Shown one piece after another: positions 1 to 64,000 of a DNA stretch of 64,000 nt (its first letter is position 1; each line of letters starts with the position of its first letter). This stretch comes from Klebsiella phage NU-KP11. The DNA lies in the sequence record OR644643.1, one strand, 5' to 3'. The notes beneath the pieces are model-generated. The model was not told where the DNA came from. It made no database searches and saw nothing but the letters and a program-made list of their open reading frames with translations. The position numbers and the translations under genes were made by a program.

Positions 1-487
1 CAATATTTTTAATTTCTATCGAATTTTTAGCGAATTCGATCATACGTTGATTATCTGAACCGCGAAACGGCTTTTTAGTTGGTAAATCTTTTTCATACTT
101 ACCATCAATCAGAACATCAATGTAAGGAAGTAGCTTAGAACGTTCTGGGTCGGCCTGTAAAGCCTCCAGGGTATATCCTGTCCATAACCATACGTTTTTC
201 TTTGGAAGTTCCTTAGAAACGCGCTCAAGCAGTTTTAGGATAGTAGGATAGTTGTCACGGTAAAGCGGATCGCCGCCAGTTAATGTAAGTCCATCAACAT
301 GCGGATTACTCAACAGAGAAATCAGATGATTTTCTGTCTCTTCCGTGTACGGTGTTCCGTTGCAAGGGTTCCACGTCGATTTGTTATAGCAACCTTCGCA
401 TTTATGATTGCATCCAGTCACAAACAAAACAACACGGATCCCTTTTCCGTTGACCACATCCATATTATAGATGCGGTCGTAATTCAT
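1..487 (-). CDS. nrdG: Anaerobic ribonucleotide reductase activating protein NrdG (radical SAM); C-terminal part runs off the window edge
   Basis: Reverse-strand translation from the ATG at 485-487 gives MNYDRIYNMDVVNGKGIRVVLFVTGCNHKCEGCYNK...LTLTGGDPLY. This carries the CxxxCxxC radical-SAM motif and is colinear with T4 NrdG. Its start overlaps the stop of the upstream ORF in an ATGA arrangement. Confidence 0.85.
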   Translation of the reverse strand, partial: MNYDRIYNMDVVNGKGIRVVLFVTGCNHKCEGCYNKSTWNPCNGTPYTEETENHLISLLSNPHVDGLTLTGGDPLYRDNYPTILKLLERVSKELPKKNVWLWTGYTLEALQADPERSKLLPYIDVLIDGKYEKDLPTKKPFRGSDNQRMIEFAKNSIEIKNI

Positions 488-1011
488 GCTTTTTCACCAA
501 ACAGACGTTCTCTGATCGCTTCGTCAATAATGTCTGGGAACTGAGTGTTAACCCGTTGCATTACTGCTTTGCGTACAGTAACTTCCAGGTTATTCGAGAC
601 GCGAGCGATAAACGCGGCTTCGTCTGCAATAATGTTTTCTGTTGCATGAGCAATCGCCTCTTTCTCGATATCTTTAAGAATGGTTTGGCATTGCTGTTTT
701 ACCGATTCTTTGATTTTACCAGACAGTTCGCGAATATTGCCATAGTTGACATCGAAAACATTCGAATAACCATAACGTTTTTCGACGTAATCCGAGAATT
801 CAGATTTGATGATCTGTGTAATTTCGGATGAGTTCGGCATTAGAACAGCTAACTGTTCCTGGATCCGTTTGTTGATTTCTTCGCTAACACGCTTACCAAC
901 TACGCTATTCACCACGTTTTTGATGATAGCAGATTGGAGATCTACGCGGGCGGTTGAACCTTCCGGAAACAGGCTTAACACCGCATTTGTGTCTAATTTC
1001 AGTTGAATCAT
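484..1011 (-). CDS. Hypothetical protein (175 aa), translationally coupled to nrdG
   Basis: Long minus-strand ORF with an ATG start. It overlaps the nrdG start (ATGA) and the next ORF by 4 nt. No recognisable motif. Confidence 0.5.
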   Translation of the reverse strand: MIQLKLDTNAVLSLFPEGSTARVDLQSAIIKNVVNSVVGKRVSEEINKRIQEQLAVLMPNSSEITQIIKSEFSDYVEKRYGYSNVFDVNYGNIRELSGKIKESVKQQCQTILKDIEKEAIAHATENIIADEAAFIARVSNNLEVTVRKAVMQRVNTQFPDIIDEAIRERLFGEKA

Positions 1012-1223
1012 TTCATGTTACCTTTCTTCACGAGGATCAGTTCTTTGATCCGTTCAACAATAACGATGTATTCCCATTTAGCTAACTTTTGGGTATCACA
1101 CCACTTTTGAAACTCTTTCATAGCCTCTAAGTGACCTTTACTCCAGTACATTTCTGCAATTTCGTTGCAAAGAGTTTCAGTAGCAGTGTTTTTGATTTTC
1201 ATAACATCCTCCTTAGTTGACAA
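1008..1223 (-). CDS. Hypothetical small protein (71 aa)
   Basis: ORF in a chain of 4-nt overlapping minus-strand early genes. Confidence 0.4.
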   Translation of the reverse strand: MSTKEDVMKIKNTATETLCNEIAEMYWSKGHLEAMKEFQKWCDTQKLAKWEYIVIVERIKELILVKKGNMK

Positions 1224-1262
1224 GAAGGATGTTACTACATTCAGATATACAGGTCAATACTT

Positions 1263-1514
1263 TTATGGATAATATTGAATGAAAAATGAAGGATGTCCTT
1301 CATAGTTCACATCAACAGCACCAATTTTAACGATTGCATCGCGGCGGGTAGCCTCTTCGACAATCTGATCGGTTAGGCTTACAATCTCACCGGATACCCA
1401 ATGCAATTTGTGTTCCGGATCTGTAGCCCCACAGAAAAACAGTTCGATTTCGTTAGCTTCCAGTTCACAGCGTAGATAGTTCAAATTACGTGAATTTGTT
1501 TTGTTGAAAATCAT
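1263..1514 (-). CDS. Hypothetical protein (83 aa)
   Basis: ORF in the same chain of minus-strand early genes. Confidence 0.4.
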   Translation of the reverse strand: MIFNKTNSRNLNYLRCELEANEIELFFCGATDPEHKLHWVSGEIVSLTDQIVEEATRRDAIVKIGAVDVNYEGHPSFFIQYYP

Positions 1515-1523
1515 AATTTATAC

Positions 1524-2036
1524 CTATTTCAATAGTTTACCGCGTAGATAATCAGGAGCTTTTAAAATTTTCCCGTCGTCTACATACCCAACTTCAATTA
1601 AATCATCAATTAGATTGATAGATTCCCCAGATGCTGCATAGAATTGCAACCTTCTTTTCTTTACGATAGCCATATAAACATGATTATACGTAGGAGTCAT
1701 TCTCTTAACAACACCAATCATACAGAGTCTGTTAAGGCATCCAGTATAAGATCGGCCCGTTGCTTTTGAGTAATCTTCCAGGCTTCCGCGTGGTATAGCA
1801 GAAACAAGATCCTTGTAGTCTTTTCGTTTCCACGTCCGACCAACCGCACATTTTGTTACACCGTCAGCCATTTTAGAATTTGGGTGCTTCTCATCTTCAC
1901 GCATCTTTTTATCTTCAAGAAATTTCTGAAATCGAATTTCTTCGAGATAGTCAATAGCGTTCTGAAAACGATTTTGTCTCTTCTCGCGTTCAACAATACG
2001 GGAAGGAAATAACTTATCAAGGATCTTGCTAATCAT
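1524..2036 (-). CDS. Hypothetical basic protein (170 aa)
   Basis: ORF overlapping the next gene by 4 nt. Basic and helical, possibly DNA-binding. Confidence 0.45.
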   Translation of the reverse strand: MISKILDKLFPSRIVEREKRQNRFQNAIDYLEEIRFQKFLEDKKMREDEKHPNSKMADGVTKCAVGRTWKRKDYKDLVSAIPRGSLEDYSKATGRSYTGCLNRLCMIGVVKRMTPTYNHVYMAIVKKRRLQFYAASGESINLIDDLIEVGYVDDGKILKAPDYLRGKLLK

Positions 2037-2242
2037 TTTATATCATCCCGAATCGAATCAAGAACAATGTAATCTATCCCATTCACTCGTTTACCACTGG
2101 GTTTACGATAGCGAATGTTACGGCCTTTCATATCAGTTGCTTTTGAAATGTAGAATGACTTTGTTTCACGTAGCCATTCACTCCATTCCTGATATGAATT
2201 CCCGACATTTCGACGCACTTTAGCGTATAACGGAAACATCAC
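2033..2242 (-). CDS. Hypothetical basic small protein (69 aa)
   Basis: ORF with 4-nt overlaps on both sides. Confidence 0.4.
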   Translation of the reverse strand: MMFPLYAKVRRNVGNSYQEWSEWLRETKSFYISKATDMKGRNIRYRKPSGKRVNGIDYIVLDSIRDDIK

Positions 2243-2736
2243 AAAGCCTTTAATTTAGCAAGGGTTGATTTATGAAAATCAACTTGTTTTTCTGAATTTT
2301 TCAGATTGCGTTCAGCTTCCCGGATCAGGTAATTCCGGCGAGAGCGCAACAAGTTGAGAACATCTTTCGCTTTACGGGCGCGTTTACCGAACAGATGACA
2401 AGTACCGAGATTGTCAAGCATGTTCAGGAGATCATAGATTTCCTTTGCTTCGTCCTCTTTTGGTAATAACGGTTTCTCTTTAACAACAACGTGTTTTTTG
2501 AATAATTCACGATCGCTATTAGTAAAAATGTAAGATTCTGATTCAAACTTTGTACCAAAGTAATCAGTAAACCCTTTAACACCGAATACGTCATACTCAG
2601 TAACTTTAATAGGAAATACTACCTTAGACAAATCATTAGCCGAGAACGAACCGCCACGAATAGCTAAGTTTCGGTATGCAGTCCCAAAGCACGTATCATC
2701 ACGAAAAACAAATTTATCTTTTGTCCAATACATCAT
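2239..2736 (-). CDS. Hypothetical protein (165 aa)
   Basis: ORF in the coupled chain. No clear motif. Confidence 0.45.
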   Translation of the reverse strand: MMYWTKDKFVFRDDTCFGTAYRNLAIRGGSFSANDLSKVVFPIKVTEYDVFGVKGFTDYFGTKFESESYIFTNSDRELFKKHVVVKEKPLLPKEDEAKEIYDLLNMLDNLGTCHLFGKRARKAKDVLNLLRSRRNYLIREAERNLKNSEKQVDFHKSTLAKLKAL

Positions 2737-3011
2737 AAAGCCCTCAATTTTGCGCCGCTAATGAGAACATCTTTCATTTGTTTTGCGGTGCGGATAGTAG
2801 TTGCCAGTTCTAAAGAGACATCATTACGATATGCTGTGCCGTCTTCACACAGAACCAAACCAGGACGGCCCTTGATAGGGTTGATGACTTCAACGCGAGT
2901 TGGATGATTTTCAACTTTGTAGCCTAATGCAAACGCACATGCTACTACATCGGTCATTTTCTTAGTCAGTTTCATAATCTGTCTCCTTTTTCGATAGGCC
3001 CAATATAACAA
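2733..3011 (-). CDS. Hypothetical protein. The start may instead be the internal ATG (MKLTKK...).
   Basis: ORF immediately upstream of the 165-aa ORF on the minus strand. Confidence 0.4.
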   Translation of the reverse strand: MLYWAYRKRRQIMKLTKKMTDVVACAFALGYKVENHPTRVEVINPIKGRPGLVLCEDGTAYRNDVSLELATTIRTAKQMKDVLISGAKLRAL

Positions 3012-3042
3012 AAGCCCTCAACCGAAGTCAAGGGCTTTTTGA

Positions 3043-5166
3043 TTAATTTTGATGCTTAATGCGATGCATCATTTCTTTGTTCTTACCTTCGTTGAACCCA
3101 CGGACAGCAGGAGCACCCAAATAGCCGCATGTACGGCGCGTGACGCTCATTTTTTCCGGATCATGGTTCCCACAATGGGTACAATGAAAACCGTCTTCTG
3201 TTGGCTTAAATTCATCATCAGAGCCACACTCAAAGCATTTATCAACCGGAAGGTTAGTTCCGAAGTAGTCCAGTTTATCCATTGCATAATCCCAGACTTT
3301 TTCAAGGGCTTCCAGGTTGTTTTTCATATCAGGGAATTCTACATAGCTGATATGACCAGCAGTAGCGATGTAATGATAATCGGCTTCATAGTCGATTTTC
3401 TCGAACGGTGTTACCTTGCGGTCAACGTCCAGATGAAAACTGTTAGTGTACCAGCCTTTATCTGTGATCCCTTTGATACTTCCGAATTTCTCATAGTCCA
3501 GTTTGCAGAAACGATGACATAGAGATTCAGCAGGGGTTGAATACAGACTAAACCCAAATCCGGTTTTCTTTTTCCATGCTTCGGTCGCAGCGCGTAGATA
3601 TTCCAGAATCAGTCTACCCATGTTCTGAGAACCGATCCTGTCGAATGGGTGTTGTCCAGATCCGAAAAGCATCAGAGTTTCATGCAATCCGATGTATCCC
3701 AGACTGATAGAACTACGTCCATTTTTGAACAGTTCCAGAATTTCATCATCAGGTTTCAACCGTACACCAAACGCACCTTCTGTATAAAGGATCGGGGCTA
3801 CACTGGCTTTAACACCTCTGAGACTATCAATACGAGTCATCAGGGCTTCAAAACACAGTTCCAGACGTTCATCAAGGATACGCCAAAATGCATCATGCGC
3901 GTCTTCATCTTCCTGTGCTTCGGCTTCAATCGCAATACGAGGAAGGTTGATCGTCACAACGCCCAGGTTATTACGTCCATCAAGAATTTCATTACCGTGC
4001 TCATCATGCCACACACTAAGGAAACTACGACAACCCATAGGAGATACAGGAATGCTAGAGCCAGTAATACGACGGTTATTAGCCGCGCTAATAATATCCG
4101 GATACATACGTTTTGAAGCACATTCCAGGGCCAATTTCTTAATATCATAGTTTCTGTCTTCCGGATTAAGGTTAACCCCTTTTTCCATAAACATAACCAG
4201 TTTTGGGAATACAGGGGTAATGCCCTTTTTACCCAGTCCACGAATACGGTTTTTCAGAATCGCTTTCTGGATCATGCGTTCGCGCCAACCAGTACCCATA
4301 CCGAAAGTGATCGTGACAAAAGGCGTCTGTCCATTTGCAGTATGTAAGGTGTTTACTTCATATTCGTATGACTGGAACGCATCGAATACATCCTTTTCCG
4401 TTTTTTCCATCGCATACTGTTTTGATTTAGGAACCCCGTACCAAACAGCATCTTTAAAGTGTTTGTTGTACGTCATTTCAACGTAAGGGGCCAGCACCTG
4501 ATCGACATTTGCAAAGGTTGTCCCGCCGTACTGGTGAGAAGCAATCTGTGCGGTGATCTGAGCCATAAGAGCAGTAGCAACACCGATTGATTTAGGCGGT
4601 TCGATATCAGCGTTACCCATCCGGAACCCGTTTTCTAACATGCCTTTCAGGTCAACAAGACAGCAGTTAGTGTATGGGGTGAACGGGCTGTAATCCAGAT
4701 CGTGATAATGAATATCACCGGAATCATGCGCCGCAACAATATGTTTCGGTAGAATATGGTTACGCGCCATATGTTTAGAAACGATACCAGCCAGAAGATC
4801 GCGTTTAGTCGGGAATACGCGAGAATCTTTGTTTGCGTTTTCGTTGGTTAATTCTTTGTTACTAAGAGTCATCAAACCCTTGATATCACGGAATAATTTT
4901 CCGTTTTGTTCACGGGCGATATCACGATCATGACGATATTCGATATATGCACGGGCAACAGTCGGATTTGTCTTCATTAAAGATTCTTCAACAAGTTCTT
5001 GAATTTGTGAAATCTTCATTGCTTTACCGTTGCGGATCTGACTACGCAACACAAGCATAATCGCACTGTCTTCATCCGTCATCGTACCGCCAGCTTTATA
5101 CACAGCATTACGAATTTTTTCTTTATCGAAATCGACGATTGTTCCGTCGCGTTTTTCTACTTTCAT
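3043..5166 (-). CDS. nrdD: Anaerobic ribonucleoside-triphosphate reductase NrdD (707 aa) with an N-terminal ATP-cone
   Basis: Colinear with T4 NrdD (NENANKDSRVFPT, NCCLVDLKGMLENGF, the C-terminal glycyl-radical RRTCGYLG motif, and the CFECGS...CTHCG zinc ribbon). There is an extra N-terminal roughly 100 aa reading VEKRDG..DFDKEKI, which is an ATP-cone. The ORF is uninterrupted, so no intron is present. Confidence 0.95.
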   Translation of the reverse strand: MKVEKRDGTIVDFDKEKIRNAVYKAGGTMTDEDSAIMLVLRSQIRNGKAMKISQIQELVEESLMKTNPTVARAYIEYRHDRDIAREQNGKLFRDIKGLMTLSNKELTNENANKDSRVFPTKRDLLAGIVSKHMARNHILPKHIVAAHDSGDIHYHDLDYSPFTPYTNCCLVDLKGMLENGFRMGNADIEPPKSIGVATALMAQITAQIASHQYGGTTFANVDQVLAPYVEMTYNKHFKDAVWYGVPKSKQYAMEKTEKDVFDAFQSYEYEVNTLHTANGQTPFVTITFGMGTGWRERMIQKAILKNRIRGLGKKGITPVFPKLVMFMEKGVNLNPEDRNYDIKKLALECASKRMYPDIISAANNRRITGSSIPVSPMGCRSFLSVWHDEHGNEILDGRNNLGVVTINLPRIAIEAEAQEDEDAHDAFWRILDERLELCFEALMTRIDSLRGVKASVAPILYTEGAFGVRLKPDDEILELFKNGRSSISLGYIGLHETLMLFGSGQHPFDRIGSQNMGRLILEYLRAATEAWKKKTGFGFSLYSTPAESLCHRFCKLDYEKFGSIKGITDKGWYTNSFHLDVDRKVTPFEKIDYEADYHYIATAGHISYVEFPDMKNNLEALEKVWDYAMDKLDYFGTNLPVDKCFECGSDDEFKPTEDGFHCTHCGNHDPEKMSVTRRTCGYLGAPAVRGFNEGKNKEMMHRIKHQN

Positions 5167-5645
5167 TTGGTTGCCTTCATTAATTGTCTTCTATAGCTCT
5201 TTGCTAAAGCCTTGCGATCCTCAGTTTCTGAGTACTCAAAGCCCATAGAAATCATTTCGGCTATCATATCCGATTTAGTAAGGCGTGTAAACCATTTAAC
5301 CTTATCGGGTATAAATTTGTCGTGCATACGGTTTTGTGAATAGTCGCGTTTGAGGTATGCTACCAGGCTTTCTAGCCATTCGATGTAATCAACATCACGG
5401 GAAACCAGTCCAGAACGATTAAATTTGTGCTTTACAATACCTTCTGTACCGTTGCATAGGTTACATAGGAGGCCGCGCACACGTCCGGCATTAGAGCCAG
5501 ATAGAGCATGATCATGGTCAAGGTGATGTTTTTCAAGGTCACCCTCTAAAGGGCGACCACATAACGCGCACAAGCCGTTTTGCTGTTCAAAAAGAGCTTG
5601 TTTAATGGATGGATAATCTTTCTTAGTAATACGTTTAGTGAGCAT
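5163..5645 (-). CDS. 49: Endonuclease VII (Holliday junction resolvase, gp49)
   Basis: CALCGRPL...HLDHDH...GRVRGLLCNLCNGTEG...KHKFNRSGL matches the T4 endo VII zinc-binding and catalytic core. The ORF-track start at 5660 is a TTG codon. The ATG at 5645 gives about 160 aa, close to T4's 157 aa. Confidence 0.9.
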   Translation of the reverse strand: MLTKRITKKDYPSIKQALFEQQNGLCALCGRPLEGDLEKHHLDHDHALSGSNAGRVRGLLCNLCNGTEGIVKHKFNRSGLVSRDVDYIEWLESLVAYLKRDYSQNRMHDKFIPDKVKWFTRLTKSDMIAEMISMGFEYSETEDRKALAKSYRRQLMKATK

Positions 5646-5676
5646 AATAACACCAATCAAATAAAGGTGTTAATAT

Positions 5677-5952
5677 TTATCCCAACGTGCGAACGTACTC
5701 ACGCAGTTGGTCAAAGCCGCCGATGTGCTTACCATCGTGGAAAATTTGAGGCATGGTCAGTCTACGAGTACCCAACAGGCTTTCGAGTTCAGAAATGACC
5801 GTTTCATTCAGGATCGGTTTGCCGTCTGCGTCTTTTTCATCGGCTACAGAAACAAACTCATATTCTTTTCGTTTTGCGTCCAGGAGACGTTTAGAATTCA
5901 GGCATGGAGCGCAATTGTAAACAGAAGGGATATAACCAAAAATCTTAAACAT
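5677..5952 (-). CDS. nrdC: Glutaredoxin-like NrdC (T4 thioredoxin)
   Basis: MFKIFGY...CAPC...LTMPQIFHDGKHIGGFDQLREY parallels T4 NrdC (MFKVYGY...CVYC...LTMPQVF..GSHIGGFDQLREY). Confidence 0.85.
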   Translation of the reverse strand: MFKIFGYIPSVYNCAPCLNSKRLLDAKRKEYEFVSVADEKDADGKPILNETVISELESLLGTRRLTMPQIFHDGKHIGGFDQLREYVRTLG

Positions 5953-5960
5953 ATGTTACC

Positions 5961-6812
5961 TTACATTAAGTCATCCAGTGTTTCAGGGTATGTATTTACG
6001 TCGCGTTTCTGATAGTTGCACACGTAGACTTCTTGCGTTTTATTTTGTTCGTAAGAATCAGTATGCTGGCCTAACAGATACTTTTTATCGAGGTTATGCA
6101 CATTATATTTTTGCATCCACTCGATCAGGATATCATTTTGCTTTCCTGCATGATGTGTAACGTTTGATAAACCAAACTTGATACCATCAGAGTTTAAATT
6201 ATCGAGAAAATCATATAATTCATGCTCTCGTTCTTCGTTCCAGAATTTGTTATAAACTGCATCAGTGATCAGGTACGGCGGATCGCAGTACACAAAATCA
6301 TTCAAACAGATATCAAGATCCTTAAACGATGCGCTAGAGAATTCAATTCCCCGAACATTATTTTTGAAGTGTTCAAACCGTTTAACGGTAGAATCATTCA
6401 ATGTTCTACAACCAAAATTGGCGTTAAAATCGCCTTTATCGTTGGTTCGATTAACATTACTAAACGAATGCAGGATTAGAACATAGAGCCATAGCGGATC
6501 CTTGTTCTTATTATATGCATCACGAAATGTGAGATACGCTTCTTTCTCGTTCTTACCCAGACCATACTGTTTAATCAATTCTCGCACCGGAGAGAGGTCA
6601 GGAAGCATTTGAAGGCGCTTATACATATCAATCAACGTCCGATCGTAATCGTTGCTTAGAACGGGTTTAGGGACGTTTAGTGACACACTCAACCCACCAC
6701 AAAAACAGTCGATGAATCGCATATAGCTGTTTCTGTCTGGAAATAATTTGAACAGTTCAGGAAGTAGCTTTTGCTTGTTTCCTGTGTATGGGATCACACC
6801 ATAATAACTCAT
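5961..6812 (-). CDS. dam: DNA adenine (N6) methyltransferase Dam
   Basis: YTGNKQKLLPEL...DCFCGGLSV (the SAM-binding motif) and VYCDPPY (the DPPY catalytic motif) are colinear with T4 Dam. Confidence 0.9.
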   Translation of the reverse strand: MSYYGVIPYTGNKQKLLPELFKLFPDRNSYMRFIDCFCGGLSVSLNVPKPVLSNDYDRTLIDMYKRLQMLPDLSPVRELIKQYGLGKNEKEAYLTFRDAYNKNKDPLWLYVLILHSFSNVNRTNDKGDFNANFGCRTLNDSTVKRFEHFKNNVRGIEFSSASFKDLDICLNDFVYCDPPYLITDAVYNKFWNEEREHELYDFLDNLNSDGIKFGLSNVTHHAGKQNDILIEWMQKYNVHNLDKKYLLGQHTDSYEQNKTQEVYVCNYQKRDVNTYPETLDDLM

Positions 6813-7111
6813 AATTCACAAAGCCCTTTTTCAAATTTTGCAATGGTATCGTACTTGTAACCACGATTCACTATGAAGCATTGAGTTTCACCCAATTTAT
6901 TGATCATGTCAATAGCTCTTTGTTCGTCTTTCTTACCTCTTAATTGTAAGGCAATTCTTACGATCTCTTTTAGTGTTTCGTCGTTGACTTCTTCCAGTTT
7001 AAAGGAATACCCAGCGATTTTAGCAAAAAGCCCCTTGCGAGCTACAAGGGGCATGTTGTCATAGAAAATCACGGTTCCTTTGTCGTTTTTGCGGATACTA
7101 AATCCCGGCAC
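6809..7111 (-). CDS. Hypothetical protein. The annotated start is GTG. An internal ATG is an alternative start.
   Basis: ORF between dam and nadV. The start codon is uncertain. Confidence 0.4.
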   Translation of the reverse strand: MPGFSIRKNDKGTVIFYDNMPLVARKGLFAKIAGYSFKLEEVNDETLKEIVRIALQLRGKKDEQRAIDMINKLGETQCFIVNRGYKYDTIAKFEKGLCEL

Positions 7112-8531
7112 GGTTCCTAATTTCCTCTAAAGTGTCACGGGCAGTAATCTTTCCGTTGACATAGTATGTGATCATAGCATCTTTCCAGCCTTCCGGCACT
7201 TTCTGTTCCAGAGTATCAATGGTTTTAAAGTTAACACCATCAGTGATAGTCATCAACAACCCTTTTTTACTCTTTTTCCATTCAGCGCCTTTTGGACATT
7301 TATACACACCAGTCCACACACCGTTAATTTTGATTGCGCACATTTTCATCGCATATTTTTGAGTGTCGCGGGTAACTTCTTGAAGCAATCCGCCGCCCAT
7401 ACCAAACGCGATGTTTTCAGACGCCCAACGGTTAGACTCCATCCAGTTCAACACCCGATTGATTGTTTCAGGGCCATGAATTTCATCGCCTTGAATGATC
7501 CTTACTGCTGGGTGTAGTACTTTATACCCTTTTGAGTTCACTGTATAGCCAAAGATACGGCCCAGTTCTTCAAGAGCGTACATGATATTGTCTACCATAT
7601 CACCAGAATCCGGACGAACTACCAGAGTACCGCCCTTAGAAAGAATCGAATCTTTATATTCTGCGATACGGCGAACCGCCGCTTTAAAATCCCAGGAATC
7701 ATACACACATGCATACATCCCTTCACCGAAGATCTCAATACTGTTTTTGTACGCAAGGTCTTCGTTTTCTTTGCCGTAAGAAACGGTAGTGGAATGTTCG
7801 CGAGCAGGAATTGAAATACCAGCCGCCATTTCACCATCATCAAACGCTTTCTGACAATCTTCAAACAGAGAGATAGCCATAATCAGCGCTTCTACGGTAT
7901 CAGTACCGAGGAAGTTATACAGGTGCGCGAGGCCACCAATACCAGCGGATTCAGCAGAAGAGGTTCCACGTGCGCCGAAGTCATGCAAACGGGTACGTAA
8001 CACCATATCAAATGCTTCACCTTCGAGATCGGAGGTTTTCTTGAGATATTTCTTCAACACTTTTTTACATTCACGGGATAGAGTTGCTACGGTTGAAGGG
8101 AACCATACTCCCCTGATCGCCAGGGTTTCTACGTGTCCTGCTAACCACAGCGCATTTTTCCCAGCGTGGAAAGTTGCAACCGGATTTTTAACCGCTACTG
8201 GGGTTCCTTCCGGAATCGCTCTGAATTCAAGAGGGATGTAACCCAGTTCTGCAATTTCTTTCCAACCTTTGTAGTTGAAGATTTCGCGCCCAAAGTGCAT
8301 TTTGTACAACCGATTAGCAAAATCCACGTTTTCCATAGTCACCGGACGTGATAGGATTTGCGCAAGGCGGTTACAGCCAGCCGTAACTACTTGATCAAAT
8401 TTACCACCACGAGATTCAATATAAAACAGCGCCTCTTCGGAGCCAGTTGGATATTGCGACCAGTGAGAAACCTTATAGGAATCTACGGAAGTGATGATGC
8501 TGTTCAGTTCTTCGAAAGTTTTGTTGTTCAT
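7098..8531 (-). CDS. nadV: Nicotinamide phosphoribosyltransferase (NAMPT / NadV)
   Basis: At 477 aa, the N-terminal ...DSYKVSHWSQYP... and the overall length are characteristic of type II NAMPT as found in some T4-like phages (the KVP40-type NadV). Confidence 0.8.
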   Translation of the reverse strand: MNNKTFEELNSIITSVDSYKVSHWSQYPTGSEEALFYIESRGGKFDQVVTAGCNRLAQILSRPVTMENVDFANRLYKMHFGREIFNYKGWKEIAELGYIPLEFRAIPEGTPVAVKNPVATFHAGKNALWLAGHVETLAIRGVWFPSTVATLSRECKKVLKKYLKKTSDLEGEAFDMVLRTRLHDFGARGTSSAESAGIGGLAHLYNFLGTDTVEALIMAISLFEDCQKAFDDGEMAAGISIPAREHSTTVSYGKENEDLAYKNSIEIFGEGMYACVYDSWDFKAAVRRIAEYKDSILSKGGTLVVRPDSGDMVDNIMYALEELGRIFGYTVNSKGYKVLHPAVRIIQGDEIHGPETINRVLNWMESNRWASENIAFGMGGGLLQEVTRDTQKYAMKMCAIKINGVWTGVYKCPKGAEWKKSKKGLLMTITDGVNFKTIDTLEQKVPEGWKDAMITYYVNGKITARDTLEEIRNRAGI

Positions 8532-8558
8532 AAACGTACTCCACGTTTTAGGTTTATT

Positions 8559-9008
8559 TTAAAATACCCGATCCAGTCGTTCGGGATGGATTGTATTGTG
8601 ATATTTAGACTTACAATCCTTACTGGTTTTTCTGCCATTCGAACAGAAAACTTTGTGATACGTTGTCTTTGTGTGTTTTTCTTTGCACACAGGGCAAACA
8701 ATCACAGAACCTATTTTAGCAGCCTTAGCCACTTCATACAAGTTCTTTACATCAATTTGTCTTTCTTTTGTGATAACCCGACCACGGAATTCAGCAACAA
8801 CAGTTTCATCACGTACAGAACCATCACTATACTGAACTTTTTGTTTACTACTTTTTCGTTTGGATCCTGATATTTGAGAGGAACCCGATAAAAGTTTACG
8901 GAGTTCTAAACGGTCTTTATAAGCACCACGATTAACGCAGAAATATTCACCGTCTTCTTCGTCATCAAAATCAGCCCAATCTTCTAAAGCCTCAGCTTCA
9001 TCGCTCAT
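8559..9008 (-). CDS. Hypothetical protein with an acidic N-terminus and a C-terminal Cys/His zinc-finger-like region
   Basis: CPVCKEKHTKTTYHKVFC...CKSKYH cluster. The ATG start was verified. Confidence 0.5.
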   Translation of the reverse strand: MSDEAEALEDWADFDDEEDGEYFCVNRGAYKDRLELRKLLSGSSQISGSKRKSSKQKVQYSDGSVRDETVVAEFRGRVITKERQIDVKNLYEVAKAAKIGSVIVCPVCKEKHTKTTYHKVFCSNGRKTSKDCKSKYHNTIHPERLDRVF

Positions 9009-9017
9009 AGTGGTTCC

Positions 9018-9278
9018 TTAGAAATAATCTTTGTTGCTCAACAGGTAAACCCGGTTATCGTTGTAGTCAATGTAAGCATCCCACCAACCAGCACAATCAA
9101 CACCATCAACTTCCAACGCCTGGATAAGAACGCTACCCGCTACGTTGTCGTATTCGTATATTGCATGTAATTCATCCAGCATTGCTTCAACATTGGCCCG
9201 TAAGCCTTTGCCGTTGTTAGCAACACCTTTTGCTTCCAGGCAGTATCCAGCATAAGTTGCTTTCATTACGATTTCCAT
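9018..9278 (-). CDS. Hypothetical protein (86 aa)
   Basis: ORF with a verified ATG start. Confidence 0.45.
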   Translation of the reverse strand: MEIVMKATYAGYCLEAKGVANNGKGLRANVEAMLDELHAIYEYDNVAGSVLIQALEVDGVDCAGWWDAYIDYNDNRVYLLSNKDYF

Positions 9279-9355
9279 GATGTTTATCCTTCTGAGTTAG
9301 TGTCTTGTCTACGGGAGTTAGAATACTACTATAACCAACCCCCGTCAACACCTTT

Positions 9356-9862
9356 TTACCAACTAATGTAAAAAGTGAATTCACTTACACGGCGATCCGT
9401 TTTCCTTTCAGAAAACACTTCACGTTCTTCATGGTTTCGATACGTTTGATTGTACTTACTAGCCAGAGAATTTGTAATCTTAGCGGCGTTGCGTTTTTCT
9501 TCTGTATCGAATTTTAGCCCTTCTTCTTCCAACCATTCAGAAACTCGTTGGAATGCATAGCGAGTACATTCAATACCCAGACAAGAGCCGATATCATGCT
9601 TCATATCATAGATAAGGTTTTGTTTTGTCGCGTGTTTCAAAACACCTTTTGTGATTGTATCCCGCGCATGTTCGATCATCTTAGCATTCTGATCGTTGAT
9701 AATTTCTCTTGCTCGTTCTGCGAGAGTGGGAGATCGGCCTTCTACCGGAGTTTCTCCGTCAGTACCGATACTACGTACATGAATCATATTTTCACCTATT
9801 GCGTTATTAACAGCCCATCTTTCGTATGTTTCACGAAGTAAGGGCGCATGTTCAATTACCAT
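9356..9862 (-). CDS. Hypothetical protein (168 aa)
   Basis: ORF with a verified ATG. It overlaps the start region of the next gene. Confidence 0.5.
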   Translation of the reverse strand: MVIEHAPLLRETYERWAVNNAIGENMIHVRSIGTDGETPVEGRSPTLAERAREIINDQNAKMIEHARDTITKGVLKHATKQNLIYDMKHDIGSCLGIECTRYAFQRVSEWLEEEGLKFDTEEKRNAAKITNSLASKYNQTYRNHEEREVFSERKTDRRVSEFTFYISW

Positions 9863-10509
9863 AAAAAATCCAACGTTGGGGGTTTGATATTGATCCCTAA
9901 CGTATCACACACATCGTTCAATACACTTTCTTTGAAGAGATTGAAACATGGAACCCTGTACAACCTAGCCAATCTTACAGCGATCGCGGTTCCACCTTTA
10001 ACACATCCTTCACGTTCTTCCGCCCAAAATAAAACAAAATCAGTTGGATTATCAAGATTTTCACGAAGAACTTGAATCGTGTTTCGCGCATACCTTCTTT
10101 GAACGTATTCATTCTGTGTATCGAAGTTACCTGCTACCTTTCTGGCTTCGTCAGCGGCTTTCTGTGTGTTTAAATCTTGAAAGTCGATGATATCCTTTCC
10201 GTTTGAGAAAAGGCCGTTAAAACCGTTCTCAGGAAGGATTATACACCTGTTATCCGGACTATAGTCAAACAGAAAGTGACTATCCATACCAGGAGCGCCG
10301 CCAGAATAAGCCCTGATCCCGCGTTCGTTCAAAGCACGTCCGATTTTAACAGCAATGTTTGCGATACGTTCAGGAGGTTTACGACTGCCAATTAATGTTA
10401 CTGTCTTGGCAGTTTTAATTACTGTACTAAAATCATTCGACATAAAAATTACCGAACAATTCTTTTGCTTTTTCGTTGTAAACTTCATAAGCCTTTTCAG
10501 GGTTATCAT
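9856..10509 (-). CDS. DprA/Smf-like Rossmann (SLOG family) protein. The start is ambiguous among ATGs at 10509, 10488 and 10443.
   Basis: VTLIGSRKPPERIANIAVKIGRALNERGIRAYSGGAPGMDSHFL resembles the DprA/LOG pattern (V)GSR...G...A..L...G..VvSGgA.GiD. The longest form overlaps the upstream HNH gene by about 77 nt. Confidence 0.5.
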   Translation of the reverse strand: MITLKRLMKFTTKKQKNCSVIFMSNDFSTVIKTAKTVTLIGSRKPPERIANIAVKIGRALNERGIRAYSGGAPGMDSHFLFDYSPDNRCIILPENGFNGLFSNGKDIIDFQDLNTQKAADEARKVAGNFDTQNEYVQRRYARNTIQVLRENLDNPTDFVLFWAEEREGCVKGGTAIAVRLARLYRVPCFNLFKESVLNDVCDTLGINIKPPTLDFLW

Positions 10510-10951
10510 ATGAACCTAGAAAAATCTGCTTACCATCAACAACTATTCGCGCTTGATAGTTATTTCTTCTTTTATCAAAAATAACCCCTCTTTTTCCAGA
10601 AGCATTGCTTCGTTTCTTTATCTGCTTTCTTATGTTCTCTTGTTGCGTTGCCTCTTGCAAATTATCTATACCATCACCAAATTCAACACCATTCTTATGG
10701 TCAACAAGAGCGGGAAGATACCCATTAGCAACATAAAAGATGATCCGATGTCTGCGATAATGTTTCTTTTGAAACTTTATAACACAATATCCATCTTTCA
10801 TAGTACCAGCGGAATCACCAACCCTCCTACCTTGACGCGGAGAAGACCATACTATATTTCCGGAAGTAACATCAACTGAAACGTGTTGAAGAAGTTCTCT
10901 TATTCCGGCTATTTCATCAGAAATAGTTCTATAGTTTCCGTGACTGTTCAT
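10433..10951 (-). CDS. HNH (HNH_3) plus AP2-domain homing endonuclease
   Basis: The N-terminal YCVIKF..HYRRHRIIFYVANGYLP..VDHKNGV..DGIDNLQEAT..EN is an HNH_3 motif. The C-terminal RSNASGKRGVIFDKRRNNYQARI..DGKQIFLGSYDNPEKAYEVYNEKAKELFG is an AP2 domain. Confidence 0.7.
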   Translation of the reverse strand: MNSHGNYRTISDEIAGIRELLQHVSVDVTSGNIVWSSPRQGRRVGDSAGTMKDGYCVIKFQKKHYRRHRIIFYVANGYLPALVDHKNGVEFGDGIDNLQEATQQENIRKQIKKRSNASGKRGVIFDKRRNNYQARIVVDGKQIFLGSYDNPEKAYEVYNEKAKELFGNFYVE

Positions 10952-10954
10952 AGT

Positions 10955-11974
10955 TTAAAATTCATGGTTCAGGATTTTGCCCCATACAGGGCGAATCATG
11001 TTTTGGGCTTCGGTTACAAACAGCTTTTTAGCCATTGCTGGGTCTTCGAACTGTTCGAGGAAAGGCCCGTGATTACGGCTGATTTCTTCGATAGCATCCT
11101 GAACAGTTAAGCCCATAATGCGACCGAAATCTTTAGCAGTGATCGAAGCCAGATCCAGTTTCGAAAGAACGTTTTTCACACGGTTCTCTGTAAGGTAACA
11201 AACAAACTCATCGAGTTGGTTTTTGTCTTTTTCTGACAGTGAAACCGGAGCATTAAAGCGGGTTGCTTTCTTCGCTTTCTTCTCAGTGAATTTGGTTGTT
11301 TTGCATTTGATTGCAACGCGTTCACCGTTTGGCATAAAAGCAGGTGAAACAGGTTTCATTACAAAACCTTCTGCAATGTTGCCCTCTTCAACGTCCATGA
11401 TAGGATATACGAATTCACCATATACTGTGTTATCGCTACCAATGCCGCTATTTGCTTTATTCACAACAGATTCAAACGTGATCGGCAGTTCTTTGATCTC
11501 TTCAAAAGTACCGTATCCCAACAGCGGGGCCATTTTCAGGCCATGAGATCGAGAGATAAGCGAGCACAGGTTATCCGGAAGGAATTCACCATTTACACGG
11601 ATATCGAATACGTAGAAATCTTTTTCGCCGTAATCAACATCTTTCTGTACACCGCGCCCCGCAAATTCACCGTAGACTTGAATAACCAAATCATCATAAG
11701 TTCCGGTCTTTTTGAGGGTTTCCCACATCTTACGGATCCCTGGTGAATACTTTGCAACTACTGCTGAACAGCCATAAAAATCTTCGGCTGGCTTCACAAC
11801 ATCAGTACGCTTTGCGGGGGTAACGGTAACGCCGTCATCGGTGATAAAACTAAAGTTAGCACCGTGGATCTTTTCACGCGCAACCCACACACCGCCAGTA
11901 AGCCCGTTCATAATTACACCATTGATGAACTTACCTTCATAATGGTTAGTCAGAGAAGAATATTTCTTAAACAT
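10955..11974 (-). CDS. rnlB: RNA ligase 2 (RnlB)
   Basis: MFKKYSSL.NHY...LTGGVWVAREKIHGANFS (with the KxHG adenylation lysine), then ...FYVFDI... and ...RVAIKCK..KF.EKK. These are colinear with T4 Rnl2 (gp24.1). Confidence 0.9.
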   Translation of the reverse strand: MFKKYSSLTNHYEGKFINGVIMNGLTGGVWVAREKIHGANFSFITDDGVTVTPAKRTDVVKPAEDFYGCSAVVAKYSPGIRKMWETLKKTGTYDDLVIQVYGEFAGRGVQKDVDYGEKDFYVFDIRVNGEFLPDNLCSLISRSHGLKMAPLLGYGTFEEIKELPITFESVVNKANSGIGSDNTVYGEFVYPIMDVEEGNIAEGFVMKPVSPAFMPNGERVAIKCKTTKFTEKKAKKATRFNAPVSLSEKDKNQLDEFVCYLTENRVKNVLSKLDLASITAKDFGRIMGLTVQDAIEEISRNHGPFLEQFEDPAMAKKLFVTEAQNMIRPVWGKILNHEF

Positions 11975-11977
11975 AAT

Positions 11978-12502
11978 TTAACCTTTCATTTTCACACGTT
12001 TTTCGACTTGATAAAGTGCTTTACGCAGCAACTTCACTTTTACTTCATCCAGAATGACATCACCCTTAACGAATGCATCAAGCTGTGATTTTTCTGCATT
12101 AGCGGCATTGATAACCGCTATTGTATTTTCTTGTGTATATCCCAGACGTGGATTAATACGTTCCATTGTACGGGCATACGGGCTACCTGGTTTATTGCTA
12201 AACATCTTACCGGAATACTGACAACGTTCAGTTGTCATCAATACTTTCCAATCTTCCAGAGTAAGGTCAAAAGAATGGTTGTTCTTTGCGGCGTGTTCAT
12301 GCTTGAGATTATATGAACGCGCAATACGCAGATCCAATTCAATAGCAGACGCACGGCGGCGATGCTCAATGAGTTCGGGGCTAAGGGCCACAATCTCAGG
12401 TTCTTTTGCTTTACGAACCGCTTCTACATCAGGTGCGGCTTGGTTTGGTTTTACGTTTGAAGTAGCAATACTAGCCCAACGATCCATCGCAGATTTACGC
12501 AT
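11978..12502 (-). CDS. Putative degenerate NUMOD4/HNH_3-like endonuclease-domain protein
   Basis: EDWKVL..ERCQYSGKMFSNKPGSPYARTMERINPRLGYTQENTIAVINAANAEK loosely follows HNH_3 spacing. The assignment is weak. Confidence 0.35.
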   Translation of the reverse strand: MRKSAMDRWASIATSNVKPNQAAPDVEAVRKAKEPEIVALSPELIEHRRRASAIELDLRIARSYNLKHEHAAKNNHSFDLTLEDWKVLMTTERCQYSGKMFSNKPGSPYARTMERINPRLGYTQENTIAVINAANAEKSQLDAFVKGDVILDEVKVKLLRKALYQVEKRVKMKG

Positions 12503-12858
12503 TAGATAATCCCCGCATCTTGAAACGCCAGCGCCATAGAGGTGTTAAGATGTTCGCGTTTAAACGGGCGAGGTTTCTTTTCTTTCTTCATCGGACGTTT
12601 AGCACGTTCTAAATTGTACACACGCTTACGATGGATTTCGATCGCTTCGCGGCGCATTGCATTTTTAACAGGGAGATTTGCAGAACGGAACGCGCGGATA
12701 CGTTCAATTTCCTGTACTACCTGGTAAATATCGCCGTTATCTAACCCATGTTCACGGGCAATTTCGGCATAACCTTTACGCAAATCATTGAATTTGAAAT
12801 GAATTTGCACTTTTTCGGCTTGAGACAGTTCGGAAATGCTACGGTGTACAATTTTCAT
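12502..12858 (-). CDS. Hypothetical basic protein. The track start at 12891 is TTG. The ATG at 12858 has an AGGA RBS.
   Basis: ORF with an RBS TACCAAAGGAAAATAATATG upstream of the internal ATG. Confidence 0.45.
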   Translation of the reverse strand: MKIVHRSISELSQAEKVQIHFKFNDLRKGYAEIAREHGLDNGDIYQVVQEIERIRAFRSANLPVKNAMRREAIEIHRKRVYNLERAKRPMKKEKKPRPFKREHLNTSMALAFQDAGII

Positions 12859-12859
12859 A

Positions 12860-13186
12860 TTATTTTCCTTTGGTAGAATCGATTTTTGCAACTACATTCA
12901 ACACGCTATCGTTTCGGCTGTCAACATTTTTTAGAACAAAAGTTACTACCGTATACACTCCAGCGCTCATGTTGAAATTATCAACAAACGGGATCTGCTG
13001 ATCATCAAGAGTGTTGACCATTTCTTCCATGTCATTTGGGTGGTCAACGTTGATGAAAATACTTTCCGATACATGATTTTTGTATCGGGTTCCAATTCGT
13101 TCATCGAGTTTTTTACACATTACATCAACTAACATTTGTTTGTCAATGCCTAAAACACCAGAGTAGACCACATGATATAGTTTCAT
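12860..13186 (-). CDS. Hypothetical protein (108 aa)
   Basis: ATG verified. Its start overlaps the stop of the upstream small ORF (ATGA). Confidence 0.45.
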   Translation of the reverse strand: MKLYHVVYSGVLGIDKQMLVDVMCKKLDERIGTRYKNHVSESIFINVDHPNDMEEMVNTLDDQQIPFVDNFNMSAGVYTVVTFVLKNVDSRNDSVLNVVAKIDSTKGK

Positions 13187-13359
13187 ACAATATCCTCTTC
13201 CGATTCATTAACAATTGCAAAGGAAAGGAATGTAAAAGCAACCCCTAACCCAACCATCCAGATAGCCGTTAAATCACCATACATTGATGAATACGCGCCC
13301 ATCACTTCTAAGCGATATCCCAGCAAGAAAACGAGATACGCCAACACTTTATCATTCAT
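13183..13359 (-). CDS. Small hydrophobic (membrane) protein of about 58 aa. It is not in the ORF track because it is shorter than 60 aa.
   Basis: Reverse translation gives MNDKVLAYLVFLLGYRLEVMGAYSSMYGDLTAIWMVGLGVAFTFLSFAIVNESEEDIV. ATGA overlaps at both ends couple it to its neighbours. Confidence 0.4.
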   Translation of the reverse strand: MNDKVLAYLVFLLGYRLEVMGAYSSMYGDLTAIWMVGLGVAFTFLSFAIVNESEEDIV

Positions 13360-13673
13360 AATTCCTCACAAAACGCCCATGCTGCATGGTAAACGCTCGC
13401 GCCTTTGTCTTCGTTCATGCATACAACATCAACCGGACACACAACCCTGTACAGAACAGGATCCCCACCTATAGAACGCGCGGCCCTTCCAGCATATATA
13501 CGAGCTAACCCGATATCAGCGGTAAAGAAAACACGGTCTAAATTTTTCTTTCTGCCCTTTTCAGACAGAGTATCAGAATCACAGGGAGGCAATAACATGC
13601 TTTCAATACCAGCAGCAGTACACGAACCGTGATAATAAACAACGTTTTCATTTCTGCAATGTATCGTTTTCAT
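13356..13673 (-). CDS. Tpt1/KptA-like ART-fold (NAD+-binding lobe) mini-protein, 105 aa
   Basis: VVYYHGSCTAAGIESML aligns to the Tpt1 LYHGT..A.LEEGL segment. RVFFTADIGLARIYAGRAARSIGGDPVLYRV aligns to the Tpt1 HVHLSADLETA..VGKRHGKPVVL.V segment. There is a strong RBS (AAGGGAGGA). The protein lacks the N-terminal catalytic lobe. Confidence 0.45.
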   Translation of the reverse strand: MKTIHCRNENVVYYHGSCTAAGIESMLLPPCDSDTLSEKGRKKNLDRVFFTADIGLARIYAGRAARSIGGDPVLYRVVCPVDVVCMNEDKGASVYHAAWAFCEEL

Positions 13674-13705
13674 GTATCCTCCCTTAAAAAGATGCTTACA
13701 TTATA

Positions 13706-14581
13706 TCAAATGGATAAATCCATGCAAGAAATTTCTCGATCTACATCTTCTTTTGTCTTGTTGACATACGCCAGGTATTCATCGGTATACATTTTCCGCT
13801 TTCTGGCTATTCTTTCAGCAGTCGCACACATTTGAGCTTCTGACGGTTTATAAGGCAACCTTTCTCCAAATCCTTCAACAGTTAGACGAACGAAAGGAAC
13901 CGCAGAAGTTATAATGTCATTACCATACGCATAACCATTTTTAGTAAATACGGCTTTGTTGAATCGTTCATGGTGTACGCCTTCAACCTCAACCTGATCA
14001 CCATAGTAAGCAATAGTATCAATGCGATGGTTAAGAATGATAGCACCAGATTCAATGATTTTCAGTGCAGCGGCCTTTCCTTGTTCGCGAGCATAAGCCA
14101 CGATTTCATAAGAACCGATATCTATAGCGGAACCATGATTACCAACGATGTAAAACATGGAGTTAATTAGGTGCTTAGAGATATATGCATACGTTTTATA
14201 CATCTGATACTGTTCATTACGCAGACACATACCCGCTTTGTATTCACGTCGTAACTGCATAAGGTTTTGAATCACTTCATCAATACGCCATCCGTTAGGG
14301 AATTCTGCCTTTTTCTCACGTGCGATATGGATCAACGCGTTTCCATACATCGCGTTAAACGTCATGATCCGGATCCCTTCAACGTAACCATCGATAGGGG
14401 CTTGCCATGTAATAGGGCTATACTTCGGATCGTGGTCAGGACGCATTTTAGGGGTATGGTGGCGACGGAATCCAACATGAGCCGCAAAACGATCTTCAAT
14501 TTCACGGGAGTAATAGTTGTAAGAGTCCATGTCGCGGTCGCGGGAAAATTCTACAATGAAGCGATGTAAATTGATTTTCAT
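13706..14581 (-). CDS. Hypothetical protein (291 aa)
   Basis: Long ORF with a verified ATG. I could not assign any motif confidently. Confidence 0.55.
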   Translation of the reverse strand: MKINLHRFIVEFSRDRDMDSYNYYSREIEDRFAAHVGFRRHHTPKMRPDHDPKYSPITWQAPIDGYVEGIRIMTFNAMYGNALIHIAREKKAEFPNGWRIDEVIQNLMQLRREYKAGMCLRNEQYQMYKTYAYISKHLINSMFYIVGNHGSAIDIGSYEIVAYAREQGKAAALKIIESGAIILNHRIDTIAYYGDQVEVEGVHHERFNKAVFTKNGYAYGNDIITSAVPFVRLTVEGFGERLPYKPSEAQMCATAERIARKRKMYTDEYLAYVNKTKEDVDREISCMDLSI

Positions 14582-14695
14582 ATCGTATACCTTATGGTTT
14601 AAAGTTCTTCCGGCCTATCCGTCGAACACCATAACCATACACCACTGTCAGAAAGCATGTCAATAAATAATAGAAAATAAACTGGAGAATTTTAC

Positions 14696-15535
14696 ATGAA
14701 GTCATTTAAACAATTCACAGAAAGCACCTTAACCGAAGCGCTGATCACCTTCGGAGGCCGTGCTTATCCTAAGTTCGGTCAGGTTGTTATTCTGGCTGGC
14801 GGTGCTGGTTCCGGTAAAGGGTTCACACTGGAAAAACTGCTAGGCATCGAAGGTATTACCCTGGACGTTGACGCCCTGAAAAAACTTGTAATGGGTAGCG
14901 ATAAACTCGCAGCAGAGATCAAGAAACAAACTGGTCATGATGTCAAAACAATGAACCTCAAAAACCCAGAAAACGTATCTACCCTCCATCATGTGATCGC
15001 CGACGTTTTCAACATTTCCAACAAAAACCAAAACCGTGTTTATTCCGGTATTATGGCAGCACCAGAAGATCGTAAACCTAACCTCATCTTTGACGTAACG
15101 TTAAAAGGCATGAGCAAGCTGGCAAGCATCGCGCGTGATGTCGAAAAGCTGGGATACAAGAAAGAAAACGTACATATCGTATGGGTTATGAACGATGTGC
15201 ATATTGCTATGCAGCAGAACCAGAAACGTGATCGTGTAGTTCCTAAAGAAATTCTCATGGATACCCACGAAGGCGCGGCCCTTACTATGGCGAAGATCCT
15301 GAACATGGGTGATTCTCTTAAACAGTATATGGACGGCGACATTTGGATCAGCTTTAACAAAGTTGGTGTTGATAGCGAGATCAAGAAATCAAGTAACAAA
15401 GGGATGTTTGTTGTTAAGTCAAACTACATCAAAGTTAAAGCCCGTGGTAAACCTCAGAAATCGGTAGCTGAACTGGATAAGGAAATTGTGGCTAAAGTTG
15501 CAGCATACGCACCGAAAACTGATACTTGGGGTTGA
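14696..15535 (+). CDS. P-loop NTPase / putative nucleotide or polynucleotide kinase
   Basis: Walker A ILAGGAGSGKGFT resembles the adenylate-kinase type G.PGSGKGT. RBS CTGGAGAA precedes the ATG. Confidence 0.55.
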   Translation: MKSFKQFTESTLTEALITFGGRAYPKFGQVVILAGGAGSGKGFTLEKLLGIEGITLDVDALKKLVMGSDKLAAEIKKQTGHDVKTMNLKNPENVSTLHHVIADVFNISNKNQNRVYSGIMAAPEDRKPNLIFDVTLKGMSKLASIARDVEKLGYKKENVHIVWVMNDVHIAMQQNQKRDRVVPKEILMDTHEGAALTMAKILNMGDSLKQYMDGDIWISFNKVGVDSEIKKSSNKGMFVVKSNYIKVKARGKPQKSVAELDKEIVAKVAAYAPKTDTWG

Positions 15536-15584
15536 CATTAATGATTAAACATTATAGTATGCATACACAAACTGAGGAATTGAT

Positions 15585-16049
15585 ATGAATAAGTTTTTCT
15601 TTGATATGGATGGTGTATTGTTCGACTGGGAAGGTTCATTTGTGCCAATGTATGGCGAACCCTCGATGATGACAGAAGATGAGTTGAAAAAGTGCAAAGC
15701 AAAAATTGCCAAAACTGATTTCTACGAAAATCTGGAACCAATCAAAGAAGGATTTGAATTATTCCATCATTTAAGAACACTTGGTGATGTAGCAATACTA
15801 ACCAGTGTCGGTAAATTCAATTCTGACGGTGTTGCCGAACAGAAACGTAAAGCATTACAAAAAGTATTGGGTTACGTTCCAGAATTCCACTACGTTAAAA
15901 GTAGCCATGAAAAAGCAGCATTCGCTGGTAAAGGAATCCTGTTTGACGATCGGGCAAAAGCGGTGTTGCCTTTCAGAAAAGCAGGAGGTAAAGCAATCCT
16001 CTTTGTTGGTGATAAGAAAACAGCGCTTGATGAATTAAAAAGATTGTAA
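15585..16049 (+). CDS. HAD-superfamily 5'(3')-deoxyribonucleotidase-like phosphatase (NT5C-like)
   Basis: FFDMDGVLFDW is HAD motif I (DxDG). TDFYENLEPIKEG is conserved with the paralog at 16082-16600. A sigma70-like promoter TTGACA..TATAGT sits at about 15532-15560, and RBS GAGGAA is present. Confidence 0.6.
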   Translation: MNKFFFDMDGVLFDWEGSFVPMYGEPSMMTEDELKKCKAKIAKTDFYENLEPIKEGFELFHHLRTLGDVAILTSVGKFNSDGVAEQKRKALQKVLGYVPEFHYVKSSHEKAAFAGKGILFDDRAKAVLPFRKAGGKAILFVGDKKTALDELKRL

Positions 16050-16055
16050 AAGAAA

Positions 16056-16080
16056 GGGAACCATTGCGGTTCCCTTTTTT
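16056..16080. terminator. Bidirectional rho-independent terminator between the convergent HAD genes
   Basis: The hairpin GGGAACCATTGCGGTTCCC is flanked by an A-run on one side and a T-run on the other. Confidence 0.7.
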
Positions 16081-16081
16081 G

Positions 16082-16600
16082 TTATTGATTAGCCTTTGCA
16101 AGCGCTTCTGTGACTAGCTGAATATTTTCTTCCAGGGTTTCCGCAAGGAAAATACCAGGAACTTTATTAGCTAGATGAGAATTGTTCCAGATTTCAAGAT
16201 GTTTCTGGTTGCGGGAAATCAGAACACCACGATAGGCATGTTCTGCGAACTGTTCCGGATAGTCAATGCGACTAAAATCGAGACGAGAGACCCCCAGTTC
16301 AGCGCAAATCTTATCTGTATAGTTCAGTTTTTCTTTCATAACCCAAAGAGGGCTGACCGCTTCCGCGCGAAGCAGCAAAGTAGCAGGATCACCGATTCGG
16401 CGTTGGAAACTCCATTGAAGGAGGTCAATCCCAGCCTGAATACGGGGAAGGTTTTTATAAAAATCAGTACGCACCAAAGAAGCCGCCATTTCGTCATATC
16501 GTTCTTTTGGCGTTCCTTCCGGACGTACACCGAACTTATCATAAAAAGCCTGAGAAAATTCTGCTAAAGTGTCGTCGAAATCAAAAAGAAGTGTATTCAT
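16082..16600 (-). CDS. HAD-superfamily NT5C-like phosphatase, a convergent paralog of 15585-16049
   Basis: LLFDFDDTLAEF is HAD motif I. TDFYKNLPRIQAGIDLL is shared with the + strand paralog. Confidence 0.6.
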   Translation of the reverse strand: MNTLLFDFDDTLAEFSQAFYDKFGVRPEGTPKERYDEMAASLVRTDFYKNLPRIQAGIDLLQWSFQRRIGDPATLLLRAEAVSPLWVMKEKLNYTDKICAELGVSRLDFSRIDYPEQFAEHAYRGVLISRNQKHLEIWNNSHLANKVPGIFLAETLEENIQLVTEALAKANQ

Positions 16601-16613
16601 TGTTTGCCTTATT

Positions 16614-16889
16614 TTATTGGTCAGGATCTGGTTCAGGAGCAGGAGTCAATGACAACAGACTAACCAGTTTACCATTACGAGATTCGATTACATGAATATC
16701 ACCATAATCTTCAAACGCCTCTTTCAGAGTATCAAACTCTAATTTATATTTTTCTTCCGCATAATCGCGCCAGTCGTCGCCTTTCTCAAAAGCATCAACG
16801 ATAATATCGTATAGCCAGTATGGAAGATATGTAAAACTGGTATTTCTCCACGGAATAGGATGAACCGTAGTCCATTTTTCAGTTGCCAT
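16614..16889 (-). CDS. Free-standing paralog of the Hoc C-terminal (capsid-binding) domain, 91 aa
   Basis: WTTVHPIPWRNTSFTYLPYWLYD...GDDWRDYAEEKYK...LKEAFEDYGD...ESRNGK closely parallels the last roughly 80 aa of the adjacent Hoc (WTVHPIPWRDTSFTPIGYWVLD...GKDWKTDYADYKY...LKAFMENGE...DSRNGY). Confidence 0.6.
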   Translation of the reverse strand: MATEKWTTVHPIPWRNTSFTYLPYWLYDIIVDAFEKGDDWRDYAEEKYKLEFDTLKEAFEDYGDIHVIESRNGKLVSLLSLTPAPEPDPDQ

Positions 16890-16899
16890 TTAAAGCCTC

Positions 16900-17961
16900 T
16901 TAGATTTCACTCATTTTATGAATATAGCCGTTTCGTGAATCCTGGATCTCACATTCACCGTTTTCCATGAACGCTTTCAGGATCGTTTGTACTTCCTCAC
17001 TATACTTATAATCAGCATAATCAGTTTTCCAATCTTTACCCTGTGCTTTCTGATACAGAATTTCATCAAGTACCCAATAACCGATCGGGGTAAAGCTGGT
17101 ATCACGCCACGGAATCGGGTGAACCGTCCATTTGGAAACGAGATCATCAGAATTTTGATTAACAGTTACGACACATACAGTTGATGTGATGGTATCGGAA
17201 TTCGCATCAGTGACTACAACTTTATACGAACCCGCATCATCCAGAGCCGCACTTGCCACTGTAAGAGTATCCGCATCGTCTCCAACCGGAGAATCATCCT
17301 TAGTCCATGCATAAGAATAAGGAGAAGTACCACCCAATACAGTTACACTAAGGATCAATGCAGAATCCTGTGTTACGGAAGCGGTCGGGCTTAGATTTTT
17401 ATCAAACGCAAGAGCAGGCGTAACGCTAACAGCACAAGCACTAGAAGTTTTTCTGTTACCCAGTGAATCCGTCACTTCTACCGTATATGAACCTGCATCA
17501 CCACTTGCAGCCGCGCTAATTGTTAAGGTTGCAGAATCACCACTAACAACAGTAGAACCACGTTTCCATACATAGGTATACGGGGATTTACCGCCAGTTA
17601 CCGCAACAGTCAGGGTAAGTTCTTTACCAGTAACAACAGATTTTGTTGCAGGTAAATCAGTACCAAATGCGATTACCGGATAAGTGATCACGGTGATTGT
17701 ATCAGACGTGGTTTCTGTTGCTGATTCTTCATCAGCACCGTGTTTTAAGATCAGGGTATAATCACCAGCAGTTGTACCGTCAACCGTAGTTGTGTAAGTA
17801 TCGGCGGTTGCGTCTGGAATATCTACACCATCTTTTTGCCAACGATAGGCCAGAAACACATCACCAGGATCTAGTTCAGTAGTTTCAACCTCTAAGGTCA
17901 AAGTTTCGCCAATCAAAAGTTCGTTTTTGTTGGCGCTAATTGTTACAGAAGGAATTGCCAT
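16900..17961 (-). CDS. hoc: Hoc-like outer capsid decoration protein with three Ig-like (BIG2/I-set) domains
   Basis: Three repeats of the pattern ...L.LTVAVTGG.SPY.Y.W.K.....G.....LTI....A.D.GSYTV.VTD, followed by a C-terminal domain. A TATAAATA late promoter on the minus strand sits at about 17987-17994. Confidence 0.75.
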   Translation of the reverse strand: MAIPSVTISANKNELLIGETLTLEVETTELDPGDVFLAYRWQKDGVDIPDATADTYTTTVDGTTAGDYTLILKHGADEESATETTSDTITVITYPVIAFGTDLPATKSVVTGKELTLTVAVTGGKSPYTYVWKRGSTVVSGDSATLTISAAASGDAGSYTVEVTDSLGNRKTSSACAVSVTPALAFDKNLSPTASVTQDSALILSVTVLGGTSPYSYAWTKDDSPVGDDADTLTVASAALDDAGSYKVVVTDANSDTITSTVCVVTVNQNSDDLVSKWTVHPIPWRDTSFTPIGYWVLDEILYQKAQGKDWKTDYADYKYSEEVQTILKAFMENGECEIQDSRNGYIHKMSEI

Positions 17962-17986
17962 AAATTTAACCTCTTATGTTTATTGG

Positions 17987-17994
17987 TATTTATA
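17987..17994 (-). promoter_or_regulatory. T4-type late promoter TATAAATA (hoc)
   Basis: The motif reads TATAAATA on the minus strand, about 26 nt upstream of the hoc ATG. Confidence 0.6.
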
Positions 17995-18559
17995 GCCGGA
18001 GTATTTTACCGTTACACGTTCCGCATTTGTCGTAGTCGTTAACACGTCCATACCCATTACATTCAGGACAAAACGGAGTAGTAACCCCGAAAACGTTACG
18101 GATCGCATAAGTGGATTGTTCTTCGGTCAACCCAACAAACCCATCAGTTTTAATAAAATGTTCTTTTTGTGAAGAAAGCATATCGGTGTCATCATCAAGA
18201 ATGAGATAGTTTTTACATCCGAAAGTATCGATCCATGCCTTGATTTCATCACCACGCATTCCAGTACTATGAGGGAAGTTAGTGCAAGTTTTACCAATGA
18301 TCCGATACAATCCCCACGGATAAAATATTTCACGTAGATTATGGGTACTGTTGCCGATTCTCCACGTAGAGGAAATGACGATATCACAATTAGCGTGATT
18401 CACTATCCGGCGTAAGTGTCGTGCGCATTCGATGTCCATATGTTCACCAAATTTCATGCACCGCATATTATTTAGAACGCCATCGATATCAAGAAAAATA
18501 ACGTTACCAATCTCGTTACCATCGCTCAAATCTTTTAAACATTCGTGATTTAAGTTCAT
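17990..18559 (-). CDS. HAD-like phosphatase with a C-terminal CxxCxGxG zinc ribbon
   Basis: VIFLDIDGVLNN is HAD motif I. The C-terminal CPECNGYG...CGTCNGK is a zinc-ribbon motif. Confidence 0.55.
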   Translation of the reverse strand: MNLNHECLKDLSDGNEIGNVIFLDIDGVLNNMRCMKFGEHMDIECARHLRRIVNHANCDIVISSTWRIGNSTHNLREIFYPWGLYRIIGKTCTNFPHSTGMRGDEIKAWIDTFGCKNYLILDDDTDMLSSQKEHFIKTDGFVGLTEEQSTYAIRNVFGVTTPFCPECNGYGRVNDYDKCGTCNGKILRL

Positions 18560-18576
18560 ATTTCACCTAAAAGAAA

Positions 18577-18598
18577 AGGGGCCGTAGCCCCTTGTTAA
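18577..18598 (-). terminator. Terminator hairpin GGGGCCGTAGCCCC
   Basis: The hairpin is followed by a T-run on the minus strand. It shares the flank CCCCTTGTTAATC with the hairpin at 36929. Confidence 0.55.
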
Positions 18599-18910
18599 TC
18601 AATAGAATCCGCGAGCTTCATTATCCAGTCTACGATCTGCAATCATATGAGCTTCCATTTGACGAGATACGTAATCAGGATCACACTCCATTCTTTCTTC
18701 TTCGTAGTTGTCCCAGGTATCAGCAACCCATTTAGAACCGTTCCAACGAGCATAACCAGGTTCAGCATGAACAGGATAATTTGCTTCCGCAGCGTGGCGA
18801 AGTGCTTCACCTACAGTGTAATAAGGAGCTTTAGAATTGACGATTTTCTTAACTTCACCATTAGTCCAAACAAACAGAACTGGGTAGTAAGCATTTTTCA
18901 TCATGTTCAT
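18599..18910 (-). CDS. Hypothetical protein (103 aa)
   Basis: ATG verified. A sigma70-like promoter (TTGACC, 17 nt, TATATT) lies on the minus strand at about 18930-18990. A terminator hairpin lies downstream at about 18577-18590. Confidence 0.5.
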   Translation of the reverse strand: MNMMKNAYYPVLFVWTNGEVKKIVNSKAPYYTVGEALRHAAEANYPVHAEPGYARWNGSKWVADTWDNYEEERMECDPDYVSRQMEAHMIADRRLDNEARGFY

Positions 18911-19002
18911 TTTGTATTTCCTTCTTCACTGCGAGAGCCATTCCCCCGCCTTCGAATACAAATATACTCGAACATCAGGGTAAGGTCAACTACTTTTTAA
19001 AA

Positions 19003-19581
19003 TTATTTTTTGAACGTGTCGAACTGGCTATTTCTGGTTTCGCGTACAGTAACCATCCCATCACGGTGCATGTACCATGCCAGCGACTTGAGGGTTTGAC
19101 GCGCTGAATAATGAGGGCAACCATCAGGATGCTTGTACCAATCCGGATTTTGTTTCATCCAATCATAGATCCAATACGGACACGTATAAAAGCCAGTATT
19201 CGAAACAGAGCGGCCCATCATGATGATAGACGGGGTAAACCCTTCCATCCATGCCAGTTCATCAGAAACCGTCTCAGAATCGCTTACAGGAGCTTGTAGA
19301 GCGTCGGGAACAATTTCAATCTGGTCGGCAATTTCCGGAGCAACATCAGGAACGGATGGTTCACCTTCGTATGTAACAATTTCCGGATCAGGGGAGTCGA
19401 TCAACAGTTCTGGTTTTTCTGCTGGTACGGCAGCTTCCAGATCAGCAAGCATATTTTCGAATGACTTCTGACGGTTCAGTTTGACATCAAACGTTTCTTG
19501 CGCGTAGGTAGCAAGCTGTAATTTGGCTTCTTTTTGTTCTAAGGCTTTGAAACCTTCAACCTTTTCGTAATCAATACTCAT
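19003..19581 (-). CDS. Hypothetical acidic protein (about 192 aa from the MSIDYEK ATG, which has a GGAG RBS)
   Basis: The track ORF extends to 19680. The ATG at 19581 has RBS GGAGAACTACAATG. Confidence 0.5.
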   Translation of the reverse strand: MSIDYEKVEGFKALEQKEAKLQLATYAQETFDVKLNRQKSFENMLADLEAAVPAEKPELLIDSPDPEIVTYEGEPSVPDVAPEIADQIEIVPDALQAPVSDSETVSDELAWMEGFTPSIIMMGRSVSNTGFYTCPYWIYDWMKQNPDWYKHPDGCPHYSARQTLKSLAWYMHRDGMVTVRETRNSQFDTFKK

Positions 19582-19613
19582 TGTAGTTCTCCAATGTTTA
19601 TCATTATTTAGCC

Positions 19614-19621
19614 TATAAATA
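19614..19621 (+). promoter_or_regulatory. T4-type late promoter TATAAATA (uvsW)
   Basis: The motif lies about 30 nt upstream of the uvsW GTG start. Confidence 0.6.
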
Positions 19622-19651
19622 TTCATATAAACCGTATATAGGATACACATA

Positions 19652-21151
19652 GTGGATATCGAAGTCAAATTCCTTAACACTAGTCATGTGCAGATTCAGG
19701 CAGAGGCTAACATAGTCTATGAATTGCGCGACTATTTCAGCTTCCAGCCGCCAGGTTATCAGTACCAGGCAAAATACAAATATGGTGGATGGAACGGCTA
19801 CATATACTTGATGGACTATAACGGGAAACTGCCCTACGGTTTAGCCTATCTTGTAACAAAATTCGCGGAGTCTCGCGGGTATTCTATCTGGATGGATCCT
19901 AAGATCCACGAAACAGAAGAAATTACCCAGCCAGATTTTGACAAGTGGTTAGAAGAACACCCAGTATACGACGGAAACAAGCAGATTGATCCGTATTGGT
20001 ATCAAAAACAATCGGTGTTCCATGCGATTAAAAACCGCCGTGCTGTGCTTAACCTCCCAACGTCAGCGGGTAAATCTCTTATTCAGGGGTTGATATCTCG
20101 TTGGTGTCTGGAAAATTACACAGGCAAAGTACTAATCATTGTCCCAACAACCGCCCTTGTTGATCAGATGATCGGTGATATTGTCAACTATCGCCTTTTA
20201 CCTCGCGAGGCAATGCTTGGAATACGTTCAGGAACTGCTAAAAACAGTAATGCATTGATCTACGTGTCTACGTGGCAATCGGCTGTTAAAATGCCTCCTG
20301 AGTGGTTTCAGCAGTTCATGTGTTTGATGGTGGATGAATGCCACAAATCAACCGGACAAAGCATACAGAAGATCATCAACACAATGGATCAGTGTATTTT
20401 CAAGTTTGGCCTTTCTGGTTCTCTGAAAGAAGGCAAAGCAAACATGATGCAATACATTGGCGCTTTTGGTCAAATCTTCAAGCCAGTTGATACAAATCGG
20501 TTGATGCAGGAAGGTCAAGTTACCAACCTTCGAATTAATACCATCTTCATGAGATATAAAGAGGATGAGATTAAGAAAATGAAGGGGGCAGATTACCAAA
20601 GCGAAATCAAGTATATAACATCGCATACCAGGCGTAACGCATGGATCTGTAAGCTGGCGTTGAAACTGGCAAGGGAAAAAGATGAAAACGTGTTTGTGAT
20701 GTTCAATCAGATCAAACATGGTAAATGGCTGTATGAGCAACTCAAAAAGGTATATGACAACGTTGTATACATTTCTGGGGAAACGGGGATTGATGAGCGA
20801 AACGAAATGAAACGGATCGCAGAATCAACGAAGGGGCTGATCGTAATCGGTTCTATTGGTGTACTGAGTACAGGTATTTCTGTTAAGAACCTGCATCACA
20901 TCATCTTCGGACATCCTTGCAAATCTGCTGTTATAGTCAAACAGTCAATTGGGCGCGTACTGCGTAAACATGATTCTAAATCTCTTGCTACTGTTTGGGA
21001 TTTGGTTGATAACTTAGCAACGCTGGCAAAGTCCAAAAATGCTAAAAATAAATATTCATACAAAAACTATGGTATGAAACACGCAATCGAACGAGTACGC
21101 ATTTACAATGAAGAAAAGTTTGACTACGTGATCAAACAAATCGAAATTTAG
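19652..21151 (+). CDS. uvsW: UvsW DNA/RNA helicase (SF2)
   Basis: MDIEVKF.. aligns with T4 UvsW MDIKVHF... Motifs LNLPTSAGKS (Walker A), MVDECHK (DExH), and SIGRVLRKH are present. The start codon is GTG, with AGGA 9 nt upstream. A + strand late promoter TATAAATA lies at about 19614-19621. Confidence 0.9.
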   Translation: MDIEVKFLNTSHVQIQAEANIVYELRDYFSFQPPGYQYQAKYKYGGWNGYIYLMDYNGKLPYGLAYLVTKFAESRGYSIWMDPKIHETEEITQPDFDKWLEEHPVYDGNKQIDPYWYQKQSVFHAIKNRRAVLNLPTSAGKSLIQGLISRWCLENYTGKVLIIVPTTALVDQMIGDIVNYRLLPREAMLGIRSGTAKNSNALIYVSTWQSAVKMPPEWFQQFMCLMVDECHKSTGQSIQKIINTMDQCIFKFGLSGSLKEGKANMMQYIGAFGQIFKPVDTNRLMQEGQVTNLRINTIFMRYKEDEIKKMKGADYQSEIKYITSHTRRNAWICKLALKLAREKDENVFVMFNQIKHGKWLYEQLKKVYDNVVYISGETGIDERNEMKRIAESTKGLIVIGSIGVLSTGISVKNLHHIIFGHPCKSAVIVKQSIGRVLRKHDSKSLATVWDLVDNLATLAKSKNAKNKYSYKNYGMKHAIERVRIYNEEKFDYVIKQIEI

Positions 21152-21160
21152 AGGTTAAAA

Positions 21161-21394
21161 ATGAAGAGTTTCAACGATTTTCGACTTTATGAGGCGGCTA
21201 TTGATGATTTCATGAGCAAGGTCGCCTCTTGCCGTACTATGGACGGCCTTAAAGAGCTTGAAAAATATTACAAAAATCGTGTAAAAGAAGTTGATGTTGC
21301 ACCGTCAGACGATATTTCTATGCGCGATGCGCTGAAAGGTCGAGCCGAAGAATTAAAGGCCGAACTCGAAAGCGGAGAAGAAGAAAAGTTCTAA
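21161..21394 (+). CDS. UvsW.1-like small acidic protein (77 aa)
   Basis: Size and position match T4 uvsW.1 (76 aa), which sits immediately downstream of uvsW. RBS GAGGTTAAAAATG is present. Confidence 0.55.
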   Translation: MKSFNDFRLYEAAIDDFMSKVASCRTMDGLKELEKYYKNRVKEVDVAPSDDISMRDALKGRAEELKAELESGEEEKF

Positions 21395-21399
21395 AAAGA

Positions 21400-21426
21400 A
21401 GCCCCAACCGAAAGGAAGGGGCTTTT
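21400..21426. terminator. Bidirectional terminator AGCCCCAACCGAAAGGAAGGGGCTT (copy 1)
   Basis: A-run upstream and T-run downstream. An identical 25-nt core occurs at about 55369. Confidence 0.6.
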
Positions 21427-21828
21427 GTACATTTGCTTAACGCCAGTGCTGTACTATTCTGGCTATTCTATTCACATGCCCTTGATCGAAGGTATATTAT
21501 CAATCACCCCGCCGAAGGTAAACTCCATCGGACGGCGCAAAAGAGTACGCCTATCATCCAGCATTCTTTTATCAAGCCCCTTTCGGGTACACATGTATTT
21601 AGGACGCGATTTTGTTGCCTCCATCGCCCGTTTTGCCTCCGTAATGGGGAACTATGGGATCCAGGCAAAGAACCCCGTACAAGCCTCATTCATTACGCAT
21701 AATCGGTTTGTCATGCCTATGGCATAGTTTTACCTATCCTAAAAATCAGGATGTTCGTCAGATTCTAACAGATCCGGACGTTCATCACGGTCTGTAATTC
21801 CTTCACCATATCCAATCATAAGATTCTC

Positions 21829-22005
21829 CTACAGCAACATTTGAACTTCATTCAGATCATCGGATTCGTTGATCTCGCCGCTTTTTGTTTTTTCTGCGAT
21901 GTAGTCAGCACAGATAGTGCTACACACGCGCCCGGATTCAGTCACATAACCAGTAGAAGGAACCGGACACTTGCACACTACACATTTTTCATTTTCAGTA
22001 GACAT
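21829..22005 (-). CDS. Small Cys-rich (zinc-ribbon-like) protein of about 58 aa. It corresponds positionally to T4 uvsY.-1. It is not in the ORF track.
   Basis: Reverse translation gives MSTENEKCVVCKCPVPSTGYVTESGRVCSTICADYIAEKTKSGEINESDDLNEVQMLL. Its ATG overlaps the uvsY stop (TAATG). Confidence 0.4.
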   Translation of the reverse strand: MSTENEKCVVCKCPVPSTGYVTESGRVCSTICADYIAEKTKSGEINESDDLNEVQMLL

Positions 22006-22424
22006 TATGCACCACTTTCTAATTTACGGATCTCCAACATGTTTTTGATAGAGTATCCTTTGTTTTTGACGATATCCAGTGCTTTACTGGTGAAATCTAC
22101 CACCATGTCATAATACTGGATCAGTTTGTTGGTTTCTACAATCTTCGGATCCCCAGCGATCGCGATTTTGATTTCAGTAGTCCCAGTATACACCACTTCG
22201 CACATTTCTTTGTCATGTCTTCCGGTGTAGTACAACATACGATCCTTCACATCAGCTTCTTTTTTAGCATGAAGTTGGATCAGTTTTTTCTTCGCGTTTG
22301 AATGGTAACGAAGCCATTTAGCCCAAATCTTAGGGATATCCGCTGATTCTGATTGCAACTTGAGGGGATCTATCAGCATATCCTTTTCAAGTTCATTTTG
22401 CAGATCTTCTAATTTCAAACTCAT
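22005..22424 (-). CDS. uvsY: UvsY recombination mediator protein
   Basis: MSLKLEDLQNELEKD... is colinear with T4 UvsY (MRLEDLQEELKKD...). At 139 aa it is close to T4's 137 aa. Confidence 0.9.
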   Translation of the reverse strand: MSLKLEDLQNELEKDMLIDPLKLQSESADIPKIWAKWLRYHSNAKKKLIQLHAKKEADVKDRMLYYTGRHDKEMCEVVYTGTTEIKIAIAGDPKIVETNKLIQYYDMVVDFTSKALDIVKNKGYSIKNMLEIRKLESGA

Positions 22425-22725
22425 AACATACTCACCAATTTACCCAGTTGATCTATAATATACTATATTAATTTGTAGTCAAATTTAAATTGATCTAATA
22501 TAATATATTATTAAAAGAATAATTATACATGATCTAATTTATAAAATCAAATTTATTTTTACTTGATTTCAAAAATTATTTGATCTATAATAATTATAAT
22601 TAATAAATTTTATCATAAATCATTTATAAATTCAAGATCTAATTTAATATTAATTATAATTATTAAAAGATGGAGTAAGTTTCCCTACTCCACCTATTGA
22701 ATATTATCCCCGTTGGGTTATACTA
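22425..22725. promoter_or_regulatory. AT-rich (about 85% AT) intergenic island with 5 clustered GATC sites and sigma70-like promoters on both strands. It is a candidate oriF-like origin/regulatory region upstream of uvsY.
   Basis: GATC at about 22450, 22492, 22531, 22582 and 22636. Plus strand: TTGATT, 17 nt, TATAAT at about 22563-22591. Minus strand: TTGACT, 16 nt, TATTAT at about 22455-22482, directed at uvsY. Confidence 0.5.
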
Positions 22726-24015
22726 TCAACCCAGTTTAGGAAGTTTGATACCCACAATCTGACTCATCTTAGATTTACCTGAGAGGTTTACCCAGTCATC
22801 ACCTTTCACAAGTCTTTCGTTTGCAGCAGTGGTATATGGGTTAACCGATAAACCGTAGCGCATCAGAATAGCAACTTTAGGCTGTAAGGATTGAGGATCA
22901 ACAGAAATCTTGATCGAACCTGCCTGATCAGCTTCTGTGTATGGCGTATAGAACAGAGAGCCAACATGATCCATTTCACCCAGATCATACTTGCAACCAG
23001 TCAGCAGGTAATCAAACGGTGTATTGGTGTCAGTATAGACATAATAACCGTTTTTAAGTCGCCCTGTCGCTAACGGGTGGGTTTCATCGGTTTCATGCAT
23101 CCAACCAGACGCAGCCAGAACGCCTACAACGCGAGAAGATGCCAGGACATAGGTAGCTTCAAATGAAGTCGTTCTATTCATTTCCTGCCCCATTTCACAC
23201 ACTAATTGATACAGGAAACGACCTAAAGCCGGAGCATCCTTTGCAGTGTATGCGGTTGTAGCATCGAAAATGCCGTTTGTGATTACACCATCAACGTTGT
23301 AACGATTTGATACGTTGATCAGAGTCTGAATGATATCTTTGTTTACTTCTTCACTGGCAACAGTACCCAAAACATCTTCAATCACATTTTCTGCGTTGAA
23401 TTGGTTTGCTTCCAGATCCTGCATAAGTTCCACGGTCATTTCAGTTTTGAATTTGCGGGAACGAACGTTGATATTCCAACGATCCATTTCGAAAGAAGTT
23501 GTACTAATATCTTCGCTGGTTTCATACTGACTTGTTGGCGCGGCTTCGCTTGCCATGCGTAATTTATTGCTGAATAATGCGACCATAATCGCTTCATCAA
23601 TATCAGCACCTGCGAGAGTTACGCTATCAGTTACTTCGTATACAACATCACTTGTCGGGTGTTTGAAAACTTGGCCTTTGGTGTAGGCAGTACCAACCGT
23701 ACCATTTGAAATATTATCGCGGCTTGCATACTTACCGGAATAGGTAGCAGCGCTGGAAAACGTCATATCGCCTTTAGGGTTACGATAACGCACACCGAAC
23801 AGAGTTGCGGTAGGTAAATTAGTTTCCTGAATCGCTACAAGTTCACCGTAGATCAGGTTGTTTACCGCACGGGTAAGAGATACCAGATCCGGACGGGTAT
23901 TAGCTACGTTAATTGTTTCTGTTCCGGTTGCCTCATCAAGAACCTTTTTAGACAGGCCAGGCGGTAGCTGTGACTGACGCACCAGCTTGTTAATTGTGTA
24001 AAATTTTTCACTCAT
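22726..24015 (-). CDS. 24: Capsid vertex protein gp24
   Basis: RPDLVSLTRAVNNLIYGELVAIQETNLP... and the C-terminal VDPQSLQPKVAILMRYGLSVNPYT are colinear with T4 gp24. The track start at 24039 is TTG. The ATG at 24015 (MSEKFYT...) has an AGGAA RBS and gives about 429 aa. Confidence 0.9.
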   Translation of the reverse strand: MSEKFYTINKLVRQSQLPPGLSKKVLDEATGTETINVANTRPDLVSLTRAVNNLIYGELVAIQETNLPTATLFGVRYRNPKGDMTFSSAATYSGKYASRDNISNGTVGTAYTKGQVFKHPTSDVVYEVTDSVTLAGADIDEAIMVALFSNKLRMASEAAPTSQYETSEDISTTSFEMDRWNINVRSRKFKTEMTVELMQDLEANQFNAENVIEDVLGTVASEEVNKDIIQTLINVSNRYNVDGVITNGIFDATTAYTAKDAPALGRFLYQLVCEMGQEMNRTTSFEATYVLASSRVVGVLAASGWMHETDETHPLATGRLKNGYYVYTDTNTPFDYLLTGCKYDLGEMDHVGSLFYTPYTEADQAGSIKISVDPQSLQPKVAILMRYGLSVNPYTTAANERLVKGDDWVNLSGKSKMSQIVGIKLPKLG

Positions 24016-24048
24016 TTTATGTTCCTGCGTTATTGACAAACTTTTCTT

Positions 24049-24056
24049 TATTTATG
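24049..24056 (-). promoter_or_regulatory. Late-promoter variant CATAAATA (gp24)
   Basis: The variant lies about 34 nt upstream of the gp24 ATG at 24015. Confidence 0.35.
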
Positions 24057-24066
24057 TAATAAAAAA

Positions 24067-24090
24067 GGGAACCTTGCGGTTCCCTCTTGG
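24067..24090 (-). terminator. Terminator after the major capsid gene (GGGAACCTTGCGGTTCCC)
   Basis: The hairpin is followed by TTTTTT on the minus strand. It is the same hairpin family as the one at 16056. Confidence 0.7.
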
Positions 24091-24102
24091 AAAAGTTGGC
24101 TA

Positions 24103-25671
24103 TTACAGCCCTTTAACGTATACTTTACGGAAGTATGCGTTTTTACCGAACATTTCTTTGGTAATCATACCAGAAGTGATACGGTCGGACGGAGCCTGAG
24201 AGCGAGAGTTCGCAAACGGGTTGATACCTACACCGTAACGAGTTTTGAAGCCCATTACTGGCTGGAAGTTCTTCGGATCAGAACCACGCAGCGGGGTCAG
24301 CGCAACATACGGAGCGTAGTAGATACCAGCATCCATTTCGTTATCGCCTTTGTAACCCACGGTGAAGTAATCACCACGTGCATACTGGTCGATGTATACT
24401 TTATACACGCCACCCAGAACACCAGCGAATACTGCTTTAGTGGTGTCAACGTTCAGAGTCTTCTGGAGACCTTGACCTGCCGGAGTGATACCGCTATCGA
24501 TACGAGCCAGAGCGGAAACCACGTTACGGGAAGCGATGATGAAGTTACCAGCACCACGACCAGTTTGACGTGCGATTTCGTTTGCTTCTTTGTCGATCTG
24601 AATCAGCAGAGCTTTGTAGCTTTCACCAGCCCAACGAGCGCCACGAACATCAATCGGATCCTGGAAGTCAAACGCACCAGCTTTAGAGCCAACGGTCTGA
24701 GTGAAACCAGTTTTACCAACCTGTGCGGTATAGTTGATCATGTCAACGATTTCGCGGTTGATTTCCAGCATGATTTCGGTTGCCAGAATAGCAGACAGTT
24801 CGGCGTCAGCGTCCATACCGTGAACAGCGCGGAGATCCTGAGCCAGTTCTACAGAGTACTGTGCTTTCAGTTGGCGGCTACGTGCTTCGATAACCTGCTT
24901 ATCGATACGGAAGCCCATTTCGTTCCACGGGTTGCCAGTAGAACCGTTGAACTGTTCTTGCAGTTCTGCTACACTGGTAGCCATACCGTAAGAAATTTCA
25001 GCCAGAGTACCTTTTTCCTGTTCGGCGATAACAGCAGCATCCAGAGCATCGTCGGTAGAACCAGTTACAGTAACCGGAGCGCCAGAAACGTTCTGGAGGA
25101 ACACACGACCAGTTTCAACGAAATCGTGGAACACAATAGCGCCGTCAGCAATAGCCTGAGCAGAAGTCAGTTTGGTAAAGCCGTTGCTCGGAGCCGCGCC
25201 CTGACCGGAGTACATGCTATCCGGGGAGAACATCGGATGGAATGCTTCTTTAGCACCGGAAGCCAGCGGATCTTTACCGTACACTGCGCGGAGAGCGAAC
25301 ACCTGACCAGTAGGGCCAGTCATCGGCTGAACACCGCAGATATCGAATGCGATCAGGTTAGGAATCGCACGGCGAACCATACCGATTACAGCAGGGCCGA
25401 TGTTGGTGATAGCACCGCTTGAGTTACCAGAAGCGATTTTGGTTGCGTCGTAACCGTGGTCACCAGCAATTTCAGCTTCCGCCAGGAAACCACCGAAGGA
25501 TTCAACGATTTTCTCGTCGCGGTAAACCGGATCAACTTCTGCGTCTTTTTCCTGTGCTTCCATAATGGCAGCAATCAGTTGTTTTTTGGATTTGGTAGCG
25601 ATATCCGGTAAGCCTTCCTGAGACTCCAGAAGATCGTTCCATTTTTCCATCAATTCGTTTTTCTTAGACAT
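24103..25671 (-). CDS. 23: Major capsid protein gp23
   Basis: The protein is 522 aa with extensive identity to T4 gp23 (GPAVIGMVRRAIPNLIAFDICGVQPM, YYAPYVALTPLRGSDPKNFQPVMGFKTRYG). A terminator hairpin lies downstream at about 24067-24084. Confidence 0.97.
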   Translation of the reverse strand: MSKKNELMEKWNDLLESQEGLPDIATKSKKQLIAAIMEAQEKDAEVDPVYRDEKIVESFGGFLAEAEIAGDHGYDATKIASGNSSGAITNIGPAVIGMVRRAIPNLIAFDICGVQPMTGPTGQVFALRAVYGKDPLASGAKEAFHPMFSPDSMYSGQGAAPSNGFTKLTSAQAIADGAIVFHDFVETGRVFLQNVSGAPVTVTGSTDDALDAAVIAEQEKGTLAEISYGMATSVAELQEQFNGSTGNPWNEMGFRIDKQVIEARSRQLKAQYSVELAQDLRAVHGMDADAELSAILATEIMLEINREIVDMINYTAQVGKTGFTQTVGSKAGAFDFQDPIDVRGARWAGESYKALLIQIDKEANEIARQTGRGAGNFIIASRNVVSALARIDSGITPAGQGLQKTLNVDTTKAVFAGVLGGVYKVYIDQYARGDYFTVGYKGDNEMDAGIYYAPYVALTPLRGSDPKNFQPVMGFKTRYGVGINPFANSRSQAPSDRITSGMITKEMFGKNAYFRKVYVKGL

Positions 25672-25690
25672 TGTTTCTTACCTTTTGAAA

Positions 25691-26479
25691 TTAAGAAAGG
25701 GCTTTTGCCGCTTGTACATATTTATTGATCTTGGATTTCTCTGCCGGAACACTTTCAACTACCGGAACAAAGTCATCTTTCGTTTGCGGAGTATTTACAG
25801 ACTCGTCAACGGGTTTTTCAGCTTTGGTTGCTACCATTTCAACAATTGCGCTGAGTTTATTTTCGAAGGTTGCGGAATATTCCAGCCCTTCAATCAGAGA
25901 TTCTACTTTTTCGACCTGAGATTCGGTCAAACCTTTAGTTTTCTCTGAAACTAATGCATTGCGTTTCATTTCTGAAATTTCTTTGGTCAGTTCCTGATTC
26001 GCTTCAAACAGGGTTTTAACTTCCTGCTGATTCTCAGTCAGTTCGTCTTCCAGTTCGGCGACTACATCAACCTGTTCTTCCGGAATGACAACGTTATGTT
26101 CAACCAGAACTTCTTTGAGGCCCATGATCAGGGATTCAAACAGGTCGGCTTTGATGTCACGGGAAACGGCTTCTTTGTTTTCTTTCAGCCATTCTTCGGA
26201 AATGTGCGCAAAATATTTATCAGCATCTTCGTACAGCTTAGTTTCGATTTCAGCGGCACGTTCAGTTACCTGAGCTTCGACCAGTTCGTCGGAACGTTCC
26301 GCGATCTGGGTAATGTGGGATTCAGCGAGTTTTGCAGCGCCAGCTTTTACAGCTTGTTCGAATACAGTGGTGAATGTCGCTTTCACGTCATCAGAAAGTT
26401 CAACTGATTCGAAAATGCTGTCTAACTCGACCGGAGTATCCAGGTTCTGGGCTTCCGCCAGCAGTTGTTCTTTAAGCAT
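25691..26479 (-). CDS. 22: Prohead core scaffolding protein gp22
   Basis: Acidic, helical 262-aa protein positioned between gp21 and gp23. A late promoter lies at about 26508-26515. Confidence 0.85.
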   Translation of the reverse strand: MLKEQLLAEAQNLDTPVELDSIFESVELSDDVKATFTTVFEQAVKAGAAKLAESHITQIAERSDELVEAQVTERAAEIETKLYEDADKYFAHISEEWLKENKEAVSRDIKADLFESLIMGLKEVLVEHNVVIPEEQVDVVAELEDELTENQQEVKTLFEANQELTKEISEMKRNALVSEKTKGLTESQVEKVESLIEGLEYSATFENKLSAIVEMVATKAEKPVDESVNTPQTKDDFVPVVESVPAEKSKINKYVQAAKALS

Positions 26480-26507
26480 TTTTGATTTTCCTGTTGTTTT
26501 GTTTAAT

Positions 26508-26515
26508 GTATTTAT
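26508..26515 (-). promoter_or_regulatory. Late promoter TATAAATA (gp22)
   Basis: The motif lies about 29 nt upstream of the gp22 ATG. Confidence 0.6.
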
Positions 26516-27159
26516 AGACCTTTCAAACGCTCGGACAATGCCAGAAAAGCGTCATCAGCACTATTATTCTCAACAAGCGGTTTGCTTTGCTGATTTTCCA
26601 CTATAGGCTTAACATATGCATCAGGTGCGCTTGGCCCCCAGACGACATCAACGCCTACAGCTAATTTAAAGCCCTTTTGTACAACGCCGTAGCCTTTGCC
26701 GGAATCGGAGAGCTTACCTAATCCACGGGAAGAAACACCAGGAACCCAACCAGCACGAATCAACGCCGCCAGTTTGTCACCATCACCACCGTCGCCTTCA
26801 ACAACAACAGCGCGGCCCCAAACATCGTTACCCTTCCACCACAATTTTTCAATCAGGATGCAAGCATTTCGCGGATCCACATTCGGGCGCGGAGGGTGAT
26901 TCATTTCACCTAATGCTTGACGGGTGTTAACTTGAGTTCTAATATAATCGTTAACTGCTTCTTCAAGTACGTTTTTAGGATACAAACGACGGTTACGGTT
27001 AACCTTTTCGGCTTGAAGGAAAATACCTTCGATCCGCAATTTACCGTCTTTTGATTCCCCAACAGATTCTAAAATAGATTCTGAAACGTCACCGCAAGGT
27101 AAACCCCATTCTTCGATTAAAAGCATATCGCCGTTTTCGTTGATTTGGGATTCATTCAT
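26512..27159 (-). CDS. 21: Prohead core protease gp21
   Basis: 215 aa in size and in the position of T4 gp21. It carries a serine-protease-like core. Confidence 0.85.
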   Translation of the reverse strand: MNESQINENGDMLLIEEWGLPCGDVSESILESVGESKDGKLRIEGIFLQAEKVNRNRRLYPKNVLEEAVNDYIRTQVNTRQALGEMNHPPRPNVDPRNACILIEKLWWKGNDVWGRAVVVEGDGGDGDKLAALIRAGWVPGVSSRGLGKLSDSGKGYGVVQKGFKLAVGVDVVWGPSAPDAYVKPIVENQQSKPLVENNSADDAFLALSERLKGL

Positions 27160-27161
27160 AT

Positions 27162-27566
27162 TTATAGCCCCAGTGCAGCACGTTTACGCAATGCTTTCTT
27201 GCGCTTACGTTGTGCGCGAGTAGCAATTGACGGGTTAGCACGTTTTGTTTTGAGAGCACGACGCGCGATCTGGCGACGTTGGGATTTGGTTAATCCGGTA
27301 GTCTGATACGCATTACGCTCACGGGTTTTCCTGTCTTTGAGGCGTTCTACGTTGCCACGGGAATCAACATGCTTGACAATTACCTCATCAAGTGTTAAAC
27401 CTTCAACAACCGCCATCATAGCAAGGGCTAAATTTGGTTCGGTGACCGCCAAATTTTCGATGATTTTAACCGTGCCTTCATCGATACCCAGAATATCTAT
27501 ACGGGCTTTCGCTTCGTCTAAATGTTCCTGGAGATCTTCGGCGGTGATTTCGATGTCAAGTTGCAT
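27162..27566 (-). CDS. 68: Prohead core protein gp68
   Basis: Position matches T4 gp68. The basic C-terminus resembles T4 gp68. The track start is GTG. The ATG at 27566 has a GAGGTG RBS. Confidence 0.65.
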   Translation of the reverse strand: MQLDIEITAEDLQEHLDEAKARIDILGIDEGTVKIIENLAVTEPNLALAMMAVVEGLTLDEVIVKHVDSRGNVERLKDRKTRERNAYQTTGLTKSQRRQIARRALKTKRANPSIATRAQRKRKKALRKRAALGL

Positions 27567-27574
27567 TACACACC

Positions 27575-27820
27575 TCACTCATCATCTTTATCGGATTTAT
27601 CATCCTCGGCTGGCTTTTTATCGCCATTTTCGTCATCTTTATCAGCGCCTTCGTCGTCTTTTTCTTTGTCTTCTTCGCCTTCGATGCGTACAGCTTCGGC
27701 AAGTTCAACGCGCAATTCGTGACGAAGCGCTTCTTTGCGGTCTTCCATGATGGAGTAAAAAGTTTTTTTAGCTTCCACCAGATTACCGCTTTTGATTGCT
27801 TCGATAAATTCTTTCATCAA
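27575..27820 (-). CDS. 67: Prohead core protein gp67
   Basis: 81 aa with a highly acidic C-terminus (DKEKDDEGADKDDENGDKK). Size and position match T4 gp67 (80 aa). Confidence 0.7.
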   Translation of the reverse strand: MMKEFIEAIKSGNLVEAKKTFYSIMEDRKEALRHELRVELAEAVRIEGEEDKEKDDEGADKDDENGDKKPAEDDKSDKDDE

Positions 27821-29391
27821 AAGTTTTCCTCTTCCGCTTCTGGATTTTTAAAACGTTCTTCTTTTGATTCTTCTTCTATCTGTTTGGCTTCGCTTTGAAT
27901 TTCCTCATCAGACATCCGGAGAACTTCTTTCATTACGTATTTATGGGAGATATATTTGCCGACCACTCCTTCAAGTTGGCCCATCAGGTTTAAACGGCGT
28001 TCCAAAATCTCAATATCTTTGATTTCGGAATAGTAAGAATCTTGCTGATATACAAAAGCAATCTTACTTACGTTTTCATCCCATTCATCTTCTGTAATGA
28101 TTTTCTTCGCGATCAAGTTAGTTTTTAACGGATCCGCAAGAACAGGGTTGAATTGAATTTGCAATTCGCGAATAAATTTGCTAAAGTTCAATTCGTCGCG
28201 GGTAATACCGCCATCGTTACCCAACTGGATACCGCCATCATCGCGAGGCATACGGCTTAACGGAATACGCAATGCTTCGTACAGCTTACGGTTAAACCAT
28301 TTAACATCGTCGATATCAGAGAAGGCAGTGCCACCAGGAAGCGTTGAAACTTCGGTAACTGCTTTACCATCACGACGCATCAGCCAATAGTCCTCTGTCA
28401 TTGACAGGTTATTTTGCTGATTCTTAACTTTACCAGTGCTCGCGTCATATACAACACGGTTTTTTAAGCCCTGTGCAATGTTATTTACGTACTGTGTAGC
28501 TTTAGGGCCACCCATCTGACCTACGTCGATATAGAACACACGACGTTCAGGCGCACGGGTAATACGGTAAATCACCATAGCATCTTCCAGCAAACGCAAC
28601 TGGTTAGCTGGCTTGACCGCGCGGTGCAGGTAGCCTATAATGTTGTTGTCGCAATCTTCAAGGCCGCTATGAGCGTAAACAATCGCAGAGCGAGGAATTT
28701 TTACCTTGTCATTGTGACTATAAATCTGTCCGTTGTAGCTATAACCGTTTTTCGGTGCGGTGTATACGAAGTATTCACGATAGCCACGGAAAATTTTAAC
28801 CCCACCGGGTAGGGTTTCTGTAACCGATTCTCGGATCAGTTCCATGCAGCGGGGATCTAACTGGCGCAATTCTTTGATGCCGTCAGCTTCATTTTTGTGC
28901 ATGATTTTATGGAAATAGATACGCGAATCAACATACCAATCACGGAATAAACGAGATCCTCGGTTATCGAAATCGTGAATATTCATTACGGTATCGAGTT
29001 CTTCCATGATCTTATCTTGGATATTTTTACTAAAATTCGTTTTAGTGAGATCCATCGTAACAATATCTTTTCCTTGTTCATTAACAATCGCTTCGTTAAT
29101 GATTTCAGAAACAGCGTTTTCCACTTCCGGATATGTCATGATACCACGGTATGTATTTATTAGCTGTGTTTTGTTCTGAATTCGCGGATCCTGTCCGGAA
29201 TAGAACTGTTGGAACACAGAAGAATAACGCTGGTTTGATAAGTCCGTTTCGATTTCGTGCGCCCCATCGTTATTTTTCGGAGGCGCAATCGAACCTGTAT
29301 CATCTTTTAATTGGGCTTCAAATTCCATTTCATCCTGTTTGGCGAAATTTTTGAAAAACCCTAACACATTGTCTAATCCAAAAAAGTTCAT
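27817..29391 (-). CDS. 20: Portal vertex protein gp20
   Basis: 524 aa. Long identical stretches to T4 gp20 (AVVYAHSGL.DC..NIIGYLHRAVKPANQL.LLEDA.VIYRITRAP.RRV, QNNLSMTEDYW..RRDGKAVTEV.TLPG). Confidence 0.97.
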   Translation of the reverse strand: MNFFGLDNVLGFFKNFAKQDEMEFEAQLKDDTGSIAPPKNNDGAHEIETDLSNQRYSSVFQQFYSGQDPRIQNKTQLINTYRGIMTYPEVENAVSEIINEAIVNEQGKDIVTMDLTKTNFSKNIQDKIMEELDTVMNIHDFDNRGSRLFRDWYVDSRIYFHKIMHKNEADGIKELRQLDPRCMELIRESVTETLPGGVKIFRGYREYFVYTAPKNGYSYNGQIYSHNDKVKIPRSAIVYAHSGLEDCDNNIIGYLHRAVKPANQLRLLEDAMVIYRITRAPERRVFYIDVGQMGGPKATQYVNNIAQGLKNRVVYDASTGKVKNQQNNLSMTEDYWLMRRDGKAVTEVSTLPGGTAFSDIDDVKWFNRKLYEALRIPLSRMPRDDGGIQLGNDGGITRDELNFSKFIRELQIQFNPVLADPLKTNLIAKKIITEDEWDENVSKIAFVYQQDSYYSEIKDIEILERRLNLMGQLEGVVGKYISHKYVMKEVLRMSDEEIQSEAKQIEEESKEERFKNPEAEEENF

Positions 29392-29434
29392 TTACAACTC
29401 CGAAAAATAATGATAAGGGGTATTGCTACCCCTG

Positions 29435-29442
29435 TATTTATA
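29435..29442 (-). promoter_or_regulatory. Late promoter TATAAATA (gp20)
   Basis: The motif lies about 44 nt upstream of the gp20 ATG. A hairpin sits within the leader. Confidence 0.55.
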
Positions 29443-29446
29443 GCGT

Positions 29447-29932
29447 TTAAACCCACCAGTCTAGCGCGAAAGTACACTCAAAAGTGCTCACTTCGTTGTT
29501 GCTATCCCAGTCTAAAGTAACCTCACCAACGTTGGTCGGGAACAGGCCATAAATGGTATGTTCGGCGGTTACTTCGTCGTTACGGTTTTTCTGTTTAACC
29601 GTAGCGGTTTTTTTGTAGTTTGCAGGGATATCCCCTGTAATGTCTTCACCCATACCATGCAGCATGTTTGACCATGCTACGATTGCATCACGGGTTGTGT
29701 GTGCATCGTCGTTATATACCGTGATTGTCCAGTCATCATAGGTACGGTCACCAGCAACGTTAATTTTGCGGTTCATGTAACCTACCGGAACTTTTTCAAC
29801 GGTAGACGCTGGCATAGTAGCGGCTTTACATTTTAATTTAAAGTTTTTGCCCAGGTACGGGATCTCTACTTCGAACAGGTTCGGACGTGCGAAATCACCG
29901 GATTCAAAGGCGCGTACAATATCAGTAAGCAT
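29447..29932 (-). CDS. 19: Tail tube protein gp19
   Basis: 161 aa, in the position of T4 gp19. A late promoter at about 29950-29957 immediately follows the gp18 terminator hairpin. Confidence 0.9.
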   Translation of the reverse strand: MLTDIVRAFESGDFARPNLFEVEIPYLGKNFKLKCKAATMPASTVEKVPVGYMNRKINVAGDRTYDDWTITVYNDDAHTTRDAIVAWSNMLHGMGEDITGDIPANYKKTATVKQKNRNDEVTAEHTIYGLFPTNVGEVTLDWDSNNEVSTFECTFALDWWV

Positions 29933-29949
29933 TTTCTAACCTCTATGTG

Positions 29950-29957
29950 TATTTATA
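29950..29957 (-). promoter_or_regulatory. Late promoter TATAAATA (gp19), fused to the gp18 terminator
   Basis: On the minus strand the sequence reads GGGGCTGAAAAGCCCC then TATAAATA, followed about 18 nt later by the gp19 ATG. Confidence 0.6.
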
Positions 29958-29975
29958 GGGGCTTTTCAGCCCCTT
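29958..29975 (-). terminator. gp18 terminator hairpin GGGGCTTTTCAGCCCC
   Basis: A stem-loop immediately 3' of the gp18 stop. It abuts the gp19 late promoter. Confidence 0.5.
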
Positions 29976-29980
29976 ACATG

Positions 29981-31972
29981 TTATACTGACGTTGATCCAA
30001 TCAACTCATCGAAATCCGCACCAGTTGAGGTTGCTACGAAGTTCAGTGTGATGTAGTTGATAGAACGTGCTGGTTTGACGTAGATTGATGCAATAAACTC
30101 ATTGCGGTCAATAACATCCGGCGTGTTGTTCGTAGTGTCACAAACCACACGGTAATCGTATACACCGCCCAGAGCGCGAACGTTAGACATATACTGTCCT
30201 GCATCCATACGGAAGGAAGAACGAGTGAAATCATCGTTATTCTCAAACAGTTTATATTTTGCGTTATCGCCAATGTCTTTCTTGATCATGTTGAACAAGC
30301 GACGAACGTTGATACGGTCAAACGGGCTTGGAACAGTCGTTGCGGTTTTATCACCGTACAGAATGTATCCAGCACCACCAGAGAAACCAGTAACCGCGTT
30401 AATCTGTACCTGGTACATAGAATCGCGATGCGCGTTAGTCGGTTCGATAGCCAGTTTGATGCAGTTACGCAGTTGACCACGGTTGTAGCCAGCCGGAGAC
30501 ATCCACGGTTGCGATACCTGATCGGTATAAACACAGAGGCCAGCCATATCACCCGCGAGCGGGATCCAACGGTTAACATCGTTGTATTTATCATACTGGA
30601 ACTTATAGTTACCGTCGATGAACGCATAACTTGAACTTACGTTCATGTTGTTATCAACTGGGGTAGTATTACCGATTTTGTAGCCTGTACGCCATTCTAC
30701 GAGGTTATCAACGGCCTGAGCCAGTGGGATATTAACCAGAGCAGAACGCGGCGGAGAAACGAATACAACGCAATCTGAACGGGTTTCACCGATAGACACA
30801 GCGTGTTTCTGTACAGTAGACGAAATTTCGGCAGTTTCGCCAGCACAAGCACCCGCAATCAGCAGAGGAACATGCAGAGATTCACGATCTGCGAACATAT
30901 CCCAACCAGCCATGAGTTCATCAGCGCCTACAGTGGAGTTTGCAGAAGTACCGCCGCCCAGTTCCAGAACGCCGGAGAATCCGACAGGCCAGTTTAGGGA
31001 CGTACCATACAGATACTGCGAACCACCGTTTGCAAAGAAATCATCCATGTAGATCGTTGAACCGTAGATATCTTTATCACCCTTAGCGGTTGACACGATA
31101 AACGTTTCTTGGATAATACCACCACGGCGAACGATAAACGCGTATTGGTTATCATTCTGAGGGCCAAAGTTCATCGAACTGCGACCGCTGTTTTTACCAG
31201 ACTTACCAGAAGGATAAGACTTAATGACAGCCGAAGAATCGTATGCAGCTTTAGACAGAATTTCAACCGTTACGGTGCTACCCATTTCGCCAGGATAAAT
31301 TGCAATAACAGACGGTAGCTGGTATTTGGTGCAAAGTTCCTGGAAAGCAGTTGCCTGAATAGTTTCTTTTGCGGTGTCAAGGTTGAGCAGAGTAATACCC
31401 GGATCAACTTCTACGCCGTCGATTGTAATCGTAGCAGAAACACCAGAAGAACTGGAAACGATTTCTGTAGTCCAGCCACTAGATAGATCCGGATATACAC
31501 CAACCTGTTTAGCATGTGCGATGATCTTAGTGCTCGGAATGAACACAGACAGGATTTTACCCTGATCATCAACGCTGGTAACAACACCATCTTCTTCAAT
31601 AACAACGTTATTGTGTTTAACTTTGATCTGATCGTCTACTGCATAGTTAGAACCAGCAGCGGTGATCGTGGTTTTGATCTGATTATAGATCGCGGTTGCG
31701 TTTTTTGCGGCTTCTTTATCGACGACACGAACAACACGCAGATCCTGACCGAACTGTAAAAAGTTTACAGCGTTCATGAAATAATCAGCGGTGTCATTGT
31801 CTGGGGAGCCAAAATAGTTTACCAGTTCGACTTCGTTAGAAATCTGACGGATCTGGTAAGCTGGCCCCCATGAAAATTTACCAACAATAGCAGCACGACC
31901 AGTTGAATTTCGAACAACGGTAGATTGTACCGATGTTTCTTTAGTTTCAATGCCTGGAGAGATTAAAGCCAT
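29981..31972 (-). CDS. 18: Tail sheath protein gp18
   Basis: The true start is MALISPGIETKETSVQSTVV (T4 gp18 starts MTLLSPGIELKETTVQSTVV). The 23-codon upstream extension in the track overlaps gp17 and I rejected it. A terminator hairpin lies downstream at about 29958-29975. Confidence 0.95.
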   Translation of the reverse strand: MALISPGIETKETSVQSTVVRNSTGRAAIVGKFSWGPAYQIRQISNEVELVNYFGSPDNDTADYFMNAVNFLQFGQDLRVVRVVDKEAAKNATAIYNQIKTTITAAGSNYAVDDQIKVKHNNVVIEEDGVVTSVDDQGKILSVFIPSTKIIAHAKQVGVYPDLSSGWTTEIVSSSSGVSATITIDGVEVDPGITLLNLDTAKETIQATAFQELCTKYQLPSVIAIYPGEMGSTVTVEILSKAAYDSSAVIKSYPSGKSGKNSGRSSMNFGPQNDNQYAFIVRRGGIIQETFIVSTAKGDKDIYGSTIYMDDFFANGGSQYLYGTSLNWPVGFSGVLELGGGTSANSTVGADELMAGWDMFADRESLHVPLLIAGACAGETAEISSTVQKHAVSIGETRSDCVVFVSPPRSALVNIPLAQAVDNLVEWRTGYKIGNTTPVDNNMNVSSSYAFIDGNYKFQYDKYNDVNRWIPLAGDMAGLCVYTDQVSQPWMSPAGYNRGQLRNCIKLAIEPTNAHRDSMYQVQINAVTGFSGGAGYILYGDKTATTVPSPFDRINVRRLFNMIKKDIGDNAKYKLFENNDDFTRSSFRMDAGQYMSNVRALGGVYDYRVVCDTTNNTPDVIDRNEFIASIYVKPARSINYITLNFVATSTGADFDELIGSTSV

Positions 31973-31988
31973 TATTAAGTTTCCTCTA

Positions 31989-34328
<2,340 letters not shown>

Positions 34329-34329
<1 letters not shown>

Positions 34330-35153
34330 TATTGGCCCCTCGGTTTAGGAGGTTGATCGCCGCTAGGAATTGGGATATCATTAGCATACGTTTTAATGTA
34401 TTCTTCTCCCGTGTAATCCTGTATAGGCATATCAACCGGATCCACCTGAGCATCAACGGATTCAAAATTGTCTTTGTCCAACGGGTTCATATTGGAAAAG
34501 AAATCCGTGTATACTGTTCTGATCTCGCCTTTAATCTCGTTAACAGGCGGATACAGGTAGCCCTGTAATTCAAACATTAAAGACCATTCAATGTGTCGCC
34601 GTGTCGTTGCATCGCCTTCAAACGATGTATCAGGGGAAACAGATTGCAGAGATATTTTAATATCTCGGTCTATTTTAATGTCGTTTTTATGTAATTCTGT
34701 AATACGACAGTTGAAATGCGGCTGGAAGTATGGCAGTATTTGTTCGATAATCTGAAACACATCATCTTCGTAACGGGTATACACTCCCAGTTCGAACATG
34801 AGACGATACGGAGCAGGGTTAAACTGCGTTACTGTTTTTCCAGGTGCGCGTAACTGCGTCATTTTTTGGTTTACCGCGATCCCCGTTTTACGAATTGCGT
34901 TATACTGCAAATCAACGAGGGATAGATTCATACGTGGTAAAATTGTTTCCGTTTTAGCAACATTTTCCTGACTGTATGCATAGTTCAGCTTGTTCATGGA
35001 TGCCAGGAATTTTTCTTTTGATGCGTAGGTAATCGGAACCTTGATAAATTTTTCTTGTTCGCCGCGAACGCGTTTAACTTGCACGTGATTGAAAAGACAA
35101 CCCATCAAGACAATATAATTTCGCAGCGAACTATTATACCAGTAGCCAAACAT
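34329..35153 (-). CDS. 15: Tail sheath stabiliser / tail completion protein gp15
   Basis: MFGYWYNSSLRNY..LMG.LF..VQ.KR and QIIEQILPYFQPHFN match T4 gp15. Confidence 0.9.
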
Positions 35154-35232
35154 TTTCTTTTTCCTGTATGGGTTAAAGCGGGTATAAGATTTCTCCTATA
35201 CCCTACATGTATAGGGTTTCCCCTGGTTATAT

Positions 35233-35979
35233 TTATGGGAACTGTGCGAACGGTGATCCGCGCCCGTTAACAACATCAAACGATTCAATGAATTCATCAC
35301 CTTCATCTTCAAAGGCTTGATCTTCTTCGTATTGTTCAATATTGGTATCCGCCAACCCATCAAGATTTCGAATAGGTTCGAGATCCAAATCAGCATCGGG
35401 AGCAAGGTTAATCCCTTCATTTCGTTGCAGTTTAGGATCCAATTCTTCGCCAGTATAGATAAATTTAACGAGGTTGATTTTACGTTGAGGACGATCGCCG
35501 AACTGGAAGAACGGGTCAAACTCAATCCATGTAATTTCAAACAGGCTGTTATCCATAGGGAAATAAATCAAATCTCCCAGAACAGGGATCCCGCCATCAG
35601 TTTGATGTGCAAATAAACGAGGATTGATCACAAGTGTCATTTCATCGTTTGACATCATACCGAATTTGCTGTAAAAGTCTCTCTGTCCTTCGTAGTTTGC
35701 ATACGAATCGATGTATGCTGCAATTTTCCACGATTTTGTAAACTTTGATTCACGGTCTTCACCCAAAATTTTATCAATATTAACAAATTCTCGACGGACG
35801 TAATACATATCCGGAGATTTCATTTGAATTGCTTCGGCTGTTAGTGAATCATGTAACTGTTGAGTAGGGTTATACTTGTACCAGTTAACATACGGGTTTG
35901 TTACTTCTTGTCTTAGGTTCCGATCGACGCCGGAACCATCTTCTAACTGTGCAAACAGACTTTCATCCCAATTTTGCAT
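35233..35979 (-). CDS. 14: Neck protein gp14
   Basis: 248 aa, in the position of T4 gp14. Confidence 0.8.
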   Translation of the reverse strand: MQNWDESLFAQLEDGSGVDRNLRQEVTNPYVNWYKYNPTQQLHDSLTAEAIQMKSPDMYYVRREFVNIDKILGEDRESKFTKSWKIAAYIDSYANYEGQRDFYSKFGMMSNDEMTLVINPRLFAHQTDGGIPVLGDLIYFPMDNSLFEITWIEFDPFFQFGDRPQRKINLVKFIYTGEELDPKLQRNEGINLAPDADLDLEPIRNLDGLADTNIEQYEEDQAFEDEGDEFIESFDVVNGRGSPFAQFP

Positions 35980-35988
35980 TTTTCCTCC

Positions 35989-36915
35989 TTACATCATCAA
36001 CACTGGAAGTGCATCAGACAGTAATAGAAGTTCTTGACGGAGGTTTTCTTTTTCTTGCATAGCTTCCTGTATCAGTCGGGTTCCATCCGGAGCAACACCG
36101 CCAGGCAATTGCATACCCTGAAACTTAGCCAGCACCTGACCGTTTACCTCTTTAACAAGAGCAGTTGCGTAATCTTTCACCCAACGGTTGTTATACGCAG
36201 AGGATGAACCCTGAACGCTTGTACCTTGACCAGCCTTCACACCGCCTGAGACGGCTTTGTAGGGGTTATTGTATATATCTGCTATAGTTGGCTTATCTTC
36301 ACCATCAGAACCCGCTGTAGCGTATCCAGCGACGTTACCGACCATACTGGGTACATCAACAAAGGATCTGATCATTGCTTCGATAACAACAATATCACCA
36401 TCTTTAACAGTTCCGTATACTGCAAACTGTCCTGTGTCGTCGTTATACCAGTAATCCGGAAGCGGAGACAGGAGATCTTGCATTGACCGCTGATAGCTCA
36501 TCATCTGGGTAAAATAGCCCATATCCGCGCCGTATGCGTTCATTCCGTAGGTACGTGATGCACAACCACCACCGCCCAGAGAACCACCAGTAAGGCCCAT
36601 CAGGAAATCAGTAAACCACGGATAAACCGCAGTACCATCCATCGATACAAGGGAACCCATGTTAGTACGCAACACTTTAGTAATTGCGAAAATGTGTTCT
36701 TTACTCAGATCGAAAATATTTTTCGGGTTATCCGGCCCCAGGGTAAGAATGATATACCCTTTGTTAGATCCATTGTAATGATATTCTGCATATAGGTCTA
36801 ATGCTCGTTGAATGCAGTCATAAACCTGATCTGTTGTCACTTCGATTTTGACGATCGGAGCACCTAAGCGGCGCAGAATTTCATCTTTTAATTGTGCTGG
36901 GTTGTTCGTAATCAT
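35989..36915 (-). CDS. 13: Neck protein gp13
   Basis: [27 protein letters not shown] aligns with T4 gp13 ...[38 protein letters not shown] is conserved. The track start at 36927 is TTG. The ATG at 36915 has a GAGGATC RBS. Confidence 0.9.
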   Translation of the reverse strand: [308 protein letters not shown]

Positions 36916-36928
36916 AAAGATCCTCAAA

Positions 36929-36953
36929 AGGGGCCGAAGCCCCTTGTTAATCG
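36929..36953 (-). terminator. Hairpin GGGGCCGAAGCCCC between wac and gp13
   Basis: On the minus strand it is followed by TTTTGAGGATC, which contains the gp13 RBS. Confidence 0.5.
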
Positions 36954-38705
36954 TTAAGCGACAGTGATCGCCAGTTCATCAGAAACGATGACTTTATGGC
37001 TTGCATCAGTTACCGTTACTTTGTAGGTTCCGGAATCAGAAGGCTGTAGCGAATCAATGGTAAATGTGTTAGCATTAGTACCAACATTTACGCCGTTCTT
37101 CGTCCACTGATAAGACAGCGGAGAAACACCACCAGTCATAGTTACGCTTAGAGACAATGGATCGCCAGTAGTGTATTCAGTATCACCAGTTAGGTTAGTA
37201 CCGAATGACAGAGGCGGGTTTTTGCTCTCATAACGGAGATCAGCGTCAGCTTCTTTGATGTACAGAGCCAGTTTAGCATTCAGATCTTCGATAGTTACTC
37301 GATCTGCAAGTGCTTGTGCAATGTTCAACGCTTCTAAATCCTCAACACGTTTATTAAGGTCGGCAATCAGTGCATAAATGCCCGTTTCGTTACCTTCTGC
37401 GTTATCCCCTACCTGAGTGAACAGGTTGCGGGTTGTCGTTTTCAACCCAGCGCGAGTAACAGGATCGGCACTAACACCATCACCATAGATTTCTTTGTTA
37501 ATCTGCTGGCTAGTTGCAACGAGGCCACTAGAAGAGTTACCTACAACGCCTTGCAGTTCCCAGAGTGCGCTAGTGTTGGTGCGTAATTCACCCTCAACAA
37601 CACTCAAACGGCCTTTGATGCTGGTAGGATCTGAATCTTCGCCAATGTCACCAGTTAAGATCGCAACTTGTCCCTGCAATCCTTCATCACCGGATTCGCC
37701 TAGAATCATTTCCATATCCATCAATCTGCGTTTGTTTTCCGCAATATCATAACGGATACTACCCTGAACAGAAACCGTACCAATTTGACCGTTAATGGTT
37801 GCAATTTGTGCAGTGATACCAGTTACCGGATCGTTGATTTGTGTAGCCAGAGAACTAACGGAGTTTTCCAGACTGTTCACACGATCGTTAATGGAACTGG
37901 TTGAACCTGACGTGCGACCTATATAACTATTAATCGCATCAAGTTCATTTTGCATTACAATAGAACCATCCTCAAGGATCTTGATTCGCGCATAGATTGA
38001 TCGGGTTGTGGCAAGACCAGAATCACCCATTTCAGCACGAAGTTCTTTTACCTCTTCTGTCAGTTGTCCTACTTCGGAAAGCGCCCAATCATCTTCCAGT
38101 TTGGTTATGCGAGTTTCCTGCATAGAAATAGCACGTTGGTTACTCAGTACGCGGTATTTAAGGCCAGTACCAGTAGAAGAGGGGTCAACATCACCATCAA
38201 CGTTAAATCCAGGATATGAACCAACTTCTTTCTTAATGTAAATGATATCATTACGAATTGTGCGGTGTTTAGGATCCTTTTCTGGATCGTATTCACCAAT
38301 TTCATCGTTTTGAGCATTTACAGAAAGGGTTAACTGTGCTACCTTGTTCTGTGTTTGGGTGTTAGATAAAGTTAATGCCTGAACATCCTGATCCAACTGG
38401 TTAACTTTTTTGATTACGCTTTCATCACCAATAGCATCAATGTTTTCAGTAATCAAGTTAACCTGATCGATTACTTCGTTGATTTTATCATTATGGGTGA
38501 TGGTATTTTGTTCTAACTGAACCGCGTTCTGCTGGATGCTTACACCAGTTCGGTTAAGACTGCCAGTGTTTGACATTTTATCTGGCGAACCGTCCAGAGT
38601 TTCACCGTTTTTGATCCAAATAATCTTCGTTTGAGTCGTGGCGTCATCTGGGACGCCATCAACAAACGGGATCTTCGGCAACGGGTTTAATTTGTCGATG
38701 ATCAT
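36954..38705 (-). CDS. wac: Fibritin (whisker antigen control, wac) with a C-terminal Ig-like domain
   Basis: The N-terminus PFVDGVPDD....KIIWIKNGETL matches T4 fibritin LPFVDGPPAEGQSRISWIKNGEEIL. A long coiled-coil follows. The C-terminal roughly 90 aa (LSVTMTGGVSPLSYQWTKNGVNVG...DSGTYKVTVTD) is a Hoc-type Ig domain in place of a recognisable foldon. Confidence 0.85.
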   Translation of the reverse strand: MIIDKLNPLPKIPFVDGVPDDATTQTKIIWIKNGETLDGSPDKMSNTGSLNRTGVSIQQNAVQLEQNTITHNDKINEVIDQVNLITENIDAIGDESVIKKVNQLDQDVQALTLSNTQTQNKVAQLTLSVNAQNDEIGEYDPEKDPKHRTIRNDIIYIKKEVGSYPGFNVDGDVDPSSTGTGLKYRVLSNQRAISMQETRITKLEDDWALSEVGQLTEEVKELRAEMGDSGLATTRSIYARIKILEDGSIVMQNELDAINSYIGRTSGSTSSINDRVNSLENSVSSLATQINDPVTGITAQIATINGQIGTVSVQGSIRYDIAENKRRLMDMEMILGESGDEGLQGQVAILTGDIGEDSDPTSIKGRLSVVEGELRTNTSALWELQGVVGNSSSGLVATSQQINKEIYGDGVSADPVTRAGLKTTTRNLFTQVGDNAEGNETGIYALIADLNKRVEDLEALNIAQALADRVTIEDLNAKLALYIKEADADLRYESKNPPLSFGTNLTGDTEYTTGDPLSLSVTMTGGVSPLSYQWTKNGVNVGTNANTFTIDSLQPSDSGTYKVTVTDASHKVIVSDELAITVA

Positions 38706-38718
38706 TTAATAACCTCTG

Positions 38719-40104
38719 TTATAATACGCGAATTACGTAGTTTAATGCGATGTTTTTCATGCGGGTTTCTTCTCCGCCCACACCAGTAGCTTTAGTTATG
38801 GAAGAATCAAACACGCGAGCACTCTGATCGTTTTTCTCGGCGCTTTTAAGTTCATAAACTGCTTGCCATTTCGGAATATTACCGCCGTTCTGGTAGATAA
38901 GCTGTAATGGGTGTTCGTGCCAGCCCAACATATCGCCTTCATATGTACCATACCCACGATTAGGGTTTAATCCGCGTCCACGGTCATGACCACGTACTGC
39001 AACGCCTCGACAATCTGGAAGGTTAAACCAATCACCGCCACCACCAAATGTATAACCTATACGCTCAAAAAGTAACGGATAGTTATTTTTATTCAGTGAG
39101 CGACCATCACAAATATACAAACTACCGTGGTCAGTCTGAAACCCAGTCATGACAATAGCACCTACTGGGAAATGCCAATCAAGATCTGTCCACGTCTGAT
39201 ATTTGTTGTTATATATTGCGCTATTCTCATAAAGAGAACCGTTAATTACCGCATTTCGATCACTAGGTAATACCGCAGCGTTTGAAGAAAGTGCAGTGTT
39301 TGCCACATAACCAACAGTTGTTGCTAATTTGACAACACCGAACTGAGATCCAGTTGCACGGGTATTGATTAATTTTTTCGCAGTAATCGCTTTGGTGTCA
39401 TCAGTACCCGCGTTTGCTTCTGCCTGTGATGCGATACGAATAACGCCCAGGTTGCTTTCAGTTGCAGTTAAACGAATAAACGTATAAGGTGAAATTGCAT
39501 ACCCTTCACGGATCGTACCAGCCTGAACCTGTGCAACTGTTGCCAGTTGTACCAAACCTTGCGAGCTTTCGGTCGCACTTGACTGAACAGGAACCAGAGA
39601 CGCGATCGCTTGCTTGACTTTAAGCGGAGTCATAGTTACAGTGTTATCTGTACCAGCAACCGCCTGTGCAGTGGTAGCAATTTTAGAAGAACCCCAAACC
39701 GATTCTGTACCTTTACGGTTATTGAACACATAGTTCAGAGATCGCGGAGTAATAGACGATGCATCGTTAGTTACGGTTGTAGATTCCGCATCAGTCGAAT
39801 ACTTCGTATAACCCCATACGGTTTGTGATGCTTTAGGGTTCTGCATACGATATGCTAACAGTTTCGGAGTAACAATCTTAGTGTTATCCGTGCCAGCGTC
39901 AATATCAGCTTCGGTTGCGATCTGAGCAATACCACGAACAGAAGTTGTTGCGATAGGAAGCCCAGTATCAGTACGCGCCCAACTACCTATTTTTTCCAAC
40001 GCATCTTGTACGTTGGTTATGGTATCAGGCCAATCAGTACCTGTTGGGTCAAATGTCACGTAAATGGATTTATCACTTACGTGGTTGATTGTATTGTTAC
40101 TCAT
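38719..40104 (-). CDS. 12: Short tail fibre protein gp12
   Basis: MSNNTINHVSDKSIYV.FDPT... versus T4 gp12 MSNNTYQHVSNESRYVKFDPT. The repeated ATE..KG.I.LAT motifs are present. Confidence 0.9.
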   Translation of the reverse strand: MSNNTINHVSDKSIYVTFDPTGTDWPDTITNVQDALEKIGSWARTDTGLPIATTSVRGIAQIATEADIDAGTDNTKIVTPKLLAYRMQNPKASQTVWGYTKYSTDAESTTVTNDASSITPRSLNYVFNNRKGTESVWGSSKIATTAQAVAGTDNTVTMTPLKVKQAIASLVPVQSSATESSQGLVQLATVAQVQAGTIREGYAISPYTFIRLTATESNLGVIRIASQAEANAGTDDTKAITAKKLINTRATGSQFGVVKLATTVGYVANTALSSNAAVLPSDRNAVINGSLYENSAIYNNKYQTWTDLDWHFPVGAIVMTGFQTDHGSLYICDGRSLNKNNYPLLFERIGYTFGGGGDWFNLPDCRGVAVRGHDRGRGLNPNRGYGTYEGDMLGWHEHPLQLIYQNGGNIPKWQAVYELKSAEKNDQSARVFDSSITKATGVGGEETRMKNIALNYVIRVL

Positions 40105-40113
40105 GTGTTATCC

Positions 40114-40782
40114 TTATGCAATTCGTTTGAAGTAATACACGGTTACTTGCGGAGTAACATCAGGTAAGAAACCAGAACCCAACTTAACCCATGAACCATA
40201 GCCACTTTTTGCGGCTACGTCGATAGTTCCGATTTGACGAATACCATTTTCTGAGATATTTGTTGCCGGGTGCGGAACACTATCAATAAATCGACATTCA
40301 AGGATCGTACCATCAACACCTTTGCGGTTAACTTCTGCGAAATATTTTTCCGCTGCAACGAATTCAGTAAATTTGTTGTATGCCGTTTCACAAACTGTTG
40401 CGGCGTTAGTCCCATTATCAAAGATGAAAGGAAAGCCGTACACGTGAACTACAGCCTGTTCTTGGTCTGAATCGATGTTCTGTACAATACCATCAAAAGA
40501 AACGCTCTCAACCTGCTGTACAGCGATTGGAGGGGCATCCTCAGTCATGGTAACAACGCCGTTAATCGGGATTTGCTCGATAAGCGTATACAGGTCATCA
40601 ATTGCGGATTGTACGTTTCCATACAGAACACCGCGTTTTGTTTGGTCAATGTTTGGTTCGCCGATCGAACGTTTACCGCCGATCAGAGGCAACTTACCAT
40701 AAGTATCATACTGTAAGTAATCTGCTTCTTTAGAGAGGACGCGAGCGCCCTCCCTTGTTTTTGAAATATTGTTGTAAGCCAT
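40114..40782 (-). CDS. 11: Baseplate wedge protein gp11
   Basis: 222 aa versus T4 gp11 at 219 aa, in a conserved position next to gp12 and gp10. Its start overlaps the gp10 stop (TAATG). Confidence 0.8.
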   Translation of the reverse strand: MAYNNISKTREGARVLSKEADYLQYDTYGKLPLIGGKRSIGEPNIDQTKRGVLYGNVQSAIDDLYTLIEQIPINGVVTMTEDAPPIAVQQVESVSFDGIVQNIDSDQEQAVVHVYGFPFIFDNGTNAATVCETAYNKFTEFVAAEKYFAEVNRKGVDGTILECRFIDSVPHPATNISENGIRQIGTIDVAAKSGYGSWVKLGSGFLPDVTPQVTVYYFKRIA

Positions 40783-42599
40783 TATGCAACCCTTATCCAG
40801 CGATGTGCAGTCATATACGGTGGAATAGTTTTGATTTTATCAGGTAATGTGTTACCCTGATTCACTTTCAATGTATCCTCACGGTATTTAGTGTATCCAG
40901 GGCCAGAAGCATCAGGATCTAACTGACAACCACCAATGATCACAGCACCATTTTCATCAGCAATCAGAACTTTATCTTTTGATACAAGTTCAGGAACGTT
41001 GATGATTTTAATTTCTGTACCACGATCGCCACCAGTACCACCTGCCGTATGACTCGGTTGACCACCACTATCTAAATCATTATTGTTTAATGCGAAATCA
41101 GGATCCGCTGCATTTGATGTCCAGCCAGCCAGGAAATAACCTTCTGCGTAACGTTTCCAACCACCAAATCCCATATAATCAGCAGGGTTTGCTGGGTTGT
41201 GTGCGTTTTCATAGATGGTTCCGATCGGGTGGATAATATCAAACATAGCCTGAATATCCAGAATACGTCCCTGATATGTTTCCCCCGTATTACGCATTGT
41301 TTTCTGAGAAGGGTTATTATAATCGGTATATTCGATACGGTTCGTCAATATAACTTCTTCTTCGTTATTGAGATAAACCTTATCAGCTTTTTCTTTAATA
41401 CCGCCAGTTCCTTCCCAATCCATCAGAGTACCAATATCATTGTTAAACCAACGGATCGTTACAACGTCGCCGGATTCCAGTTCCTGAGCAAACTTGATTG
41501 AAGTCACTACAGAATCAGTGAATACTAAACTATAATCCTGTCCTGACGGAACCCATACACCAGAGTTACCAACACACGTACTTTCATCAACACCTTCCGC
41601 ACCTTCACAGGAAAACGCCGGATAGTCAGCGTCACCGCCTTTAACCAGTTGTTTACCGTTGAGAAGAAGTTCAAACGAGTTAGGGTTAATCAACACGCGA
41701 GGGTTAACACCAAATTCAGCAGGTGTAAACTCTTTTTTGGTTGTCAGATCACCTACCCACTGTTCACCAGGAACGGTTTCCAGAGAAGTATCGCCAGTCT
41801 GATACATGCGCATCACATACGCTTCATAGCTCGATCGCCATGTTGCTAACCCATCCAGATAGGTAACAAATTGAAGCGTGTCACCAGCGTTACACGGGTT
41901 TTTAAGACGTACTGAATTACCATCAAGTGCAACCAGTTCACCAGGAGCAGAACCAATCGATCCATAGTCTGAGTTATCAGCATTGAATCCGTCTTTCTCA
42001 TCGATGAACAGCAAGTTACCGCGATAGTAAACTTCGAACGATTGCAGGTTGTATTCATTACCAACACCGAATACGTTAGGGAAGTCAGTTTGTCCCTGAG
42101 TAGCAATATACGTTTCTTTTGCTACTGTTGCCAGATCCGAAGTTGTGATTTTGTCAATCTGTTTGTTTTCGACGTATTCCCAACGGCCCGGAGAACAATA
42201 CACCAGTTCCACATCCATAAAATCTTTAAACAGATCTTTAGGAGTGGGGGAACCTTTGATAGTATCACCAGTTGCTGGGATCAGTCTAACGTTGTTGGTA
42301 GCCCAACGCGACCACACATCACGCAGACGAATAACTTTGTTATAATCGCCTACGCCGCCTTTCGGGAGGTTTACAGTGATTTTGTTTGCACTGGTATTCA
42401 ACGCCCATGATTCACCAAATTTTGGTGATAGCGTCGTACCCGCAAAAGTTTTCCAGGCACCTGCTGGATGGGGGATCTCACCATCCCCCAGCATGTTATA
42501 CAATTCTGTAAAGTTGCTGTTAGTCTTTTGACCACCTCGACGCAGGTAATCGCCTGTACCATCGTCTACAACCTGACCTATTAAAATTTCTTGTTTCAT
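40782..42599 (-). CDS. 10: Baseplate wedge protein gp10
   Basis: 605 aa versus T4 gp10 at 602 aa, in conserved synteny. Confidence 0.85.
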   Translation of the reverse strand: MKQEILIGQVVDDGTGDYLRRGGQKTNSNFTELYNMLGDGEIPHPAGAWKTFAGTTLSPKFGESWALNTSANKITVNLPKGGVGDYNKVIRLRDVWSRWATNNVRLIPATGDTIKGSPTPKDLFKDFMDVELVYCSPGRWEYVENKQIDKITTSDLATVAKETYIATQGQTDFPNVFGVGNEYNLQSFEVYYRGNLLFIDEKDGFNADNSDYGSIGSAPGELVALDGNSVRLKNPCNAGDTLQFVTYLDGLATWRSSYEAYVMRMYQTGDTSLETVPGEQWVGDLTTKKEFTPAEFGVNPRVLINPNSFELLLNGKQLVKGGDADYPAFSCEGAEGVDESTCVGNSGVWVPSGQDYSLVFTDSVVTSIKFAQELESGDVVTIRWFNNDIGTLMDWEGTGGIKEKADKVYLNNEEEVILTNRIEYTDYNNPSQKTMRNTGETYQGRILDIQAMFDIIHPIGTIYENAHNPANPADYMGFGGWKRYAEGYFLAGWTSNAADPDFALNNNDLDSGGQPSHTAGGTGGDRGTEIKIINVPELVSKDKVLIADENGAVIIGGCQLDPDASGPGYTKYREDTLKVNQGNTLPDKIKTIPPYMTAHRWIRVA

Positions 42600-43459
42600 G
42601 ACGCGATCCCTGATTTAATCGTATCGATTGCTTTAATCGTGAATTTAATTCGATCTTCTTTGATCGCTTGCACGTTAGCGTATACGACATCACCAGCACC
42701 GACAGTAAAGTTTAATGTAAACATTTCATCTTCACTGTTTTTCAAAATAGCGTATTCCGTTGAATAAATCGCTTTGTTTACACGATCTACGGTCATTAAA
42801 ACTTCCGCCATTTTGGTAACTGTACCAGCTACGTTTTCTGCGTATACGAGCACCTTAGCCCCGCTAAATTCGCTATATCCGAACATAGGAATAGCAGTCG
42901 GGTTTGCTTTCAGTACAAGCGCCGTAGTGTCAACAGGCATCGTTTTAGAACCGAACATAGATTCTACAGAATAATCCCATGTTGTTACCGCACCTTCTTT
43001 TTTGGTACACCAGATTTTCACAAAGGTGTAAGGTGACGTGATATACAACTGGTCTGCAACCCCCGCGATAGTATCGCCAACTTGAGGACGAAACGCGATA
43101 GGACGATCAACAGAGACACTACCCGTACTATTTATGAAGTAGCAACCTTCGCCAACCTTACCAGAAGGAAGAACAACGGTAATCGAACCTGTTGAAGTAT
43201 CCATGTCATGCAAGGAACCCAGTTCGATCGGTGTGCTTGAATAGTAAGTGCGTGGTAGTTTCTGATAGTATCCGGTAGCATGGATCACCATGTTACCGAC
43301 ACCTTCGTTTGCAGACAGCATACGCACATCACCAAACGCATTATAAACGTTGGTGATCATTTCGTTCAGTTTAACACCACCATCATAAAGCGGGTCGCCT
43401 GTTGATGGGTTGCCGATTTCACCGACATCAATTAGTTTTTTTGCTGTTTGGTAAGCCAT
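42596..43459 (-). CDS. 9: Baseplate wedge / long-tail-fibre socket protein gp9
   Basis: 287 aa versus T4 gp9 at 288 aa, in conserved synteny. Confidence 0.8.
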   Translation of the reverse strand: MAYQTAKKLIDVGEIGNPSTGDPLYDGGVKLNEMITNVYNAFGDVRMLSANEGVGNMVIHATGYYQKLPRTYYSSTPIELGSLHDMDTSTGSITVVLPSGKVGEGCYFINSTGSVSVDRPIAFRPQVGDTIAGVADQLYITSPYTFVKIWCTKKEGAVTTWDYSVESMFGSKTMPVDTTALVLKANPTAIPMFGYSEFSGAKVLVYAENVAGTVTKMAEVLMTVDRVNKAIYSTEYAILKNSEDEMFTLNFTVGAGDVVYANVQAIKEDRIKFTIKAIDTIKSGIAS

Positions 43460-43468
43460 TGTTTTTCC

Positions 43469-44461
43469 TTAGAATTCGAATACAATACTCACTTCCTCAG
43501 TCTGATCAAGGGAGCGAATAATAGGTTGTCTGTTTTCCATGTAAATCATACGTCCGGAATCAGGTTCAAGCGCGTTAGCATTATAGTAATCACCAGTTGC
43601 TTTCTTTTCAGGTTCGGTCGGGCTTGCCTTTTTAATCAACGGGTTTACAATAATACTTATCTGACGGAACCCTTTGTTACCAGGAAGCGTAGATTGCGGG
43701 AAGAAAAGAGAATCCATGTATGCACGAAAACGCATTGAATTCACCTTCAACCGATACACTAGATCGTATTGCCCTGGATACCATTGAATCACGTTATCAT
43801 AACCCCAACGTACCGGATCCTCTTCCAGTTCGCCAGGGAAAGGAACTACGATATGTTCGTTTGTACAGCGGTTGATCACGACATCTGGCGGGATTGTGTA
43901 GAGGTATTCCCATTTATAACCGTCGCCCATATCGATCCCGTTAGCTTCTCCGCGTGGAGGTTCACTAGATTCATGAGACGGACTCCAGATACCGCCGATC
44001 CTGATACATTCAAGTTTTCCGGTAATGCTCGAAATGGAGCAAGAACCGATATCAGGAACATCAACTACACGATAAACCATCCAACCTTTACCCGGATCAG
44101 TACGGTTATATGGTGCGGTGTTTACAACGACAATATCGTTAAAGTAAAAGATTTTCGGGTTTGGATAACGAGTATCACCCCAGTCTTTACGTGGTAAAAT
44201 TGCATCTATCATATCACCAGGAACTTTAGTAGCCCCGATCATATGCGTCCACATATCACTAACACCATCGGTGCTATCATTTGGATATGGCGGGGCGAAG
44301 TTAGGGTCGGATTCGTTATCCGCCCATGATTCAGTTCGCCCAATAGACATATAAATCGTGTTTAGATCGGCGGCATCGCCGATCATATCTTTGAAGTTCA
44401 TCAAGTTTTCGGTTCGGAATTTTGCAGTAATTACCGACCGATACAAGTTTTGTTGTGCCAT
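43469..44461 (-). CDS. 8: Baseplate wedge protein gp8
   Basis: 330 aa versus T4 gp8 at 334 aa, in conserved synteny. Confidence 0.8.
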   Translation of the reverse strand: MAQQNLYRSVITAKFRTENLMNFKDMIGDAADLNTIYMSIGRTESWADNESDPNFAPPYPNDSTDGVSDMWTHMIGATKVPGDMIDAILPRKDWGDTRYPNPKIFYFNDIVVVNTAPYNRTDPGKGWMVYRVVDVPDIGSCSISSITGKLECIRIGGIWSPSHESSEPPRGEANGIDMGDGYKWEYLYTIPPDVVINRCTNEHIVVPFPGELEEDPVRWGYDNVIQWYPGQYDLVYRLKVNSMRFRAYMDSLFFPQSTLPGNKGFRQISIIVNPLIKKASPTEPEKKATGDYYNANALEPDSGRMIYMENRQPIIRSLDQTEEVSIVFEF

Positions 44462-47400
44462 TTAATTTCCTACCTTAATCTGTGATGGAGGATTTGGATC
44501 ACGTGGGTTTCCTGCATCATCTTTCAGTCGTTTATCCACCAAATTACGGAACTGTGAATATTTAACGCCTGAGCAATCGAACAACGGACTTTGATCGAAC
44601 CGTCGCGCAGAAGGAAGAACACCGTTAAGTGGTTTTTCTTCAATGTCATATTCCGGAGGTACATCAAAAGGTTCCCCCGCTCGCGGGTGTGCGGTGTACA
44701 GAGGTTCACCAGTAACCAGGTCGAATTGTTGGTTTCCGTTACCGTCCATACTCGCAATGCGATCAGGCCAGAACTTAGGATAACCACTATCGAAACGGTA
44801 GTTTCTCAGAATATCAATGATTGTCTCGTTATGAGTCATTGACAAACCAGAGTTGATGAATACTGTTAACATCGTGATACCCATAAAGCCGAATCCTACC
44901 GGATGAACAAACCTCAATACGTCATCCTTATAACGGGAAGTCGGTAGATTTGAACGAATTTTCATCACATAGTAAGATCGTCCACGGTTGATATAGTCGA
45001 TCGAGTTGTTAGCCATTTGTTTACCGCGAACACCACGAATTACCATTCCGGTGAAATTGGTTTTTTCTGACTTGACAACCTGCCCTTCGATAAAGTTACC
45101 TTGAGCATTATGCAGAGTCATTGACCAACGCAATTGACCATTTTCATAGTCACGTTCGATGTATGTAACGTTAGCGCGTCCAGTTGGTGTATAGATCGTC
45201 CGGCCTACGATATCCTGACTGATATTTGTTGAACTAACCAAAATATCATATTCGAGACTGTTGGAGCTTTCGATCTCAACGGAAACATCTTCGTTATACA
45301 GCAATTTAAACAGGAACGTATAACTTGCTTCGATCCCTTTTGTTGAATAGAAATCGCTTGCACGTGATTCAAAAAATCTAACCACTGCCTCACGTTTGGT
45401 TTTATCCAGGTAAATGTTACGGCGGTTAATTTCAGACCACAAATATTCAACGTTGTTTTTCTCTCTCGGATACTTGTTCCGGATGAGGTTCAGCAATTTG
45501 TTATAGTAACTGTTGCTTCCCAACGAAATATATTGCAGATAGTATTCACCAAATTTTTCAAACTGTTGGTTGTCCAGATAGCTTTGCGGAGCAAAACGAG
45601 TGATCATGTGACTCAGATCAGGGTCGATTAGTCCAGGTTCAATATCCGGCGTGTATGGGTTTTCACGTTCCTGATTAACCAGACTTGCCACCATTAAAGT
45701 GTTATCTGGTTTCCAGAAAATAGTGAGTTCATCCCTTGCGCGGTATGACAGTTCATAGAATCCAATTATCCTACCACCTGAGCGATACAACAGAACACCG
45801 TTTGTGTACTTCGTAAAACCAGTAAACTTGATATTATTCAAGTAGATAGTAACTGTTCCTTTGTCCCAAACTTCATGGTTTACACGAATCGTTGACGCAG
45901 GAGACGCGCTATCAGTAACCAGAGTATATAGGGTTTCCGGATAAACCACCAGAGGACGGTTATCATTGGTGATCCATGTGCTAACCTTATCGCGGAAATG
46001 CCAGCTAAAGTTTGCTTCATTGTAGTACTCTTGCGGCCCAAAGTTCCATACTGTAGGATCGTTCTGATTTGCACGAACTGTAGCAAAGTTAATCGAAATG
46101 CTTGCAGTATAACCAGGAACAAGATCGTATTTCACTGCTGAATGCACATCTTCCGGATACTTTTCAACCAGATCTGGATCTGGCAAAGTGTCTGGATATT
46201 TGTAGTTACCAACAGAAATGTAAACTTCATCGCCATTGGTTGACATATTGGTATATTCATGAGTGATATAAAAACGTTCATCTTCGGTTTTACCATAAAC
46301 ACGGGTAAACGTCTTTGCATTCTCATCCCACAGATAAACGCCAGCATCGTTTGATGGGATCACGTTAGCCTTGACAGTCGGATCCATCATCGCCGTTTTA
46401 ACTTCACCAGTTACCAGAACGTATAGACGGTCATTCAGCACGTCCATTTTTTTAACAACAATTTTATCATTTCCTGGTACGATGGTATATGAAACTTCAT
46501 CAAAAATACGTTCACCAAAGGTCGGCGAACCAGGATCAGTATCAATTGGTGTGTTACGTAACGCAATACGGCGCATAACGTTCTTAGCAGCCACGTAGAG
46601 CCAATCACTAGAACAAGCCATAGCTTCGGCATACTTCGACACTCCGCCCGGTAGACGCGCATACGTGTTGTATGAATCAACATCAAAATCTAACCCTGAC
46701 TGGTTCCCCAGCTTCGCAAACGTTACATCATCAGCAGAAAAACGAACTTCATCAGAAGACCAACGAATATCTGTTGACGTGCGCCCGTAAAATATGCGAT
46801 CGTATCCTAACACATACGTAGTGTTAGCGCTCTGATAAGCAACGGTACGGGAAACCGGATTGCCTACACGATCGTTTAATGCTTTGTAGTAATACCACGT
46901 TTGGCCTTTGTCATTTGACACTTTAGCCATATTCTGAAAACGTTCAAACAGGTAAAGCAATCCGTTTGAGTATACCAGGAACGTGCGATCTATATCATTA
47001 CAAACGTGTTCGATATGATCTTGAATTTCGTGGTAGCTTTCTTGTTTCAGGATCTTATCGCTGATCTGGCTTACATCAGAATACAGGGGAGAGTATACAA
47101 AATCCTCAACCATCAGAGAAGCCATAATAACATCATCGTTAAAATCGACGTAATCACGATTGTTTTTGGCGAATTTTTCATTGATAAACGAATCAGCAGG
47201 GGTGAATTCACGCATGGTTGTATATGCGTAGGCGTTCTCATCAAACGTCCATAATTCATCGCTGATCACCCAATCAGAAGGGTCAAACCCTTCATGAGTT
47301 GTTTGAATACGGAATTTATAACGTGTATTTGGGGCAACCTGATCGCTAAACCATTCGTTTTCGTAGCTATAGCCCAACTGACTCCAGATTAAGTCTTCAT

Positions 47401-47548
47401 CTGGAATAATAGTTCCGTCCATATCACGGCTACGGGCCAATTCAACCACATAATAGAAATCCATGCCAACATCATCCCATTTAAGGTAAACGAAGTTAGC
47501 AGCCAGCTTATCAACGCGCAAACTCGTAATCGAAGGCGCTTTAATCAT
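44462..47548 (-). CDS. 7: Baseplate wedge protein gp7
   Basis: 1028 aa versus T4 gp7 at 1032 aa. A late promoter TATAAATA lies at about 47583-47590. Confidence 0.85.
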   Translation of the reverse strand: MIKAPSITSLRVDKLAANFVYLKWDDVGMDFYYVVELARSRDMDGTIIPDEDLIWSQLGYSYENEWFSDQVAPNTRYKFRIQTTHEGFDPSDWVISDELWTFDENAYAYTTMREFTPADSFINEKFAKNNRDYVDFNDDVIMASLMVEDFVYSPLYSDVSQISDKILKQESYHEIQDHIEHVCNDIDRTFLVYSNGLLYLFERFQNMAKVSNDKGQTWYYYKALNDRVGNPVSRTVAYQSANTTYVLGYDRIFYGRTSTDIRWSSDEVRFSADDVTFAKLGNQSGLDFDVDSYNTYARLPGGVSKYAEAMACSSDWLYVAAKNVMRRIALRNTPIDTDPGSPTFGERIFDEVSYTIVPGNDKIVVKKMDVLNDRLYVLVTGEVKTAMMDPTVKANVIPSNDAGVYLWDENAKTFTRVYGKTEDERFYITHEYTNMSTNGDEVYISVGNYKYPDTLPDPDLVEKYPEDVHSAVKYDLVPGYTASISINFATVRANQNDPTVWNFGPQEYYNEANFSWHFRDKVSTWITNDNRPLVVYPETLYTLVTDSASPASTIRVNHEVWDKGTVTIYLNNIKFTGFTKYTNGVLLYRSGGRIIGFYELSYRARDELTIFWKPDNTLMVASLVNQERENPYTPDIEPGLIDPDLSHMITRFAPQSYLDNQQFEKFGEYYLQYISLGSNSYYNKLLNLIRNKYPREKNNVEYLWSEINRRNIYLDKTKREAVVRFFESRASDFYSTKGIEASYTFLFKLLYNEDVSVEIESSNSLEYDILVSSTNISQDIVGRTIYTPTGRANVTYIERDYENGQLRWSMTLHNAQGNFIEGQVVKSEKTNFTGMVIRGVRGKQMANNSIDYINRGRSYYVMKIRSNLPTSRYKDDVLRFVHPVGFGFMGITMLTVFINSGLSMTHNETIIDILRNYRFDSGYPKFWPDRIASMDGNGNQQFDLVTGEPLYTAHPRAGEPFDVPPEYDIEEKPLNGVLPSARRFDQSPLFDCSGVKYSQFRNLVDKRLKDDAGNPRDPNPPSQIKVGN

Positions 47549-47582
47549 TATATTTCTCCAAATTTGCGGTTATGTATATCAC

Positions 47583-47590
47583 GTATTTAT
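47583..47590 (-). promoter_or_regulatory. Late promoter TATAAATA (gp7), immediately downstream of the gp6 terminator
   Basis: On the minus strand, a terminator hairpin is followed by TTTTTCTTTTTATAAATACG. The gp7 ATG lies about 35 nt downstream. Confidence 0.6.
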
Positions 47591-47600
47591 AAAAAGAAAA

Positions 47601-47625
47601 ACCCCTATCCGAAGACAGGGGTTAA
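47601..47625 (-). terminator. gp6 terminator hairpin
   Basis: The minus strand reads CCCCTGTCTTCGGATAGGGG followed by TTTTTCTTTTT. Confidence 0.6.
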
Positions 47626-47628
47626 CGA

Positions 47629-49554
47629 TTATTGACTGATAGGATTCATAGTCAATGTGGTATATTGAGGACGCAGGTCATTTTCAAACACGATCAACGA
47701 ACCATCGCGAGTAAAAATGGTTTCTTCGAGAGGTTTTGCGGTTAGCTCGATATAAGCAGCACTGAAACTATCGGCAGATACGTTCAGAACGCCCAGGTCA
47801 AAGCTAATGAAATCGGTGTAATGAGAAACCGATCCAACTTCGTAATATTTATTACGGGTTCCTGCATCTGTTAATTTTTCAAAGTCATCGCCTGTATAAG
47901 CAGCGATCGAAATGTCCCCATCCTTGAACGGGCCTATTACAATTTTTGCGTTACCATCCTGATCCATTTCCGTAGAAGCATAACGAACATCATAACTTTC
48001 GTCGTCTTCATTAGTGAATTTGAACGTACTGGAAATGATTGATTTCGATTCCACCTGGTTCAAGAAATGGATCCCAGACATAGGAGCACTGTAATAGTTG
48101 TCAATTTCACGGAGCAATTTAATATCTGCTTCCGAACCGATAATAGAAGTATCAGACTGATCGACATAAGTCAACATCTTAGATACACTGAACGATTTGT
48201 TGAAAATTTCAACGTTGTCAGTATAGTAAGAGTCGATCGACGAAATAACCTGACCGCGTAACCATTCCTCTGATTCCGTCAACTTACTGATATCATACGT
48301 TACTTTGACAGATTGCACGATATACAGATAGTTAGGATCCATAATCGACGGGGTGATCGTCGCGAGGTTATATTTCGAAAGATACGTTTGCATATCTTCT
48401 TTCTGTACCGATGTTAGGCGCAAACCTGACTTTGGTTTAACAGAAATGAAAGCATAACCAGGTTTTTCGTTATCAGTAAAGCACTGTACCGCCTGGATGA
48501 TAGAACCAAATCTGTGAGACAGGAATGATTCATAATCCGATGCAGTTACACAACGGCGTTGTGTTTCACGCATAACAGGGGCCAGTTCTCGAATACGCTC
48601 GATATCTTCCGGATCGCCACCACCATCAGCACCAACATAATCAGGGGATTTAGTCGGGTTTTCTTCGATGTTAGTGATGCTAATATTGGTTAATGTATCG
48701 ACATAGATAAAATCTTTTGCACCGTTAGCCGCTTCCCCATCGGTTGACAGGTACTCAATAACGATAGTCGAACCATTAGCAGGTTTCAAGCCCCCGATAT
48801 ATTCAGCGGTTAGTGCGCCACCAGCCACTTGTTGACTTGCTTCACCTTCACCGAAATAAACTTCGGTATGTCCATCAACAGTTTCACGCATGTAGTAAAT
48901 CGTGCTTGCGCCTGTTGCGTTTACAATGCTTTCGTTTGTCCAGTCTTCCCATTGTGCGCCGTTTACAGTTAAACGTACCTGACTACGGTCAATGTTTGGA
49001 TCTCGGATCAGGATACTCGAACCGTCATAAATTAGTTCAGTACGAACTAAACGGCCTTGCACCAGGTTCAGCATTGATGTATAGTTGTTATTACTATCAC
49101 GAACGATAACAACGTCATCTGATACAACAAAAGAATAACTGTCTGTATTCTTTACAGTACCGATGAATTTTGTACCGCGCGGGATACGGATCGATGTTGG
49201 GGTCAGTGGGTTAGCAGCCGTAATCATAACTGCTGTGCTTGCAGCCGTGCGCGAATCTGGCATATATCCCAGTTCTTGAGCAGACTGTACAACAGAACTA
49301 CGCAACGCAGCCGTGCGAATAAACGATTCAAATAGAGCCGTGTTACCCATCTGCTGAATATAAAGAGTAGCATACGACAGAAGGTCGATCAGTACGTTCA
49401 TTCGTGAGCCGGAAAAATCGTAATCCTTAAACTCTTCTTGTCCACCCAGCCAATCAATCAGATCCGATTTAATTTCTTCGAAAGTACCCCCGATAAAGAT
49501 ATCGGGGATTTGGTTAATCTGTTTTTTGACAGTCTTAGTCTTAGCAGTAGCCAT
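47629..49554 (-). CDS. 6: Baseplate wedge protein gp6
   Basis: 641 aa versus T4 gp6 at 660 aa. It is followed by a terminator hairpin and then the gp7 late promoter. Confidence 0.85.
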   Translation of the reverse strand: MATAKTKTVKKQINQIPDIFIGGTFEEIKSDLIDWLGGQEEFKDYDFSGSRMNVLIDLLSYATLYIQQMGNTALFESFIRTAALRSSVVQSAQELGYMPDSRTAASTAVMITAANPLTPTSIRIPRGTKFIGTVKNTDSYSFVVSDDVVIVRDSNNNYTSMLNLVQGRLVRTELIYDGSSILIRDPNIDRSQVRLTVNGAQWEDWTNESIVNATGASTIYYMRETVDGHTEVYFGEGEASQQVAGGALTAEYIGGLKPANGSTIVIEYLSTDGEAANGAKDFIYVDTLTNISITNIEENPTKSPDYVGADGGGDPEDIERIRELAPVMRETQRRCVTASDYESFLSHRFGSIIQAVQCFTDNEKPGYAFISVKPKSGLRLTSVQKEDMQTYLSKYNLATITPSIMDPNYLYIVQSVKVTYDISKLTESEEWLRGQVISSIDSYYTDNVEIFNKSFSVSKMLTYVDQSDTSIIGSEADIKLLREIDNYYSAPMSGIHFLNQVESKSIISSTFKFTNEDDESYDVRYASTEMDQDGNAKIVIGPFKDGDISIAAYTGDDFEKLTDAGTRNKYYEVGSVSHYTDFISFDLGVLNVSADSFSAAYIELTAKPLEETIFTRDGSLIVFENDLRPQYTTLTMNPISQ

Positions 49555-49585
49555 TATTATAAATTCCTCTTGATCATTCGACTAT

Positions 49586-51652
49586 TTAGTATTTCAGTAC
49601 TGGAACACATACACTAATCGAACCAAAGTTGATTGCTAATCCTATGAGAGACAGCAATTTATTCACATATTGTGTGACTTTACTCAACGCCAACGTACAA
49701 ATTTGGTTATAGATTACTTTGCAGTGATCTTTAAACGATCGCGAACTATCAATGAAATTTTTGTACAGAGACTGAGCACCAGTAATCGCATTTTCATATG
49801 ACTTGAGAAGATCGTCAAATGCGACACCACAGAAGCCTAAAAACTCGTTTATTGTACTCATCAAAGGCAATTTCTTTAATTCTTCCATCGCCATGCTGTA
49901 TGTATCTTTCATTGCATCTTGTAGAGATCCAATCTGTTCCTGTATAGCGTCATACGCGGCCTGTGTTGCAGCTACAGCAGCGTTTGCCGCATCCAATGCA
50001 GATTGATAAGCCGCTGTTGCTTCGTCTGTTACAGCGCCCCACATCCAGTTTAAGTACTGGTTGAATTTTCTCTGAATTGCATCACGTTCGAAAATCTGAT
50101 TTTTTAACGTTTTGTAAAGTTCCTGCCCCTGTTCATAAAGCCCTCGGATCTGTTCGTATGACTCATCAACAAAAGCCTTGACTTTTTCCTGTGCTTGTTG
50201 ATACAAATCCATTGCAGTGAATCCAGGGAAGTTACCGCCCAGAATTATATCAAGTGGTTTGATTTGCATCATGATGTTACGGATAGCCAGCACCGCAGAC
50301 CATAACGGGTTTGGGACTTCCGGAGGGATAGCCCATGTTTGCATGATCCGACCGTATAAGTCGATTAATGCAACGCAACCGTTTTGGAACATCGTTAAAC
50401 ACCAATCAAATAACGCGCTACACGCATCCACAAGGTCGCGAGCGCCAGCTTTGACATATTCCACAGAGTAATTGTATGCGCTCCCTATGGCCCCGTATAT
50501 TGCGTTTATGACGGTTTCATATGTTTGTTGTCCGGATTTGATGATTGCATTAAATGCATCTTTCAAAGTCTGAACAGAATTATCACCAAACACCAGATCG
50601 TAAATGTTGATCGCAACACCTAAGATGGTTACTTGAGGCAAGAACTGATTAATCAATCCCCATGCACCACCGATAATGTTAAATGCAGCGCTAATCACTT
50701 GTCTGAAAACTTTCATAGCAGTTTGCCATGCTTGCTGTGACAATGCGAGCGCCCCCGCCATTACTTCTTCCATCGATACGGATAAACCATCAAACATCGT
50801 CGCGATCCCGAATCCATTCTGTACAGCACCCGTTAACATGTTAAACTGTAGCTTGAACGTATGACGGGTTTCATTCCATGCCTGTAACATAGCATCACTG
50901 ATATTTGTATATGCGAAACCAACAGTTGCCGGAATGCACGAAATATCAGCACGGCTTAATTCACTCGGTAATGCCCCATAAGTGGAAGGCATTGCAGGAG
51001 GAACAGGAGGAATGCTTGTATCTGCGTTGGTGTTAACCTGCATACCCGTATATTTGCACTGGTGCGCCCCTGTTTCATCATGCTTCATATAGGCTATACG
51101 ATTACCATTCCAATAATAATCAATATTGGTGAATGCGCCAGTGTCCTGATTATACGTCTGACGTATGCGAGCATCACATACAGGGGTTGTTCCGGAAAGA
51201 TACCCACCACTGTTTTCAACCTTATACATAGCCAGTTCGCCAGGGTTTTTGTATAGGTTTAATTTTGACAGATCCGCGCCATACCAATCATTACCACCAT
51301 TGATTTTAGTTGCACCAATAGATGTAATGTAAGCATCAATTTCTGCTTGAGTGTTGAAATAATAACCAATCTTTGGAACAAGGATCCCTGTTGGTTGTCC
51401 GGTATTTGGATCTGTTCCTGGTGAATTGACAACAGGTAGATCCGTGCTTCTATGTCCGAATGGTTCTTGAGTATAAAGATGAGTACCGATTTTGATTATC
51501 TCGGTATCCCACTCAACCCCAACAGCCGGATAATTTTCTGTATGCCCTTGCCAGATAACCCGCCGATAATAACCAGCGGGGATCTCAGCATCACAAGGAT
51601 GTTGATAATTTTGCATAATTCCATCAATTATTGATTCATAATCCATAATCAT
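49586..51652 (-). CDS. Large uncharacterised protein (688 aa) occupying the gp5.1-5.4 (PAAR) slot between gp5 and gp6
   Basis: ATG verified. It begins 4 nt after the gp5 stop, so it is translationally coupled. It has a Gly/Ala-rich central region, predicted long helices (AAYQSALDAANAAVAATQAAYDAIQEQIGSLQDAM), and a hydrophobic C-terminal tail. No PAAR motif and no other ORF of 60 aa or more are present in this interval. Confidence 0.6.
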   Translation of the reverse strand: MIMDYESIIDGIMQNYQHPCDAEIPAGYYRRVIWQGHTENYPAVGVEWDTEIIKIGTHLYTQEPFGHRSTDLPVVNSPGTDPNTGQPTGILVPKIGYYFNTQAEIDAYITSIGATKINGGNDWYGADLSKLNLYKNPGELAMYKVENSGGYLSGTTPVCDARIRQTYNQDTGAFTNIDYYWNGNRIAYMKHDETGAHQCKYTGMQVNTNADTSIPPVPPAMPSTYGALPSELSRADISCIPATVGFAYTNISDAMLQAWNETRHTFKLQFNMLTGAVQNGFGIATMFDGLSVSMEEVMAGALALSQQAWQTAMKVFRQVISAAFNIIGGAWGLINQFLPQVTILGVAINIYDLVFGDNSVQTLKDAFNAIIKSGQQTYETVINAIYGAIGSAYNYSVEYVKAGARDLVDACSALFDWCLTMFQNGCVALIDLYGRIMQTWAIPPEVPNPLWSAVLAIRNIMMQIKPLDIILGGNFPGFTAMDLYQQAQEKVKAFVDESYEQIRGLYEQGQELYKTLKNQIFERDAIQRKFNQYLNWMWGAVTDEATAAYQSALDAANAAVAATQAAYDAIQEQIGSLQDAMKDTYSMAMEELKKLPLMSTINEFLGFCGVAFDDLLKSYENAITGAQSLYKNFIDSSRSFKDHCKVIYNQICTLALSKVTQYVNKLLSLIGLAINFGSISVCVPVLKY

Positions 51653-51656
51653 TTAA

Positions 51657-53426
51657 TTACCCCACTTGGACGGTGCCGCCAGTGATTTTTGTTAATGCGC
51701 CAGAATCAATAAACGTGTTATTCGTTGCTTTGATATTGATATCTTTAGCACCGATATCCATCGTTTCTTCAATCTCAATTTTCGCATTTTTTGCAGTGAC
51801 CGTTGCGTCTTCTGTTACAGCCACGGTTGCATTCTGTTTCACATTTGCGGTAAGATTCTGATCAACGTTAACTGTTGCATCTTTGTTTACAGTTAGTTCA
51901 GCATTGCCTTTAATCAGGCCAACGTACTCACCTTCAACCGTTTGTTGAACGTTTCCACGAACAAATTCAGTTACGTTACCATCAACCGTTTGTTGAACGT
52001 TACCCATGTTGTAAATGAACGCATCACCTTCAATAACTACCTGCAAGTTGCCTTTAACGTTGAGTTTCCGGCCCTGCATCACAATCTGATAATCATCCCC
52101 TACGATTTTAACAACGCGGGTTCCATCCGGGCGAATTTCTTCGTAACTCCCTGCTGGGTGAACACGGTTATATCGTTCGTATCCTGGGGTATCATCGAAT
52201 TCCTGAATGTGTCCGGATCTCGATTCAAACACCATGTTATACGGATATTCCGCATTATAAGATGATGCTGGTTCTTCAAACATCACACGGGTATCACCAG
52301 GAGTAAACGGATCTTCCGGACTAGCAGCCAACAATGTAGCACCGTTATACGCAGCGTAAGCAGCACTCAGAGAGCGCCCTTCCGGATCTGGTACTTGCAC
52401 CCCATATGATTCAAGGTTGCCCGTGAGGACGATTTTAGACACGCGAGAAGAACGGCCTGGAGTTTGACTAGCCCACAGTGAATTTCGAAGACCATTATAA
52501 GCCGCTTGCCAATCTTCATTTTTCATCGCTTTTAGGGTATTGGTGAATTTAGCAACACCACCGACACCCATTTGAAACGACATGTTTTCGATCGCCATTT
52601 GACGAGGACGGTTGAGGTTCACATACACTTCACGGACGTTAGCGGTTCTCTGAATATCAGATCTTACTTTGGCTAAATCTTGAGCAAATAAGGTTGATAC
52701 CTCTTCTGCCGTGATTGTTCCGTTTGTTACTTCTCGACCTACCGCTTTACTGATCGCAGCGTTAATTTTTGCAGTGTCGCGAGTCTTTTCGCGGATAAGC
52801 AAATGCCCGATCCCGATTGTCGGATATCCTTCACTGTCTGTATACCATCGTGTGCGGATCCCCTCATCCTGCTTGAGCATCTTTTCGATCGTAAATCCAC
52901 CCGTATCAGGGCGGTTATCTTCTGGTATCTCATCCAGTGGGCGATCGTCTGGGTTTACTGCTATGCTTGTGTTTGAATCACGAATGATGACACTTGATGA
53001 TCCTTTGCCTTTCAAACCACCTAATGCAAGGGAGTTAACATCGTTACCAACATAGCGAGGGTATTCACCCATAGGATCGCAAAAACCTTTCTGTGTGTCT
53101 GGTTGTTCGACATATTCACCAGCGACAGTACCGATTATCATACCATCTTGGTGCCATTTGTCACGCCAATAACCAACAACAAAGGATCCGCGAGTGATAC
53201 CAGTTGGAGAGAAGCCCACACCAGAGATCGCAGCGCTTCTAATATCCTGAATAGGCATCATCCAGGGTAAATCTTCAACAGGAACACCGATCGCATCGGA
53301 TTTTTGTTTTTGGGCTGGGTGTTGTCCAAATACACGGACTTGAACACGGCCCAACCCGCGCGGATCATCAACGTTTTCAACCACCCCATCAAAGAAAGGT
53401 GAGTGTAAATTTCCGCCTAATTTCAT
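51657..53426 (-). CDS. 5: Baseplate hub / cell-puncturing device with tail lysozyme gp5
   Basis: The N-terminal FDGVVENVDDPRGLGRVQVRVFGQHP matches T4 gp5. The lysozyme domain reads DEGIRTRWYTDSEGYPTIGIGHLL...NRPRQMAIENMSFQMGVGGVAKF. The C-terminal beta-helix has VxGNxx repeats. Confidence 0.95.
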   Translation of the reverse strand: MKLGGNLHSPFFDGVVENVDDPRGLGRVQVRVFGQHPAQKQKSDAIGVPVEDLPWMMPIQDIRSAAISGVGFSPTGITRGSFVVGYWRDKWHQDGMIIGTVAGEYVEQPDTQKGFCDPMGEYPRYVGNDVNSLALGGLKGKGSSSVIIRDSNTSIAVNPDDRPLDEIPEDNRPDTGGFTIEKMLKQDEGIRTRWYTDSEGYPTIGIGHLLIREKTRDTAKINAAISKAVGREVTNGTITAEEVSTLFAQDLAKVRSDIQRTANVREVYVNLNRPRQMAIENMSFQMGVGGVAKFTNTLKAMKNEDWQAAYNGLRNSLWASQTPGRSSRVSKIVLTGNLESYGVQVPDPEGRSLSAAYAAYNGATLLAASPEDPFTPGDTRVMFEEPASSYNAEYPYNMVFESRSGHIQEFDDTPGYERYNRVHPAGSYEEIRPDGTRVVKIVGDDYQIVMQGRKLNVKGNLQVVIEGDAFIYNMGNVQQTVDGNVTEFVRGNVQQTVEGEYVGLIKGNAELTVNKDATVNVDQNLTANVKQNATVAVTEDATVTAKNAKIEIEETMDIGAKDINIKATNNTFIDSGALTKITGGTVQVG

Positions 53427-53977
53427 GAGTTAGCCTTTTCCATTTCTTTAATAAAATCATTCAGAAACGCCTGGATGTCAGACGGACTAATGATTTTTAT
53501 TGTTCGTTTTGCTTCATTCTGCAACACTGCATCTTCATAAATATCTACAGGAGCTAATACACCTTGATACTGTAAATACAGCATTGGTTTGTCACCTTTG
53601 TCATACCAATGACCAGGGTTATTGGGGTCTTCGACAAGGTTATAATACTTGTTGTTGTTTTCATCTACATGATACAGAACCTGTTCACCGCCAACCTCAG
53701 AATAACGCTGTATAGCGCACTGATACGCGGCTTCCTGATCGCTGATCCAACCATAGAAAGGGTCATAAACAGAGTTAAGCATCAACAGGATCCAGTAGTA
53801 TTGCTGGTTTCCATATAATGATTCTGCAAGTTGTTCAGGTCGTAGTGTGCCTGTTATCTGGTAACTACGGGTTTTATATTTTCCAATCACACGATTAAAA
53901 TAAAATCGATAGTCTCGGAAAATATCAGTTGTCTGGGTGCCTTTGTAATCAACAGGCGGGAAGTATGAAAATAGCAC
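53423..53977 (-). CDS. 53: Baseplate wedge protein gp53
   Basis: MLFSYFPPVDYKG...IFRDYRFYFNR...YQITGTLRPEQLAESLYGNQQYYWILLMLN..YDPFYGWISDQEAAYQ closely parallels T4 gp53. The start is GTG, preceded by an AGGGGAA RBS. Confidence 0.85.
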   Translation of the reverse strand: MLFSYFPPVDYKGTQTTDIFRDYRFYFNRVIGKYKTRSYQITGTLRPEQLAESLYGNQQYYWILLMLNSVYDPFYGWISDQEAAYQCAIQRYSEVGGEQVLYHVDENNNKYYNLVEDPNNPGHWYDKGDKPMLYLQYQGVLAPVDIYEDAVLQNEAKRTIKIISPSDIQAFLNDFIKEMEKANS

Positions 53978-54027
53978 GATAAGTTCCCCTATCTAAACGT
54001 TATATTATTCTATTTAGGATTTACGCA

Positions 54028-54495
54028 ATGGCTGGAAGACAGACGTATAAAGGGTCGTTTGTACCCGAAAACATACAGAAGTATAAAGGCGATCCGCGAA
54101 AGATTACGTATAGGTCATCGTGGGAGCGCTACGTTATGAAGTGGCTGGATAAAAACCCACACGTAAAACGTTGGAATTCTGAATGTATAGTGATCCCGTA
54201 TTTCTGCAACGCAGACGGTAAGAGAAGGCGCTATTACATGGATTTCTATGTGGAAATGGAAAATGGTACTACATATCTTTGGGAGGTTAAGCCCCTTAAA
54301 GAAACCATGCCCCCACCGAAGCCAGTAAACAACAACGTACACAATAAAAAGAAATTTATTGATGCTCTTTACACCTATACAGTTAATATTGATAAGTGGA
54401 AAGCCGCAAATGAGCTATGCCGTCAAAAAGGCTGGCAGTTCAAAATAGTAACAGAAGAATCACTCAAAAAAGTTTTTGGGTGGCGAGGTCAGTAA
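54028..54495 (+). CDS. 4: Head completion protein gp4
   Basis: 155 aa. Position (between 53 and 2) and size match T4 gp4 (150 aa). KGSFVPENIQKY...YRSSWERYVMKWLD.NP.VKRW.SE.IVIPY is the conserved gp4-like N-terminal block. Confidence 0.65.
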   Translation: MAGRQTYKGSFVPENIQKYKGDPRKITYRSSWERYVMKWLDKNPHVKRWNSECIVIPYFCNADGKRRRYYMDFYVEMENGTTYLWEVKPLKETMPPPKPVNNNVHNKKKFIDALYTYTVNIDKWKAANELCRQKGWQFKIVTEESLKKVFGWRGQ

Positions 54496-54510
54496 TCCCT
54501 GGAGGGAAAC

Positions 54511-55365
54511 ATGAGTTTTATTTTTGAGTTTGAGATCATCGCGGAAGAGGATAAACCCAAAGCACCACCCAAACGCAAATTGAGTGATTGGGTTGAACTT
54601 GGGATCAAATTCCGTAAGGCAAAAACGAAAGGTGTTTCTGCTAAACGTTTTGCCGATTCTGAGGGATTAAACTACGCAACGTTCACAAAGTCAATGCATC
54701 GTTACAAAAAACAGATTGATGATGAGATTGAACGACGTACAGCAGAAACAGAAGCCCGTAAAAAACGTAATGACTACCGTAAAAAACACGGGATCGAGAT
54801 CATCAACGATTTCCGTAATAGTCTGAAAAAGATCACTGTTGGTGTATCAGCGGCAAAGCGACAGAAAGATTCAACAGAATGGTTTGGTAATTTCATCAAA
54901 ACCAGTATCAAAACACACCGTGTGGCAAAACCAGCAACTGGTCGCCTATACACGTTTGCATATGATGCGAAATATAAAGACACCCTGCCGTACTGGGATA
55001 GATTTCCACTGATCATTTTCTTAGGATCCGGAAGATCGAAAGCTGGTAACTTGGTGTTCTATGGTTTGAACTTGCACTATGCGCCACCCAGAGCACGACA
55101 GGAGTTTTTAGAAGAGTTATTGAAGCGAGGGTACGGATCCACTAAACGCCTCTCTAACAAGACCGTGCTTAAAATTAACTGGGGTAACGTGAAAGGTATG
55201 CGAGGCGCAACAGAAATGATCAAAGCATATCTACCATCACACCTCAAATCACCATTAGCAGAGATTGCCCCTAAAGATTGGGCGAAAGCTGTTTGGCTAC
55301 CGACTCAGCAATTTATGTCCAAAGGGAAACCTTACGGCGCGAAAAAAGTCTGGAGCAAATACTAA
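54511..55365 (+). CDS. 2: DNA end-protector protein gp2
   Basis: 284 aa versus T4 gp2 at 274 aa, in conserved synteny. RBS GGAGGGAAACATG is present. A bidirectional terminator lies at about 55369-55395. Confidence 0.6.
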   Translation: MSFIFEFEIIAEEDKPKAPPKRKLSDWVELGIKFRKAKTKGVSAKRFADSEGLNYATFTKSMHRYKKQIDDEIERRTAETEARKKRNDYRKKHGIEIINDFRNSLKKITVGVSAAKRQKDSTEWFGNFIKTSIKTHRVAKPATGRLYTFAYDAKYKDTLPYWDRFPLIIFLGSGRSKAGNLVFYGLNLHYAPPRARQEFLEELLKRGYGSTKRLSNKTVLKINWGNVKGMRGATEMIKAYLPSHLKSPLAEIAPKDWAKAVWLPTQQFMSKGKPYGAKKVWSKY

Positions 55366-55368
55366 TCA

Positions 55369-55395
55369 AAAAGCCCCAACCGAAAGGAAGGGGCT
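55369..55395. terminator. Bidirectional terminator AGCCCCAACCGAAAGGAAGGGGCTT (copy 2), between gp2 and the moron
   Basis: The sequence is identical to copy 1 at about 21400, with A/T runs on both sides. Confidence 0.65.
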
Positions 55396-55401
55396 TTATT
55401 T

Positions 55402-56346
55402 TTACTTAGGATCGTAATGTCCGGTTTTAATTCCGGAAACAATATGTGCTACATCAAACGCTTTACCATGATCAGAACCCGCTTTACTGTAGATATGACC
55501 AAATGTAAATTTCTGGTCGTCTGATGTACGGAATACGCCGATCGGTTCTGAATCTTCGCCTTTTTCGTAGTATTCAACACTAACGACGGTTTCATATTCG
55601 AATGATTCAGTCTTTTCGTTGTAAAATTTCTTTTTTTCTACTTCCACGTAAACATCAAACTTTTTCTTTAGTGCAGCAACCAATTTTTTAACATTAGGTG
55701 AGGACTTCCCCACAACAGCTTCATTGATTTCCTCCGATTCAGCCAGAACCAGTTTAGAAACCATATCGCCTTTATATTCCTGGGTGAATTTTTTACCAGA
55801 TACCAGGCGAGGTTTGCCGGAAGCATCGACTACGGTAAACACTGCATATTCACCGCTTGCTTTAGTTTTAGAACGCCCAGTGTACAGAAGACGCATATCG
55901 TTGCTTGGGAGTTTGTAAACTTTACCTTTCACCAGAGCTTCATCCATAGGGATCTCGATTTCGAAATCTTCTGCTAACTGGTTATATAGATCCAGATTTT
56001 CTTCCGCCTCTTCATACAGAGTAGCAGCTTTGAATTTTTCTGGTTTGTCGAAATCCATATCATTATCCGGATTACCACTGTAGAAAGAAACAGTACCTTT
56101 AGCCCAATCGACATAAGCCGCTTGAACTTTACCAGTAGTCATACCTTTCAAACGTACAATGTTTTTACCGAAGTATGCCAGATCGTGAGAATCCGGTGCT
56201 AAAACTTCGAAATCAGAACCATGTTTGAAGTGAAGAAAACCGATTGAATGTTTATCGGAAGTTTTAGCGCGTTGACCACGTGCTACGGTACGAGCGAGGG
56301 TTTTACCTTCGGTCAGAAATTCTTTGAATTTTTTCAAGTGAGTCAT
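55402..56346 (-). CDS. Hypothetical protein (314-325 aa) on the opposite strand. It is a moron-like insertion between gp2 and gp3.
   Basis: Long ORF. The ATG at 56346 has an AGGAAAA RBS, and the track's upstream ATG is at 56379. It is flanked by an AT-rich promoter island and a bidirectional terminator. Confidence 0.5.
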   Translation of the reverse strand: MTHLKKFKEFLTEGKTLARTVARGQRAKTSDKHSIGFLHFKHGSDFEVLAPDSHDLAYFGKNIVRLKGMTTGKVQAAYVDWAKGTVSFYSGNPDNDMDFDKPEKFKAATLYEEAEENLDLYNQLAEDFEIEIPMDEALVKGKVYKLPSNDMRLLYTGRSKTKASGEYAVFTVVDASGKPRLVSGKKFTQEYKGDMVSKLVLAESEEINEAVVGKSSPNVKKLVAALKKKFDVYVEVEKKKFYNEKTESFEYETVVSVEYYEKGEDSEPIGVFRTSDDQKFTFGHIYSKAGSDHGKAFDVAHIVSGIKTGHYDPK

Positions 56347-56379
56347 TTTGTTTTTTCCTGATTTCCAATATGGGAACAT

Positions 56380-56716
56380 AGTACCAGTATTTAGTGACGG
56401 GGTAAAGGAAAAGTTTTCAGAAAAAGCATAAAATTTATTAGATCTAAGTATTGATCTTCATAAAAATTTATGATAAAATAAAATATTAATATATTATAGA
56501 TCATAAAATTTATGAATTCAAGATCAGATCTAAAAATTTTTGATAAATTATTTATTAAATTTTACTTGATCTTGTTAGATCTTTTTGATAAAATTTTAAT
56601 TAATAATTATTATAGATCAAAGATTTTAAAAGGTCAAGCATTTTCTTCAAATTTTTATATTACCCCGTCAGGCCGCTTTGATCCCGTTCCCCGCTAAATA
56701 GAGGAAAGGAGATCCT
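56380..56716. promoter_or_regulatory. AT-rich intergenic island between divergent genes. It has 8 GATC sites, three copies of a near-palindromic 14-mer (cATAAAATTTATgA), and sigma70-like promoters toward gp3.
   Basis: GATC at about 56441, 56453, 56509, 56522, 56527, 56568, 56578 and 56615. The 14-mer occurs at about 56427, 56459 and 56502. Two TTGATC, 17 nt, TAAAAT arrangements are present. Confidence 0.5.
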
Positions 56717-57247
56717 ATGTCTACAGAAATGATTTTAAACCAAATCTCACCTACAAACTTTCGGGTTGATATTCCTGATAACAGTTACATGAAAGGTTTG
56801 ACTTTACAAGTTCAAGGGGTTACACTACCATCAATGAACCTCCCAGCAGTTGATATTCCTGCAAATATGATGGTTCGAGGTAAAGTACCTGGTTCGGCTT
56901 TTGAGTTTGATCCTTTGATGATCCGCTTTGTAGTCGATGAGGAAATGAGATCGTATCTTGGGATTTACATATGGATGTTGAGCACAAACGATTATAACGA
57001 GTTTAACTCTGTTGCGTGGGATGATCCTAAGCAATCATTCGCTGTGCATATCCTGGATAACTCCCAGATGAAAACGATCGCCACATTTAGATTTTATGGT
57101 GCCTTCCCAACAAACTTGGGTGAGGTTGAATTGGGTTATACTAACGATAGTGATGAAGCGGTTACGTGTATGGCAACTTTTGGCTTCCTTCATATGGAAG
57201 TTGAAATTGACGGAAAAGTAGTCACTTCTCAAAAGAGAATGAGCTAA
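56717..57247 (+). CDS. 3: Tail completion / sheath stabiliser protein gp3
   Basis: 176 aa, equal to the T4 gp3 size, positioned immediately upstream of gene 1. RBS AGGAAAGGAGATCCTATG is present. Confidence 0.6.
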   Translation: MSTEMILNQISPTNFRVDIPDNSYMKGLTLQVQGVTLPSMNLPAVDIPANMMVRGKVPGSAFEFDPLMIRFVVDEEMRSYLGIYIWMLSTNDYNEFNSVAWDDPKQSFAVHILDNSQMKTIATFRFYGAFPTNLGEVELGYTNDSDEAVTCMATFGFLHMEVEIDGKVVTSQKRMS

Positions 57248-57942
57248 TGATTTATGTGATTAGTGGAAAAAAGCGAACTGGTAAAGATACGGTTGCTAAA
57301 TTTATTCAAGAGGCGTACAATGATGTTCAGTGTGAAGCACTGGCATTTGGTATCAAAAGAACGCTAAGAGTAGCAATGCAGCGGTATGGTTACGATAAAC
57401 CATACATTCGCAATCTGGTTGAAGGAAAATATTCTGATCCGGATGCTATTTTTTATGAAGGCGATCGAGAGAAACCTCTTGTGATTTCTAATGAAGATGT
57501 CCTAAATATTTTCAGAATCGGGCTTGAAATCCTCAAAGAACGCGGATACAATATTGTTTACAGTCCGGATGATATTCATAACCTGATTATGCGTAACGAT
57601 ACCCCCTGGAGTATCAGACGCTTGATGCAAGTGTTTGGAACTGATATCGTATGCAAGTATGATAACACGGTTTGGGTTCGTTACACGTTGGAAAGATTCG
57701 TCAATAAATATACTGGTGACGAATACAACCATCTTCTGGTCACTGACTGTCGCCAGGAACACGAATATAAATACCTGAAACGCTTGGGTGCTAAGTTTGT
57801 GTTTATTGTAAAGGATACCGGAATTGTTGATGAACATTCCACGGAAAAAGGTTTGACACCTCAACCGGGAGATAGTATCATCACTAACGAAGGTACTTTG
57901 AAACAACTAAAGAGCAAAGTGCTCGATACTTTTAAATTTTAA
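57247..57942 (+). CDS. 1: Deoxynucleoside monophosphate kinase gp1
   Basis: ISGKKRTGKDTVAKFI (P-loop), WSIRRLMQVFGTDIV, VTDCRQEHE and IITNEGTLKQLKSKV are colinear with T4 gp1. Confidence 0.9.
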   Translation: MIYVISGKKRTGKDTVAKFIQEAYNDVQCEALAFGIKRTLRVAMQRYGYDKPYIRNLVEGKYSDPDAIFYEGDREKPLVISNEDVLNIFRIGLEILKERGYNIVYSPDDIHNLIMRNDTPWSIRRLMQVFGTDIVCKYDNTVWVRYTLERFVNKYTGDEYNHLLVTDCRQEHEYKYLKRLGAKFVFIVKDTGIVDEHSTEKGLTPQPGDSIITNEGTLKQLKSKVLDTFKF

Positions 57943-57944
57943 CA

Positions 57945-58217
57945 ATGGGTAATAAAATGTCTGATATTCAAAAACTGCAAAATGAAGTACTGGTACTGAA
58001 AGGCCGCGCATTCGATCTGAACGAAGTGATCGCGCAAAAAGAAAGTGAACTCTCTGTTCATCGTCAACTTCTGTCCGACCTGTGTTCGGTACTGGGTATT
58101 GACGCAAGCCAGCCAGTAACCCCAGAAGCAGTGATTGGCGCGGTATCCGCTCTGATCCCTTCCGTTGAAGTCGAAAAAGTCGCGGAAGATGAAGCCGCCT
58201 TTGGCGAAGAAGCGTAA
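57945..58217 (+). CDS. 57A: Tail fibre assembly chaperone gp57A. The start is more likely the ATG at about 57957.
   Basis: A small coiled-coil protein with an acidic C-terminus (KVAEDEAAFGEEA) like T4 gp57A. It sits downstream of gene 1. A terminator lies at about 58236-58255. Confidence 0.7.
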   Translation: MGNKMSDIQKLQNEVLVLKGRAFDLNEVIAQKESELSVHRQLLSDLCSVLGIDASQPVTPEAVIGAVSALIPSVEVEKVAEDEAAFGEEA

Positions 58218-58235
58218 AAACAAATTTATCACAAA

Positions 58236-58257
58236 GGGGCTTCGGCCCCTTTTTTAT
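58236..58257 (+). terminator. Terminator GGGGCTTCGGCCCC followed by TTTTTTATT, after gp57A
   Basis: A UUCG-tetraloop hairpin followed by a T-run. Confidence 0.7.
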
Positions 58258-58268
58258 TGGGGTGTTTT

Positions 58269-58892
58269 ATGAAATCATTTCTTGAAATCACAAAACCTGT
58301 TGTAGATCCTGGTATCTACATGTGTGCTAAATTCGATCAGGCTTCATGTGAGGCTTTGAAAAATGTTCAAAAGACATTAGGTATCACAAAGAATGCTGTT
58401 TCAGCCGAAAAGATGCATACAACGATCGTATACAGCCGGAAAACGGTTGATTTGTTCCCGCAACAGGACATCACAGAACCTGCTAAACTGGTTGATGTTG
58501 AAAAGTGGGACACAAAATACGGTAGCACTATCGTAGGGATCCTGGAATCTGAATACCTACATAGCCGTTTCAAAGATTCAATTGATGCTGGCGCAACATA
58601 CGATTACCCGGATTACAAGCCGCACGTAACCCTTGCATACGATTCGATGCTTGATGATATCACCGGAGTGAAAAGGTTATTGACACTGCCAGTGGATTTG
58701 ACTATTATCGGTGAAGAGGCTGAATCACTGGATCTGGATAAGTCGTTAAAAGATATTACAGAACACATTGAACAGCGTGGCGATAAGTGGGTTGTTTTGA
58801 ATCACGATCGCACAAAAGAACTTGGTGAATACGATTCGAAAGCCGCCGCTGAAAAGCGTTTGCGTCAGATCGAATACTTCAAAAATCAGTGA
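58269..58892 (+). CDS. 2H phosphoesterase (LigT-like), a 57B-like protein
   Basis: Two H-x-T/S-x motifs (MHTTIVYS and PHVTLAYD). The track start at 58257 is TTG. The ATG at 58269 has a GGGGTG RBS. Confidence 0.6.
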   Translation: MKSFLEITKPVVDPGIYMCAKFDQASCEALKNVQKTLGITKNAVSAEKMHTTIVYSRKTVDLFPQQDITEPAKLVDVEKWDTKYGSTIVGILESEYLHSRFKDSIDAGATYDYPDYKPHVTLAYDSMLDDITGVKRLLTLPVDLTIIGEEAESLDLDKSLKDITEHIEQRGDKWVVLNHDRTKELGEYDSKAAAEKRLRQIEYFKNQ

Positions 58893-58898
58893 GGATTA

Positions 58899-59439
58899 TA
58901 TGAACAGAACACGTTTAATGTATCTTGTTAACAGTGTACGAAAAGAAGTTAGCGAGGCGTTTACTAGCGCGTTAGGTGACTGGTATACAATCAAGGTAGC
59001 GGCTACTGCTGACCACATTGCAGATCGCTTTAAAGACCGTTCAGTATCGATTAAAAAAGATATTGAAACTTATCGCGATATCATGATGAGTCTAGCAAAT
59101 CATTATTCGTGTTATGTTCTAACCTACGCTGTGAAGGCCAAAACAGAAGGGACACAGGAAGTTATTGTTTATCGTCGGGTAAATGGTAAAATCTTTGCCT
59201 GTCCTATCACTGTTCAAATGTTCTTTAACGAAGGTGAAGAGAAGCCAGTGATCGCTATACGGTTGCGAACGGTGATCCCTGAGTATGTTTCTTTAGCTAA
59301 CAGAAAAACAATCCAGGTTAACTACGTTCCACCAAAAATCAATTTTGAATACGACGGTTATCGTCGGGTTATGTCCCGCCTGGATCGTCTAATCGCTTCT
59401 AAAGATTGTCCTCCGCAACTTTGGATGTTGAAAAACTGA
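58899..59439 (+). CDS. Hypothetical protein (about 180 aa)
   Basis: ATG with RBS TGAGGA, immediately after the stop of the preceding gene. The track's upstream extension overlaps the previous gene. Confidence 0.5.
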
Positions 59440-59445
59440 AAAAAA

Positions 59446-59480
59446 GCCCTTGCATTCGTGCAGGGGCTTTGTTATATTGG
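59446..59480 (+). terminator. Terminator cassette GCCCTTGCATTCGTGCAGGGGC followed by TTTGTTATATT (copy 1)
   Basis: A 9-bp stem with a UUCG loop. A nearly identical copy lies at about 63856. Confidence 0.55.
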
Positions 59481-59886
59481 CCTTGTCGAAACAAAGGAGG
59501 CTATCATGAAACTTTACTGGTTAATTTTCTCAAACGGGTTTGTTATGAAAGGAACTGTTCACTGTGCAAAAACGTATTGTGAGTGGAACAATTGCACTTT
59601 CAAGATCCTGAGTGTTGCGGCGTCTCAACCTGTAGGGGATTACTAATGACTGGTGATAAGTGGGTTGATAAAACTTTGTTGTTGACTTTGGTTTATATTA
59701 TGGTAAGATACTTAATATAGAAAAAGGAGGATATCATGAGAAACTTAATGAACATCGCAGAACTCATCGCATACGGCAGCTCACTCTATGTTTTGGCGCA
59801 CGGTGACGGAAAAGGTTACTTAATTTTCTTTGGTATCGGCCTTGCTATCTCTTTCATCAAAAAATTCTTTAAGTGAGAAATATATT

Positions 59887-60222
59887 ATGGCTAAACCATC
59901 CGGCAAAAAATATAACGTCATTGATGTTTATAGAATGACTTTAAAAGACTTTGAAAACATGTGTCGGGCTTATGGTAGTTCTACCACCCTTCGCGAACTG
60001 GCAGAGTCTGCTAAAAAAGAACGTCCTCATGTTTGCCCGAAATGCAACGGAAAAGGTTATGAAACCATTCGTTATAACGCATATCCGTCTGGGTTGCCAG
60101 ATTCTGGATGGGTCGAAGATATGAAAGATTTCAACAAAGAATGTGACCTGTGTAATGGTCATGGGCGCACCAAAGATAAATTTGTTGCAAAACCTGTTAA
60201 AGTGGAATATGTAAAATCATGA
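59887..60222 (+). CDS. Small protein with two DnaJ-type CxxCxGxG zinc-finger motifs
   Basis: CPKCNGKGYE and CDLCNGHGRT. Confidence 0.45.
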   Translation: MAKPSGKKYNVIDVYRMTLKDFENMCRAYGSSTTLRELAESAKKERPHVCPKCNGKGYETIRYNAYPSGLPDSGWVEDMKDFNKECDLCNGHGRTKDKFVAKPVKVEYVKS

Positions 60223-60512
60223 AAATCGTCGATTTGATTAAAATGGCTAATGGCCTTGTAACAAGCGATCATTATGCCGACTATTGCGAACAGTATGAGG
60301 TGCCACTGCAACGCGCGATCAATCAATCCGGGTATGATGGTGTTAGCGAAATCACCACCGAAAACCTGAAAACATTCATCGTGTTTGCTAACACCTTCTG
60401 GATGTATCTACCGGATAATCCTGGTATTCGTCAACCTGCATTCTTTACGCTTTGCACCTTCTGTGAAACGTATTTGCCTGATTGTGAGGATTTCGAAGAA
60501 ATCTATGGCTAA
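60219..60512 (+). CDS. Hypothetical protein (97 aa)
   Basis: ORF with a 4-nt overlap, in the e.x-like early cluster. Confidence 0.45.
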   Translation: MKIVDLIKMANGLVTSDHYADYCEQYEVPLQRAINQSGYDGVSEITTENLKTFIVFANTFWMYLPDNPGIRQPAFFTLCTFCETYLPDCEDFEEIYG

Positions 60513-60756
60513 AGTAGAGTTGATGTATCTTGATAAACCAACTGGATCTGTTTTCCCTTGTGGGTTTGCTGATAGTGCGGAACAAATGATGTCTATCGCG
60601 TTTTCTCCCAGCATGAAGCCGATCCCTGGTTTAGATGAAAATGTAATGAATGAGTGTAACCAGAACGGAAAAGTATGGTATACTCGACACGAAGGGAATG
60701 TTGTTTATCACTCCACCCTCGAAAACCTTAAATCTGAAATAGGCTATACAAAATGA
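60510..60756 (+). CDS. Hypothetical protein (about 82 aa, MAKVELMYLD...)
   Basis: An ATG inside the track's longer ORF, overlapping its upstream neighbour by 3 nt. Confidence 0.4.
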
Positions 60757-60998
60757 ATATTGAACATGTATTTGCACAGGCATTAGAACAGAAATTAAAC
60801 GCAGAACTCGATCTGTACCGTTATGACATGGAAGAACAGATTCGCGGCGATCACAAAAACAGTCTGGAACATGAATCCAGTCGCCGCGAAGTGTGGAAAC
60901 ATACCTTCTTTGAAAATCTCCAGGCTGGTGTGGCAAAAGCCAGTGCTCGCGCTAACAACGCACTTGAAGCATTTGATAACGCTTTTGCAGGTGAATAA
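60753..60998 (+). CDS. Hypothetical protein (81 aa)
   Basis: ORF with a 4-nt overlap. Confidence 0.45.
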   Translation: MNIEHVFAQALEQKLNAELDLYRYDMEEQIRGDHKNSLEHESSRREVWKHTFFENLQAGVAKASARANNALEAFDNAFAGE

Positions 60999-61406
60999 AT
61001 GGAACTATCAGCGGGTATTATCTTTGTTAAAGATGGTGCCGTGTTGATGGGCCATGCCACTGAAACGCCCCATTGGGATATTCCGAAGGGGCATGTTGAA
61101 AAGGGCGAAACTCATATTGACGCGGCGATCCGCGAATGCTTCGAAGAAACAGGATTTGAAGTGTTCGCGGAGGAATTGGTTAGTCTGGGTGTTCTCGATT
61201 ACACGAAAACAAAAAACCTTGCTTTATTCCTCTATGTAGGGCAAGATTACCCAGTAGCGGAAGAATGCTATTGTGCATCAACTTTCGTTAAGAACGGACG
61301 GACTATACGTGAAATGGATGATTTTAAATATGTCCCGATCTCACAGATTCCGTCACATGCACGTAAAACGATGGGGCAACTACTGCCTAAAATTTTAGCA
61401 AGATGA
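60999..61406 (+). CDS. nudE: Nudix hydrolase (NudE-like, T4 e.1 family)
   Basis: The Nudix box reads GHVEKGETHIDAAIRECFEETGFEV, matching Gx5Ex7REUxEExGU. Confidence 0.8.
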   Translation: MELSAGIIFVKDGAVLMGHATETPHWDIPKGHVEKGETHIDAAIRECFEETGFEVFAEELVSLGVLDYTKTKNLALFLYVGQDYPVAEECYCASTFVKNGRTIREMDDFKYVPISQIPSHARKTMGQLLPKILAR

Positions 61407-61416
61407 GAAATATATC

Positions 61417-61800
61417 ATGGAAAATCAACTGACTTTAATCGATATCTGCAAATCAATTCGTGATGCTGTTTTAACCAAAGCATCCGAAGTCACTGTTTAC
61501 TCTTCATGGAGTGCTGAATTCGGCTATGAAGAAATTGTAAACTTCCCCGACCGCCTCAAAAATACCAAATGGTTCCGTTATATCGATCCTAATGATCTTT
61601 CCCTTAATGAACTGGAAGAACTCAATTTCAGTCGCTGGGATGAACATAGCGGCCTACGCCTGATCCCTTTGTGGTTGTTACCATACATCGATCCGGAAGC
61701 AAAGGTTATCTGCATTGATGGTAACGAAGTTCTGTTTAAAGATGCAGATAATGATCATCGTTTCGGTATGTTGGCCTACGGTGTGAAACCAAAGGCATAA
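61417..61800 (+). CDS. Hypothetical protein (127 aa)
   Basis: ORF with an upstream RBS. Confidence 0.45.
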   Translation: MENQLTLIDICKSIRDAVLTKASEVTVYSSWSAEFGYEEIVNFPDRLKNTKWFRYIDPNDLSLNELEELNFSRWDEHSGLRLIPLWLLPYIDPEAKVICIDGNEVLFKDADNDHRFGMLAYGVKPKA

Positions 61801-61801
61801 T

Positions 61802-62059
61802 ATGAGATACGTCGATTTTAATACTCTATCTGAAATGGGCCTTGTTTGGCGCATTAACCGCGAAATCTTACACCCTCTGGGGCTTGCGCTTTCCCGTGAT
61901 GTAGAAACAGGTTCATCACCTGGCGCGTTAATAGCTGATGATGGTGTATGGCATTTCGACGAACTCACAAACGAAAGAAACGCAGAGAAGTTTTCTAAAG
62001 TTTTAGATTTACATCAAAGCGGAAATCTGTTAGATTATCTACAGAAGAACGCGAAATAG
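61802..62059 (+). CDS. Hypothetical protein (85 aa)
   Basis: ORF followed by a GGGGCTTCGGCCCC hairpin. Confidence 0.4.
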   Translation: MRYVDFNTLSEMGLVWRINREILHPLGLALSRDVETGSSPGALIADDGVWHFDELTNERNAEKFSKVLDLHQSGNLLDYLQKNAK

Positions 62060-62082
62060 GGGCTTCGGCCCCTTTGAGGATC
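62059..62082 (+). terminator. Hairpin GGGGCTTCGGCCCC followed by TTTGAGGATC. It combines a terminator with an RBS.
   Basis: It is a near-identical inverted copy of the 36920-36942 element. GAGGATC serves as the RBS of the downstream ORF. Confidence 0.5.
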
Positions 62083-62087
62083 ATATT

Positions 62088-62420
62088 ATGAATGGTAAAC
62101 GGGTTATTGTTGTTGGCGAATCAAAGCATAACGAAAAGGGCGATCATCTGATCATTAACAACGATCGGGGTGGATGGTACGGGGCGACACAAATAAAAAG
62201 CGGTTACGCAACGCTGGTTGAAAAAGATGCGGTTAGATTGGCAACGGCTAACGATCCTGGGTATTATGGTACTCGCGAAGAGTTTGAAAGCGAAAAGGAT
62301 CAAGAGATCGCAGAATTGAAAACACAGGTTCATAATGCGCGTGTGTACGCTGCAATGTGTTTCACTGTAGCGGTTATGATTACGATTATATACTGGATGG
62401 TGATACATAATGTCGGATGA
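62088..62420 (+). CDS. Hypothetical protein with a C-terminal transmembrane anchor
   Basis: The C-terminal AAMCFTVAVMITIIYWMVI is a hydrophobic helix. RBS GAGGATCATATTATG is present. Confidence 0.45.
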   Translation: MNGKRVIVVGESKHNEKGDHLIINNDRGGWYGATQIKSGYATLVEKDAVRLATANDPGYYGTREEFESEKDQEIAELKTQVHNARVYAAMCFTVAVMITIIYWMVIHNVG

Positions 62421-62937
62421 AATTGTAAGAAACCGTATTCGTGAGTTAAAAACTTTCCAAAGTCGCGATCATGCGATCATGGTTGGTAGTTACATTCACT
62501 GGTTCAAGAACAACGATCTGGATCTGAATCCGTCCTATCAGCGGCCCTACGTGTGGAAGCAGAAAGAGCAAGATGCTTTCATGAAAACTTTGATTACTGG
62601 GTTTCCTTGCGGTATCATTGCGATCGCGGTTGATAGCGAATTCAACGAATCTCGATGGGTAGAAGTCATCGATGGAAAACAACGCTTGACAACTATCATG
62701 AAATTCTGGAACAATGAAATTGGAATACCGATGCCTGACGGTTCCCGTTTGTTTTGGGGTGAAATGGAAAGACATGAACAACGTGCTTTCGAAAACATTT
62801 CATTGCCAGCGCTTGGACTCGATGAGTGCAACATAAAAGATCGGTTGAATTTCTTTTTGAAAGTGAACTTTGCAGGGGTTCCACAATCACCGGAACATAT
62901 GCAAGCAATTTTAACTATGTATGAGAATGCAAAATGA
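62410..62937 (+). CDS. Standalone DUF262 (ParB-like / GmrSD N-terminal domain) protein
   Basis: NPSYQRPYVWKQKEQ and IDGKQRLTTI are the two DUF262 signature motifs. Confidence 0.7.
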   Translation: MSDEIVRNRIRELKTFQSRDHAIMVGSYIHWFKNNDLDLNPSYQRPYVWKQKEQDAFMKTLITGFPCGIIAIAVDSEFNESRWVEVIDGKQRLTTIMKFWNNEIGIPMPDGSRLFWGEMERHEQRAFENISLPALGLDECNIKDRLNFFLKVNFAGVPQSPEHMQAILTMYENAK

Positions 62938-63848
62938 ATTTTACAACAGCGCCTTTTGAAACTGGTAAATGGTACTTCAAAAAACGTCAGAGTCGTATTC
63001 ATAGCTATACTTGCAAGAAAGACCATCTTTACTATCCGCAAGTAATGCAAGCTATGTGTGATACCGAAGGAAACATTCACTCTGTTATTGTTCCTTCTAA
63101 TAATTGTAAACTGAGTCTGGTTCAGCGCAAAATTCCTAAAGAATTCTATGTTCTTTATGAAGAGTTTACCCCTACTCACCTGGAAGAATCGTTATTTTTC
63201 AAACAGGGTAAGCGTTACAAGGTTTCTAACCGTGGGATCATTGATTGCCTGGCTGAAATCGATTTAGGGAAGTATGGTCATAACACATCGTTACGCCGCT
63301 TCCTTTCTTATGGTAGCAACCGACAGGAACAGCAGAACGTTATCTATATCAATAAAGTTGATATGCATGGTAACGCGATCCACATTCTGGGAAATTCATG
63401 CACCAGTGAAGTACAAAGTTCTTTCCGGACTAAAATTCCTGGATGGATGTTGATGTTTTTGGAAGAAGTAGGTGAAAATAAACCAGTCGTGGCAAAGGAT
63501 CCGGTCGAAACGATGATCCAGAATCATGAAACACTGGAAGAAACAACCCGCCGTGAACTCATCCAGGATGAAGTTGTGGATCTTCCAAAGGCAGAAGGAA
63601 TCATGGTAAGTCATGAAGATTTAGCCCTGCTTGATGCGGTCAAGTTTCTCATTGAACAAAGTTCTGTTGATTATGGTTCCCGTGCTCGTATTCAACTGAG
63701 TGCAGAAGGTTACACGTATGGTGTAGATTCTCCTGAATTCCTGATCAAGTGGGCCGAAAAACGCCGTAGTGAGTTGATGAAATATAGCGATGAACTCTTT
63801 AATAAAATCAATGAGTTGAAAGCAACAATCGAAAAATTACCAAAATAA
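62934..63848 (+). CDS. Hypothetical protein (304 aa), translationally coupled to the DUF262 gene
   Basis: ATGA overlap with the upstream gene. A terminator hairpin lies downstream. Confidence 0.5.
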   Translation: MNFTTAPFETGKWYFKKRQSRIHSYTCKKDHLYYPQVMQAMCDTEGNIHSVIVPSNNCKLSLVQRKIPKEFYVLYEEFTPTHLEESLFFKQGKRYKVSNRGIIDCLAEIDLGKYGHNTSLRRFLSYGSNRQEQQNVIYINKVDMHGNAIHILGNSCTSEVQSSFRTKIPGWMLMFLEEVGENKPVVAKDPVETMIQNHETLEETTRRELIQDEVVDLPKAEGIMVSHEDLALLDAVKFLIEQSSVDYGSRARIQLSAEGYTYGVDSPEFLIKWAEKRRSELMKYSDELFNKINELKATIEKLPK

Positions 63849-63855
63849 TCAAAAA

Positions 63856-63890
63856 GCCCTTGCATTAGTGCAGGGGCTTTGTTATATTAC
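63856..63890 (+). terminator. Terminator cassette GCCCTTGCATTAGTGCAGGGGC followed by TTTGTTATATT (copy 2)
   Basis: It differs from the copy at about 59446 by one loop nucleotide. Confidence 0.55.
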
Positions 63891-64000
63891 ACACATCGAA
63901 ACGAAACAGAGAAAGGAAAACACCATGAACATGAACAAAAATATTGCCGCTGTAGTTGGTTGTGAAGTTTCTAACGCAGAACGCTATGATAACGGTTTCT

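Follow-up and report, generated by a model that had tools for sequence, protein, structure and literature searches.

A GATC-packed, AT-rich island upstream of gene 3 in a Slopekvirus genome: a candidate Dam-marked, bidirectional early-promoter cluster

The locus considered here lies between a gene for a 314-residue protein and gene 3 of Klebsiella phage NU-KP11 (OR644643.1), a Slopekvirus of the KP15/Matisse group, and was analysed within a stretch of 64,000 nucleotides, referred to throughout as the window (Table 1). As the first-pass annotation of this DNA had it, the two flanking genes are divergent. Searches with the 314-residue protein found no Pfam family, no PDB relative and no recognisable DNA-binding domain, so that a functional clue from this neighbour is absent. 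Its earlier label, moron, is doubtful, because the gene is kept at the same position in Pseudotevenvirus and is therefore conserved there in two genera. A 61-codon open reading frame within the intergenic DNA (56512-56697), which some records carry as hypothetical, is AT-rich and lacks a ribosome-binding site, and for these reasons was treated as spurious. An Rfam scan of positions 55300-57300 (E <= 1) gave no match, which argues that this interval holds no known RNA element.

Table 1. Features of the island upstream of gene 3, its neighbours and related loci in the window
Feature	Position	Strand	Description
Phage Dam (GATC adenine) methyltransferase gene	5961-6812	minus	TIGR00571 dam, E = 3e-43
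Sister ("first") island, gp24-uvsY	22425-22725		10-12% G+C; 5 GATC in core, 7 overall; TGATCTATAAT twice
Gene for 314-aa protein (phrog_7322)	55402-56346	minus	PHROG E = 3e-127
Outer inverted repeat, left arm	56395-56405		TGACGGGGTAA; bounds the island; perfectly complementary to 56660-56670
AT-rich core	56420-56640		221 bp; 15.4% G+C; 8 GATC
14-mer copy 1	56427-56440	plus	CATAAAATTTATTA; 1 mismatch
Eight Dam sites (GATC)	56441-56618		Starts 56441, 56453, 56499, 56522, 56527, 56568, 56578, 56615
Two tandem units	56451-56638		About 115 bp; units 56451-56522 and 56566-56638
Promoter-like site P+A	56451-56479	plus	TTGATC-N14-TGA-TAAAAT; extended -10; towards gp3/gene 1; spacer holds 14-mer copy 2
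14-mer copy 2	56459-56473	plus	CATAAAAATTTATGA; 15-mer with extra A; missed by ungapped search
Promoter-like site P-B	56493-56521	minus	TTGAAT-tcataaattttatgatc-TATAAT; towards 314-aa gene; 10/12 consensus, 15.8 bits
14-mer copy 3	56502-56515	plus	CATAAAATTTATGA; exact
Central palindrome	56521-56531		AGATCAGATCT; between the tandem units, directly upstream of the P-B -35
Promoter-like site P+B	56566-56594	plus	TTGATC-N14-TGA-TAAAAT; towards gp3/gene 1
Promoter-like site P-A	56609-56637	minus	TTGACC-ttttaaaatctttgatc-TATAAT; towards 314-aa gene; 11/12 consensus, 16.5 bits
Outer inverted repeat, right arm	56660-56670		TTACCCCGTCA
Ribosome-binding site and gp3 ATG	56702-56719	plus	AGGAAAGGAG; ribosome-binding site annotated at the same place in Matisse
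Gene 3, tail completion / tail tube terminator protein (gp3)	56717-57247	plus	
Gene 1, dNMP kinase	57247-57942		Directly after gp3

The intergenic DNA, hereafter the gp3 island, is marked by its composition and by a single tetranucleotide, GATC, which accounts for 47% of the G+C bases of the core. The eight sites there compare with 0.22 expected (Poisson P = 1e-10), and in 20,000 shuffles of the core eight was never reached, the maximum being three; two further sites, at 56680 and 56711, lie outside it. The earlier count of eight sites in about 180 bp is confirmed (178 bp, in DNA of 15% G+C), and the pairs that it singled out, GATCAGATC at 56522-56530 and GATCTTGTTAGATC at 56568-56581, are where it placed them. 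When the three islands of this kind in the genome are pooled, GATC occurs 22 times against 0.7 expected, a 30-fold excess, and the 23 other words made from one each of the four bases have counts of 0 to 3.

The outer 11-bp inverted repeats belong to a pair of 42-nt arms that are 74% complementary and make up the outer stem when the region is folded as single-stranded DNA, the predicted structure being a large imperfect palindrome with two internal hairpins inside that stem (z = -6.8). Each of the tandem units is itself an imperfect palindrome with one rightward and one leftward promoter-like site. The real repeat signal of the island resides in long direct repeats and not in the 14-mer on which attention had first fallen. 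There are two such pairs, 29 and 31 nt long; the copies of D2 lie 116 bp apart and those of D3 115 bp, and the best ungapped direct repeat was equalled by 1 of 200 shuffles. P+A and P+B are the partners of D3.

Promoter-like sites are dense in this DNA. Across 700 bp (56200-56900) there are 12 sigma-70-like sites, where 50 dinucleotide shuffles give 3.1 +/- 1.9, and the four strong ones agree with 9-11 of the 12 sigma-70 consensus positions at 16-18 bp spacing and score 14.0-16.5 bits with a position weight matrix (PWM), two of the four having an extended -10 (TGn). The pattern TTGAYY-N16-18-TAWAAT has eight matches in the window where 0.68 would be expected, six of them in its two islands, and in a genome-wide PWM scan 13 of the 54 top sites fall inside the three islands, together about 0.5% of the genome in length. 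The island sites form two related classes, TTGAnn-N12-TGATC-TATAAT and TTGAnn-N14-TGA-TAAAAT, with 20 and 19 invariant positions of 29, and GATC lies within the -35 hexamer, abutting the -10 or upstream of the -35. The 314-residue gene has its leftward sites at 140 and 255 nt upstream, and gp3/gene 1 its rightward sites at 115 and 230 nt upstream. The counterparts of P-B and P-A in phage KP27 (100632-100660 and 100516-100544) had been predicted as host promoters by an independent MEME-based analysis (Table S3 of PMC5219037). The 12 sites, the two families and the KP27 predictions make a regulated early-promoter cluster the best supported of the three readings offered by the first-pass annotation. 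The T4 late promoter, TATAAATA, was found in none of the islands.

These sites resemble early promoters of the T4 type, including the tandem clusters upstream of uvsY, in their -35 and -10 hexamers at 16-18 bp, their A/T-rich upstream tracts, their tandem copies and their place at the head of early transcription units. They differ in that extreme AT-richness extends over about 250 bp of the island, in that the sites are palindromic and face to face, in the GATC within the -35, abutting the -10 or upstream, and in a class membership limited to three loci; moreover, the -35 is TTGAyy, unlike the GTTTAC-type -35 of other T4-like genera. The ordinary early promoters of the same genome are of a different, PeSL-like and terminator-linked type, TTGACTTCGGTCGGGGGCTTTTGTTATATT. 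PeSL cassettes, of which a genome has dozens (51 in RB49), combine one promoter with a G/C-rich terminator stem-loop and are found in hyperplastic regions of RB49/phi1 and other T4-like phages (PMC2839356, PMC4122927). The gp3 island shares with them an intergenic sigma-70-like promoter with AT-rich upstream DNA and an association with gene-content differences among close relatives, but it has several promoter-like sites pointing both ways, belongs to a family of only three members, and lacks the stable G/C-rich stem-loop fused to the promoter; no terminator-like site was found in 56200-56900, and the G/C-rich stems of PeSL-like promoters are absent there.

Extremely AT-rich, GATC-packed non-coding islands number exactly three in the genome, between rnh and gene 55, between gp24 and uvsY, and between the 314-residue gene and gp3, as counted in the gap-free KP15 genome and in the window. 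A stretch of phT4A (24991-25190) was rejected as a further island, being marginal, with 27% G+C and one GATC; phT4A is a draft, and nine apparent AT islands in it are runs of N. With the gp3 island as query, blastn finds three places in each Slopekvirus genome. What the three have in common is the 11-mer TGATCTATAAT within a 29-nt promoter-like unit: it occurs five times in the genome, always in an island, against 0.23 expected genome-wide and 0.003 in the cores. All three islands contain sigma-70-type promoter-like sites, and that between gp24 and uvsY has three in tandem towards uvsY and one opposite; its plus-strand copies of the 11-mer lie at 22449, with no -35 in that orientation, and at 22581, pointing antisense into gp24. 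The gp3 island diverges between strains by 0.3-0.8%, compared with 1.4-3.6% for gp2, the 314-residue gene and gene 1. Among the uvsY-upstream regions of 37 T4-like contigs the combination of AT-richness with GATC is confined to Slopekvirus. A boundary motif, ACGGGG(n)TAA, that had seemed common to all three islands did not prove robust. In the literature searched we found nothing tying Slopekvirus or T4-like phages to GATC clusters or AT-rich islands.

The reading that we favour, with a probability of about 0.55, is that the gp3 island is a Dam-marked, bidirectional cluster of strong early promoters for the host sigma-70 polymerase. Host RNA polymerase would start early transcription in both directions from a neighbourhood otherwise made up of late genes, each of the two tandem units of about 115 bp supplying one leftward and one rightward promoter. 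The leftward class (TTGAnn-N12-TGATC-TATAAT) would drive the conserved 314-residue gene, and the rightward class (TTGATC-N14-TGA-TAAAAT) would serve gp3, gene 1 and 57A and then a long block of small early genes, what had been called a 14-mer iteron being the spacer of the promoter units. The other two islands would head rnh-dsbA-33-59-32 and 55-47-46, and uvsY, such that the three would constitute a promoter class of their own, apart from the early promoters of PeSL type, for genes of replication, recombination and late transcription. The GATC sites, as part of the promoter architecture, would be substrates for the phage's own Dam methylase, and their methylation state may modulate the promoters, either directly through promoter strength or via host SeqA, which would bind the clusters once a first round of replication has left them hemimethylated. 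From the architecture, the statistics, the family membership, the conservation and the presence of a dam gene, all of which are established, we infer that the sites probably fire in vivo, that they do so early and that methylation modulates them.

Several observations count against promoters or constrain them. Very AT-rich palindromic DNA gives -10 and -35 look-alikes on both strands. The rightward and leftward sites of each unit have the same predicted start (near 56486 in one unit and near 56602 in the other), and transcription from each would cross the other, an odd arrangement for two genuine promoters, and in each unit one orientation may therefore be a mirror image without function. The 30-fold enrichment specific to GATC is not accounted for by a sigma-70 consensus. 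Of the copies of TGATCTATAAT, those at 22449 (without a -35) and 22581 (antisense to gp24) also fit the reading poorly. Finally, gp3 is a late gene in T4, so that an early promoter just upstream of it makes sense only if transcription continues into gene 1.

The phage itself encodes the enzyme that would be expected to methylate these clustered GATCs. Its Dam matches the T4 Dam structures 1YFJ/1Q0S with E = 3e-85 and is the T4 Dam orthologue, and one error-prone sequence record has GATC-specific discrepancies, which fits methylated virion DNA. Dam-controlled GATC clusters occur in E. coli at oriC (11 GATC in 245 bp) and in the dnaA promoter region, and in P1 at oriR and the pac site. The gp3 island is like clusters of the oriC/P1 type in its GATC density, in placing a GATC cluster in AT-rich DNA at or within promoters, and in the availability of a Dam enzyme. 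It is unlike them in residing in a lytic phage with headful-type relatives, in having three copies per genome rather than one, and in its want of DnaA boxes, oriC-type 13-mers (GATCTnTTnTTTT) and an IHF site; neither island of the window contains TTWTNCACA, TTATNCANA, GATCTNTTNTTTT or the IHF consensus, absences that also weigh against an origin at these sites.

The alternative that survives best is nonetheless that the island is, in addition, a replication origin resembling T4 oriF or oriE, with a promoter and an AT-rich unwinding element, the three islands being three primary origins; we regard this as possible, though on the doubtful side. A promoter transcript would enter about 200 bp of DNA of 13-15% G+C and persist as an R-loop, the RNA would be trimmed by RNase H and prime leading-strand synthesis, and, once the origin had fired, the Dam sites would allow control through hemimethylation, in the manner of E. 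coli oriC and P1 oriR. In T4, oriE, oriF and oriG sit at places where transcription changes strand and the compositional skew shifts (PMC3016281), and the islands likewise pair a promoter with an A+T-rich element at strand-switch points among late genes. The gp24-uvsY island matches precisely the annotated place of oriF in T4, the start of uvsY (115321), the gp3 island is within the gene 5-53-4-2-3 block that is home to T4 oriE, and the rnh-55 island adjoins rnh, to which T4 oriG too is close (within 2.2 kb). The islands are exactly three per genome, and some of their promoters run antisense into late genes, as do the primer RNAs of T4 oriE and oriG. The only truly syntenic site, however, is that at uvsY; the positions relative to oriE and oriG agree only approximately, these origins being 3.4 and 2.2 kb off, inside genes 5 and 34. 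Cumulative GC skew in phT4A has minima at the rnh-55 island and 2 kb from the gp3 island, but these coincide with gene-strand switches and therefore carry no independent information on origins.

The sequence elements themselves are similarly divided. The promoter followed by an A+T-rich unwinding element that characterizes oriF and oriG has its parallel in the promoter-like sites and about 200 bp of 13-15% G+C found here; a MotA-dependent middle promoter with a Mot box at -30 does not, the sites having ordinary -35 hexamers. T4 MotA and AsiA, used in tblastn searches of a whole Slopekvirus genome and of leE, gave only matches with E > 1. As for oriE, early-type promoters are present, but the repeats are 115-bp units plus a 14- or 15-mer at 32 and 43 bp instead of evenly spaced 12-nt iterons, and neither a RepEA gene nor a RepEB homologue accompanies them; a similarity to RepEA (E = 2e-4) at 52139-52276, antisense in gp5, contains no open reading frame and was attributed to the conservation of gp5. 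The origins of T4 have no sequence motif in common, and an origin is defined in no relative (PMC3016281); nor are they GATC clusters, whereas the three Slopekvirus islands do share motifs. The gp3 island is strongly palindromic and conserved, as an origin might be, but the other two are weakly palindromic (z = -2.9 and -2.3), and AT-richness together with promoters is equally expected of a plain strong promoter region.

Further support for origins comes from the sister genus. In Pseudotevenvirus (RB43, Miller, leE) a three-copy palindromic element occupies the same three sites, between rnh and gene 55, between gp3 and the phrog_7322 gene, and between gp24 and uvsY, and the copies of each genome are nearly identical, in the same orientation, and evolve in concert. 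Like the gp3 island, this element forms an extended imperfect palindrome whose centre is AT-rich; immediately beyond its ends are sigma-70-like promoters of the genes on either side. Unlike the island, it has G/C-rich arms (GAGCGAAGCGAG...CTCGCTTCGCTC), forms a single hairpin (z = -12.4) and has few GATC sites (2-4), and there is no detectable sequence similarity between the two. The hairpin rests on a single-sequence fold and on a reading of the alignment, the RNAalifold consensus being poor because the right arm of the element is misaligned. No description of the element was found in the literature searched.

A more ambitious version of the origin reading, which we consider unlikely, would make the Slopekvirus islands and the Pseudotevenvirus elements the primary promoter-primed (R-loop) origins of MotA-less T4-like phages, switched by Dam state: the incoming genome would be fully methylated, the clusters would become hemimethylated and SeqA-bound after the first round, and firing, the early promoters or both would be switched. 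T4 is the textbook case of origin-dependent and recombination-dependent replication, and if this version were true the T4 family would have a sequence-defined, comparable set of origins. If the islands are only strong promoters, they would count as regulatory DNA of an ordinary kind whose bias towards methylation sites is unusual. They provide short, concrete DNA targets for the question of what defines origins or immediate-early control regions in MotA-less T4-like phages, and they bear on a regulatory function for a phage-encoded Dam methylase, an enzyme that in T4 has, to our knowledge, long been without a known role.

The first-pass annotation had also proposed that a thrice-repeated 14-mer forms an iteron array for a dimeric DNA-binding protein. 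The copies are indeed 32 and 43 bp apart, but ungapped copies number only two, the third requiring an extra base, and the motif, though not frequent elsewhere in the window, is not significant in number: at up to two mismatches there are four matches, three in the gp3 island and one in the gp24-uvsY island, where 1.8 are expected and 11 of 100 shuffles reach four. A 14-mer with one further ungapped copy (<= 1 mismatch) within the island likewise arises in 41 of 300 dinucleotide shuffles (14%). The copies are the two arms of a local palindrome and lie in the 17-bp spacer of the promoter-like units, copy 3 serving on the opposite strand as the exact spacer of P-B and, being near-palindromic, matching the minus strand too; the three occurrences of the 14-mer follow from the duplication of the units and from their palindromic form. 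At least three well-conserved copies above chance and at regular spacing, the mark of an iteron array, are not found, and the proposal is unsupported.

Worded more broadly, with the 14-mers or the TGATC words as operators or iterons of a dimeric phage protein, either a repressor or an initiator that melts the island, the idea remains improbable. In its favour, two copies have the perfect inverted repeat TCATAAA-N1-2-TTTATGA (TCATAAA-AA-TTTATGA in copy 2), T4 oriE has iterons, of unknown role (PMC3016281), and conservation is unusually high in the spacers of the island promoters (19-20 invariant positions of 29), which would fit protein contact at the spacer, although a recent duplication of the units explains that conservation equally. 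The spacing of the half-sites is unequal between copies (1 versus 2 nt), the rnh-55 island is without a good copy and the gp24-uvsY island has only a degenerate one, and the element common to all three islands is TGATCTATAAT. The number of copies, moreover, depends on the strain, KpCCP1 having an extra 28-bp unit by duplication within the island, and the adjacent 314-residue gene, as noted, offers no candidate DNA-binding domain.

It is most improbable that the island is a recombinogenic or selfish palindromic spacer, an exchange hotspot like PeSLs or MITE-like elements with incidental promoter-like and GATC content: the flanking 11-bp inverted repeats and overall palindrome, the duplication in KpCCP1, the rearranged KP13MC5-1 record, in which the very centre of the central palindrome is joined to an unrelated part of the genome, the swapping of the 3' part of the 314-residue gene between strains and the concerted evolution of the three copies in the sister genus would suit it, but passive DNA is not expected to show a 30-fold, motif-specific GATC excess or an 11-mer confined to islands, to occupy the same three sites in two genera, or to be more tightly conserved than its neighbours. 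Several public records and metagenome contigs begin or stop inside the islands, as such a hotspot would also predict, but assembly commonly breaks contigs artefactually at palindromes. In practice, the islands are places where assemblies of therapeutic Klebsiella phage genomes break and where nanopore errors accumulate.

Island 2, the non-coding stretch between the phrog_7322 gene and gp3, is best read, at a probability of roughly 0.55, as a Dam-marked bidirectional early-promoter cluster of a private class that would be confined to three islands of the genome. It is built of two tandem units of ~115 bp, each with one TTGATC-N14-TGA-TAAAAT site on the plus strand (a -35-like hexamer, a 17-bp spacer ending in the extended -10 TG, and a -10-like hexamer) and one TTGAnn-N12-TGATC-TATAAT site on the minus strand. 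Over 700 bp a consensus scan yielded 12 promoter-like sites, where shuffles gave 3.1 +/- 1.9, and the top two, matching 11/12 and 10/12 consensus positions, are both directed at the 314-aa phrog_7322 gene. Several island sites, including both leftward ones of island 2, are already among the predicted KP27 host promoters (supplementary table, PMC5219037), in a paper where the islands and GATC go unremarked. The promoter sites and their early timing are predicted, as are the methylation and any origin activity. The island varies known kinds of element, namely T4-type early promoters, origins made of a promoter plus an unwinding element, and Dam-site clusters, and is nothing categorically new.

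In the genus Slopekvirus, ~110 T4-like phages of Klebsiella match the surrounding region (55400-57300) at 99-99.7% identity, among them KMI7, Matisse, Miro, KP15 and phT4A. In T4, gp2 and gp3 are neighbours with no intervening gene; in the sister genus Pseudotevenvirus the extra phrog_7322 gene and a divergent spacer are likewise present at the gp2/gp3 position. Because it is also found there, the gene is a conserved resident of the same position in two genera, and its earlier label 'moron' is doubtful. Its 3' third (55402-55718) varies among strains: the product has 314 aa in the window and KMI7; in Matisse and most other strains it has 262 aa and matches only from 55718 onward, a difference that looks like a swapped C-terminal module beside a bidirectional terminator.

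Features of island 2, its surroundings and related loci (window coordinates unless prefixed with the L handle of a compared record or contig)
Feature	Coordinates	Strand	Remark
Dam orthologue	5961-6812	-	
gp24|uvsY island	22351-22770		
gp5	51657-53426	-	
RepEA-like stretch	52139-52276	+	
gp4	54028-54495	+	
gp2	54511-55365	+	
phrog_7322 gene	55402-56346	-	314 aa, no assigned function
Non-coding island (island 2)	56347-56716		
Island 2 core	56420-56640		
First tandem unit	56451-56522		
Second tandem unit	56566-56638		
15-mer copy	56459-56473		spacer of rightward site 56451-56479
Exact 14-mer copy	56502-56515		spacer of leftward site 56521..56493
gp3	56717-57247	+	
Gene 1	57247-57942	+	dNMP kinase
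57A		+	after gene 1
leE element copies	L010:31351-31558, L012:3752-3959, L012:39433-39640		
Miller element copy	L007:3290-3470		
Further Pseudotevenvirus element contigs	L077, L080, L084, L096, L097, L104, L105, L107, L113, L123		

All eight GATC sites that the first-pass annotation placed in island 2 are where it put them, as are the GATCAGATC and GATCTTGTTAGATC pairs. The core is 15.4% G+C, for which base composition predicts 0.22 GATC as against the 8 present (P = 1e-10); eight were reached in 0/20,000 shuffles of the core, and nearly half of its G+C bases sit within a GATC. The three island cores together hold 22 GATC where 0.7 are expected; any other permutation of the four bases (23 in all) is found there 0-3 times, which makes the excess peculiar to GATC. 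In island 2 all eight sites occupy promoter-related positions: two are the GATC with which a TTGATC -35 ends, two adjoin TATAAT, one lies inside a spacer and three lie just upstream of a -35. GATC is over-represented genome-wide too (445 in the window vs 237 expected from base composition), at 6.3-7.0 per kb in all three genomes checked (window, phT4A and leE).

Among the genes of the window is an orthologue of T4 Dam (E = 3e-85 to T4 Dam structures), and Dam and Dcm genes are reported from every member of the genus (KP15/KP27 paper). The CPRSB record (L015:1-969), compared with window 56047-57016, shows 20 differences in 940 nt, 11 of them within GATC, a tetramer that accounts for 6% of the bases; the changes are mostly G>A and C>T, GATCs of coding sequence are among those affected, and in this record gp3 is split. 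Nanopore basecalling is known to err in this way at 6mA, and the differences are read as an indirect hint that virion GATCs may be methylated.

Within the window, only island 2 and the gp24|uvsY island fall below 25% G+C. A set of thirteen AT islands in the phT4A draft genome was rejected, nine being runs of N and one a marginal stretch of 27% G+C with a single GATC. Islands were counted on the window plus gap-free KP15 sequence, a combination that covers the genome, and exactly three have a minimum G+C of <=0.18: rnh|gene 55, gp3|phrog_7322 gene and gp24|uvsY (9, 10 and 7 GATC, respectively). Queried by blastn with island 2, most complete Slopekvirus genomes show matches at three places, and the 11-mer TGATCTATAAT has five occurrences in the genome, all of them in islands (0.23 expected genome-wide, 0.003 in the cores). 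The promoter-like sites form two families, invariant at 20/29 and 19/29 positions, and are directed at rnh-dsbA-33-59-32, 55-47-46, uvsY, the phrog_7322 gene and gp3-gene 1-57A; one site of the uvsY island runs antisense into gp24.

These sites differ in kind from this genome's ordinary early promoters, which are of the same type as the promoter-early stem-loop cassette (PeSL) of RB49/phi1, fused to a G/C-rich terminator hairpin (TTGACTTCGGTCGGGGGCTTTTGTTATATT). PeSL-like composites stand at 5965, 50320, 60292, 76649, 87391 and 166514 in phT4A (L003-L006), with the -35 within the hairpin; KP15 promoters of this kind are in Table S2 of PMC5219037, and the KP15 GenBank record labels the composites 'putative middle promoter'. 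Upstream of uvsY in other T4-like genera (L043, L046, L059), tandem duplicated promoter units of the GTTTAC...TATAGAAT type sit either side of a short G/C hairpin, in regions that are AT-rich, yet hold 0-1 GATC; repeated promoters before uvsY are therefore general, and the GATC bias is Slopekvirus-specific.

The main rival, a tentative one, would extend the promoter reading rather than replace it: the islands may double as promoter-primed replication origins. Minimal T4 oriF and oriG consist of a middle promoter and an A+T-rich unwinding element, oriE needs an early promoter and carries 12-nt iterons, and all three lie at strand-switch points with skew shifts (review PMC3016281). In the T4 record oriF is annotated at the uvsY start (115321), the site taken here by the gp24|uvsY island; oriE lies within gene 5, 3.4 kb off the gp2/gp3 junction, and oriG within gene 34, 2.2 kb off rnh. 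In position, then, one island corresponds exactly to a T4 origin, and the other two do so only regionally. In phT4A, cumulative GC skew reaches its minima at the rnh|55 island and 2 kb away from island 2; gene orientation also switches at these points, so the skew lends no independent support. The islands of the window contain no DnaA boxes, oriC 13-mers or IHF sites, and neither homologues of MotA, AsiA and RepEB nor a RepEA reading frame were found in the Slopekvirus genome. Similarity to T4 RepEA, the oriE protein (43% identity over 46 residues, E = 2e-4), occurs antisense to gp5, as in T4; with no start codon and no ORF of at least 30 codons, the stretch was rejected as a gene and is probably a shadow of gp5 conservation.

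That the island is an array of iterons or operators is unlikely. The 14-mer reported earlier as repeated three times has one exact copy, the others carrying a mismatch or an inserted base. It is rare in the rest of the window, so it is not a compositional word of the genome at large. Its count across the window is not significant, and nor is its recurrence inside the island, which 41/300 shuffles equalled. The significant direct repeats are one 29-nt and one 31-nt pair, each spaced ~115 bp, and the best of the island was equalled by 1/200 shuffles. The 14-mer is the spacer of the promoter-like units, its exact and 15-mer copies mirroring each other about the midpoint of the first unit.

As ssDNA the island folds at -44 kcal/mol, against -22 +/- 3 in shuffles (z = -6.8), with strong overall dyad symmetry and an outer stem TGACGGGGTAA/TTACCCCGTCA surrounding two internal hairpins. 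That the island is a passive palindromic spacer is very improbable. Strains differ at 0.3-0.8% of island positions, as against 1.4-2.1% in gp2 and the neighbour gene and 3.3-3.6% in gene 1, and gp3 alone matches the island in conservation; these numbers, which are small, point to purifying selection on the non-coding island.

Structural variants between strains arise at the repeats of the island. KpCCP1 (L014:1201-1597 vs window 56498-56525) has an additional tandem, GATC-bounded 28-bp unit AGATCATAAAATTTATGAATTCAAGATC, so strains differ in how many copies of the 14-mer-bearing unit they have. In KP13MC5-1 (L016:1200-1710) the right half of island 2, from the central ATCAGATCT on, is fused to a distant methyltransferase region, the partners at the junction being an AP2-type homing-endonuclease gene fragment and a methyltransferase gene (17130-17915 in KP15, ~85 kb away); this join at the palindrome centre may be either a real rearrangement or a misassembly. 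Two records have ends inside island 2 (phiKp_5, H101, ends at ~56587; phiKp_9, H103, starts at ~56509), and IMG/VR contigs L020 and L023 start in the uvsY-upstream element. Such ends are most simply assembly breaks at AT-rich inverted repeats, physical DNA ends being the alternative.

In Pseudotevenvirus the three intergenic sites of the Slopekvirus islands are occupied by a palindromic element of ~170-190 bp, present in exactly three same-orientation copies in Cronobacter phage leE, Citrobacter phage Miller, RB43 and related contigs; no description of it was found in the literature searched. It has G/C-rich outer arms GAGCGAAGCGAG...CTCGCTTCGCTC, nested stems and an invariant AT-rich centre TATATTTTATATATAGAG, and folds as one long hairpin (z = -12.4). 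Copies within one genome have a common inner-stem variant, and both halves of this stem differ from genome to genome (GTACTGTTT/AAACAGTAC in leE, ACTACAT/ATGTAGT in RB43-like genomes, ATGTCC/GGACAT in two distant contigs); one compensated outer-arm change was seen (GAGCGTAGCGAG with CTCGCTACGCTC). Because sigma-70-like promoters of the flanking genes sit just outside it, the element is a DNA feature between divergent promoters at 2/3 sites. By this comparison the three-site pattern predates both sequence families, which argues for a function of the sites beyond promoter supply.

The 8-mer ACCCAGTT stands on both sides of the gp24|uvsY island, at 22442-22449 (gp24 end) and at 22722-22729, just upstream of the uvsY ribosome-binding site; this pair could be chance or a trace of insertion. 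The leE element is bordered by a comparable AACTGG(G)T pair.
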